64,000 nt of DNA, taken from NCBI GenBank assembly GCA_032718475.1, contig JAUCBJ010007470.1, positions 1 to 64,000 of the forward strand, in the 5' to 3' direction. This document shows, piece after piece, positions 1 through 64,000 of this stretch (position 1 is its first letter; every line of letters begins with the position of its first letter). This DNA is from Nemertoderma westbladi (taxonomy: Eukaryota > Animalia > Xenacoelomorpha). The notes beneath the pieces were generated by a model. The model was not told the origin of the DNA. It saw only the letters and a program-made list of their open reading frames with translations, and searched no databases. Position numbers and translations under genes: made by a program.

Positions 1-363
1 TGCCAACTTTATATTAAACTTAGATATGGGTGCGCGACAAATAGGACAAATTTTAGAACAATAATTATTCATTTCGGAATATTGTACAATACATTGTACG
101 CAAGTTGCATGTTTATTTTCACATTTATAATAATCTCGATGTTGTTGCAATAACTTAGAATAGCAAACTGGACATTTTTCATTTAAAATATCCATTTTCC
201 AAATTTTAAAGTAAATTGAAAATAATTACCACAATACACAACAACAACAACAACAAACAAAACTGTTATACTGTATATACAAATACTACTACAATTTTCG
301 ATTATTTAAAAACAACAAAATTTTATATATAATCATAAAATATTTATAATATAGGGGGAAAAG

Positions 364-810
364 TCAAGAATCAATGATATTATCAACATATTCAACATTA
401 TCCGCTGATTCTTCAGGTTCGACAAAGGATTCTTTTGAAATCATTACAATAAAGAAAGACATAATTTCGTAGGGGCTATGTCGATTTAGCCGTATTTCAA
501 ACTTTTCACCAGCTTCGTTGTATTGTGTAATAACAATAAATCCCTCTATCATGGATAATAGTAAAATGTTGCTTAAATTTCCTCCCTCGTGCTCAGCTTT
601 CAGGTTGTAATCTAAAAGATGAATACTATTATCAGAAGCATCAATATCAATTGAGCTTAAAACTTTCCTGGCTTTTTCAGAAAATTCAATTTTATATTTA
701 TCATCTCCCTGACGGTAAATTGTATAATCAATAACAATATAGGCTTGACCATCTTCTGCAAAAAATGAATGCCTTACCATTGGCATAACCATATTGGAAT
801 CAGAAGACAT
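364..810 (-). CDS. Intronless orphan ORF, 148 aa, acidic, function unknown
   Basis: Long ORF in very AT-rich DNA with protein-like composition. On the - strand there is CCAAT at 975-979, a TATA-like run at 904-915 and AATAAA at 112-117. Confidence 0.5.
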   Translation of the reverse strand: MSSDSNMVMPMVRHSFFAEDGQAYIVIDYTIYRQGDDKYKIEFSEKARKVLSSIDIDASDNSIHLLDYNLKAEHEGGNLSNILLLSMIEGFIVITQYNEAGEKFEIRLNRHSPYEIMSFFIVMISKESFVEPEESADNVEYVDNIIDS

Positions 811-2445
811 TATTTAATTTATTTTATTGTAAATCAAACAAACAAAGTAAAAACTTTTAAACTAAAACCATTACAAATGATTAATTGCGATTAAAGCAAG
901 AGATTATATATATAAGATATTTTCAAAAATAATACAGGTCTTAAACTGAGAAATAGCCTAAATTCGGTTTATTGATTGGTTGATTAGCTGGTGGGTAACT
1001 ACTGTATAAACAAAAAATTATTGCGTAATAATCACTAATGCTCGTATACACGTAGCTGGAACCTGACGGAATCTCATGTATCATACTGCTTGGTTTGTTG
1101 ATTTGGCGACAGCAGTCGTGGAGTTGGCAATCAATATAACATATGCATGATGCGTGTAGTTGGTGACCACGTTGTCAGCATATACAGTATACAGTGGTTG
1201 GTTGCGTGGTAGTGGTGGTAACGTGGTGAAAAGGTGAATAACCGTAGGGTTAGGCAAACATCACCATTGATTGGTTGGTTGGTGGGTGGGTAACAGCAGT
1301 GGATTGAGTAGCGATGGGATGGGGGCTAGCCATGCATTGTGAGGTTAGGCTATGTGAAGATGAATATGCAATGGTTGGTGAAAAATAGCGATTTGAAAAA
1401 TAATAGAAGTTACCTGATGCTAAGTGTAGACACCCGAACACCTGTAAAATAAAGGTTGGTGATTGGATGCAGTACTAGCATTGGGTGACTAATAACGCCT
1501 CTAGCGGAATAAGCGGGAACTTGAGAAGTTACCATGGTTACGGATGAAATGCTGACATCTGATTGGTTGAAATAATAACGACCACCGCAAAAGGTTGAAA
1601 TGGTTGCTTCTGATTGGCTGCAGTACCAGAAATGGATGGTAATGATGGGCTACGGGTGACCATGAAGCCGTGTACTAGTTTCTTATACTACTCATACCAA
1701 CAGGTATTTAATATTCTTAATATTGTTTACAGTCGTGAGAAAAAGAGTGGTAAAGAAGGTAGATTGAGAAGGTCCACAAAAATCGAGAAGATGCCGGTGC
1801 TGAGGCCGATACCGCGGCTTCTTTTATTGGACTTTATTTAACTTTACCCCAATTAAACTTGTAGTGCGATTTGATATATCTTTATATTAATGGTTCGTTA
1901 TGTTGCGTCGCGCGAATTACAGTACAGAGCGTACTCAAACGTTAATTAGACTGTTAGGGCAGGTCCCCAGATCCTGCTACCACTATGGCAGTAATGTGGT
2001 ACTACTACCTGTACTGTAGCTGTCAGCCCAGTAGGGCAGGCCCGATAAGCATAGCCTATTCATTATTTAGTTGATCAAGAGTGGGTTGGTTCAGCCCCGT
2101 CAACTAAATAAGTCATTGAGGGCTATAGCGCCTAGGGCACCATTGAAGGCAACGGCTTGATACGCATCTGCATTAGAGATGATACACGCCCCGCCCTGTC
2201 TATACTGGATGCTCCTCTACCAGTGTTAGGTAACCTAACCCAGGAGGCACACTTGGTTCAGGGTGTAACAAATGGACCCCTACAGTCGGCAGCAGGGCTG
2301 TAGGCCATGGATAGGCGGAAGGTAATCAACCAACGGCTAGACATGCTGACAAGGTCGGCGGAAGGTAATCAACCAACGGCGACCTACTGCGAAGACACTT
2401 GTAGGAGTTGCGACCACAAGCGGTTTACCCCCGCAACTGAAAGAT

Positions 2446-3368
2446 ATGAGTATGAGAACCCTCCAGGAGAAATACCGGCTCGGTCGTCGCCCGGGTCAAC
2501 AAGGACCGCGTCCCTCAGTGGTACACCAGGCTGGGGTCGATAAATTGGCTACTGGAACAGAAGACAGAGAAGAAAGAAGAACCAACCTGTTGAAATGTAA
2601 AAAGACACTAAAGATTGCTACAATGAACGCACGCACGCTGAAAGCACAGAGCAAACAGGGTGACATGGTCGCTCTGGCAATTGAATATAACATCGACATC
2701 ATCTGCATCCAAGAACATCGGATTTGTCATGAAGACACTGCCATGAAGTACAATGACATTGGAAATGGATGGACGTTAGTAACAAGCTCAGCAGTAAGAA
2801 ACTCGGCCAATGCATCACTTGGTGGAGTAGGAATTGTGCTAAGCCCATTTGCACTTAAGACCCTAAACAACATCGAATCTATAAATTCCAGGGTTATGAT
2901 CGCAACATTTGATGGGAATCCCAAGACAACAGTTATATGTTGCTACAGTCCAACCAATGCATCAGAGCCAGAACAAGCAGTCAAGTTTTATGAAGAACTG
3001 ACTGGACTTATTAAGGACATCCCGAAACACAATGTTAAAGTCATTGCTGGTGACCTGAATGCGCAAATTGGCCCAGAAGACATCAAGGGTTACACCTATA
3101 ACACCAGTTCTAACAGAAATGGGTACTTACTCTTAGACCTAATGGAAGAAGGTGAATTGATACCAACAAACAACACATTCGAAAAGAGTAAGGGGAAGAT
3201 ATGGACCTTTCAATACCCTAATGGAACCAAAGCACAACTGGATTACATCCTTATAAACAAAAAGTGGAGAAATAGCATGATCAACTGCGAGGCATACAGC
3301 TCGTTCAACCTAATTGGTTCGGACCACAGAATTGTGACTGCAGAGATCAGACTCAGTTTGAGAGCCAG
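2446..3368 (+). CDS. RTE ORF, N-terminal apurinic-like endonuclease (EEP) domain
   Basis: Motifs ATMNARTL, ICIQEHR, AGDLNA, QLDYIL, SDHRIV. Confidence 0.93.
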
Positions 3369-4563
3369 TGTTCGCGCTTTCAGACCTTTGGCAGTTTAAC
3401 CCGCCAAATTAAGATGTCTTCTAGATATTAAATCGCTTTTTAGCCTATGACAAGTATTTGATTCACTACACTAGTCGAAACCAATCCGTGCGCGACCATT
3501 CACCCGCTGGATATTCCCGGGAGATTGGGTTCGACGGTTTAATTTTGTTGCTATGTAAGCCTAATGTATTATTCGACTGACAGTATTATATAATCTCTGA
3601 CAATATTATTTACCTTCGGGAATATTAACAGTTCCTTTAGGACGTGGCGCTTTATCTACATAAACAGAGTTATGACTTAAACTACTCACAACGATATGGC
3701 TTAATTATAATTCACATATATGGCGCATTCTTTAGGAATGCTTCTTTAACAGACTCACTCATACACAATGCTGCACAATACTGCACACTAATCTGCCGAT
3801 CTTCACTGATTTTAGTCACATATAAAAGGAACACAGACTGACTCATGTAGGGTCTATCAAATAACATTAGATTCACTTCAAACCACTTTAACATAAGTCA
3901 CAATCGTTTATCTGTAACCTTTCTCTCTTACCTTCGGTATATCAAGAATATTGGGTGTCGGGGTTATTTCTCGTTATTCCAATATAATAATTCATCAACA
4001 AATATAATGAATAACCGACAACAAATAGCAGTATGCAATATTCACAAAGCCAGTTATGCAGTACTGCAGTATGCAGTGATTACGAAATTGCAGAGTGTTT
4101 GTTTCGTCAGTTAAAGGATATATGTCCTTGTAATTAAACCTACTAGTGTTGAGCTAAAAAGCATAAAACATAAAACACTAAAAGCCGTTCTTTCGTGGCT
4201 TTGAAAAACTCGTGACTACTGCTCTATACGAGTATACCAACCACTCTTATTCCACGAAGCTCCCGTTCAACACAGAGAAAGAGCAGTGAGATAGGACATT
4301 TTCAGTTCAGTACTCTGTGATTGGTCAAAATCAAGGCTAACTCAAAATTCTATTGGGAGATACAAAAACAAGGCTATGACGCAACCTCCCTAGGCTTGTT
4401 GGCCGATTAAACAGAGCCCAGATGCCTGCGTACAGCAAATCAGCCAATAAGCTGGTAACTTGCACTATTTTTAGCTGTAGATCACTTTGAGAGTATTCTT
4501 AGCGACTGGGGGGGAACTGGCCAACAAGGCAAACGAATCAGTTATCCCACAAAAGCTTTTACA
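3369..4563 (-). repeat. 3' LTR (1195 bp)
   Basis: Direct repeat of 14143-14826 plus 18894-19404. No differences seen by eye, and the ORF track gives identical peptides in both copies. Confidence 0.95.
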
Positions 4564-4572
4564 CCGCTCCCA
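4564..4572 (-). other. Polypurine tract
   Basis: TGGGAGCGG directly precedes the TGTAAAAGC start of the 3' LTR on the - strand. Confidence 0.7.
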
Positions 4573-5464
4573 GAAAATGGGATTTAAGTCTATAAAATAT
4601 ACAAAATCACAGTTTCTAAAATATAAAAATACTCTAAACAGTTAGTCTTTCTTGCGCGGACGGCGTTTACGCAGTTTCTTAAGGCTAGCAAGAGTCCTTT
4701 ACTCTTTGGGGGAAGCCACTTTACTAGGAGGGCCATAACTCCTGGGTGAAGGGTGCAATATGATTGCATTAAAAGGTTTGGGTTTACGGTCGGTGTCTCG
4801 TCCATGTCGATATGCTTCTCCTCGAGCTGATTTTCCTCCGCTTGTCATGGGATACGTTCATCCAAAACTCTCGCAGAGAATAGGGTTTTCTAAGCTTGAT
4901 ATCTTCTTTGAGATTCGAGGTTTCCCAATCGAACTGAGATACGGCCAATTCGTTTATCGATTGGACTTAATGTTATAACTTACGTTTATCTGAACAAACG
5001 CAGGTTTCTTTGTTGATCTTTATAGAATAGCATTTAACTCGTGTCGTACAACGCTCTCCTTCACCTTGATGAAGGGTTGTATCGCGTTAAACGGGGACAA
5101 CCATACGGTTGGATAGTGATATTAGGTGTCCGCGTCACAATCCGGCTAGGTAAGATGGGCGGCTAGCTAGAAATCACTGTCGGAGTGTTACCGATTAATT
5201 GTTAGGGTAGCACTAGATCTTGAACAGTGAATACCGTCCGCGAGGATCCGCGACACCACCAGGATCGCAGGTCTGAGGTCCAACTAAGGAATGAGGAGGT
5301 TTGACCGAGTATTACGGGACTCTGATCATAGGTTTACTCTAGGATCGTTAGAGCCGAGTGAGCATAGGTGATACGTCAAACAAGTTTCGCTCGAAACTCC
5401 AGTAAATATAACGAACACCACTGTGTTTAACACAACGTTTCCGTGGATGTTTATGTCTTTCCGT

Positions 5465-6238
5465 TTATTGGCTGGGTCTAGGGCATTTACCGTAATAATA
5501 CCTAAAAACGTACGTCTTGTAGGGGAAACGCGAGTGATCTTTCTCCAGCTTACAATATTCCTCCATCCGTTCGAAGCTATTCGGTACAACAGGTAGCGGT
5601 CGATCGGCGGTAAGATACATCATAGGGGAATCGAGCCGTTTGAGTTCTACCATGCGGTCATGATGTATACCTTGAGGATATCGAGTTTCTAGATTTTGTT
5701 GACTGGCAATATTGAGATATGTTTCTATCAGGAATTCCAGATAATCGTTGAAGTCGCTGCGTTTATCCGGCTCCTCAACGTTTTCTCTTTCGAGTCTGTT
5801 TCGAATAGAATTCTCGTGTTCCATTCTCGGTTTATCGTTCCGCCTCCGCTGGGTAGGATATTTCAATCGTACCATTTCCCTTTTGGTGTCGACATTGTCC
5901 GTATCGTGTAAATCGATAGGATGACCAGTAGTTAAGAAGCCCATATACGTACCATTACGCTGCGTATATCGAGCAGCGAATTTTCTATAGTCCAACTCCC
6001 GCGAGAGCTGCACTTGGGACATTGTCAGTTCGATATAACGACCATCGTCCTCTGCAGCAGTTGGACTAACGTCGCCGCGTATTAAGCTATCAACAAACGC
6101 TTGTAAAAGTAGAGTATATCGCTCCCCGATACCAAGACCATCTTCTATCAACTCCGTCATGTCTGCTATATATGAGTTTATCCACATTATAAGGAGTTTA
6201 TATTTAGGCGAGCGGGCGTCGCTGCCTACCCCAATCAA
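5465..6238 (-). CDS. Extra ORF of unknown function at the env position of the LTR element
   Basis: 257-codon ORF (track start is TTG; first ATG gives MWINSY), same strand as gag, no signal peptide or TM segment evident. Confidence 0.55.
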   Translation of the reverse strand: MIGVGSDARSPKYKLLIMWINSYIADMTELIEDGLGIGERYTLLLQAFVDSLIRGDVSPTAAEDDGRYIELTMSQVQLSRELDYRKFAARYTQRNGTYMGFLTTGHPIDLHDTDNVDTKREMVRLKYPTQRRRNDKPRMEHENSIRNRLERENVEEPDKRSDFNDYLEFLIETYLNIASQQNLETRYPQGIHHDRMVELKRLDSPMMYLTADRPLPVVPNSFERMEEYCKLEKDHSRFPYKTYVFRYYYGKCPRPSQ

Positions 6239-6988
6239 CCCCCGGACAGGACGAGATCCTCAGCGCCGATGTGTCGTCGCCGCCGTACTTTCGCCAACGA
6301 CGTAGCCGCACAACGACAACGACAACCGGCACAAGTCACTCGACTGTCCGTCCCAAAGGCTTAGATGTACTTCAGGTATTCCTTGGAGAGTTAGGTTACT
6401 TTACGATTGCGACTAGCTACTGTAAACACACCTTAGCAGTAACATTCACCTATAAACTCACAAATACCACACACACAACTTGTCACAAATTACATACACT
6501 CGGGTCACTTGTCCGTTAGTCAATGCCTTCCAGAATGCCACTGTATTATTATGTATCCTTGGATACTATCAGTGCACTATTTATTCCCTATGCTATTCAA
6601 TGGGACAAGCTTTCTATTGTTCTTTTAACTCAATTCTAATTCTAGCGTGGTTGTTGCTATGGTGGCATTATGCAAAGCTAGCGGTAGAATTAGGGTAGTT
6701 CCAATGCATACAGATCTGGAATGTTATTTAATAGTATTCTTTAATAGTCAATGTTCGGTTTTATACATGACTTTATGAATTTTATCGGCTATTGACTATG
6801 TTTGGGAGACTTTCACACACTCGTACGCATGATAAGATAAATCTCCGCTCCCTTGATTGATTAATTAATGGAATTTTGGGAACTTTATAAATTGCGTAAA
6901 ATGGCAATTTATTAAACTCATTAAAAGGCATGAATTTAAATTGATTCCCTGAAATTTTATTATTTGATAATTAAATGGACATATTTGG

Positions 6989-7295
6989 ATTCCAGAACAT
7001 GTCTGGGGACACAAGATCCTTAATTCTATGACAATTGTCTTTTTAAGAATATCGGTAAATGCTACGATATCTTAATTGACTAGGATTATCGAAGGATCTG
7101 AATTTTACAGATTTTGACTTATTAGATTTGCAAATATTAAATAATTAATATTTGAGATGGGCACCGATTTATTCCAGAACTTGTCTGGGGACGTTAACCA
7201 CTGATTCTAGAATTTGTCTTTCAAGTATATCGGTGGGTGCCGCGATATCTTAATCGACTAGAATTACAGATGGTCAAAGGGTTTAACAGATTTAT
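6989..7295. repeat. Diverged direct duplication (offset 182 bp) between gag and ORF2
   Basis: attccagaac.tgtctgggga...tatcggt...gatatcttaat.gactag at 6989 and 7171. Confidence 0.7.
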
Positions 7296-7810
7296 TTTGC
7301 GTTATACGCTACTGTTAAAGGGACATCACGCTACTATATGTATTATTTAATATACGGTATGAGAGCAATATCGCACGAAGCAATGTCAGTGTGAAGAGGC
7401 AAGTCGTTTCCAAGGTCTACCCAGAGCTTGGTTTAGCCGAGACACGAGGATCTGAACTTTGCATTCCTAATACTCTGCCTACCAATAATACTTAAATATA
7501 GTAGTGGCTTTATTGTACTTTAATAAGTACGGACATTTCATCTTACTGTAGTTACGTATTTATAATATAATACGGACAGTAAGGAAAGAGAAAAAATAAT
7601 TATTTCTTCGCCGTCGCACTAAATATAATATAAGTAATTACGTACGTAATAAACACGAATATATTGCACTATTCTACAAAATAATCGCTAAATAATATTC
7701 TACTAAATTAAATAAAACGATTATAATAAAATTACATAGTAATACATACATAAATATAAAAATAATAGAATAATATAAATAATAGAGTCACACACCCACT
7801 CCATATGTGG

Positions 7811-10800
7811 TTACGTTATGGAGTCCCTAGATGTTTGAAGGATTAGGGAGGTGGTCGTGGGAAGAGAATCTTGCCTTCCACAGTTTCCGGAGAGTCCTCC
7901 ATTCCCTTCCGATAAACACAAACGACCGACTGGGTGATTGAGTCGCTGCATCCTGAATACAATTCCAGGTTTCCTCTTCGTCCTGGAATAGTGACGATAG
8001 AAACATCGCTCAAAGTAGATGACGGCGTCACAAAGCCGATTCCAGGAGCTATAGTGGTCCGTCGCTCTCTGCAGGAGAGGTGAGAGTCCCTGCGAGACGT
8101 CTGATGTTCCAGAGCTCCAATCGCTCTCTCTGATCTTCATGAAGGATCCACTCGCGGTGGGGAGGCCCAGATCCACGGCGTCGTCCCTGGCAACATGTAA
8201 TACCGACAGATCTATCCCGGATTCAAATAACTCCGATCCACACGTCCGGGTTTCAGGTTCGACTTTCTCCGCTCCCTTGGCTGGTATAATCTCAGTCGGA
8301 GTAAGATGGGAAGGCCATTCATTCTCCTTACTCAGGAAGTCGGGTTCACCTAATCGGTCTGTAGTATCTGTCAGTTCTTGAGGAGTTGCTCCTCTGGAAG
8401 CGATGTCCGTTGGATTAAACTTCTTGGGGCAATATCTCCATTGATCTACATTGGAGCTAAGATTGTCATTATCTGAGGAGTGTGGTGTTCCCTCAGTTGG
8501 GTCGTCTCCCTCACTAGTATCATCTTCCCATTCACTCATCTGGCAGACGCGATCTTGAAGCAGTCTTTCCCTGAGCGTTCTACCGGAAGGTCCAGTAAGG
8601 TACCAACCTACTCTAGTTCTTACCGCATAGGTCTGTAGTGGCTGCGGTTGAGCAGGCCGTTTCTCTAATGTCTCCAGCGCCTCATGCGCGTTTTGGCCGA
8701 TGAGTATTTGCACTCCAGGATAATCAGTCTGGAATCGAGGTATGTTAAGATGTTGGATGCTCTCATCCTCGTCCCAATTATAAAGGTCTGCTTGAGTAGT
8801 AGCGAAGTTCTTTATAGCCACCATTTTCACTGACCTTATGCTATGTTCTCCTAGTTCGTCCTGGGGGGTGGACAACTCACATATATAATAGTCGGCAGCT
8901 ACAGTAGAATTCCAAACCTGCATGATCCCTGACAGGTTTAGCTTGGTTCGGAACTTGGGTTGTCCAGCAAAGATGACTTCGGCTAGTTCTTTATCGATGA
9001 ATGTTCCTGTGCTACCGGAGTCCAGGAGGGCGTTCACTATATAGCTCTTCTGAGGTCCGTGGACCCGTAACTGGACTACAGGAAATTCTCGGATTCCTAT
9101 ATTGGAAGTTGGCGCTTTCCAAGATGGTTGTTGATCGGAAGTAGTTAAGGTAAGGTCGCTGTCTGTGTCTTTCTCATACACGAGTGCTCGATACACTGCG
9201 GTGGTGTTTATTAGGTAACAGGATTCGTTTTGGTCGGAGAACTCGTCCGTATAGAATCCTTCCATCTCAGATTGATCAGTGTCGTTCACATCACTGAATT
9301 GGACATGTAGTTCGGACTCACTTACCTGACTCGGGCTGTTTCGTTCGAATTCCGTGTGCAACAAGATATGATGTTTTGCGCCGCACTTTGCACACCTTGC
9401 GTCGGAGTTACAGGTTCGCCGTTGGTGTCCTCGTCTGAGGCAATTATAACACAACCGCTTATCCCACATGACTTCACGTCTATCCTTTAGTGATTTCCTC
9501 AGGAATTTATCACACGCATTTAAACGGTGGGGCCCGTCGCACAGCACACATTTCGGCTTGATGTTACTTACTTTAACCTGTGCTATGTGGTGCACACTTG
9601 TTCTTTCCTCGGGCTTTCTCACCTGAATTCTTTTAGGAGACGTAGGAAGGGTTTTTTGTACCGGTTCCCTTCTGTCATTGGGTCGAGACTCGGATTTACT
9701 TACCTGATCTTTAGGCATTTTATTGACATAATAAGATCTGTCAGTGTCTTTCCCGCTGTCCTCTCCTTGAGAAGTTTGGCTTTCACCGTCGTCGGTATAA
9801 CATACTGGTGTTACCCTTCTCCTAGAAACGGGTTTCTCACTTACCTTGTTTTCCAATGTCTTCTCTCTGGACTGCCTTAGGAGCTGTAATTTCACTTCTC
9901 CATCTAAGAATGACATGAGATCAGCCATGGTAGGGTCTCGTCGTTGTTGTTCCATCATATATAACACTTTCTTATCCCAGCGTGTACCTACTCCACCCTT
10001 CGGTAAAGTAGAAGCCACTGCTCTAATAACCATAGCACTCTGATACTCATGAGACTTACCTAGCCAATCTAATTGTCTGCAGATCTCCTGAATTTCATCG
10101 GAAAACTCTATAATCCCGCTGCTAATAAACTTTCGGGGCGCTACCAACTTTGCATACAAATACCCAGCTATGTTATTCCTATTACCATACCTGATGTTTA
10201 GTGTATCCCAAACTTGTCTTAATCCGTCTGGATGTCCAATAAACCTTAACGCCATTAACTTGGGGGATCCTTCCAAGCACTCGATGAGGTATCTAAGTTT
10301 TTCTCCATTAGATAGTACAGAGTTCTGTATGTTATCTTTGTAATATTCATTAAAAGGTAACCATTTCATCTCATCTCCATTGAACTTAACGATCTCTCCA
10401 ACCTTTACCGCTTGCCGGGCTTCGGTTCTAGCCATTTGACGCGTAAAACTTTCTTGGGCCATCGTGCTATTTAATATCGAGTTATCGGTATATAAATTTC
10501 TCGGATTATGATCAGTTCTATAGGGAATATCATTATCAACAGGTCTATAATTACCCTTAATAGGGTTCACTATAGGAGTTTCTACTTCGCTAGCAGTGTA
10601 TATGCGTGTAGGCTCCACACCTTGCGCATGCAATACTTCAGACCTAACAGGTTGACACATTGTTACAGAGGGTGGTGTTATACCCTTTTGGGTATTTACT
10701 AATTTATCGCGTTCAAGCGCGATACTTTGCTGCACTTCTTGCAACTCTAGCCTACTTTCCCTTACTGTGCCCTTGAATTGCTGGACAGTCTCCTGCATCT

Positions 10801-11968
10801 GCCCGAGCAGGATATCCATCCCCCGCCGTCTCTCGTCCACCCATTCGACCGCCGAAGCGGGAGTCGCCAACGTTGTAGCGGGCGGACGAGGGACAACGGG
10901 CGACAAATTGTGAATATTTCGCTCGGGGTCCAGGACCTGAACTGTCTCTTGGGCAGTTCTGCGGGGCACAGGTAGCTTAGTGCTATGTAGAGGGAATTTA
11001 TAGGTAGTCTCAGGGAGCACAGGTATGTCTATCACCGAAGGGGTGATTTCAAGAACAGGCCTAATTATTTCAGGCTCATCTACTATAGTAGGGAGTCTTT
11101 CTATTTTAATTATTTGGTCTGTGGGCTCTGTACTACCTAAGTTAGTGTTATTTAGTTGTCTTCTAACAGCTGGAGGCAAATCAGGCAATTTCTGCCGGTG
11201 GAATGTTCTTTTACGTCTGCTTAGGCGAGATCGATTTCTTCCGCCTTCAGTGTCGGTGGTATCGCCTTCCTCAGATGAGGTATACCCTTGTCTTTTGGGA
11301 GTAGATCGACTCATCATCTGCATATTACTAGCTGCTAACTGTTTACTGAAGTCGTCTTGCTTCTCTTGAAGATTTTCCAACTCCAGTTGGATGATCTCTT
11401 CAGCCGCTTTTCGTTCTACTTCCGCCATTGCTGCCGCTTTTGCCTCTGCTGCTGCCGCTTTTGCCTCTGCCGCTGCCGCTTTTCGTTCTGCTTCCGCCAC
11501 TGCTGCCGCTTTTGCCTCTGTTCGTTCTGCTTCCGCCACTGCTGCCGCTTTTGCCTCTGTTCGTTCTGCTTCCGCCACTGCTGCCGCTTTTGCCGCTGCC
11601 GCTGCCGCTTTTGCCTCTGCCGCTGCCGCTTTTCTTTCTGCCTCTGCCACTGCTGCTATCTTTCTGTCTTCTATACGCTTTTTCCTTACTTGTTCTTCCC
11701 TTTCTCTAGCGATGCGGAGTTGTTCATCGAATTTAGCTTGGTTCGCCGCTAACCTATCCACATCAATCGCATCTAACACAAGTTTGGCTCCTTCGCTATT
11801 AGGGCTAAGTCCCTCTAGCCTTCTCCTCAACTCTTCATCTCCCACAAAACGCTGATAGTCTGACAGATAGATGTCAATGGCATCCCTCTTATGCGGTTTC
11901 TCTGCTGTCACTTCGCTCTCGGTTGTATCTAGTAGACTGTCTGACAGATTCTGCTTTGCGTCAGACAT
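7811..11968 (-). CDS. BEL/Pao Gag-aspartic protease polyprotein with RT, most of RNase H and integrase missing
   Basis: DUF1759-like KFNGDEMKW..EKLRYL. Knuckles CVLCDGPHRLNAC, CYNCLRRGHQRRTC, CAKCGAKHHILLH. Protease LLDSGS and RTRVGWYLTGP. Then directly the RNase H tail WRYCPKKFNPTDIASRG and YSSWNRL. No YxDD or DDE. Confidence 0.9.
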   Translation of the reverse strand: MSDAKQNLSDSLLDTTESEVTAEKPHKRDAIDIYLSDYQRFVGDEELRRRLEGLSPNSEGAKLVLDAIDVDRLAANQAKFDEQLRIAREREEQVRKKRIEDRKIAAVAEAERKAAAAEAKAAAAAAKAAAVAEAERTEAKAAAVAEAERTEAKAAAVAEAERKAAAAEAKAAAAEAKAAAMAEVERKAAEEIIQLELENLQEKQDDFSKQLAASNMQMMSRSTPKRQGYTSSEEGDTTDTEGGRNRSRLSRRKRTFHRQKLPDLPPAVRRQLNNTNLGSTEPTDQIIKIERLPTIVDEPEIIRPVLEITPSVIDIPVLPETTYKFPLHSTKLPVPRRTAQETVQVLDPERNIHNLSPVVPRPPATTLATPASAVEWVDERRRGMDILLGQMQETVQQFKGTVRESRLELQEVQQSIALERDKLVNTQKGITPPSVTMCQPVRSEVLHAQGVEPTRIYTASEVETPIVNPIKGNYRPVDNDIPYRTDHNPRNLYTDNSILNSTMAQESFTRQMARTEARQAVKVGEIVKFNGDEMKWLPFNEYYKDNIQNSVLSNGEKLRYLIECLEGSPKLMALRFIGHPDGLRQVWDTLNIRYGNRNNIAGYLYAKLVAPRKFISSGIIEFSDEIQEICRQLDWLGKSHEYQSAMVIRAVASTLPKGGVGTRWDKKVLYMMEQQRRDPTMADLMSFLDGEVKLQLLRQSREKTLENKVSEKPVSRRRVTPVCYTDDGESQTSQGEDSGKDTDRSYYVNKMPKDQVSKSESRPNDRREPVQKTLPTSPKRIQVRKPEERTSVHHIAQVKVSNIKPKCVLCDGPHRLNACDKFLRKSLKDRREVMWDKRLCYNCLRRGHQRRTCNSDARCAKCGAKHHILLHTEFERNSPSQVSESELHVQFSDVNDTDQSEMEGFYTDEFSDQNESCYLINTTAVYRALVYEKDTDSDLTLTTSDQQPSWKAPTSNIGIREFPVVQLRVHGPQKSYIVNALLDSGSTGTFIDKELAEVIFAGQPKFRTKLNLSGIMQVWNSTVAADYYICELSTPQDELGEHSIRSVKMVAIKNFATTQADLYNWDEDESIQHLNIPRFQTDYPGVQILIGQNAHEALETLEKRPAQPQPLQTYAVRTRVGWYLTGPSGRTLRERLLQDRVCQMSEWEDDTSEGDDPTEGTPHSSDNDNLSSNVDQWRYCPKKFNPTDIASRGATPQELTDTTDRLGEPDFLSKENEWPSHLTPTEIIPAKGAEKVEPETRTCGSELFESGIDLSVLHVARDDAVDLGLPTASGSFMKIRESDWSSGTSDVSQGLSPLLQRATDHYSSWNRLCDAVIYFERCFYRHYSRTKRKPGIVFRMQRLNHPVGRLCLSEGNGGLSGNCGRQDSLPTTTSLILQTSRDSIT
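11400..11660 (-). repeat. Coding Ala/Glu/Lys-rich tandem repeat (39-bp core, TEAKAAAVAEAER) in the Gag N-terminus
   Basis: Repeated ctgccgcttttgcctctg units. Confidence 0.85.
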
Positions 11969-13334
11969 GCTTGTGTGTACAGTTGAATGTCTACTGCTGT
12001 ATTACAGTCTGAGCAAGTCTAGTAACTCAGTATTAACTGATAGCCTAGTAATTAATTACCGGTACTGCTACTCAGTGTAGCGTGATATATATAATATATT
12101 AGAATACCGGTATGCTTATAGTATATATAACTATTATTACAGACTAGGTTTATCACAGAATACCGGTATAATTTTAGCACAAATATATATAAATATATAA
12201 TAGGCCTATCGGGAATACCGGTATACAGCTTACAGTTTGTAGTATATATAATTCTAGACTAGAATTAATTACAAGTACCGGTATAATTTCAGCCTAGATT
12301 TATAGAAATAAGATAATAGGCCTATCGTAAATACCGGTATATCAATTATTTTAGAATAATTGAATTTCTGAAATTTAGGGTTACTTGGTTACTTTAACTT
12401 ACTTTATTACCGTTATTTAAGCAGTAATCCAACTGATATTGAGACCTAATGGTTTTAGGGTATGCCTACTATTTATAAATCGTTGGATTTGATTTATAAT
12501 ATATATACCCGTTTTAATGGGTTTTGTCTATGTTTGAAATAAATGTTATTATTTCTGGGGAGTAATCACTACACAAAGCGGTGCACTTTCAGTGAAGTGT
12601 TACGTATAGGACACTAAAACAAATAATTCTAATTTACCTAAGTTACTTAATACTACAAATTACGTACAATTCGGGTTGAGATTACAATCTCTAAATAAAC
12701 ACAAAAATTTACAAAAAACACAAAATACGAATTTTTAGGGTAATTTTGCAAGAAGTCTACAAACCAGCCTAACAAAGGGTTAGAAAACTGGTTATTACTA
12801 CGGACAGGGTACTACGGTATTTGAAATAATAAGTAGTAGTAAATACACTGCGTTGTCTAGATAGGAAAATACCACCGCCTGACGACCTATAGCCGTATCG
12901 CTATAGGTTCTACGTTATGTATCACGGAGTGTTCCTACCTAGAAGTTAATAGAGCTAATCGAATGTGCCTATCAACCACTTTACAACACAGATATAGTGT
13001 CTACAATAATTACTTCGGAAAGTACTGTACACTAAACCCTAAATTAGGTACGAGTACTTGTACAACAGATAATCAGTAGTTAAATATACTTGAACAGCTA
13101 AAAGAACCACGGCATCTGCTGGAGTGACCGATGCACAAAATCACCAGTCTTTACCTACGCCGAGCAGCCCGTGTAGTACCGGGGTTAATTTAACTATAGC
13201 GGTATGTATAACAAACACAATTACTGTAGGAACAAACTTGGGGAATGAATGTTGCGGATAATCGCATAAACTCTGAATAATAAATATTACGCTACGCGTA
13301 CAAACTACTCAAACAAAATACAGACCGAACACTG

Positions 13335-13848
13335 ACAGACTACTATCAAGCCTAAACAAACTACGGTATATGCAGACTCCGAAATGATTAGGGAGTATGC
13401 GCTCTAACCCAGTAGTGCGACTTATTCTTTAGTTGGGGAATTACCTTACAGCGTTCGCTGCCCCTACTGCCTAATCGTACTTAATCGGACAGATGATCTA
13501 CACACGCGGCAATCCGTTCAGACCTAACAACAGCCAGACAACTATCCAGCCTACAAATTATCTAAATAAAATTATACGCTACCCGTACAGACTTACACAA
13601 ACAAAGTACAGACTAAACGATGGCAGACCACTCTCAAGCCTAAATAAACCACAGGACATGCAGACTCCGAAATGATTAGGGAGTATGCGCTCTAACCCAG
13701 TAGTGCGACTTATTCTTTAGTTGGGGGATTACCTTACAGCGTTCGCTGCCCCTACTGCCTAATCGTACTTAATCGGACAGGTGATCTACACACACTGCAA
13801 TTCGTTCGGACTTAACAGCAATCAGACAACAGCTCAGCCTACAAATCG
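13335..13848. repeat. Direct duplication (offset 288 bp) in the LTR element leader
   Basis: Cores 13370-13505 and 13658-13793 are near-identical. Confidence 0.85.
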
Positions 13849-14130
13849 TCTGTACTATCTGATCAGGCTTACACGCCTTCTGTTCAATACTGGCCTACAA
13901 ATAAATAAAACTTGACAGAAATAAGTAAACCATATAAAGGAATAAGGGGTGATCAATCCCTAATCCCCTAAACAGCCTACCGGTATGCAACAATCAAATC
14001 GAATAATACTAGTGTACTTATACGGAAGTACCGGTTAGGACAGCTAGGCCTATGGACCTACAGATGTACCGGTTCAGGTTTACCGGTTGACCGGTACTTT
14101 CAACTTTATTGCTTACTGCAACAAAGAAGC

Positions 14131-14142
14131 TATATCCTTTAA
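14131..14142 (-). other. Primer-binding site, self-complementary type
   Basis: TTAAAGGATATA (- strand) abuts the 5' LTR end, lacks TGG, and is the exact complement of the LTR 12-mer at 18952-18963 / 4111-4122. Confidence 0.65.
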
Positions 14143-15383
14143 TGTTCGCGCTTTCAGACCTTTGGCAGTTTAACCCGCCAAATTAAGATGTCTTCTAGAT
14201 ATTAAATCGCTTTTTAGCCTATGACAAGTATTTGATTCACTACACTAGTCGAAACCAATCCGTGCGCGACCATTCACCCGCTGGATATTCCCGGGAGATT
14301 GGGTTCGACGGTTTAATTTTGTTGCTATGTAAGCCTAATGTATTATTCGACTGACAGTATTATATAATCTCTGACAATATTATTTACCTTCGGGAATATT
14401 AACAGTTCCTTTAGGACGTGGCGCTTTATCTACATAAACAGAGTTATGACTTAAACTACTCACAACGATATGGCTTAATTATAATTCACATATATGGCGC
14501 ATTCTTTAGGAATGCTTCTTTAACAGACTCACTCATACACAATGCTGCACAATACTGCACACTAATCTGCCGATCTTCACTGATTTTAGTCACATATAAA
14601 AGGAACACAGACTGACTCATGTAGGGTCTATCAAATAACATTAGATTCACTTCAAACCACTTTAACATAAGTCACAATCGTTTATCTGTAACCTTTCTCT
14701 CTTACCTTCGGTATATCAAGAATATTGGGTGTCGGGGTTATTTCTCGTTATTCCAATATAATAATTCATCAACAAATATAATGAATAACCGACAACAAAT
14801 AGCAGTATGCAATATTCACAAAGCCACCCTGCAAACAATTTAACGTTCAAATGGCGTTGAAAAACGAAAAATTTATAACAAATAAACGCTAGAATCTGAC
14901 GTTAGTAAAAGTAGATCGAACGTTCGTTTGGCCGCTTTTGTGACGTTAAAATTACCCCCAAATCAACGTTGAATTTTACGTCAAATATATAAATTCCAAC
15001 GTTATCTTTAACCGTTGAATTTGCAGTATATTAATCGTTAAACCAACTTCAGTTAATCGACAAAACTGACGTTAGATATCCATATTCCAACGTTTATTTA
15101 ATCAGGGATTTTCAGTTTTTCAGGCCACTAGGTAAATCTCACGTTACCTTACGTTGTACATTGCACATTATACTGTAATTATCTCATCAGCATTATTAAT
15201 ACAACATTTAGGCCTATAATATGTTATGTGAATTATAAATGAATGGAAACTTTATGTTTGAAACTTATTCATTTATTTATTTACATTATAAATTAAATTA
15301 TTACAAAATTATCAGATAGTTAGTTGACAGCACAGATACAGTCTATAGTTCGCATTGGCAAAAATAAGTCTTACTTAAACGAA

Positions 15384-18134
15384 TTACGAGTCCACATCCG
15401 CACCGTCACCATCGCCCTCATTATCGCTAATTGTCGATCCCGCATCGTCTTTGCTGCATCGTTCTTTCGGTTTTCCGCGAGCCACACTAAAAAAACAAAA
15501 TAATTAATTAATCAACTAATTTACTGTAAACGAATTCCTGTAATAATAATGTAATAACGTAAGTAAGTACTGTATGTATGTACTCAGCACCGCAAATTTA
15601 TTCATTACTTACAATTTAATGCAATGGTGATAAACAGTTTCAGAGCGTAATATTGTAGCAAAATGGATGCCATAATGTAGGCCTACAGTACTAACCAAAT
15701 CCCCCATAGTGTAGGCCTACAGTACTAACCCAATCACCCATAATGTAGGCCTACAGTACTAACCCAATCCCCCATAATGTAGGCCTACAGTACTAACCCA
15801 ATCCCCCATAATGTAGGCCTACAGTACTAACCCAATCCCCCATAATGTAGGCCTACAGTACTAACCAAATCCCCCATAGTGTAGGCCTACAGTACTAACC
15901 CAATCCCCCATAATGTAGGCCTACAGTACTAACCCAATCCCCCATAATATAGGCCTACAGTACTAACCCCTTCCCCCATAATGTAGGCCTACAGTACTAA
16001 TCAAATCCCCCATAATGTAGGCCTACAGTACTAACCCAATCCCCCATAATGTAGGCCTACAGTACTAACCCAATCCCCCATAATGTAGGCCTACAGTACT
16101 AACCCAATCCCCCATAATGTAGGCCTACAGTACTAACCCAATCCCCCATAATGTAGGCCTACAGTACTAACCCAATCCCCCATAATGTAGGCCTACAGTA
16201 CTAACCCAATCCCCCATAATGTAACCAGCGTGAACCCTAACCAAACCTAACCCACCCCTGACCCAACTCAACAACAGTATTCATTGAATTAATAAAACGA
16301 TTTCATTTAATTACAGTAATACTTACTAATTATCCCCTCCGGGTCTATTGCTTGCCTGCGGAAAAAACACCGATATAGCGCCATCCACCGCACCATCTTC
16401 AAAATCTTTGAGAAGAACAGCTCCTATAATACAAAATAATCATATATTTATAACAGATATCAATATTATGATTAAATCATATTTATTAAATATGATTTAT
16501 AACAAATATTTAAATCTTCCCTACACAGTATTAATTGGTACAATATTATGATATTAATAGTAGGCCTATGCATATAGTTTATTGCAAAATAATGGTTAAA
16601 CAACGCACGCAACCCCCCCCCCCCCCCCCCCCCCCCATATCTAACGAGGACAAGAAATAACATTGCACCCGTGCATACAGTACCGATTAGAACCGACTTT
16701 ACAGCAATTTAATTTCAAAGTAATTTCCATGATATTAATAATTAATAATAATATTGCATTTAAAAAAAGATAGCGCTGGCTGATGGTATCCATAGTTTAC
16801 TTAATATTCTAGAATATTATAATATCATATAAACAATTTTTGTCTTCTTTACACTCGCTCACATCGTTCGTTCTTGTAACAAACCACTTGGTTCCACACA
16901 ATTTAAGTGCTACATATTTACAGACATGTATGTAAATATTTATTACAGTATTTACTTTACAATTAGTCTAAAAGTACAATAAACCATTTACGCTGCAACT
17001 TACGTGAAACTCCAATTCTTGGGTTTGAAACTGGCCGGTCAGAAATAGTCGCTGAGCGATCGAACATGGCTTGATGAGATTGACGGTCAATGATAATGGG
17101 TTGCGAGTGTGGGCGGTCGACACTGGGCCGTGGATGTGGACGGCCAACTACCGTGGGATGTGAATGTGGACGGTCCAAAGTAGTGGACGATTGCGAAAAA
17201 TCGAATGAGACCGGGACAGGTTGCGGGGCCAATGTGGATGGGGAGAAAGCGCGCCGAGAGCGTTCTTCATTGGAAAGTAGAGAGATGCTACGTGGTTCTA
17301 GTTGTCCAATATTCAGTATTGAATTTGATTCAAACTGCAAGTATTCATCACTTGGTAATTGCGAAAACTCAAGATCCTGTTGCACCACCGGCGGTGCAAG
17401 CGATGTTACATAAGGATACTCAGGAATTGCAGGGATGTTTCTGAAACCAATAACAGTAAATTCGGATGCTCGTGTTATACAGTATATAAAGTTTACATTA
17501 AAATTACATTTATTCCAAAATTGTAACATTACTTAACGCCGTTAGTATTAACAGCGAGTAGTTATTTAGCACTTTACAACCTTAGAGGACATTACAGCAT
17601 TGTATTGGCCTGTACATTTAGTATTGTATTTGGTGTCATTGTTTACGTGGTAACCATGACGGCGTTAAGTAATGTCACCCTAAGTGGACAATACTTAACG
17701 CCGTCATTGGTTACCAAGTAAACAATAGGTGGAAATTTGCCGACAACGCGCTCCTCTATTGCCTTAGCTGCCAATAGATCATCTGAAAAATATTATTAAC
17801 ATTTAAATTTAGTCTACAGTACTGTAATAATTATTATTTGAATTAATAATTATTAGATTGTTAGATATTCATATACGATGATCCTATCTAATTATCAGAA
17901 TACTACCGTTAAAATACCTTTGCATGAGTTTCGAATAAATGTGCAAGGCCAAGATCCCCATTGCCCAACTGCAGTGTCACCAGCAGGTAACGACTCCCTC
18001 AGCGCCTTGGATGCAAGTTTAGTGTTTATGGGATATGCTGATGTAAGTCCATCGGCCGACAACCATCCACTACATATTGTTGCAACTTCCTCAACGCCAT
18101 CCGGGCCCGTGAAGATGACAACACAATAAGCCAT
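15384..18134 (-). CDS. 5-exon transposon accessory gene (about 313 aa, TnpA/DUF4806-like by inference): exons 18134-17918, 17782-17695, 17440-17004, 16423-16327, 15486-15384
   Basis: All introns GT-AG and phase-compatible (942 nt). The N-terminus MAYCVVIF..VATICSGWL..W..PC and the late ISVFFPQASNRPGG resemble second-ORF proteins of animal EnSpm. Confidence 0.65.
15671..16224. repeat. 34-bp minisatellite, about 16 copies
   Basis: Unit cataatgtaggcctacagtactaacccaatcccc. Confidence 0.95.
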
Positions 18135-19409
18135 ATGTACAGAATATATACAGAATATCGTTTATAAACAGAATATCGAAATATTACAGTTAGTTCAGGT
18201 TTACCAATCAGACAGCAATTTAATTAATGTATTACAAAAATTTAAGGAAATAAAAAAAACAATAAAACTGCTAATGCAATAATACCCATCACAGTTCAGT
18301 ACCTACTTGTATTGCATGCATATGATATGTTCTTTAGGTAAGTAGATGCATTTACTAATAATGTGAATAATAATAAGTGTAAATACAGTAAACATTATAC
18401 TGTAATATGCAACTTTACTCAAATCCTATAATATAATCCTATAATAATACTGACAAATATAGTGTAAGTAACCGTAACCAATCAGAAGCAATATATTATT
18501 ATAACACCATAGGCAGGTATTGTGTTGTTGGGCAGTGTGTCTACTGTAATATCCATCCACATGGGAATGTATCATGGCATCTGTCTGGCGCATTGTAGAA
18601 CTACAATATGAACGTTATTTCACTTAAAAATAACGTTGAAAATTAACGTTTATAATTAAACTCGGAACTAACGTTGCTATCGAACGTCATCACACATTGA
18701 GAGATCGATGAAAATTAACGTTCGAATTTTACGCTGAATTAACGATTATGATTGGTTTATTTTAAACATGTAATTTTTCTAGCATAGTGGAACGTTAATC
18801 AAACGTTGAACAATATGTTATTTATTCATGTGATTTTCCAACTTAATCCACACCTATATTAACGTAAATTTAACGTACCATGTTTGCAGGGCAGTTATGC
18901 AGTACTGCAGTATGCAGTGATTACGAAATTGCAGAGTGTTTGTTTCGTCAGTTAAAGGATATATGTCCTTGTAATTAAACCTACTAGTGTTGAGCTAAAA
19001 AGCATAAAACATAAAACACTAAAAGCCGTTCTTTCGTGGCTTTGAAAAACTCGTGACTACTGCTCTATACGAGTATACCAACCACTCTTATTCCACGAAG
19101 CTCCCGTTCAACACAGAGAAAGAGCAGTGAGATAGGACATTTTCAGTTCAGTACTCTGTGATTGGTCAAAATCAAGGCTAACTCAAAATTCTATTGGGAG
19201 ATACAAAAACAAGGCTATGACGCAACCTCCCTAGGCTTGTTGGCCGATTAAACAGAGCCCAGATGCCTGCGTACAGCAAATCAGCCAATAAGCTGGTAAC
19301 TTGCACTATTTTTAGCTGTAGATCACTTTGAGAGTATTCTTAGCGACTGGGGGGGAACTGGCCAACAAGGCAAACGAATCAGTTATCCCACAAAAGCTTT
19401 TACAGCCAG

Positions 19410-21531
19410 CAAACCCAGGACAAGCAAGCAAATCAACTATGACTGGGAGAAACTCAGAACTGACAATGCTGTAAAGGATGCTTATACAGTAGAAGTTCAA
19501 AACCGCTTTGAAGCACTTCAGTCAATGGATGAAGACCAATCCACCGATTCAATATACCAGAATATAATAACAGCCCACAAGGAATCAGCTAAGAGGCATA
19601 TCCCCCAGAAACCTAAACGAAAACAGTATGTGCCATGGCAAAACTCTGAGGTTACTTGTAAGAGAGAAGATCTTAAGATAGCCTACAAAGTTAAAACCGA
19701 ACAACCAACAACCGAAAACATTAACAAGGTTGAGAAAGCTAAGGACGATCTTAAATTGGCCTACAACATCAGCCAGGAAAAGTACATACAGGATAAAACT
19801 GAAGCAATTACAACTGCTCACATACAGCAACAATCAAGACTTACCTGGCAAACTGTAAATGAGGTATCTAGTCGGAAAAGTTGTGCAAAGGGGCGCCTCA
19901 AAGCCGATAGTCCTGAAGAACGTGTTGGGAAGTGGAAAAATCACTTCAGCAACTTGCTTGGGCAGCCACCAAACATCGAGGTCAGCCCTACAAGGAAAAT
20001 ATATGACAAGACACTACCTATAGAAACAGGGGACTTCACACCTGCCGAACTCCAAAGAAGCATTAAAAGCATGTCCAATAATAAAGCGAGTGGATTAGAT
20101 GAAATCCCAGCAGAGGTATGGAAAACCGGAGTGCTAAATAGACCACTATTGAATGTTTGCAACCGGATGTTAAAAGGAGAAAAGCCACCACCAATTTGGA
20201 CAACTTTTGGTCAACTAAAGCCTCTCCCCAAGAAAGGAGACCTCGGCATACCAACAAACTATCGTGGGATCTGTCTGCTTGTGGTAGCTGCCAAAATATA
20301 CAATAAAATGATTCTATATAGGATTAGGCCTCACATAGAGAAACTACTGCGTAAGAGCCAAAACGGATTTCGACCAAGTAGATCAACAATAGCTCAGATA
20401 CTTGCACTACGGAGACTGATTGAAGGAATTAAGTCAAAGAATCTCCCCGCAGTCATGACTTTTGTGGACTTCAAGAAGGCATTCGACTCCATCCATAGAG
20501 GTAAAATGCTTGAAATCCTAAGAGCTTATGGAATACCAGAAGTAATTGTTGATGGCATTGGATTGCTATATTGTGACACAGAAGCGCAGGTACTCTCACC
20601 AGATGGTGAAACTGAGTTTTTCTCAATCCTGGCTGGCGTACTGCAAGGTGACACATTAGCACCATTACTATTTGTAATTGTGCTGGATTATGCAATGAGG
20701 ACGGCCACAAAGGGTGAAGATCTGGGATTCACACTTCAAGAACGCAGAAGTAGTAGATATCCGGCAACTACAGTCACAGACACCGACTTTGCAGATGACA
20801 TCGCCCTGCTCTCTAATACGCTAGCAGATGCACAGCTTCTACTAAATAAAGTGGGGAGGGCTGCTAAGGAGGTTGGATTGCATATAAATGCTACCAAGAC
20901 CGAATTCATGACCTTTAATGTTGATGGAAACTTGACAACCATTGATAATAATCAACTAAGGAAGGTCGATGACTTCCAGTACCTTGGATCATGGATAGAG
21001 AGTAGCAAAAAGGACATAGAAGTTAGGAAAGCAAAGGCTTGGGGAGCTCTATCAAAAATGGATACCATCTGGAAATCAGATCTCTCCAGGCACCTGAAGA
21101 CCAAGTTCTTTCGAGCCACAGTGGAAAGTGTATTTTTATACGGGGGTGAGACCTGGACACTGACTAAATCACTTGAACAACGAATTGATGGTTGCTACAC
21201 AAGACTACTAAGGGCAGCCCTAAACATCAGCTGGAGACAACACATGACAAACGCCGAGCTTTATGGTACAATACCACCTGTATCAACCACCCTCCGTGAA
21301 CGCAGATTAAGATTCAGTGGGCACTGCTGGCGAAGTAAAGACGAGGTCATACCAGATCTACTTCTCTGGCAACCAACTCATGGAAAGCGTAGTCGTGGAC
21401 GACCTGCCATAACATATATAGATCAACTTGAAAGGGATACTGAACTTGGGAGAAACGAAATTGCGACAACTATGGAGAATCGGGAAGCCTGGAAGGATCT
21501 CATTTCCACTGTCCGAGTTCGCTCGACCTAG
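19410..21531 (+). CDS. RTE ORF, linker plus reverse transcriptase and C-terminus
   Basis: Motifs KASGLDEIP, NYRGICL, QNGFRPSRST, FVDFKKAFDS, GVLQGDTLAPLLF, FADD, FQYLGS, RLRFSGH; no stops. Confidence 0.95.
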
Positions 21532-21875
21532 TAGTAGTAGTAGAAATGCAGTATTATATACTTTGGCATATTGGTTACATTTTAATTGAATTCCAAATCT
21601 CAACTACTGTATATTTATTTATCATCATTGATATATAAACAAAATATTCAATTGAATTTACATTCAATTTGTCTCGATAAGCAAACTTTTAAGAAATTTG
21701 GGGATGGTATTATTATGAAAATATTCCGTATTTTTATCCTTTCACCACATAATAATTGGTCCCGGGAACCTTACTTCTGTTGCATGAAGGCGATGTACGC
21801 TTATTACAGTATTATATTGAACTGATAGTTTAGTTACGGTACCGGTCAGCCGGTAACTGGATTCCTATTCCTGTA

Positions 21876-22810
21876 CCGGTGTCACAAGGAAATCACCCCC
21901 CCCTAGAATATGCCCCCCGGGGCATTATTTCCTAGGATATTATGTCCCCCCGGGCAATTTTTCCTAGGAAATTTAGCCCGGGGGGGCATTTTCTCCTTAG
22001 GAAATAATGCCTCCCCTCAGGAAAATTAGCCCCCCTCAAAAGTCTGAAAACTTGTACGATACCGGTCTGCTGGTAGCCACTTTTAATCTACCAACTGCAG
22101 AACTTGTAATAGTTGGAAGAATAGTACGGTACCGGTCTGCCGGTAGGTAAGCAGGTAAGGCAGTAAGGGATGTAGAACAGCATACTGAAGTATCTAAGTC
22201 AGTAGGCTACTGTACAGCTGTAGTAAGTACTGGTATAACAGCAGTGCGATGAGTGTGTGGTGTTGTGTGGGCGCCGAGCAGCTCCAAGCTTTTTTAAGTC
22301 TGTAACCTGCTCCTTTCCCTGATTTGGTAAAGTGATTGTTTATTGTTTTGGTTAGAAAATCCCGCCTCTGTAACCTGCTCCTTTCTCTCAATTGGTAATG
22401 TTATCGTTTATTGTTTTGGTTAGAAAATCCCGTCTCTGTAACATGCTCCTTTCCCTGATTTGCTAAAGTGACTGTTTATTGTTTTGGTTAGAAAATCCCG
22501 CCTCTGTAACCTGCTCCTTTCCCTCAATTAGTTAAATGATCGTTTATTGTTTTGGTTAGAAAGGCCTGCCTCTGTAACCTGCTCCTTTCCTTCATTTTGT
22601 AAAGTGACTGTTTACCGGTATTGTTTTGTATAATTTTTGTAAGTTTTAGTAGTAATAAGTTTTGTTTATTGTATAATTCAGGGGGGGCATAATTTCCTAA
22701 GGGGGGGCATTTTTTCCTAGGGAAATTTGCCCGGGGGGGGCATTTTTTCCTAGGAAAATATGCCCCCCCGGGCACATTTCCCGGGGCGGCATATTTTCCT
22801 GTTACACCGG
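21876..22810. mobile_element. MITE with TA TSD
   Basis: TA|CCGGTGTCACAAGGAAAT...ATTTTCCTGTTACACCGG|TA, with ttcctaggaa/ccccgggg subterminal repeats. Confidence 0.85.
22299..22615. repeat. 68-bp tandem repeat, about 5 copies, of a dispersed motif
   Basis: tctgtaacctgctcctttccct... at 22299, 22367, 22435, 22503, 22571. Confidence 0.9.
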
Positions 22811-23759
22811 TATAATTTTATTGTGATGGACGGGGGTATTTCTACCGCGGTAGTGATACAGGTAGTGACCACATGGTCCATGATTTTCTGAGACCAGTAG
22901 ACCCAGTAACACAGCAAAGAATGAAAGGCGACGCAAGGGATTGGTTTCACAATTACGACATGGAGTCAATGAAGCATTGGGATACATTAGATCCCAATGT
23001 GAGAACGAGAACACAAAGCCATCATCTACCGGTACCGGTAGTAATTCTACTGGTATTGGTTATTCAACTACGGTGACAATTCCACAATCGTTGAGGAGAG
23101 ACAGTAAGACTCAGACTACCGGTACCGGTACCGGTACCGATAAGTCTATTGGTAAACGTAAAGTCAATCTTCGGCATCGTTCTACAGGTGCAGGTCGACC
23201 TCAAGAAAAGAAAAAGATATGGGTTCCTTGAAATAATTATTTATAGATGAATTGTTTTCTGAATCAAATGGTGAAAACAAAGCTTTGAAACATTTAAAGA
23301 AAGCATACAATCGCAAAGCCTATGAGTTTGCTATAGTTGATAGCTACAGTACAATGAATCGATAGAACATTTCTCATCACTGGATACTTATTTGGATTTG
23401 GAAGCATCATGTGTTGTTGGTGGTACTCGCAGTTTGGTGTTGTTGGCATCAGCTAATCATAATAAACTACTACGCGATCTACAATGAGTGTTGATGCTAC
23501 CATTGTTGATGCTACAATAATGGATTCTGGGGATGAAACTAAAAAGTGTAATACTGATTCCACCAGTGAACCGATGGACAGAAATATTGAGTCGGAGATT
23601 GAAGTATGCAGTATCTTCAGTTACCTGAAGAAGCCCTGTTGGGTGAAAGCTCGTAACTGTTGTTACCCTTTCTTTTTTGGTCACCTGAGGTCTCCCAGAC
23701 ATTATCTCAACTTAATTATGATTACTACGGTGACGAGAGCGCGACAATTTCTTAATCAA

Positions 23760-24165
23760 TGAACGCGTTATTGGGGCTTTCACGACGCGCAGCACGAGAC
23801 TCGGTTAACCTGAGAAACCTGTGTTCCCGAGTAGGACTACTTGTTTCTGTTTGCTCTACTATTTCGTTAGCTTGCCGACTTGTTCTACTTAAGCAATGCT
23901 CATACTGTAGGACAATATCTGAAATATCTTACAACATTTCAGATGAATCTGATGGTTGGTTCTATAATTACAGCAACATTCTTCTACGTTTATGTCAATT
24001 TGCCCTCAAGCGGCAGACCGAGGAACTATAGAGGCTGTCTGTGTGTACAATTTCGAAACCTTTTACAGACCACATGTTTTCCAAGTTTGGTTTAAATTCA
24101 TCAAAGGAATGACTGAGTTATTATCGATGAAAAATTTACGACGACAGACGACGACGGCAGAAATC
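23760..24165 (-). mobile_element. Non-autonomous Helitron/Helentron-like repeat
   Basis: Inverted homolog of 52140-52605, with gtc microsatellite and aaacttgg..acat motif. Confidence 0.55.
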
Positions 24166-25174
24166 TCAGTTAATGGTACCCATATGCTAAGGATCTCTTA
24201 CTTCGTAGCTCGACCCACAGTAGTATAGCAGTAGCTTCTCGACTGTGGGATAAATAGTACAGGCCAGGGCGTCAGTTTAGGACTCATTGGCCTAATTCCT
24301 ACAGTTCTTGTGCCATCTGATAACAAATACATTTTCTAGAAATTTTGGTATTATTATGAGATATAGAATTTCCAGCAAAACTACGCCGGACATGGCTCTA
24401 ACAATTGTAGGGAACAATCCGTGTTATTGAAACAGTGGATGGGACTCCAAGGTAATGTAGTAATGTAAATTAATAGTTACAAACTTTTTAATTTATAAAG
24501 TTTGAAAAATGAAAAATGTCTCAAGCTACATGTTACAAGGTAACATATAATGTAATTTACACCATGCATGCCACGGAATATACTACAGTAGTGTTGTAAT
24601 TCAGTAGCTGTTCCAAATTTCTTCTACAAATCTTAATGAGATTGTATGCAATTTGAAACAGAGATAGTTTTACCTCCCTCCTCCTTCCTGGGTGATACAT
24701 AATTTTTATTTTTGACTTCAATCTTTTTAGCTACAAGTGTACGAAAATGGTGTCTCAGTCGATATTGCACCAGTTACACCGCAGTTATTCATCAACTATT
24801 TTGTTGGTACCGATTGAAAGCTGGCCATACAAGGATTCCAAATAATGTATAATTTAGTTGGGAAATAACTGAGATATATTAATTTGCATTCCCCGAAGTC
24901 ATTAATTTGATTAAATAAATACCCAACATTATGGAACATGATATTCCACGCAAGTACAGTTGCTGGGCAACGATGCAACTTTTTGTAGTTCTAGTAAAAT
25001 TGCATTAATTATTAGATTATCATCAGAACAAACATTATAATTAAATAGAGATAGATACATGTCAAAATGTATACCTTTGAATTTTGATAATATCGCAGGA
25101 AGTTATAGGTTAAATTGAAAACGATTTTCCGATTCGGAATCTGCAGATGAAGGCGGTTCTAATAATATCTAGAT

Positions 25175-26200
25175 AAGAATATCAGTCCCAACGAGTTCCA
25201 TAATAGCCTAGCACTCCGCTATGGCCTCTTTCCACCGGGCCACCCGACTAATTGCAAAGGCTGTGGCGGGCACTTCACCACATCTCATGCCCTCAGCTGT
25301 AAATCTGGGGGCCTGGTGATAAAACGCCACGACGAACTGCGCGAGGTATTCGGGGATCTCATGGCTTCTGCATTTGGCACTTCTAGTGTGGAGCGTGGGG
25401 TTACACTTTCCCCGGGCTACCTCTATGAGGAGGGCAACACAGTCGGTGGAGTTCGCGCCGACCTGGTCAGCCGGGGGGGTCTGGGGAAATCAACAGGTTG
25501 CGTCGTTCGACATTGCGGTAATCAACCCTGACGCAACTTCGTATATCCAGGCCAACCGGTCGACAGAGTCCCTCCTGGAGCAGCGGGCACGCCAGAAGAA
25601 GTCGCACTACCATGTTGTATGTGAAGACAGGCGCATGGCCTTCACACCACTAGTTCAGTAGGTACCACCGACGGAGTGTGGTGCACAGAAGCCAAGATCC
25701 TCATCCGACACCTGGCTGAAACCCTCGTGGCTAGACGGGAATCAATGAGGAACCGAGGATTCGCCTGCATCCTGGGTGGAGTGCATCGGAGACTGGAATT
25801 TGCCCTCCTGCGATCAAGCTCCCTCTGTCTTCGAGGTGGACGGCGTTCCTGGCGCGGACTCGGATTCGGGGATGGCTCCGGATTGAGGGGAACCACGTCG
25901 ATATGAAGACCCAACCGACTGCGGGATTCGGTCAGGACTGGGCCAGCGACGAGTGGGCGGCTATGACACCTTCCGCCGCAGTTGCGCCCACTACCCTCGG
26001 CTGGAGGCGCCAGTGATTGGGGCGGGGCCAACAAGGCGTGGCGATTGGTGGGACGAACGGGGAACGGCGGTGGAGAAACTGTTGAGTGGAACTTTGGTGA
26101 AATGTTATTGTCTGGCGTCCTTACTAATTAATTATTGTGCTATTGATTTAGTTTCATTATACTATATTATATTAAGGTTCTTAAATATAATAAATGTCGG
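25175..26200 (+). mobile_element. 5'-truncated CRE-clade non-LTR retrotransposon (CCHC finger plus RLE endonuclease), frameshifted
   Basis: CKGCGGHFTTSHALSC, KRHDELR, RADLV, FDIAV, KKSHY..C, FTPLV. 13-bp TSD ATAATATCTAGAT at 25162 and 26201. Confidence 0.85.
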
Positions 26201-26798
26201 ATAATATCTAGATTACATCCCAAAGACGAAAAATAAATCGAACAGAGATGGTTAAATATTGGGTACTGTTGTGTTTTAGGTACATCCCCCTCACCAATTT
26301 TGTTGGCACATTTCTTTACTTAGGACAGTTCAAGTATCTAGTCAACAACGCTTCGTTCCTTATTCGTAATTTGTACAGAATTCGTCATTTCAGTTAATAT
26401 ACTGTAACTGCGAATGTTCGCCTATTGTTGAAATATTAGCTAGGTCTTTAAACAAATATCGAAATATCAGTGGTAAAGTGATTTGTCTACAACTGTCGAA
26501 AGTTGATACAATTAGATAAAATTTTAATACTGTACCTTCTGGAAATGTTTCACTTTGACAATGACACGGAATTCATGTGTGTTAAATTATTTACTCTCGA
26601 ATTTTGACGTACATAGTTACTGGAGTTTAGAACGCCTTGATTTCGGCTTCTGTGATAATTTTAATTGGTGCCTACATTTTATTACTCAACATGATCCTGC
26701 GAATTTCTTTCGAGGAAAGAGGATTCTTAAAAACTTGGTTAAAGAAATATAAAATAACTCAGTAGTTTTCATGAGAGGCAGATCTTAGATGCTAAGAT

Positions 26799-29700
26799 AT
26801 GCCGCACATTCGCAATTTTATCTACATTTTATTTATGATCTCAACAGGCATGATATGGAAAGGAAAATATCATGAAGTTCGTTGTCAAAAGGCCCCCACC
26901 GCCAGGGATAATGGTGTCAAACTTTACAAAGATATGTCTGTTTTCCGTATACCTATGATAAGACCAAAACAAGCCCAGGTGGGCCAATTAGATCTAAAAG
27001 TTTATATGGAGGTATTTGAGGTTGTAGATGTTAATTTAAAGGATCAGATTTGGACTGTGAGTTTGTCTACGAGGTTCTCCTGGGAAACGGAATTCTATAC
27101 GTGGAATCCATTGGACTATTCTGGAATCAACAAGGTGCGGATACACACCCAGGATATATGGCGTCCGAGAATGTACATGGGAGGTCTAATAGAAGGCAAT
27201 GAGCAAGACTTAGGCATATTAGTCTACGCAGTGAGTAAAATACGTAAATATAAAGTTCATTAAATGAACAAGTGTAAATTGAACAAAAAAAGTCGTCACA
27301 CGATCATGTCAATTTTTTCGAAAGTTATTTATTTTTCGAAATAAGATTACGTAGATACCTAAAAGTTGCATGCAATAGACACCTAATATATGCCTATTGT
27401 TATGCATACAGGTACAGAAAGTATTGCCACACTGGGTTATTTACTTCCCGGGTGGAACTAGGGGAATTACAAGTAAACAAAGTTACCTGTCAAGATGTTA
27501 TGTTTTGTAAAGTTGGATTTCTCGAAGACCTACTGTTGTACTGCTGTATCGTACAGTACTGTATGTTCAGCAAACTTGCAGCATATAGGACTGCTGATTC
27601 CATTCGAAGTCTTATGGGGTGTCCTTCAGGGTGACACACTTGCACAATTCTTATTCGTAAATGTGGTTGACTACTGTATGTTCTACGCATGTCCTTAGAC
27701 TATCTTAATAAAGATGGGGTGCTGGTAACACCCCCTACTGGCACAGGAAGTAGAGGAAATCCAGCAAAGTGCCTGTCTGATCTAGACTTTGCTGATGACT
27801 TAGGCGTCGTCAGAATCACTAGAGGTAGCCCAAAGGCTTCTCTGCTCATTGGAGCAGGTTGCTTCGAGTGTTGGTCTTTTTGTAAATTCCAAGAAGACCA
27901 AAATCATGACAGTGAACCTAGACAGCTCTCAAGAAATGTCTGATCGTAAGGGCTAAGCTCTAGGGAGGGACGGCTTGCTTGAGCATGTGGATGACTACAG
28001 CTACTTGAGATCATGGATACGAAGGTCAGGTGAACACCTTCGGATGTGTAACGAGAAGGCATGGGCTGCGTTAAATAGTCTCTCCAGGATTTGGAAGTCT
28101 CGTAGAATAAAACGGAACTTTCAGGTTCGATTATTTACGGCAGCAGTAGTAGGCCTACCAGTACTCTTATAATATGCTGGGTTCTAATTGCCGAGGATAC
28201 CAAATCTCTGGATGGTACATTCTCAAGAATGCTGCGCCGTGTCCATTTTGTCAAGTACAATGAACACATCTCCAATCAGACTCTATAGCATATTGGAGGT
28301 GTTCCATTAGTCTCCACAAGCTTGACACTTGAACAGAACCGCCTCCGCTTTACAGGACATTGCTTTCGCCGTGAGGACCAGCCAGTCGGTGTCCGGACAA
28401 TTGTCCGGATCGCAATCGTCTGGACACTGTAGGCCTATATTTATTTAATTATACTCATTTTAATTACTTAAGCTAAATTTTACCATTTGTAGGACGAAGT
28501 CGACCCCACATTATTATCAATCCTGTATTCTGGAATTATTTTATATTAATTGTACTAATTAATTAAACTGTAATTACTGTAGCTATACTGTATTTTATGT
28601 ACTGTACAGTAGCTACATTTTAACATTGAGAGCTGTTATGCCCAAAATTATTTGCAATTACAGTATATATTCTGGAATGCTTTACAATTACAAATTAATT
28701 GTTTTAACTGTTGCTCCAAAAATTAGCAGTGCCTACTGTGCGTATATTGTTAACATTGTTTGTTCATACATTATTTATTGCTCTTATTGTTGTTTATTTT
28801 ATATTTAATAATTTTTTACTAGCTATTGATATAAGAAATTTGAAATCTAGAATGTTGTACAAAAAACTAATTATTTATGATTTGTAATGACCTATGATTT
28901 ACATTACATCGTTTTTTTTTATCTGCGATCCCTACTATTACTCGAGTCAATCTAGCAAGAAACCCATAAGTATTTCGCAATCAATCCGAACCACACATTT
29001 TGGATTCTATATTACCTTATTAATGACCAAAAAAAAGTCTATAAAAATTTATTTTGCGGATCATATTATGTTTATTCATGGAAATTCTGCGTAAATTTGC
29101 ATAACACAAGCCAAAAAAAAGGAACAGTAGGGAAAAGTAAGTAGCAAATTGGTGATGTTCCAGAATAATTTAATTATTTCACAATAAGCTGTGATTCAAT
29201 GGGATATTAGTAATATTTACACTGGCGTGTTACACATTAATTATATCTCGGAAACTACAAGTCGCATCAAATTTTTAAATATATCTACAACTTCACGATA
29301 TATTAAGGTAACCGTTGTAAAAAAATTATACAATTCCACTGCAAGTAAATTTCATAATTTCCATTAATGTTAATGACGATTTTTCACATAATTAAATTGT
29401 GATTGCTCTATTGATTTTAGGTGTAATTTAGTTATTTGTTTTAATTTGAAAACCACAATAGTTTATCATATAACAGTGTAAAGAAAGGTCCTTATATTGT
29501 ACCAGCAAAATTGGTATTAAAAATGGTTAAATTATTACACAAATTTCCGTTGCTCTGGAAACTAAATTGGTAACTATATAGAAGTGCATACTTCAGTCAA
29601 TCGATAGTCATTAGAGTAAAGTTTGTCTGTACCAAATTTGGAGAAAATCCCACCAATAGACCCCTTGACCCTTGTTGCTATGTAAAATCCATGTTGCTAA

Positions 29701-32700
29701 GGAAAGAAACCGGAAATTGAAGGTGATCAGCAAAATATATTTTTATAGACTTTTTTTGAGGGTATTAACAAGGTAATGTAGAATAAAATAAAATTTGGTT
29801 TGGATGAATTGCGAATTTGTTATGGGTTGACCCCCTTTTTCGGCTAGATTGACTCGCCTATATTGCGACCCGGACAATTGCGACCGATTATTTTAGAAAA
29901 AGTTGTTGGTTCGCAATTGTCCGGGTCGCAATTGTCCTAACGCATAATCTTGTGCTTTGGCAGCGTCATGGAGTGAATAAGCATGGTGGACAGCCAATGA
30001 CTTTCTTGAGACGCATCTTAACACTGGCCTTGAAAATGCGGATGATCTAGCAAGTAATTTTTTCGACAAACCGGCACAACATTCTTAATATATATGTAAT
30101 ATATATAATGCCGCTGCAGGATAGTATGTAGTAGTACAGTACAGTACTATGTAGTACTGAAGTACAGATTAGGCCTACTGTATAATAATAATTATTTATT
30201 GATGATAAAATATGTAGAACATTATTTTGAGTATATTCGAGTTATTTTATTTACCAAGCATAGCGAGGTTAATTCATGTTAAGTGAAGTCATGTTAGCTA
30301 CTGCTAGGTAATAAAATTATATTCTTGAAGAACATTTTTTTTGTTCTAGAACATTTTAAAAATTTGACAAATTTTATAATAACTTATTTATTATGTGTTT
30401 CTGTTTATACACATGTTTATTATGTATTACCGGTATATATTATCGCGCAACGAAGGAGCTTCTATGCGCGTTTACAGAAGTGCAAACAGCATTTTATCAA
30501 TGTTCCTCACCATTAATTTAATTAATTGTAGCGTCAAAGGCCGCGCAAGACTCTCCGCTTTCAATTGATATAGGCCACATTTATATATTTCAAATGATTG
30601 AGATTTAATTTGTTTTGAATAATGGATCGAATATCACTATCCATAACTGTAGAAACCAAGATAAGAAATTATCTGAGCACTGCGTTGTGACGTCAAATCT
30701 GTAGCAGCCAATCACAGCCGATTTTCAAAATTGGCTTCCCGGGCTTACTTAATTAAACCCGCCATTTCGACCGTTTCCACGTGTTTTTACAAAAAACACA
30801 CCCCGCCACTCGACTCGATTCAGGGCATCTTGTTACCCCTTATTCGATTGTTTCTAGCCCAACAATTTTTTCGATCACCAACCCTATTATTACATTACAT
30901 TTTTGTCATTGCGGATGATGTATAGGCTAATTAATCAGAAAATAAAATATTAATAATTAATATTGTAAATCTAATATTTACTGTACATTGGTTAAATATT
31001 GTAATTATAAATTACATTGGAAGAATTCAATAGCTAAATCTCAACTGAAAACAATGCAAAAGAATTGAGAATAATGTATAGGCCTGGTGGATTGTTTAAC
31101 GTGTTTTCTATGGAATGAGTTAAAATAATAAAATAATGTTCTATTTTAATTTTAAAATAAAGTAGGCCTAATAATTACCCGAACCTACTGTACCACATCT
31201 TAGGTGATTCACCTAATTACTTTTAGAATGGAAATGTTGAGTGGACCTTGAATGGAGTTTATACGTTGACATGCGAACTTATTGCAACTATATTTCCTTT
31301 CGATGACCAAATATTGAGGTTGGCATGGAAACTAAACGACGAAGAAGCCAAATACGTTCGGTTTGTAAAAGACAATGCGTCACCTTATATGGGATTTTTT
31401 AAAAAGAATAAAGAATGGCGTGTCCTTATGGGAGAAGTTAAGGATGTAATGGAAGTGTCTGGTAAGTTTATCATTACTTCGTACTGTACATGCATATTAT
31501 AGATTAACCCTTTCCACCCTATTGTATACATTTTGTATACATTACTTTTAACAACTTCATTTATGCTTCGGATCACTTAATACATTTTACTTTAGTAGCA
31601 TCTTTCATCCTTATAATCTATTGTTTCCATTTCATCTGCAATGTTGTGGGTTTAAGCAGGTTTGAAGCCCCCATGATGTGGAATGTCCCTTAACCGTGAA
31701 GTCGGTCAGCCCGGTCAGCAGGCCTTGACGGATATGTACTGATATATTATATTAATTGTAGGCGCTATACTCTAATTTTGGAAAGCCATTAGCTTTATGA
31801 TATATAGCTTTAGATTGTATTCTGAGGCGAAGGTTGAAGGCGGGGGGGGGGGGGGGGGTGGTTACTAATTAGTACAGAGATACATTATTAGAAAAAAACA
31901 TTAAGGGATTGGGCCGCATTTCTTGTAGCCTAAGAAGCCCTGAGAAGCAGCAGGCAGAAAGTTGTTGGCCCCATATTTTAGCCTGCTGGAGGCACCTAAA
32001 CTATAACATGTTGATATTTATATTTTACAGAAGGAAACATTGAGCTTACAAGCATTGTTCTTATGATACCTGTCTGTCGACATCCAACCATGTATTTCCT
32101 TCACCTGATTCTACCCAGTCTACTCATGTTTCTACTCAACTTCATAGTATTTTTCCTGCCGGTGGAATCGGGCGAGAAGTTAGCGTTTTGCACTACAATA
32201 TATTTCTGCCAACAGATAACAATGATGATCGTAACAGATCTCACCCCTTCAACGTCGCGCTACTATCCACTTATAGGGACGCTGTGATACGCAAATATAA
32301 TCATATTAACCAAAGTGAAAGAATAAATTATCATTTGAAAGGTATTCATAGGCTGACAGGCACCCAATCGATCGTAGTGAAATTTTTCTAAACACGGAAT
32401 AGAATTCCGTTAACTGAAAAAATCACTTTTACCGCGTCATAACACTTTCACATCAAATTTAAATGCCATAATTGTCGTATTCTACCATTTTGACGTTTAT
32501 ATTGAGGTTAAATCTTCTGAGGTTCTTCAAGGTCGTCTTTAACGATATATATCTCTCATAGTTTTAGCTCTTTATTTATAGTGTGGGTTACAAAAAACTG
32601 AGGACGCAATTTTATAAAATTGGTACTTTCTGGAAAGTATCTCCGTAACATCTTGCATCAATTTTTGTTCATTTCAAATGTTTATTAAAAAAATGGAACT

Positions 32701-33352
32701 ACAATAGTTACGGCAGAAAACAAAGTTGCTAAAGGCTGATTGGCCAATTAATTTTAAAGAAATATTCCGAACTATTTCAATTCGGAAATAAATTGTACAT
32801 AAAACATTATTATTCAACACAATAAGATTCACATATTTGCATACCACGATATCTTAACCAGGCTACCTGTTTCTTATACAAGTCTGCGTTATTCTCGCAT
32901 CTATGCTTATTGGAGTAGCTGCCGAACGAATCTCCTTTATTTCGCACACACCACGCGGACATCTCCCATTGTGGGTGCTACGATTGCTAGTGGACAGATT
33001 ATCGTCGTACGTTTGTATCAACCAACTGGTGCCGCTAGAGTGGTGGAGACAACTGGAGCGAGCCGAGTCCGCTTTGGAAACACCGCCGCTGTCACCGCTG
33101 GAGAACTTGGATGTGAATCTAAACTACTTCACTGATTTCGAGATCGAAGCAGGGCAGTTTGTATCGCGGCTGGACCTAGAGGACAAGAGGACGTCTGTCA
33201 AAGACACTATCGACTTGCAATGTCAGTTCTCGGCCAAGGTGCTCGATAGGTTGAGTTCGTTGGTTATTGGGGTGGTGATCGCGTTTACCAGTATGTTTGT
33301 CGGTATTCGATTGGGTAATACCTACAAATCAGAGTGTATGTCTAAGGAGTAG
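26799..33352 (+). CDS. Divergent pentameric ligand-gated ion channel subunit (nAChR-like, cation-type), about 467 aa: exons 26799-27230, 31227-31461, 32031-32276, 32862-33352
   Basis: Motifs DVNLKDQ, WNPLDYSGI, IWRP, CELIATIFPFDDQ, M1 LILPS, FFLPVESGEK, TPSTS..PLIG, M3 and AKVLDR M4. Exon phases fit, but donor 3 reads GG. Confidence 0.85.
27590..30110 (+). mobile_element. Degenerate RTE LINE in intron 1, interrupted by nested MITEs (about 28387-29941)
   Basis: GVLQGDTLA, DLDFADDL, SRIWKS; homologous to 63180-64000. Confidence 0.8.
28941..29858. mobile_element. MITE with about 120-bp TIRs and TA flanks
   Basis: cgagtcaatctagc...gctagattgactcgcc|ta. Confidence 0.75.
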
Positions 33353-33403
33353 TGATACTAATGGATTTGTTTTTAATACTCATTATTAGTATAAGAATTT
33401 ATA

Positions 33404-33506
33404 CGGTCAATGTAATTGGTCGGTGAATTTGATTGGTCGGTCAATGTGATTGGTCGGTCAATGTGATTGGTCTGTCAATGTGATTGGACGGTGAATGTGA
33501 TTGGAC
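33404..33506. repeat. 17-bp tandem repeat x6, each containing ATTGG (CCAAT)
   Basis: cggtcaatgtgattggt units. Confidence 0.85.
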
Positions 33507-34627
33507 ATTTATAACGCGAAATACATTTATATGCTAAGAAAGCGATGTGGAAAGTTTTACAGAAGAAAATTTTTTTGGCGAAAAGTTACTTTCTTTGTTT
33601 ACAATGTCAACATCAATAATTAGGTTACCTAGTTTACAAACAACGTATTTACCAGTATATACGTAATATATACTAAACATTGTAGTCAACAAGTAGTACG
33701 TACGCTTTAAAAAATATACCAAAACGCCAATGGAATTATCTTTCTCTATGTTGTTTCACAATTATTAATACGCACCTCATCACCATCCGAAAGACATTAT
33801 ATTATTATTATTATTAATAAGCGGCACTGCAAAGTGGAAGTGGTTCTACGATACGTTTAAAACCTTCGATTTAGCTACAATTTCATTCATTAAACACCTA
33901 CGGCAACCTGTAATATCAAGTCATTACTTCCACAACATTTACTAACGAACAATGGGGGGAGTGTCAGCCTAAAACAGGTCATCATGATATATAACTGTAT
34001 CAAAACACAGAAAATATGATTACAAAACAACCCAATTATTAAAGCAATTCCCAGTGAATGTTCAACAAGTATTTATTATATAACATTCTCGCCACCATCC
34101 AATATTAATTTTAATATTATCGTAGTTTTACTATAACTAGATAGTTCGATCTGATATTTCAATTTAACTTCAACCAAAATATATAAAAAACTACACCCAG
34201 CGACACAGACAGAATTTAATAAAGTTATTAAATAATTTCACACATTGAGAACGCAAAAAAGTATATATATAACTCACTGATAAAAGTACCGGACGGACAA
34301 ATAGTTAGCAATAATGTGAACAGAAATTCAACGAATTTAGATAATAATATAGAACAAACGATAATGTAGCTATTAATATATACCATAAACCAAACTGTAA
34401 TATATATATATATATATAGGCCTGTATAAAAACTGGAAAATTCAGATTATTAATTCTTAAATATGGCATACCGGTATATTATACAAGAAAATATTGTTAT
34501 AAGTTGAATATTAAAAGTATTTGGTATTCTAAACCCGGAAGTCGAATAAAACATTTCCAACTGTTAACTTCCTGAGTATTTCTGTCTGTGTCGCCGGTGT
34601 ATGATCAGCCGTTAACGAAACTCCGCC

Positions 34628-35803
34628 TTACTTCAGCTCCGGAAAATCCTCCTCGACGTTGAACCCAGCTGAGTGCGCGGCGTTGTGAGGCGTGCCACCC
34701 GGTCCCGAGTAGCCACCGCCCCCCGCGCCCCTACCGCGCCCCCTCCCTCGACCACCACGGCCCCCCCGGCTCGGCCCTGCCGGCTCGATGAACTTGAGAT
34801 CGATATCGAGCGTCTGGCGAACCCTTCCGGAGGTCTTGAGACAACGCTCGTAACCAACGGAAAACTCATCGCCTTCTTCCTTCTTCAACAAACTCGTATT
34901 CTTCCACTTCTTCTTGTCTTCGCCCTCCCCAGCGCGACGCAACTTCAGATCTACCGATTTAGACTTATCGGCGTCTTTCGCGTTCAACGCTTTGTATTCG
35001 TCGAGCGTCATGAAATTAACTTCCGGGGTCGCGAGTTGCCCGGAAGCAGCCTGCCTGGCCTCGTCTTCTTCAACCTCATCGGCCCAATCCTTCTTGGGTT
35101 CCTCCTCGACCGGGCCCCCCTGCGCAGGGGGCACCCCCTCGCCGCCCCCGGGGGCCTCCACCGCCTCCGTGTCCCGCACCGGGTCGCCCCAGTTGTAGGC
35201 ACCGCCGCCCTCACGCTTCTCGCTCGCCTTCACCCCGGTACGATCGGAGCCGCTGTGCCGGTCGAACTCGCGTTTACCACCGCGGAATCCGTAGCCCCCG
35301 CGCCCCCCGCCGCCGCGGAAACGGCCCCGCATCCCGCCGCCCCCTTGGCGTCCACCCTCGTCCGGGGCCCCCTGCCCCCCTCCACCACCGTAACCGCCTC
35401 CATACCCACCACCCCGCTCTTCGTCTCGTGGTTCGTGTACATTCTGGGAGTGATTCTCCTGACTACTAGGAGGGGGGCCTCCGTAACCTCCTCCGCGTCG
35501 ACTCCCCCTCCCCCCTCCTCTGGGATGCCCCCCTTCCCGCTTATCATTCCTATCCTCACCAGAATAGTTATCATGAAGTTGACGAGAATCGCTTACAGAC
35601 TGGACTTTCTCCTTGGCAATCTTGTTATCCACTATCACTGCCGGTTTCGCTTTGGGTTTCCTCTCGGTTTTCTGTTGATTAATTTTTCCAACCTTTTCTG
35701 CTTTTGATTTTTGCTTAACGAAACTTAGATCCTCTATAATGCTGTCAGAATCGACATCAAGTAAAATGTCGTACATGTTCTTTGTTCCCACAGCAACTTC
35801 CAT
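34628..35803 (-). CDS. SERBP1: SERBP1/HABP4 (PAI-RBP1/Vig) family RGG RNA-binding protein
   Basis: GKREFDRHSGSDRTGVK..KREGGGAYNWG, MTLDEYK, RGG boxes, C-terminal EDFPEL. Confidence 0.92.
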   Translation of the reverse strand: MEVAVGTKNMYDILLDVDSDSIIEDLSFVKQKSKAEKVGKINQQKTERKPKAKPAVIVDNKIAKEKVQSVSDSRQLHDNYSGEDRNDKREGGHPRGGGRGSRRGGGYGGPPPSSQENHSQNVHEPRDEERGGGYGGGYGGGGGQGAPDEGGRQGGGGMRGRFRGGGGRGGYGFRGGKREFDRHSGSDRTGVKASEKREGGGAYNWGDPVRDTEAVEAPGGGEGVPPAQGGPVEEEPKKDWADEVEEDEARQAASGQLATPEVNFMTLDEYKALNAKDADKSKSVDLKLRRAGEGEDKKKWKNTSLLKKEEGDEFSVGYERCLKTSGRVRQTLDIDLKFIEPAGPSRGGRGGRGRGRGRGAGGGGYSGPGGTPHNAAHSAGFNVEEDFPELK

Positions 35804-36340
35804 TATGATGTTTTGGATGTAACTATTTCTTGAATGTCTGAATGTTAAACCAAAGGCACATTAGCTCATTCATAAATTCACCATCATGAATGATCGCAAA
35901 CAAACAGGTATATATCATAAATTTAATAAATCTGTCAATAATCGATATTTCGGATTGTTTTCAATTTCAATGAATTATTTCGGTTTATTGGGATGTAGCA
36001 ACTCCAAATATTGTTAAGAGTGTATATACAGTATTTGTTTGTATATCGAACAGTGGACCAAAATGTTTTATAGTTTCCCCCCGCACTTTACTGCTTTAAT
36101 TATTGATATAAACTCAACAAATATAACAAATAAAAATAAATATAAATTTAAATCTTTAGCAAAAGAGGTAAGATGAAAGTTAATCAGGTTGACCAGTATT
36201 CAGGTATTGTAATGCAGAAATGTCTTCTGGATAGAAATAAATTATACCGTAGGCCCTACCGCTAATAATAAATTATTTACATACCGGTACCGGTACTTGT
36301 GTGAAGCTGAAGAGATTCACTACGTGCCGGTGCCGGCAGA

Positions 36341-36447
36341 CGGAGACCGGACAATTGCGACCCGGCAGCCCGGATAATTGCGACCCGGACAATTGCGACC
36401 CGGACAATTGCGACCCGGACAATTGAGACCAGGACAATTGCGACCCA
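36341..36447. repeat. 15-bp subterminal tandem repeats of a MITE family
   Basis: cccggacaattgcga about x6; same motif at 28387-28425 and 29863-29940. Confidence 0.75.
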
Positions 36448-37217
36448 TAATTTTTACTTAAAGGTAAATAGCCAATAGGGCTGATCAGGTTGCCATGTTA
36501 CGTATCAGGATCATCATATGACAGAGCAGTAGGCCTTCAGGCATACCGATTTGCAGCCAATGCAGCAAAGGCATGTTAAAAATGCGATATACAGTAGGAT
36601 GAAGGATGGCGGGTATGAAATGAGATGTCTTATTTATGAGATGTCTTACATTTTATATGGCTTATGTACAATGTTAATAAAAAACTTCAACTTCAAAGTT
36701 CTGTGATTGCCCCAGCAAAGATGGATAGTTTCAGATGTAAACAACTTTCGCAGATGTAGTTGGTGTTGAAACATTAATCATTTATTAACCGTTTAACGCC
36801 CACCCCTACTGCCTACTTCCCCATGTCAAAAATGTTTCATATTTTGGAAACTAACTCAAAATGGCCCAATAAAAAAACTTTACTTTTACACTTTTGCAAA
36901 AAAAGTGTTTGTTCAGAAGTTACAGCTATGTTCTATTTAAGGTGTGTTGGGCATTAGAGCACATATTTTTTCTAAATTTTTTGGAAAGGCATTCTCCACC
37001 TTTTCTATACTTTATAACACAAACTTTATAAGTTCTTACATAAATTATATCGGACCCCATTGATTGTTCAGAATCTACTGCAGTTAGTTAGACTATTCAG
37101 CTACAGTATGGATAAGCAGGTCATCGGCTTACTGATATAAACTAACTGGAAAAAAGTTACTGTTGTTAAGATAGGTTTTATCAGATGATGTATACCGGGA
37201 TGTTCTGTCAGATTTAT

Positions 37218-37312
37218 CTTTCGGTTTATTTAGTATAGTAGATTACTTTCGGTTTATTTAGTATAGTAGATTACTTTCGGTTTATTTAGTATAGTAGATT
37301 ACTTTCGGTTTA
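37218..37312. repeat. 28-bp tandem repeat x3
   Basis: ctttcggtttatttagtatagtagatta. Confidence 0.85.
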
Positions 37313-37589
37313 TCGAGTTCCGTTTATAGGCCTATAGGTATAGTACAGTATATAATGCGTAATGCCTTACCTCTAGAGTGGACTACTCGTGCAATGTACA
37401 CATACTTCATCGACTAGATGGCCTACACGTATGTACACATACTAGCATAGACTAGAGTGGACCTACACGTGCAATGTACACATACTACATAGACTAGGCC
37501 TATCAAGTTATTGACTATTGTATCAAGAAGTACATTGTGCACAAAAGTACTGCTGTTCCGATATACTGATGCTGATCCTTATACTGTTA

Positions 37590-38200
37590 TGGGACGGATC
37601 AATAAAGGTCCGTGCCATAATTGCATGCCTGCCAGACCTGCAGGACTCACAGATAGAAACTGCTCTCCTCCGCTCTTGCTTGCCCAAAGGTCGTCTTTGC
37701 CCTGCGCTGTTGCCCACCATCTCTGGTAGTGCAGTATTCTTTGGAATTCGACCACATCATGCGTGACTCCTTGTCTGACCTGGTCGGAGGTTCACTCAAC
37801 GACTGGTCATACAACAAGGCATGCCTTCCAACCGCTATGGGAGGTCTAGGCCTGCGCAAGGCAACTGACCATGCACCAGCTGCATATGTAGACTCCGTTT
37901 GCCAGGCTGGACCCCTTGTTTCTCTCATCCTTGGCCACCAACCAGCCAAACCACACCTAGATCCTGCCCTATCCTCCCTGTCCACATCAGCAGAGGAGCA
38001 CAAGAGGACATCAACCTCCGCTCTTCCTGTCTCCACCACCCAGCAAACCTGGACATGCCCTCACTGAGGCCGGGAGCGTAAGATCATGGCCCACGCCGAG
38101 GAGTGTCACAGCTCCGGGGTCGGGTTCACACCATTCGTTTCTGCTGTCTCTTCGTTTGTCCTTTCTTATGTATATAATCTTATTAATTAATAAAAAATAT
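37590..38200 (+). mobile_element. Internally deleted CRE-clade LINE fragment
   Basis: LPDLQDSQIETALLRSC, LPTAMGGLGLRKATDHAPAAY, RKIMAHAEEC..FTPFV. Confidence 0.75.
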
Positions 38201-39272
38201 TGTTACATTGAAAAAAAAAATAGTAATACAAACTAGCTAAAAAAATATACTGATCTACACTGTGTTCTGATGTACCTAGGCCTTGACTGTACCTACAGTA
38301 TAGACCTATGCAATGTACTGTACAGTACACTCGACAATCGAGTTATGTTCTTCACATTTCCACTGGTCATTTGGACAACTTGTAGACATTTTTTCAAAGT
38401 TGATCAAAATCAGGCCAAGAAAATGCAATTTATTCGAGTCATTCGAATGTGGACTGTATGACAGCTAAACGACGTAAAATGATGCGTAATAGCAATATAA
38501 TTGTACAGTAAATATAAGTGTTAGTATATATGAAGCAATTTCCAAAAAATGTAAAAAAAAATGTGTTTGAAGTCCCAACGCACCTTAAATGGAACATTTC
38601 ACTTTGCTGCTGTATTAAACATTGTTAAATAAAAATTTGAAAGCTAAAACTGATAAAAATGATTAATATAGCATTCAGGCCAACAGGAAAGCTAATTTTC
38701 GAAAATTTTTGACCACCCCACATCTCATAATTTTAAGATTCAAAAAGACACCTAAATTTTTCAAAAATTGCACTTTTAAACAGGCAATTTCCAGTTTTTA
38801 AATTGATAAAATTTGGTCAAGTAATGTGTCATTATGTGAGAAAACATGTAATTTACTCATATCAAAAAAAAATCTCGTTTTTTTCAAAGCAGCAGCCACC
38901 CATGTCTCTCCATATACCATGTTCCATTTAAGGTGCAATGGGCGTTAAACGGTTAAAAACAATACAGCCCTTCTGCCTTTTTGCTGCAATATTCTGATAT
39001 TGTAGTATCTTTCTTGTTAATAGTTTATTAATAGTTAAAGTTAATTATTTTAATTATAATTAATATTATTAAATAATGATACTGTGCTTATTAGTATATT
39101 ATATTTAAAATATTTATTGTTGGTTTGTTACGCTAAAGGGAAGGCAGGAAGAGGTACAGTACCGGTACCTCTGTACAGTACTGTTACTGCCGAATATGGC
39201 GAAACACTTTAACATTCCCCATATTGCCCTGATTGCCAGCTGATACAGTGGAGTTTATTAGGCCTATACTAG

Positions 39273-42200
39273 CAGTCGGTGAGAAGTCAAAAATTGGACT
39301 TCAAGTCCAATTTTAGACTTCAAGTCCAATTTTGGACTCCAAAGTCCAATATTGGACTTTAGTACAACTCCAAGTGTACCCATGCTGGCATACTGTATAT
39401 CGGTATTTAAATCAAAACTGCATCCCGCATCAGTACATATATATTACATAATTACAATGCAACATTATTTTAATGATCAAATTAATTATTATATGTATTA
39501 CCGGTATAAACAGGGATCGCACACGTACAGCTGTACAGTCAGACATCAGTAGTTACTTTTTGCGGTAGTGGTATAGCTTCGCGGTAGCCTTACTGCCTTA
39601 GCGGTGTATACCGCGGTAGCGTAGTTGAGTTATAGCTGTATTGTTCATTCATACCCATACTGCCATACCTGTCTGCCTGTGGTATTTTCGTATGGCAAAA
39701 ATAAGACTACTGTAAACTGTAACCTATTATGTTATTGAGTTAATGTTTATTGACTAATTGTTTTGATTAGGTTCACTGTGTCAAGTACAAGTACAATGCA
39801 CACATCTCTGCATCTCCAACCAGACACTATATAACATTGGAGTTGGAGGTGTCTCATTCAGTCATTGGTTCCCCCAAGCTTGACACTAGAACAACGCCGC
39901 CTCCGCTTTGCAGGACATCGCTTTAAGCCGTGAGGACCAGTCAGTGCACCTCATGGAGTGAATAAGCATGGTGGACAGCCCATGACTTTCTTGAGAGGCA
40001 TCTTTCTTACTGTCTTAAAGGACACTGGCCTTGAAGATGCGGATGATCTAGCAAATGTCATGGGTGATAAGATAAGGTGTAAGGCTGTAAGTGTGTAAGG
40101 GAGTTGTGGAGGCGCACTTTTGTCAACAAGCCGGCACAGCATTCTTAATACATAATAGGGCCTATATATAATGCACCTGCAATGAATCATGCCGATTGTA
40201 GTAGTAGTATGTGGTGAGGTTATAGGGCTCCTTCAATTGGTAAAGTCAAAAGTGGCCGTTTATTGTTTTAGTTAGAAAAGCCTGCCTCTGTAACCTGTTC
40301 CTTTCCCTCAATTGGTTTATGATTATGACGTGTGTTACTTGTTACTTCTGTACTTATTATGTGGAGACCCCAACACGTTAATCAGTTACTAATCCCATTT
40401 CATTATCCTGTTATCCAGCCGTTTTATAATACCCCTTCCTATTGTATTGAAAAATTCGAAGCGATGGTGGTAGCATCAACTTGTAGTATTTCTTTCTGAT
40501 AGGGCTCCCATTGCCTTAGACGAAATCGTAGCTTGTACTGTAGTTAGCCTTAGCAGCAGCTGCAGTTGGCTAACCTGGCATTGCTACCAGTATACAAATA
40601 TATAATTACATAATATAATATAATATAATATATAATATAATAATTACAAATATAATTTGTAATTAAATATTTGTTGGAGCATAATCTAATCTAGTCCTAA
40701 AGACACTATAAAGTCCTGGGTACATAAGGCTGTAAGGTTAGACATAACATGAATGTAAATTGTAAACTAAACAATATGCTAAAAGTAAAGTACAAAGTAC
40801 CTAGAATGCTAGAATGTACGATTATATTCTAAGTACAGTACAGTCATTACACTGCAGGCAGATACATACAGAGCTGCAAAGGTAACTTTCCATAACTTAA
40901 CAGCTGTCTGGCTGTCTCTCATCTGTCATGCTTCATGTACCTTTAAGTTCGATTCTCAATGTCACGTCCAAAATTGGACTTAAAGTCCAATATTGGACTT
41001 TTGTAAAAATTCAAAGCCTTATAAAAAAAGTCCCCCTGGTGAATTTCAGGTCCCCCTGTTCAAAACTCTTATTTTTTGATATATTTTCGATTAAAGAAAA
41101 AAAATCCCGCCCGATCCAATTACCCAAGGCCCTGGAACAATTGGCAGATTTGAAGTCCAATATTGGACTCACAGAAGTCCAATTTTGGACTTGAACTGGA
41201 GTCGAAGTCCAATTTTGGACTCAAGTCCAATTTTAGACTTCAAGTCCAATTTTGGACTCCAAAGTCCAATATTGGACTTTAGTACAACTCCAAGTGTACC
41301 CATGCTGCCATAATGTATATCGGTTATTTAAATCAAAACTGCATCCCATATAGGCCTATATTACATAATTACAATGCAACATTATTTTAATGATCAAATT
41401 AATTATTGTAAGTATTATAAGCAGGGATCGCACACGTACAGTCAGACATCAGTAGGCCCCCTAGTTACTTTTTGCAGTAGTGGCTGAGTGGTATGGCTTT
41501 GCGGTAGCCTTACTGCCTTAGCGTTAGCGGTGTATACCGCGGTAGCGGTAGTTGAGTTATAGCTGTATAGTTCATTCATACCCATACCTGTGGTATTTTC
41601 GTATGGCAAAAATAAGACTACTGAAAACTGTAACCTATTATGTAGGCCTAATTGAGTTAATGTTTATTGACTAATTGTTTTGATTAGGTTCACTGTGTCA
41701 AGTACAATATACACATCTCTGCATTTCCAACCAGACACTATATAACATTGGAGTTGGAGGTGTCTCATTCAGTCATTGGTTCCCCCAAGCTTGACACTAG
41801 AACGAAGCCGCCTCCGCTTTGCAGGACATCGCTTTTAAGCCGTGAGGACCAGCCAGTGGCCAGTGCACCTCATGGAGTGAATAAGCATGGTGGACAGCCC
41901 ATGACTTTCTTGAGACGCATCTTTTTTACTGTCTTAAAGGACACTGGCCTTGAAAATGCGGATGATCTAGCAAATGTCATGGGTGATAAGGCTGTAAGAG
42001 TGTAAGGGAGTTGTGGAGGCGCACTTTTGTCAACAAGCCGGCACAGCATTCTTAATACAGTAATAGGGTCTATATATATAATGCTGCTGTAATGCAGCAT
42101 GCCGATTGTAGTAGTAGTATGTGGTGAGGTGATAGGGCTCCTTCAATTGGTAAAGTCAAAAGTGGCCGTTTATTGTTTTAGTTAGAAAAGCCTGCCTCTG

Positions 42201-43105
42201 TAACCTGTTCCTTTCCCTCAATTGGTTTATAATTATGATGTGTGTTACTTCTTACTTCTGTACTTATTATGTGGAGACCCCAACACGTTAATCAGTTACT
42301 AATCCCCTTTCATTATACAGCTGTTTTAAAACACCCTTCCTGTTGTATGGAAAAATTAGAAGAGATGGTGGTAGCATCAACTTGTAGTATTTCTTTCTGA
42401 TAGGGCTCCCATAGGCTTAGACGAAATCATAGCTTGTACTGTAGTTAGCCTTAGCAGCAGCTGTTGTTGGCAAACCTGGCATTGCTACCAGTTTCCACCA
42501 AATATAATTTGTAATTAAATATTTGCAATTTGTTGGAGCATAATCTAATCTAGTCCTAAAGACTCTACTGCTCTAAAATCCTGGGTACATAAGGCTGTAA
42601 GGTTAGACATAACATGAATGTAAACAATATGCTAAAAGTAAAGTACAAAGTACCTAGAATGCTAGAATGTACCATTTAGCCTATATTCTAAGTACAGTAC
42701 ACTGAAGATACATACAGAGCTGCAAAGGTAACTTTCCATAACTTAATAGCTGTCTGGCTGTCTCTCATCTGTCATGCTTTATGTACCTTTAAGTTTGATT
42801 CTCAATGCTCAATGTCACGTCCAAAATTAGACTTAAAGTCCAATATTGGACTTTTGTAAAAATTCAAAGCCTTATAAAAAAAGTTCCCCCTGGTGAATTT
42901 CAGGTCCCCCTGTTCAAAACTCTTATTTTTTGATATATTTTCGATTAAAAAAAAAAAATCCCGCCCGATCCAATTACCCAAGGCCCTGGAACAATTGGCT
43001 GATTTGAAGTCCAATATTGGACTCACAGAAGTCCAATTTTGGACTTGAACTGGAGTCGAAGTCCAATTTTGGACTCAAGTCCAATTTTTGACTTCTCACC
43101 GACTG
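39273..43105. mobile_element. TIR element present as a head-to-tail dimer of two diverged ~1.9-kb units, each carrying an RTE 3' fragment
   Basis: TIR CAGTCGGTGAGAAGTCAAAAATTGGAC, palindromic AAGTCCAATATTGGACTT subterminal repeats, junction near 41200-41240. Confidence 0.85.
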
Positions 43106-43594
43106 TCAGAGATTCCCCATAAACCTCTAAAATATAAGATGTAAGATAGGACTATGAGTTGTCAGTGTCACATCACAATCAATTGAACTATTGAATGAAT
43201 TTTCAAAATTTCTTGCTGGCACCAAATTTTGCACACGGCTGCACGGCACCGAAAAATACAACATTGATGATATGCCTGGTGCAATTCATATATATTCCAA
43301 CGAGACTAGAACGCCTAAAACCCCTAATTGCGGAAAAAACAGCTTCAAATAATCAATTTACAAAATTGAATTATTTCAAAATTTGGGGCTGGCACCAAAA
43401 TTTGGCACCCGCCGCTAAAAACAAGATTAAAATTTCTAGCTAATTTTATATGAATTCCTTTTAGTTATTTTCAGTTAGTCTTTTAGTTAGTAGCGTTAGT
43501 TTCAGAGAGGGGGGGTGGGGGGTGGGGGGGGGGTGGCTGGTGGCGGGTGGGGTGTTATATTGACTGACATGGGCAGAAACTCCAGTCAGCCAGT

Positions 43595-43780
43595 ACGCAT
43601 TTAGCTACCATTTAAGGATGCAATAAGCTGATAAGGCAGAGATGCCTAGCAAAACCCTTCAAAGCATTCGTGACGAAACGAAAACTACCTTCAGACCTTG
43701 GCGCTTGGCCCCCATGCCGGGGTTGAACCCACAACCTCCGTGAGATGTGAATTCAATATAACCACTACACCAAGGTGGGC
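43595..43780 (-). mobile_element. tRNA-derived SINE or tRNA pseudogene (tRNA-like head 43708-43780)
   Basis: A box TGGTGTAGTGG, B box GGTTCAACCCC, imperfect cloverleaf with CAC in the anticodon-loop position. Confidence 0.65.
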
Positions 43781-45202
43781 TCTGACAGTCTGAACCAAGG
43801 TTGAAGGTCAGAAGGTGGAACAAGTGTCAGAGTTAGTGCTTGTTTTTAACTGACTGACTGATTTAATGTCAAATAAAAAAATTCCAATTCCAATTCCAGA
43901 TACCGTCAGACAGTCAGATCAGATCAGATAAGGACAGACGTTTTAGCCATCCTACAGCCTGACAGCACTACGGGACGGCACTGCTACGAGCAGACGAGAA
44001 GACTGGACTACCAGACATGCAGACATGTAACCAGCGAGTTTCATACAGTAGTCCTACCGGTACTGGCTCTGGCTACTGCTGACTGCAGTACCTAGGCTAG
44101 AAAAAAAATCAATGGCCGTGAAGGTAGGCCTACCCCAAAATGCATAGGGCCTATTCCCTACAAATGGAATAGGCCTACCAGCCTGCAGCCTACCATTAAT
44201 GCATGTAATGGGTAGGCCTACAGCTGTACAGGCAGACAGGGTAACAAACAACTCCATATTTCAGTATTTCCAACAGTCCAAACCTACCTGCCTACCTACG
44301 CCAAACTGCCAAACTACCAAAAGTCTGATAGGCCCTAGTTGAATTAAAAAAAGTTGAAATTTAATTAAACCCTTCTCCAAAAGTTGAATTTTAATAATCT
44401 CAATCCAGCAATCCTGCATTCAGGCATTCCACATTCTAATGTTCCGATGTACCTCGTTCCGCTAGTAGAGTCAGAGAGTCAAGCTGTCTGATAGTAGGTA
44501 CCGGTACCATGGTCTGATGGTACCGGTAGTGATAATAGGCAGTACAGCAGTATCTGGTATCTTACTGCATGTCTTAGCCAGATCGTCTGACAGTGCTGCA
44601 GTCAGGCAGTGTACCGGCATATACAGGCATACTGGTATAGGCAGGGTATTGCTTATCAATATAGCGTATGTGTTTTTTTTACATACGCGTATGCGTATGT
44701 CTGTATTGTACGTACGTGTACGTATGCCAAATTAATTAGCAATCCACATACGCATACGATATAAAACACATACGCATTTGTGTTTTAAGCAGGCCTAAAG
44801 CCGGAGAGGAAGATCAACGATTTCAGCTATCAAGTTTCTTCATAAATATGTAACTGACTCGCTGAAAACTCCGGGTGGGAAGATACATTGCGTGTTCGTC
44901 GATTTCAGTAAAGCTTTTGATACCGTAGACCGCACCAAACTATTCTTCAAGCTATCTCACCTTGGAGTCAGCCGACATTTCATTCATGCGATATGGTCTA
45001 TATTAGCTGTGAACTTTATTCGATTGAGCATTGGCTTGTACCTAAAGAGCCAATCAGCCAAATGATCGGAGTCCTACAAGGTCATAAATTATCGCCTCTC
45101 CTATTTAGCCTCTTCATCGCTGATCTCCCGGCAGCTATAGCCGTCACTGCAGTGTTTCTTCTATTGTACGCTGATGATTTGGTTATATATGGTAACTCAC
45201 TA

Positions 45203-47117
45203 CCCAGTAAAAAATCCGCATGCGTAACGCATTCGTGCCACATGCAGCATTCGTAAAAGGTGCGTGCAATGTTATTTAAGATTCGTGAAGCCTTCGTCAA
45301 TGGTTCGTCAGTCCGAATAATTTAACGAATGCGTATAGTATTCGTATCGCATGTGAGATTTCACTTGTAAATATATTCGTGGCTCATCATTCGTGGCACA
45401 TGCGATACGAATGCTTCCACTCCACTCAAAAATAATTCGTGGTTCATTCGTTCGTGCCACATGCGATACGAATGCTTCCACTCCACTCAAAAATAATTCG
45501 TGGTTCATTCGTTCGTGCCACATGCGATACGAATGCTTAGCCACGCCACTCTTAAAATTGTTCGTGGTCCATTCGTGACGCATGCGATACGCATGCAAAG
45601 CACTCTCAATTAGAGTACCGTACAGACTGTAATACTGGCCAATCACCATTCGGCAAATAATCGAACATAGTGTTATTAGTTAGTAGCTCTCTCCCCCTTT
45701 GTTACCAGTCAGCCAGTCCCATGTACTTTTACTATATATTTATTTAATGGGTTGCCCAGTAATTCTTAACTCCCGTTTATTATTTTTGGTTCCCCATTAT
45801 TTTGGTATGTAAACCTGTTCCCTTTACCAACATGCTTGATATACTGTAATAATGTAAAGGTTATGTACTGTAGGCTAGGTGAGATAAATAATGACAACAT
45901 AAAACTACTGTATTAACTTAAGGAACTACAGTATGTAGGCATACTTATAGTATGTAGGCATCCCCCCTCCCCCCCCACCCGTAGTTTTAGCCCCTGTACA
46001 GTAGTACTCATTTCCCAAAGTTATTACAGTAGTTTTATGTTGTCATTATTTATCTCACCTGGCCTACAGTACAGTACCAATACATATTATAAAGCATGTG
46101 GAATTTTTATTAAATTGTACGTGTGTACGGTGATATTCTCACACAGTTTCTTAGGCCTCCAGGTCGAATTTGTTTAATTCGCTATAAAACGCCATTAAAA
46201 AGTCTACTGATATACTGTAGCAGTTAATTACCGGTAACTGCTACAGTAGGCCCTACACTTATTAATGGTAAAAAAATCTTACAGACAAAATACATCAAAG
46301 GCATACATTTTATGAGATGCATCAACATAATTTCAATGTTTTTTTTTACTATATTCTAGAATTTTAATTCGCTTTTTTTGGATAATAAGTAATAAAATAT
46401 ATATACTGTATAATAATAATACAAATATATATAATAATAAAATAATATAATATAATAATAGAATAATATAATATAATAATAAAATAATATAATATAATAA
46501 TATAATAATAAAATATCATAAAAATAATAAACTATCAATAATAATTAATAAGATTAATTAAAAGCTTGACATTAATATTCTAGATAATAGAATCATCAGA
46601 ACTATAACGATTTACGTCTGAAATTGCGTGCTCTTGAATTACATCTGAACATTTTTTTTGGGGAAATTGAAAATGGCTTTCATATTCGATTCGGAATATT
46701 AAGTATATTCAAAAAAATAAAATAAAATTGACACGTTTTAACAGTTGTAAACTGTTAAAACTATGTAAACTGTAGCGAAATAATAAAAAAAATAAAAATC
46801 CTGCGGTAAACATTCGTATAACACTAGTAAAACATTCGTAACGCATTCGTATAGCGTGGGAAACATTCGTATATAACATGCGGGACGCATTCGTATAGTG
46901 TGCGGGAAACATTCGTATAAGATTAGGGGCGCATTCGTAGAATGTGCGGGATTCGAATAAGGTTCGTATTACATTCGATATGCGAATAAAGGATGCGTAT
47001 TTGGTTCGGTTTTCGCATTCGTATCGCATGGTTCATCTATGTAACATTTCAGAATGCGTTACGAATGCGTGAAATATGCGCCATCCCATGCGTTACGAAT
47101 GCGGATTTTTTACTGGG
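45203..47117. mobile_element. Non-autonomous CMC/EnSpm-like element
   Basis: TA|CCCAGTAAAAAATCCGCAT...ATGCGGATTTTTTACTGGG|TA, with cattcgt subterminal repeats. Confidence 0.85.
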
Positions 47118-47457
47118 TAAGTTCAGTTCAGGAATCGCTTATCAAATTAGAAGCTTTTTGTGCGCTTAATAGTCTAATAGTGAACCTAAAAAAGACAAAA
47201 GTATTAAAGTTCCGTCGAGGAGGCCGACTCGCGCGCAATGATAAGATGGTCTATAATAACAAAGAACTTGAGTTTGTAAACAACTTCTGTTATTTCGGTG
47301 TTGCCCTGACAACCAAAAACACTCCTTCTGGTCACTACTCACACCTTTACTCCAAGGGTATCGCCTCCAGCCTGCGACTCGCCGCAACTGTCGACCTGCT
47401 AGCAATATCTTTGGAATCTGCACACAAGTTGTGGGAATGTGTAATCTTTCCAGCGTG

Positions 47458-47641
47458 CGGCTGTATCCACTTACGGCTGTATCCACTAACGGCTGTATCC
47501 ACTTACGGCTGTATCCACTAACGGCTGTATCCACTTACGGCTGTATCCACTTACGGCTGTATCCACTAACGGCTGTATCCACTTACGGCTGTATCCACTT
47601 ACGGCTGTATCCACTTACGGCTGTATCCACTTACGGCTGTA
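47458..47641. repeat. 16-bp minisatellite, about 11 copies, amplified from LINE coding sequence
   Basis: cggctgtatccactta. Confidence 0.9.
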
Positions 47642-49759
47642 TTATTTTCGAACCCAACAAGAACAAACACACATCCCTCCCTCATGTCATTAAGACTCGT
47701 GCATTCTTCTTCAAACTGTGGTGCGTCATCAGCAAGTTTTCTTCCACCACACGGGTTCTAGAAGCTGTAGATAGACCATCTCAGGCCGCAATAGACCTGC
47801 GATACCTATCTAAGATGCGTCGTCGAGCAGCGGCTCAACTCATATCTAATGTAATGCATCATAAGTTATGCTCATCCGGCTGCTGGCGCCCTACAGAGCC
47901 CTGCACTTGCAAACTATGCTTTCAATCAGCAAGTGACGTGTCACACATAGTTGCCCCGCAGTCAATGCCCAGGTTTTTCGCTCTAGCATCCACCTGGCTA
48001 TTCATTTATACACTATGTAAAATGCTCGTTTACTATTTATACATAGCAATTACTTATTGTGATTCATTAGATTTCTCGTTATTATTGTTATTCATATCAT
48101 TCTGTTGTTATTCATTGCACCGTTGACTCTCCTTTAATCGCTCTCTCCTTAAATTACGTTTTTAACAATGTTATTTTATATCCCACTGATGTCGCCTAAT
48201 TTCACTAATACTATCTTTATTTTATTAAGCAACTTAAGAAAATGTAAATTTATGAGTTAAAATTGTGTAAATTTGTATTGGGTGTATGTAAATTTTACAA
48301 TCCGTTGGATTAATAAAGATTACATTAATAATAATAATAAAGTAATATTTTCGCTTATAATGGCTTCTATCTGTTTTACTGGCCACGGCAGCAGCAGCAC
48401 TACATCAACAGGACAGCACTACGTCGGTACGTCAATATCATGTCTTATGTTAAAATGATACTGTATGTGTTTTATGTCAAAATGATATGTGCTATTTTAT
48501 ATGGCTAGTTAATTAGCCAATATATTAGTTAATTTAATTAACATATTATTTTGTCATTTTTGTTCCGTCACAATCACTCGGGGTTAATAAATATAACTGG
48601 GTGACCCCGACCAGATCATCTATCCGATAGTGCAACAATTAGCCCCCCCCCCCCCCTCCCCTCCCGTGCCAACGCGTTGATGACAGCTGTTATTTGCGTC
48701 TATTTTCCCATGGAGGGGGACGAATTTTGATTGCGTCTAAAGTACCCAAATAAAGTCCCCAAGCAAGAATTATCGTTTATTGCTGAAGGCCATTTATTAT
48801 ATTTAATAAATACACAATGTTCTGGAATATTTTGTTTATGTATGAATAGCTACGCGATAGAGATATTGTATAAGCATACCGCTGTTGCACACCAACTCAT
48901 AAAATAAATAACACGTTCTAGAAATTTGTGTATATATTAAATAGAATAAATTGCCTTCAGCAACGATAATTCTTGCAATCTTTGAACGGCTTTATTTCAG
49001 CTGTTTCTCAACAAAATACATTGTAGTTCCAATCCTTGCAACGAAGCTTTCTAATGATATGAGAAAATGACGGGTATTACGGGTCATGCTATGTAATGGT
49101 TTTATAGCTAAATTGAACTAAACACAAAACATATGGGCGATGTGTTACAGTTTTATGTTATACAAGCGAACAGTATTCTATTTAACAATAATGCCTTTAG
49201 GCGAAATGGATGTTCCTATTTAATTAATTAACAATGATTAATAACTAGAACTACAGGTTGGCATGCGTTGGGCCTCGAAGACATTTTATTAAGAAGATTT
49301 GCACGCATGGTTTGGACCTCGTCCGTCAGCTGGTTCATTTCGGTATCCAACTCCAGTCAGCCAGTTGACGTAGATAGTCGCTTCCAGTTTCCGGAACTGC
49401 TGTTTCTTTCTGTCGCTTCAATTCGATGAAAATAAATAAGCTTATAACGAGGGGAAATACTTGTTAAAAAATATTAAATATCGCAGATTAAATGCGAATC
49501 CTCGTAGTTTCCTACCGACACTTTAGTTGTTACGGCACTTGTGTCAAATAGGGGAGCCTCATAATCTGGTAACCAGATTAGTTAGTGCCCGGGTAGTAAA
49601 GGAGCAGGTTACAGAGGCGAGTTGAAAGGAACCAAAACAATAAACGACAGTTAGGAATATTCTTATCAGATCACCTGCTAAATTTCAGGATTAGCAGATG
49701 ATTAGGATTAGCAGATTAGGAGGGTTCCCTATTACTTACCGGCAATTAGTTATTTCTAC

Positions 49760-50080
49760 TTTAATGGAATTCGTCGCCATACATTCATTCGCGTTTAATA
49801 GACTCCGTCGCCATTGTTCTGGGTTTAATAGTCTCATTTGCATCGTTCCAGGTTTAATAGATTCCATCGCATCGTTCCATGTTTAATGGACTCAGTCGCA
49901 TCCTTCCATGTTTAATGGACTCAGTCGCATCCTTCCATGTTTAATGGACTCAGTCGCATTCTTCCATGTTTAATGGACTCAGTCGCATTCTTCCATGTTT
50001 AATGGACTCAGTCGCATCGTTCCATGTTTAATGGACTCAGTCGCATCGTTCCATGTTTAATGGACTCCGTCGCCTTCTTC
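49760..50080. repeat. 29-bp minisatellite, about 11 copies
   Basis: gtttaatggactcagtcgcatccttccat. Confidence 0.9.
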
Positions 50081-50699
50081 CTGATCAGGGTTTCATAGAT
50101 TCCAATATCCTATAACTGTTAGCGTCAACGTGATTCTCATACTCCGGTCTGGCCCCGTTGCCAAACCCAATTCGTACTGTAATGTTATATTAATATACTG
50201 TACTGTTTGACCGTAGTGCTCCATTGTCAGTAAAACACATACTGTAGAAGCAATTATAAGTGAACATATTACTTTAGGCCTAGCTTAAAACACATACGCG
50301 TATGTGCTATTTCACCTACGCGTATGTGCTATTTCACATACGCGTAGGTGTTTTATAACTTATGCGTATGTAGATTTATAATTAATTTGGCGTACGTACG
50401 CGTATGTAATAACATATACGCCTATATGTTGAAAAGATATACCCCATAGGCAAGCAATAGAACAACTGGAAGGGCTACAGATTGGCGGGGAAGGGGTCAT
50501 TTGAGAAAGATCATTTTAATTAATCTGTATGTTTATTTGGAAAACAGAGATTTCATGACAATTCCTAAAATTTAATTGGCTATCCAACGGCGCAAACGCC
50601 AATTACATAGCTATGTCCAGATGTCAGCACATTAGTTTTCTAGCACTCATCTCCAATATTTTTCGTGCTAAAATTTTTCAAAAGTTTTTAATGTTCTCC

Positions 50700-51500
50700 A
50701 AAATTAATTTCAATTAAATCAAATTAAATCAGGCCATCGAAAACCTTTATTGAGTTTCTTGTTAACATTGCTTTAATAAATTTGAATAATTTCCCCTTGA
50801 TGCCGAATTGATTGTATATTTTCCATAATAAAACAGATCGATTTACAAGGTTAAATGCTTTCTGGAAATAAATGGAAGCAACGTAAATAACCCTTCGATT
50901 TTGCTGCCCATGTAAAACATGTGTAATGTCCGTCAGCAACGATTTGATCGTCATTAATGTAGACTTACCTGGTACAAAACCGAACTGTTCCGGCGGAAAG
51001 AGATGATGGATATTGCACTTCACCCGTTTGTTGATAATCGAAGTTAGAAGTTTTAATAAGACACTGATCAAGGCTATTATACCTCGATAGTTGTTGGGGA
51101 CAGTGGTGCTACCTCTCCCTTTGTAAATGAGTTTGATAGTGCTTATTGCCAATTGCGATGGAACAGAACCAATGTCAAGGCACCCATTGAACAACATAGT
51201 CAGAAGGTAAATTATTTGCGGAAGAGAAATCTTTATATGTTCATAATAAACTCCGTCAGGCCCACAAGCCTTCTTTGACTATGAATTATGGACTGCGTGT
51301 TCAATTTCTTCCTCATTGACAGAGACATTATACCAATCGTCAGTAACACATTCTTCAGCAGTTACAGTAGGAGATGGTGGGGTGTTTGTAGGATTACTCA
51401 CTACACCAAGGAGACTTTCAAAGTAACCATCTATTACTTCGTGGGGGATCGGGCAGGCTGATTATGTTTCGCCTCTTGGATAAGCGTCCATGGTTTGATC
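50700..51500 (-). mobile_element. LINE RT fragment
   Basis: KACGPDGV, IYKGRG, NNYRGI, QFGFVPGKST, FQKAFN. Confidence 0.8.
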
Positions 51501-52139
51501 TCGCAATGTAATATAATGCAATATAACAATCAAGAACTCAAATATAACATAACAATATAACATTCGAGAAAATTTCTTCTAATTTTGAATGCCTTTTCCC
51601 CTCCCTCTGTCAGTTGGACACGTAAAAACAAGTTCCTACTGTACATGCCTAGCAAGTACGATAAATTAACAATAGCCACAAAATTAAACTGATTTAATGA
51701 CCTTATACGTTCTTTTGGATGCTGATCATGACTGCATGAATACATAGTTGCGTTTACGATTTTCTAATACACGCTAGTGGTTTGAAGCCACTTTGTGGTT
51801 TTACGTAGACATAAACATACATATATACATCGTGTTTTTGACGGTCTCAGCTTTATTTAAGGTTAAATTTGTAAATTGACGACTAAAAGCATGAAATTAT
51901 CACAATTTAAAAAAATCTGATCATAAATACCAAAATAATTGACTACTGTACTTTCGTAGTGAAGCAGCCCTGTATAGAGCAACCGGTTGAAATCTAGATC
52001 ACCTTGCAAGCATTGAAACTCAGGACACACAACATCTGTATTGTATGATTAAAAGTTAGGATACATATCATGCCTACCAACATAAAGATGGATATTAGTG
52101 ACTTGTGCTTCCAAAATGAGTTGTGGGGCGAGTCACGTA

Positions 52140-52605
52140 AGTCCCGGTGAGCCTTATCGTAGGGGTATAGTTAGTGGACCCGTCTGTCGTCGTCGTCTTT
52201 CGTCGTCGTAAATTTTTGAACGCTAATAAGACGGCCAATCATTGATGAAATGGAACCAAACTTGGTACACATGTAGTCTATCAAAAGTTTTAGAAGTTGT
52301 ACAAAGATACAGACTACTATATTTCATATGTCTGCCGCTAGGGCGCGAATTGACATAAACGTAAAAGTAGCTGTAATTATAGAACCAACCATCAGATTCA
52401 TCTGAAATGTTTTAGGAGTGACCTACGGGCATTGCCGAATAAAGAAATTCTGCTCACAGATAGATTTTTTCAGTTCCTCTTTCTGTCGCTAGGAGGCGAA
52501 TGAGTAGGTCCACTAATTGTACCTCTACGCAAAGGCTCATCCGGACTTACCTGCTGCGCGAAGTCCCTACTTACGTGCTGCGCGAAGTCCCCACTAACGT
52601 GTTTT
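52140..52605 (+). mobile_element. Non-autonomous Helitron/Helentron-like repeat
   Basis: Inverted homolog of 23760-24165. Confidence 0.55.
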
Positions 52606-53618
52606 TATCGTTTAGTATTTTGAACAACTACGAGTATTTCGTTTGCAGGGCGCAGGGCAAGATTTGGGATCATTCTTAGGAATTCGAAGGTGGCTGGATG
52701 TACAATATCTTTTTATTGGCAAGTGTTACTTTACTTTTGTTCAATAAACTCAAGTGGTGAATTCTTTATGTACATTTGATAATCTTTTGGCAACCAAGTC
52801 ATAATAATTTAAAATTCAATTTAGTGAACGATTACGGGAGGAATGATTATAATTTATAAGTATTGTTTGCAGTAAAATACAACATAAATTTTACCTTTTT
52901 TGCTTGCAATAAGACGCGTTATAGTAGAAATTTAAGAAGCTGCAGATCTTCGATTTTAAGCGATATTCAGTAATACACTGTAGTTAGTCGTTGGGTGCGT
53001 GCATAGTTAGAGGTACACAACCATTTCGAAATATTCTAAAAAAATTTAAAGTATCTCATAGAAATTGAAACAGTTCGAAAGTTATGTTGTAGCCCATAAG
53101 AAATCGTTTGAAATCGTGCACCATTCTCACTACAGCTTCTGTATTATTCATTGATATCGAGATTGTGTATGAATGTGTATGAATGGCAAGAAGTCGGCTG
53201 TGGAACTTTGTTCAATTATTCTTCTAGTACCATGGTTGTATCACTGCCTGGAGCAGCACTGTTGGAGCACAGTACATTAAATGCTGCAGCCTAGCTTAAC
53301 CTATGTTTTCATCCTATACTGGTCGACAAAATGTGAGCAAAGATACGTTGGGAACGCATCAGGGTGAGCAAGCTTTCCAGAGTCCCTGTCTGAACGATAA
53401 ATATGATAGAATCTTCCAATTCATCAGAGTTTAATATTGTCTTGTGTGTATATCATTGCTTCTTTACATTGCTGAACATTTAACATTATCTTAAAACTAC
53501 AGTAACTTTTGGTTAAACAATTACAGTAGGCTCTACATTATCAATTGTAGTGACCACTGAAGGATAATTATTATTATACTATAAACAAATATGAGACTGA
53601 TTTGCTAATAGTATCATA

Positions 53619-56472
53619 ATGGAGATATTTTATGACGGCAAGAAAGGCCGTGGATTGCGCGCAAAAGACCGCGCATATGACAACGGCGATTGCGTATTGG
53701 AGGGCCTACCTATAGCCTGTTCTGTCAAATTCGCCCATCGTTACTCCTATTGTGCGTGTTGCCTAATGGGCCCAGCAGAGTTGATCACTTGCACTGATTG
53801 TAATTTCAGTTCCTATTGCTCCGAAAGATGCCGTTTAAACGACCAATCACATGCGGCAGAATGCGCGGCATTGTCGAAATTTAGATTTGAAGATAAATTG
53901 AGTTGGATCCGTTTGAAATGCGAGAGTCAATTGATTTTCGAAAATTACGTCAACGCAATGCGGTTGGTAGCTAGATTTCTATGGCGTACTCATCATGATT
54001 TCATTCAAAATGATAATTTAACTTCAAATAATTTAAACATTATTGTCGATAGTCTTTGTGAAAATAAACGCGGTGTTGAATCGTTTGCACGTTATATGTG
54101 TGAATTTCTAGAATACGGAGATGTAACTTATTCTAGAAGCATTATAAAGTCTGCTTTGTCTAAATGTTTAACCAATGGGTTTAGTCTTTGTGATTCGTCT
54201 GGTCTCGAATCTATAGCTACTGGAATATACCTCGATGCGTCTTTACTTAATCACTCTTGCAGACCTAACTGCAGGTTTACCAATACCTCGACCACTCTAT
54301 ATGTTACCGCTAATCAGTTGATTACCGCAGGGGAGGAACTTTCTATAAATTACTTGCCGGTCTATAAGCCTCGTCCAATGCGAACATATTTACTAGAGAA
54401 TCGCCTATCGTTGTATTGTCAATGTAGCAGGTAAGTCAACCATAAATATATATATGTGTGTGCAGTGGCGTATTGAACATACGGTGAAGGGGGGGGGGGG
54501 GGGGGGGGGGCAGACACACAAGGCGAGTGATAAATTATTTTAAGTGTTTTTAATGGGCTTTATATTTATTATAATTTTATCAACATCTATTATATTTATT
54601 ATATTATATATATATTAATGTATTTATTTATTTGGAGTGGGAATAGGCGACTTACAAAATACGAGAGTAAGCCTATTACACCATGACCTGTAATATTGTG
54701 TATTTTATTTATGACACAGACCCAAGCCCTCCCTCTCCCACCCTCTCGTTATATTCTAGAGTCTAGACATTTGAAACACAACTAGTTCCACACACCATCG
54801 ATGTTACAGCGGAACCAGAATTTTAGATATTACCTTTAAATTTTAAGATATTCTCTGGGCGGAACACTCATATTTTTTGAGACAGGGGGGGACTGGACGC
54901 AAATCCCATCTTGGCGAATTAATATCCCGCCTCAATTTAGGGAAAGGAGCAGGTTACAGTGGCACGTTATTTTAACCAAAACAATTAAACTACTAAACAA
55001 CTAAACACAATAGAACAGGTTACAGTTTTATTTTTGAGAGAAATTAAAAGTTATTTGCGTCTCATTTCCCTTGGAGAGGGATTAATTTTTATTGCGTCCA
55101 GTCCCCCCCCCCCCCCCCCCCCCCCCCCCATTTGTATTTTTTATATAAAGTATTACACTAAATATATATATTTGCTTAGAAACTAGCTATGATCAGAATA
55201 GAGACCTTCCCAAAACGGCTCTGAATTTATCTACAGTATTGTATATTATTATGATATGAATATGATATTGAGTAACTGTATAATATCAGGCAGGCGACTG
55301 GCCTGAATTTTGGGAATTTTGTTTCATTTTGATTCTCGAAAGTGGGGTGGGTGGGGGGGGGGGGGGGTAGGAGCTTGGCAATAAGCCTCTTTATGTGTGC
55401 GGTGCAACACAACATGTACATCCTGTATGTCCACATTTATTAGTGGTAAGTAGCACTGTACAAAATAAATAGGAATTTAATTCATTTAATTAAATCACTT
55501 AGGTGCGCCTACGACCCAAACGAAGAATTACTCAGTGGCTTCAAATGTCCAGCGTGTAACGCGATATTGGATTGTCCATACAATGGAGAAGTTTGCGAAA
55601 ATTGCGGTACTACTTTAGATTGCATTAAGGGGGGTGAAACAAAAGTTGCCAAACTCAATAAAGCTGTTCACACGGTGTTGCCTCAAATAGAGAAATTAGT
55701 TAATAAATTACTGCGTCCAGAAATGCAAAATCCAAAACCTAACCACCAAACAGTAGACAAGCCAATTCGACCTTCACTGGGTGGTCATGGAGGTGACGAA
55801 AATCGATCTTCTTTGGCTGGTCATGGAGGTGACGAAAATCGATCTTCTTTGGCTGGACATGGAGATGACGAAAATCGTCCTTCTTTGAAGTATCCAGTGA
55901 TTAACTTAATCGGGGAATCAGGCACAGCCACTTCAAAGGAACATCTACTATCGATGATTGATGAGAATAAATTAAAATCAGATAAAATTCCTGACGAATC
56001 CGCTGACGCCTTTTTGCTTGGAGAAGTTGCTTCATCAACTGAGAAGAGAACCGAGATGAAAGGAGCTGAAGTTGCTGCTTTAATTGTCAAAAGATTACTT
56101 CTACAATGTCGTGTGTTATTGTCGCCGTATCACACTCTCTATGTCTGCCTATTGGAAGCGTCTGTGAAGGTAAACGCAGGTAGAGGCAAATGGTTAGCTG
56201 CTGGAATAGACTTGGCTTCGGTACTTCGCTGCTACGAACATATGGAGTTATCCTTGCCAACAGTTTACGTTCCCATAGCAAGCAACATTATGGAAGCATT
56301 AGTTAGTGATTTGGAATCTGTTGATGAGGAAATGCAGAACCTATTTAGAAAAATTATGGAGGGTCATGTGTTCGCTTACAGTCATGGCCATTATGTTCGT
56401 AGAAAACTTGAGAGATCATATAAATCCATATTTTTGAATAAGGTAGTTAGAAACAGTTCTGAAGTTTCTTAG
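53619..56472 (+). CDS. SMYD-family SET-MYND lysine methyltransferase, about 593 aa: exons 53619-54430 and 55503-56472
   Basis: GRGLRA, MYND zinc finger, LLNHSCRPNC, GEELSINY. Post-SET CQCSR|C joins across a GT-AG intron. Confidence 0.9.
54885..55108. mobile_element. Short MITE in the SMYD intron
   Basis: gggggggactggacgcaa...ttgcgtccagtccccccc. Confidence 0.65.
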
Positions 56473-57221
56473 TATCTGGGTGTCTAATTTCTTATTGGAG
56501 GAAGTACGCCTACATCTTATGATGATGGTAGAAATGAACCAGTTATGGGAGCGATTGATTAATCATTATGATATAACATCTGATCGCTAACGTATATTAT
56601 TTATTGATATATGAAATATATCGGATTAGTGTATCCAATGCAGTTCTCACTCTTTTTTTTTAAACGCAGGAACGAACTCCACTAGGCTTTGTCAAAGTAG
56701 AAGCTCGTAATTGTCATACAAAATATCTCTATGGGTATAATATTTCCAATTGGGGTGTCGTTTGAACCAATGAAAGTATTTCTGGGCTTCTATTTGGATG
56801 TTCCATAAATAATCTCAACTCATTGGCTAACACCCTCTCTTAGCCATAAGGGATTTCAGTTGGGCCAACTTTGCCAAATTGGTTGTTGGTTGTGGAAAAG
56901 CGCCTTAAGGTAGACTAGACTAACTGTTCCTTGGATGCGGTAAACTACACGTTTGTGGGGCCTTCGCGCAGCACGAGGCTCAGTTATGAGATACAAATTA
57001 AAATTGTACGATTCTATCACAAAATAGATATTCACGAAATTTAACAAAAGCGTCAATAAATAAAAGAAGAGAGAAATTTCCTCCCGTTCAACCCCCCTTT
57101 TAATCTGTACCACCCCAACCCAAAGGCGCACAGAGGATTAATGAAAGGCAGAGGTATTAACAGGAAATTGGTATTTTAAAAGTAAGAGATTGTAGGCTAC
57201 CCAATTTGTCAGAAATATTAA

Positions 57222-57770
57222 ACTAGAAACGCAAAGCAAGCGTTGCGGTAAGGAGCCCTTTTCACCGAGTTATGAAGACCCTGAAATTAGTACAGGATTT
57301 TTGTATCATTCGGTTTGTTTATACCGTCGATTGGATCAACATTTCGGAGAGCCGGAGTAGAACTATAACCCGACATCTTGTCGGGTTCCTGCACCTATTT
57401 ATTTGTATGTATGTGTGTAGATATGTTCGTGGTTCCACTATAGCACTCCAGCCCATTCGAACGTCACGCAGTGTAAATATATATATATATAAATATATAA
57501 ACGTACGCGTAGCGTCGCACAGCACGAGCTGATGCTTACTCGAGAACGGTAACCCGATTTACGCGACTCGTGTAGCGCGAAGGCCCCACGCAAATTTTCA
57601 AAATATTGGAACTTTTCCTCTGGTACATAGGTCCAAGTAAAATTTGGTTGAAATTGAATAAAGGCTTCAAAAGTTATTAACGATTGAATTTTTTATTACA
57701 GACAGACGGACATGATATTTTGCCCTAATACTAATTGTAATTGTGCACAAGTAGCTTCGCTCACTAATCG
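57222..57770. mobile_element. Helitron-like non-autonomous repeat
   Basis: actag start, acagacagacggac microsatellite, gcgcgaaggccc motif shared with other copies. Confidence 0.45.
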
Positions 57771-59499
57771 TGGCTCGTTCCACAGTATATTAATTTAATT
57801 CAAAGTATGATGTTTCCCATTATTTCCATCTATATTTTGTTATTGGTTTAATTAATACGCATAACCATTCAGTTTGAGATTGACAAAACATTAACTTTGC
57901 TGTCCATTCTTTGAAACGGAAAATTTTGCCAAACTTTGACTCTGATGAAAAGGCAGTCCATGTAGGCCTACTTTAAAATATTTTTCAAATAAAATAATAT
58001 ATTCGATATAAAAACGTTACGGACACTCTTTCACTCACCTTTAAGCAAAATTAAGATATCATGTTCTCGTGTGTTGAGTTTTATGCTTTTTGGCATATGG
58101 GCCCTCGTTTCGCTCGTATTAGAAAGTAATCAACTCGTGCAAAACTCAATAATAGTCGAATATTACTAAACTAAATGACATTGAAAAAGCGCTGTTTTCC
58201 AAATAGTTATTGTTTATCGAAACATATTAATATATACCCGACCTCGTTCGGTAAATCGAGCGTAACGTGGAAGCAGGCAAAGAAATATGAAATTGGATGT
58301 TGAATTTTGCCGATCACATTATTGGAACATCAGTAAAATTTAGCTACATTAAAGAGCATCCTACCTAATATTACAATATTACAAAAAATAAAATGATTTA
58401 CTGTTACTTTATCATTTTAATTTGCCATCAATTATTATTCAATAATCGTTCAATCGTTAAATAAAATAAAATTTAACTTTTCATTGTTAAATGAGTCCGC
58501 CTCCGCGATTTAACAATCACGTTTTCTGTAATTTTTGCCTTTTTGAAGGAACACGTTTCGTCACTGTCTCTTTGATTATACAAACTTTGAGACTGATGAA
58601 ATGCAGTCCGCAAAGGCACTGATCTATTTTGTTTATATATTATTGTAAAACCAAGGAATGTAAGAAATTCCGACTACGGTATCTTTATTGCGGGAAATTT
58701 TCTATAGAATACTATTAGTGCCATCTTACTCTGGTTAACCGCGTCTCGTGCTGTGCGAAGGACCCATTTATAATGTGTTATAGAAGCGAGATGTTTGATC
58801 TGAATTCCAATTGTTAGATCAATTACAATTAATAAATAATTTGTTATGTTGGACAATACCTTTATACCGGTACATTGTTTGGTGTATTTGTTATTGTTTT
58901 TACATAATGTATAAATAAATCTATCTATCTATCTATAATTAAGATATAACCCTGTAACCCAGATATTGCTTTAACTGAGAGCTAAATCATTATGGTAAGG
59001 CAGCATGTAGTAATTATTAGAAGACCGTTATGACTTCTTACTGTGTATTCTCTATCAATATTTATTTATATGTATATCAGGTGAGCTCATCCGAAGCTAT
59101 AGCTCGTCCGTCAATGAAAGTTATACCAATCGACGCAGCTCAACCCCCGGATGTGGAACAATTTTAGAAAAAATTATTAAAGTGCCTTTATTTATTTCGA
59201 GAAATAGCCCCATAATACGAAAATTGCCATAGACTCAATTATAAAATCACCAGCTGGTGCGGAGACGCCCAAACTACAAAGAAGTATTTTACTTGCCAAG
59301 TTTTAGTAAGGTTGTGTTTAGACTCACTCAGACTATCACAGACAGTAATCAAAAATAAAATGTTAGTTTATAATGTGTTACCCCGTCAACTGAATAGCTC
59401 TTCCCAGTGAACCCTATGGGAATATCTATAAAGTTACTCACTGCTATGTTAGGTGGTAGGCCAGCTGATTGAATTGTAAGCACAGGGCCGTCATCTAAT

Positions 59500-61360
59500 G
59501 CGTCAGTTTAATCATCCTCGCTGACTTCAATGCAGATCTAGGCGATCTACAAGGACCCAGAACAAGTCAACATGGATGCTCCGAAAGGGGCCATCTCCTC
59601 AATAACGTTTTACGTACAAACAGCTTAGTGGCAGCTGACACTCATGCACCCTTCCAAGGACCATGTGTAATATTTAAAGGTGCACACGGCGAATCTTACC
59701 TCGATCATATAGTCACCTCCAGTAACTGTCTAAACCAACATATATAAAACCAACGTATAAAACCAACCCAACAGAAAACCCACACAAGAAGGTTCGGCAA
59801 CAGGACGGGACTTATACTAATCAGTCGTGGATGAAGGATTATCAGTACTTCAAAAAGATCTTAATCACCTTCTAGAGTGTAGCTCCCCCAAGTCAGAACT
59901 TGATAATATTTGTGATACCATTCAATCCATTATCATGGCTGCAGCTCTACTCCACATACCCACCTTTAAGGTGAACAAGAAGATAAAGAATATTAGAATA
60001 CGCTCAAAGTTACTTGACCAACGTAGTAAAACAACTAAGGACCTTTACAAAATCTGGTTATCACATGGGAAGGATGACAATCACCCGTCCGGCGAATCTT
60101 ATAAAGAATCTAAGCGATCCACTCGACGCCTCAAAAACTTCCTCAACTAAAACCTTGTTGCGAACACCGCCCGCGGCTGGCGCTCTAAACGAACATTGAA
60201 CCCACAGTATTTCTGGAGCAACATTAATCGAAAAGACATTCAGCCCCTCACCGCGGAAATGCAATCAATTATTCGCAAACACAATGAGGAAAAGTTCAGT
60301 TCAACCACAACAAAAGATGCAGCCAAACTCCAAAACATCAATGACATTCTAGAACAGCAGTGCAGATCATCTACTCCACCAACCATAACCCCCCTCGCAG
60401 TTAAACGGCACGGGCGATATCTTCACTCTCCAAGGCCCCTGACTATGATCTATGACTGTGGAACACCTCCTATTCCTTAATCCTGATCCAATTTCTGACA
60501 CACTTGCCCGACTCATCAACTGCTGTCTCACTCTCAAAGAGGTTCCCTCTGCATTTGGTCATACAGTGATATCAAGTATCTATAAAGGAAAGGGTCGCTC
60601 CACCCTAGAAACTACATCATACAGGCCCGTCTCATCCATCAGCCTACTTGCCAAGGTGCTCGAACACATCCTTCTAGCTGACTATCTAAAAAAGTTGACC
60701 TCACATGGGAACCAAACTGCCTACAAGAGAAAACACAGCACTGACATAGTAGTGGCTACAATACTGGAAACGGTGGAACAATACATATCGAAAGGTTCGC
60801 CAGTATACGTTTGCCAACTTGACATTGAGGCGGCTTTCGATGACGTTGGCCACACTATCTTAGTATAAAAGATGCTGAACAACATTGTTAATACTTACAT
60901 AATTTGCCATATCTCAGCTTACTTTGGATCGAACAAAATCTTCCTCAAATTCGGCATTCTAGTCGACCCAACTCCAATAAAAGTCTCGCGGGGATTGAAA
61001 CAGGGATCACTCATTTCACCTATCCTCTACAATCTTTACACCTCCAACATCATAAGCGGAAAAAAACATAGTAACCTCGGATGCCGAATTGACACATCCT
61101 GGCTTGGTACAGTGGCCTATGCTGACGATTACCTACTCCTGGGAACCTCGCTTAAATCCGTCGAGAAGATGTGCGACATACTCATACAGGAAGCCGCTCA
61201 GGTATCCCTCCAAATCGACATGAAGAAAACAAAATGGACTATCCTAAACCGTAACCATATGACCCACAAGGAATGTTTCATTACAGTCAACGGATCACTA
61301 ATCCAAATGTCGGACCTTCTGAAATTCCTCGGACACAAACTGGGAAAATCTAACCCCGCT
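59500..61360 (+). mobile_element. Degenerate LINE (APE remnant plus RT), frameshifted
   Basis: ILADFNADLG, YRPVS, LDIEAAFD, GLKQGSLISP, YADD, KFLG. Confidence 0.8.
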
Positions 61361-63179
61361 ATGTATGTATGTATTTATAGACCAAAGGAAGAAATAAATA
61401 AACACACATTACCGATTACACAAAATATATAACTATTTAGTCCAGGGAATATAACGCTCTAAGTAGGTAAATTACAATAACACATGAATAATATAAATAG
61501 AAATTGCAAACTCCACGATGTTATCCAGACAATAGACATGTTGTCTCAAGTTTTCCATACCAAAGGATGGACAGCAAGGTGGCTGGATTTTTATTTTATA
61601 GAACGATAGATATGGATGACAGAAAACCGCTGCTAAATTTTTTTCTAAATCTGTCGTGCCGTTTTTGAGATGTAGCATTTTATATAACGCTCCCATGGCC
61701 TACTATATATACACGGCCTAATAAGCTGCATTTTGGGGCCATTCAAAAAGAGACCAGTTTTGTTTACAACAATGTGATATTTTGATTTAATTCTTCAATT
61801 TGACTGAATTGAAGTCTCCTCGTTAAGCAAGATACTAAATTATATGGTAGCTAGTGTTTTAGTTAGGTTTAGCTAGTAATTTCAACACTGGTTCCGACAT
61901 CCTACTTCCTTCTATAAATATTTTGTAGTAGCTAGTTCTTATTACTTTTTGTATAGAAAATGTTCCAGAACATGTTAGCTATTCATTTTTTTTTAAAAAT
62001 ATGTTCTAGAACAAATATTTTTTGTTCTAGAACATTTTTTTGAAAAAAATCTGGATTCTATTTAAAACGTATGGCATCGTTCTAAAACGTGTTTGAATCA
62101 ATAATGACAAACTGGCACCTAATAACAAACATTGTGAACAGTCCCATAATTGTGTGACAAATTTATTGCCCTGTGCGAAAAACAGCAGCATCCCAGAGCT
62201 TCTACTTCACGATAAATTTTTCAGATATGGTGAGTCATTGTGCCTCATTTGGTGTAAATCGATAGAAATACTTGATCTCATTGATTGGTTTTCATAGTCC
62301 GCGGCAATATGATAAAGTAAATTAGTTAATAACTACGATGAATTAGCGAGCAAACTAAAGCTCCAATTCATGAATAAATGTTATTACATTTTATGACAAA
62401 GCCAATCCTTACCATCTGGCTCTGTGGGCAATTAGAGTAGCAAACTAAATCGATTAAAGTAGTATGAAACTCATCTCGGGTGGTGTATACTATATGTATT
62501 GTATGTAAGGTTCATGGCGTATTATATGTATCCATTCATTTATTTAGTTATTAACTTAGGCTTCCTCTACTTAGACACTATGGTCATTGTTATTATTTTG
62601 AATAATTTTGCTAGATTTACAAGAAAAGTACATTTAGAAGTATAACATTAATCTGAATGAGTATTTATTTTGCCGGCCACTGGTACTGTTATCGTTAAAC
62701 TGATCAGCTTTCCCGTGATCTTTTTCTATGACAGCCGGTTGGTGAGTAGAAACTTGGTAGTCTGCCATTGATAAATTAAAGACGATTAATAATATCGCAC
62801 AACAATCAGTGCGTGTTGGGCGACCATAAATTGTTGTTTTTTTTTTTTTTTTATTCTTTATTTTAGTATCCTTAAGGATTATCCTTAAGGGATTAAGAAT
62901 GCCCACTGGGGGAGACTTTGCTCAAAGTCCATTCAAACATTGTCTGTCTGTAACCAACGGTTTATAATCTACAGACATTTCTTACCTATCTATTCTGTAG
63001 TAACAAACTGAATATTATTATAATTAATAAATTTGTACATTATATATAACCAATAAGTACAGTATATTTATATTTATGATTATTTATGGTATTTAAGTTT
63101 CGGCAAGGCGTAGGCCCATTAGTGTGAAAATGTATAAACTTCAATATGACGTTGATTTTATGTGGTTGAAAATGACACC

Positions 63180-64000
63180 ACTACTCCATACTACCACCAC
63201 CACCTCCTCCACCACTACCACCACTACTCCATATCCCCCATGTATTTCGGGCGATCATCCGCATCTTCAAGGCCAGCGTCCTTTAAGATGCACCTCAAGA
63301 AAGTCATGGACCGTCCACCATGCTTCTTATTCACTCCATGAGGCCGCCAAAGCACACGATTTTGCACAGGCTGGTCCTTACGGTGAAGGCAATGCCCTGC
63401 AAAGCGGGGGTGGCTTTGTTCAAGTGTCAAGCTTGGGGGGGGGGGGGGGATGAGACACCTCCAATGTTATATAGTGTCTGGTTGGAGATGTGTGCATTGT
63501 ACTTGACAAAATGAACCCGACGTAGCATTCTTGTATATTGACCATCCAGAGATTTGGTGTCCTCAGCAGTTAGAGCCCAGCATGGACTCCCGTAGAGGAG
63601 TACTGGAACTACTGCTGCTCTAAATAATCGGACCTTAAGATTCCGATTAATTCTGTGTGACTTCCAAATCCGGGAAATCCTATTCAAGGCTGCCCTGCCC
63701 ATGCCTTTCCCTTACGTATTCGAAAGACCTCACCTGACTTCCGAATCCATGATCCCAAGTAACAGAAGTTGTACACATGCTCAAGCAACCCTCCTTTCAG
63801 CATAGACTCATATGATCAGACATTTCCTGAGGACTTTCAAAGTTGACTATCAAAATTTTGGTATTCTTTGAGTTAACAAAAAGACTAACACTAGAAGCAT
63901 CCTGTTTTAATGAGCTAAGGAGCCATTGTGCTCACTCTAGTGATTCTGAGAGTACTCCTAAGTCATCAGCAAAGTCTAGATCAGTTAGGTACTTGGCTGG
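63180..64000 (-). mobile_element. Degenerate RTE LINE, running off the window
   Basis: DLDFADDL, SRIWKS, VLLYGS, RFAGH; (TGG/TAG)n tail. Confidence 0.8.

Follow-up and report, generated by a model that had tools for sequence, protein, structure and literature searches.

A primer-binding site complementary to its own LTR in a BEL/Pao-derived retrotransposon of Nemertoderma westbladi: a candidate for self-priming

The ICTV profile of the Belpaoviridae describes priming by tRNA, with an 18-nt primer-binding site (PBS) for tRNA-Arg or tRNA-Gly (PMC8742986), which raises the question of how a BEL/Pao-derived element with another kind of PBS could start its minus strand. Priming by an element's own RNA is established for the Tf1/sushi elements of another superfamily, Ty3/gypsy. 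For Tf1 and Tf2 of Schizosaccharomyces pombe, of the Tf1/sushi group, the relevant parts of PMC7175516 and PMC5341516 describe a non-tRNA PBS that is complementary to a stretch of 11-12 nt in the LTR of the element itself. In the plant TAR lineage (Houba, Osr-1; Ty1/copia) and the Tcn1 clade, self-priming has been predicted from PBS-LTR complementarity, and the sections of PMC6317226 on these plant and fungal Copia and chromovirus lineages describe no splice-built primer. Our search of the literature, mostly the main texts of open-access articles, found no self-priming in BEL/Pao. We studied this question in a window of 64,000 nt, the whole stretch of DNA that was analysed, for which an earlier note had proposed a self-priming BEL/Pao element. 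The proposal is partly supported, by a non-tRNA PBS, by an above-chance complement and by distant families that show this relation too; the RNA start at position 18963 and the hairpin switch that were part of it are not supported. Judging from these sequence comparisons, self-priming in one geometry or another is probable.

Structure of the element

The element is a BEL/Pao-derived, non-autonomous LTR retrotransposon that was recently inserted. It is built as follows:

19405-19409, minus strand: target-site duplication CTGGC, 5 bp (partner at 3364-3368)
18892-19404, minus strand: first part of the 5' LTR (LTR nt 1-513, TGT start), 100% identical to nt 1-513 of the 3' LTR
14827-18891, strand not assigned: DNA transposon, 4065 nt, inserted in the 5' LTR only
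14143-14826, minus strand: second part of the 5' LTR (LTR nt 512-1195, ACA end), 100% identical to the 3' LTR
7811-11968, minus strand: ORF of 1385 aa with Gag, DSG protease and a remnant of the RNase H tail
5465-6259, minus strand: additional ORF, 264 aa from stop to stop, of unassigned kind
4564-4571, minus strand: short polypurine tract ahead of the 3' LTR, read from the sequence and resembling the tracts of related loci
3369-4563, minus strand: 3' LTR, 1195 nt, uninterrupted
3364-3368, minus strand: target-site duplication CTGGC, partner of the copy at 19405-19409

The span of 14131-18963 previously given for the element consists mostly of the 4065-nt DNA transposon inside the 5' LTR. This insert, which may resemble CMC/EnSpm elements, has CCC...GGG ends, 11-nt inverted ends and a 2-nt TG duplication; an Rfam search yielded only a miRNA-like palindrome below threshold, located in the insert. 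The identical LTRs and the intact target-site duplication indicate that the element was reverse-transcribed recently with its present PBS. Because the DNA transposon later split the 5' LTR between the PBS and the LTR 12-mer described below, this copy has probably ceased to work as a template.

The Gag encoded by the 1385-aa ORF has DUF1759 and three Cys-His boxes. The ORF has a BEL/Pao capsid region that matches PF03564 (Pfam, E=1.9e-11), and the triple Cys-His box and DSG protease motifs were read in its translation against a BEL/Pao motif list drawn from part of PMC554778. With these proteins, its TG...CA LTRs and its short polypurine tract, the element resembles the Belpaoviridae (genus Semotivirus), from which it differs in having no tRNA-type PBS, reverse transcriptase (RT) or integrase. 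Pfam and tblastn searches found neither enzyme in the element, whose pol is reduced to the RNase H tail remnant, and it is therefore classed as a non-autonomous derivative and not as a full member of the family. The best protein matches, about 30% identical, are all BEL/Pao polyproteins, whereas the Tf1/sushi elements encode Ty3/gypsy chromovirus proteins; the present element lacks RT, and its RNase H is incomplete. The additional ORF at 5465-6259 has no Pfam family and no atlas match. Elsewhere in the window lies a SERBP1-like ORF that is 28-49% identical to sequences of many animals.

The PBS and its complement in the LTR

Three positions define the candidate priming system:

14131-14142, minus strand: candidate non-tRNA PBS, at offset 0 from the LTR end
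18952-18963, minus strand: PBS-complementary 12-mer (candidate primer core), 5' LTR copy
4111-4122, minus strand: PBS-complementary 12-mer, 3' LTR copy

On the minus strand, TTAAAGGATATA (14142-14131) directly adjoins the LTR end ...GCGCGAACA (14143). The earlier note was right that no TGG follows the 5' LTR directly: the first lies 211 nt after it, and the 18-nt PBS for a tRNA 3' end of the ICTV description is absent. In an ARAGORN scan, the window contained 0 tRNAs, as did each of the 36 related loci examined (36 of 36). The perfect complementarity that had been reported between the PBS and the LTR is exact, and with up to one mismatch allowed the reverse complement of TTAAAGGATATA occurs in the window only at 18963-18952 and 4122-4111. 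Upon pairing, the LTR 12-mer's 3' end lies flush with the LTR boundary, also as described. In the parts of the Tf1/sushi literature cited above, the same two traits are found, namely a PBS complementary to the own LTR and a primer whose 3' end falls at the LTR boundary.

When the 1195-nt LTR was dinucleotide-shuffled 5000 times, an anchored complement of at least 12 nt arose once, and across the 9579 positions of the internal region a complement of 12 was reached by the PBS alone. Compared with 400 pseudo-PBS positions, with offsets of 0-4 and splice-joined matches allowed, the PBS gives p=0.0075. The best duplex that the 22-nt PBS region can form in the whole LTR is at the 12-mer site (-19.6 kcal/mol, vs -14.7 for the next), and the PBS core is predicted to be open (0.85 kcal/mol). 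The pairing of the 12-mer with the PBS core is A/U-rich (-11.6 kcal/mol), which counts against self-priming. The missing landing site for a tRNA and the 12-nt match to the element's own terminal repeat make priming by its own RNA likely. We lean, by a little more than even chances, towards a reading in which the RNA begins some way upstream of the 12-mer, the PBS pairs with the 12-mer and this RNA segment primes the minus strand in place of a tRNA, with a borrowed RT. Two variants of self-priming were rejected for this element: priming at a poly(A) site (the LTR has no AATAAA, and its sole ATTAAA is 579 nt downstream of the 12-mer start) and a splice-built primer (the PBS finds its best match in one unbroken stretch).

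The same relation in distant BEL/Pao loci

The main comparison comprised 12 distant BEL/Pao loci in which the sequence itself defines the LTR ends. TGG is absent within 10 nt in 11 of them, and 10 have a complement of 10-15 nt (p<=0.0075), which in 9 of these 10 appears only when the LTR is joined across a GT-AG junction. One locus (L077) is borderline, with an 8-nt complement (p=0.052), and the complement is absent from the sole TGG element of the 12, L056 (4 nt, p=0.93). Wherever a locus scored, the pairing ends at a distance of 0-4 nt from the end of its LTR. When PBS and LTR were swapped between families, 108 of 110 pairs scored 8 or less, and the maximum of 10 was between sister families. 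Compensatory changes are present at 3 positions between L073 and L074 and at 2 between L012 and L061. As read from these sequences, the PBS-LTR pairing is family-specific, with compensatory changes. Hence, the covariation that the earlier note had asked about was found, the relation persisting with different letters in distant BEL/Pao families; these relatives are only 20-45% identical to the element by domain, so that covariation applies to a BEL/Pao clade and not to the element's own lineage.

In most relatives the complement is divided between two putative exons, the first contributing its last nucleotides and the second its first, with GTAAGT or GTGAGT donors in 16 of 19 splice-joined matches; it is unsplit in the present element and in three related loci. 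This predicted building of the primer across a splice junction sets the relatives apart from Tf1. For 37 loci whose LTR end was not defined, a blind scan gave a candidate of at least 11 nt in 16, which we treat as secondary evidence because LTR ends found in this way are circular. Candidates in L042, L044 and L070 were set aside as probable unrelated inverted repeats, and the 21 loci without a candidate of at least 11 nt include several that begin inside or after the LTR.

In a FastTree phylogeny (692 of 1621 columns), the long branch of the element falls outside the clade of self-complementary elements, a weakly supported placement (0.84-0.86). Searches of viral contigs gave no close relative: one yielded a weak locus, and two scans were empty. 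A 17-nt junction pattern in 14 viral contigs was attributed to chance, since 13 have no wider match and one extends to 23 nt.

The start of the RNA and the identity of the primer

Where the RNA starts bears on which segment could act as primer. The features involved are:

18966-18972, minus strand: predicted second helix of 7 bp that lies past a 2 x 3 internal loop, arm in the LTR
14121-14127, minus strand: leader arm of the predicted second helix
14104-14126, minus strand: predicted 9-bp leader hairpin directly 3' of the PBS, competing with the second helix
14161-14182, minus strand: predicted 8-bp hairpin near the U5 end (z-score of the region -1.07, not significant)
4109-4149, minus strand: 41-nt island, made up of the 12-mer and the 27 nt upstream of it, that a diverged LTR variant retains

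Past a small bulge, within a range picked after the duplexes had been inspected, the second helix amounts to 84 bp summed over 18 elements, where 47.9+-5.5 bp are expected from shuffles and 45.6+-5.0 bp from swaps, and 0 of 2000 of each reach 84. The count leaves out L054, L040 and L048, with weak, non-canonical donors, and L074, L078 and L061, each close to a kept family. The present element has 7 bp (57 of 5000 shuffles). Energies of whole-tail extensions are significant in only 2 of 24 rows, and no TATA or initiator motif occurs at a fixed distance among the 18 elements. The predicted pairing suggests an RNA start 9 nt or more upstream of the 12-mer. The proposal that the 12-mer forms the first 12 nt of the RNA, with the start at 18963, is not supported, and it is further disfavoured by the exon-exon join that the complement of most relatives spans. 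The CCAAT boxes invoked upstream of the 12-mer exist, but they are 202 and 234 nt away, with a reverse copy at 326.

By the predicted energies, the second helix of this element loses out to the leader hairpin (net about -4.1 kcal/mol, vs -6.9 for the core alone). The AAGGA/TCCTT hairpin noted earlier is present but is no better than in shuffles (z -0.26 and -0.54), and its use as a switch has no support above chance. Variants come from X1, a single run of contigs, possibly of DNA and possibly from the assembly's own sample. One contig differs at 14122, the sole variant seen there, and by our reading turns a G-U pair of the leader hairpin into A-U, which favours this hairpin and weakens the second helix. 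The flanks of the 41-nt island do not align in the diverged variant (the alignment breaks off loosely at 4109 and 4149, and no substitution is listed); that the island is one contig is our reading of depth arithmetic.

Could the element nevertheless follow Tf1 strictly, the RNA starting at 18963 or one base before and its first 12 nt folding back in cis to be cut off as primer? All the evidence for core pairing fits this geometry, thermodynamics favour the core by itself in this element, the 27 nt that the X1 variant retains upstream may represent a core promoter, and the part of PMC7175516 that concerns Tf1 has it using its first 11 nt. We nonetheless hold it to be unlikely: the second helix lies upstream of the core in 18 elements and here, there is neither a TATA box 25-35 nt upstream nor a fixed initiator, the CCAAT boxes are more than 200 nt off, and in the spliced relatives pairing starts inside exon 1, with more of it upstream. 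In the uninterrupted 3' LTR, the distance from the start of the 12-mer to the LTR end is 754 nt, which leaves 742 nt between primer and LTR end; this distance and the predicted second helix distinguish the element from Tf1, and the helix makes it probable that the primer, unlike that of Tf1, is not the first 12 nt.

It is still less likely that selection maintains a genuine LTR-leader duplex for a structural role (in packaging, the dimer, translation or a poly(A) switch), with a host RNA such as a half-tRNA displacing the 12-mer as primer. Half-tRNA priming does occur in Ty1/copia lineages, according to a section of PMC6317226, and competing hairpins flank the PBS; yet the PBS letters vary freely by family and track their own LTR, which a conserved host RNA would forbid, all scoring cases have their pairing end within 0-4 nt of the LTR boundary, and the self-complement is missing precisely in the one TGG-type element. 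We give very little credence to a chance or relic match, A/U-rich and without present function. The element is defective, without RT and integrase, rare matches will surface when many windows are scanned, and the tie to the self-complementary clade is weakly placed in the tree. Such a match would be at odds with the shuffle result, with the recent reverse transcription with this PBS to which the identical LTRs and intact duplication point, and with the keeping of the 12-mer island and PBS in diverged contigs.

In the reading that we favour, the RNA would begin at least 9 nt upstream of the 12-mer, leaving room for the second helix, and the 12-mer would be transcribed as part of R. In Tf1/sushi elements, RNase H cleavage frees the primer, and a U5 stem-loop is required for priming. 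By analogy, a cut of the duplex after the 12th base would leave a 3'-OH opposite the last LTR base, from which a helper RT, supplied by an autonomous partner, would extend through U5. The primer may come from the 5' end of the same RNA, from its 3' R copy or from a short LTR transcript of its own. Most relatives would depend on host splicing to bring the primer halves together beforehand; here the primer is unsplit. Tentatively, and with more doubt than confidence, we suggest that a large BEL/Pao clade has exchanged the tRNA for a private primer-PBS pair. Its primer would be a bulged two-helix segment of R, usually made by splicing and not cap-proximal, supplied by the LTR end (that of the genome RNA at its 3' side, or that of a separate short LTR transcript in trans), and the RT-less element would carry an intron-free version of the pair and bring its own primer to a borrowed RT. 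A primer taken from a spliced, polyadenylated LTR end would explain how the intron survives replication.

If self-priming in BEL/Pao is real, priming without tRNA arose in the third LTR superfamily, in a form that departs from Tf1 by the second helix and the splice-built primer. It would free such elements from tRNA supply and, we infer, from silencing by tRNA fragments, and would account for their being missed by PBS-based annotation; to them this locus adds an intron-free, non-autonomous case.

The element and its nest

The window contains a three-level nest, in which a DNA transposon lies inside an LTR element that itself splits ORF2 (endonuclease and reverse transcriptase [RT]) of a LINE:

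Features of the nest
2350-3399: LINE endonuclease ORF, on one side of the LTR element
19404 to 3369, minus strand: LTR element, with a 5-bp duplication (CTGGC) on both sides
14827-18891: DNA transposon, 4065 nt, with CCC...GGG ends and a 2-nt duplication
19300-21531: LINE RT ORF, on the opposite side of the LTR element

The 5′ and 3′ LTRs, 1195 nt each, match at 100% identity, which marks the insertion as recent. The DNA transposon sits at LTR nt 512/513 of the 5′ LTR only, where it separates the LTR 12-mer from the primer-binding site described below, and entered it after the element had retrotransposed. The span 14131..18963, presented in the earlier note as the candidate, does have the pairing segments at its ends, but is mostly filled by this transposon, which carries exon-like pieces, a 34-nt tandem array (about 15570-16350) and a palindromic stretch (17643-17721) that matches an Rfam miRNA below threshold on each strand.

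A leader of 2174 nt precedes a single 1385-aa ORF. It encodes DUF1759, three Cys-His boxes, a DSG protease and an RNase H tail remnant, but neither RT nor integrase. The element is a non-autonomous BEL/Pao derivative. Its Gag N-terminus has an alanine-rich AEAKAAAA-type repeat (11370-11680, minus strand), and the leader holds a 288-nt direct repeat (13306-13851, 88%) and abundant ACCGGT/TACCGGTA palindromes. An extra 264-aa ORF between polyprotein and 3′ LTR (5465-6259, minus strand) has no Pfam or atlas matches, and more ORF-like sequence occurs around 4640-5100. Elsewhere, an intronless 410-aa SERBP1/HABP4-like ORF (34628-35860, minus strand; 28-49% identity to named animal proteins) is possibly a retrocopy.

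Complementarity between the primer-binding site and the LTR

The 12 nt after the 5′ LTR (PBS, 14142-14131) are, as the earlier note had seen, the exact reverse complement of LTR nt 442-453 (the 12-mer, 18963-18952 and 4122-4111), whose 3′ end faces the final LTR base. A complement of at least 12 nt occurs in 1/5000 dinucleotide shuffles, and among 9579 internal positions the PBS alone reaches 12. The lack of TGG at the PBS start also holds: TGG does not appear until leader position 211, which rules out pairing by a mature tRNA 3′ end at the usual place. We show, at the sequence level, a PBS position unable to take a tRNA 3′ end and predicted to pair with its own LTR in priming geometry.

Other parts of that proposal fared less well. 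The CCAAT boxes upstream of the 12-mer exist, yet 202 and 234 nt away, and the AAGGA/TCCTT hairpin suggested as a switch folds no better than shuffles. The element LTR has no AATAAA, and its sole ATTAAA is 579 nt downstream of the 12-mer start. A T-rich, splice-acceptor-like tract ending in TAG lies 31 nt upstream of the 12-mer (4150-4175 / 18991-19016, minus strand), with no strong donor found upstream; it may act in trans-splicing or as a weak cis acceptor.

No close protein relatives were found in the collections searched (best about 30% identity). The element's family was found in a single public run of contigs (X1), perhaps of DNA. One X1 contig matches the 3′ LTR at 4109-4149 only, with zero substitutions listed, and its flanks, 107 and 255 nt long, cannot be aligned; that the match comes from a single contig is based on depth arithmetic. 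A second contig runs from the LTR into the PBS: its 12 nt are identical, and there is one change at 14122. These contigs, from one run that is perhaps the assembly's own sample, point to selection on both the 12-mer and the PBS. The T-rich TAG tract is similar in the X1 variant.

Distant BEL/Pao families

We retrieved 81 loci with an alignment of 16 BEL/Pao polyproteins. In 12 of them, about ten families, the 5′ LTR end was fixed by sequence through the two-LTR repeat (with one mismatch in L079, and by likeness to L068 in L081); L050, L056, L064 and L066 were scored on the 3′ LTR. TGG is absent in 11 of these 12 loci. When the search was extended to matches spanning a GT-AG junction, complements of 10-15 nt (p<=0.0075) appeared in ten loci, of which nine required splicing for the match; L077 was borderline, and no complement was found in L056, the sole TGG element. 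Donors are GTAAGT or GTGAGT in 16 of the 19 splice-joined matches, despite a looser filter. Scanned blind, 37 further loci yielded 16 candidates of at least 11 nt, three of which were set aside.

PBS and LTR fit each other solely when both come from one family, with scores of at most 8 in 108/110 cross pairs. Changes on both sides of the pairing separate L073 from L074 (three paired positions) and L012 from L061 (two). The predicted pairing of PBS and own LTR is shown family by family. Those self-complementary loci whose ORFs are intact group as a single clade in the tree, and L056 falls outside it. The element belongs with neither: it sits, weakly supported, on a long branch, even though that clade gives its best domain matches. 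Because of this placement, the PBS/12-mer covariation that the earlier note sought in related BEL families is credited to the BEL/Pao clade and not to the element's immediate lineage.

In the LTRs of L073 and L074, the splice-built complement directly precedes AATAAA, and in 10 of the 24 LTR-PBS matches folded as duplexes the paired core is followed, at 0-33 nt, by a poly(A) signal. L070-L082 are BEL/Pao retrotransposons within GTDB contigs binned as bacterial genomes, likely animal host contamination.

RNA start and proposed priming mechanism

In many of the folded duplexes, a second helix lies upstream of the core, separated from it by a short bulge. Over 18 elements, and with a bulge range picked after inspection of the duplexes, this helix totals 84 bp, against 47.9 with shuffled tails and 45.6 with swapped families (0/2000 each); the energy of whole-tail extension is significant in just 2 of the 24 duplexes. 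In the element it is 7 bp, equalled in 57/5000 shuffles, and competes with a 9-bp leader hairpin that wins on computed energy and is favoured by the 14122 variant. No promoter motif fixing the RNA start was found. If the second helix is used, the RNA would start 9 nt or more upstream of 18963. That would argue against the start proposed at or near this position and would differ from Tf1, whose primer is the first 11 nt (PMC7175516).

According to the ICTV profile, BEL/Pao elements use tRNA-Arg or tRNA-Gly as primer (PMC8742986). For Tf1/sushi, self-priming has been described; for plant Tcn1 and TAR it is a prediction (PMC6317226, PMC5341516). A term search for PBS, tRNA and priming had zero hits in two BEL/Pao papers (PMC3118150, PMC554778), and the available parts of PMC3601003, PMC6934838, PMC3286476, PMC5408687 and PMC5443660 hold nothing on BEL/Pao priming. 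We found no report of BEL/Pao self-priming in the literature searched, whose coverage mostly excludes subscription journals.

The LTR-PBS complementarity is a real feature and, by analogy, would work like Tf1 self-priming, though the element is no Tf1/sushi member. The 12-mer would be transcribed and form a duplex with the PBS, RNase H would cut after the core, as in Tf1, and a helper RT would extend the primer. We consider it quite probable that the element self-primes, whatever the geometry. For the spliced relatives to keep their intron through replication, one R copy would have to be spliced and the other left unspliced. Which of them is spliced determines whether the 5′ end primes in cis or the primer is instead supplied by the 3′ end or a short LTR transcript.
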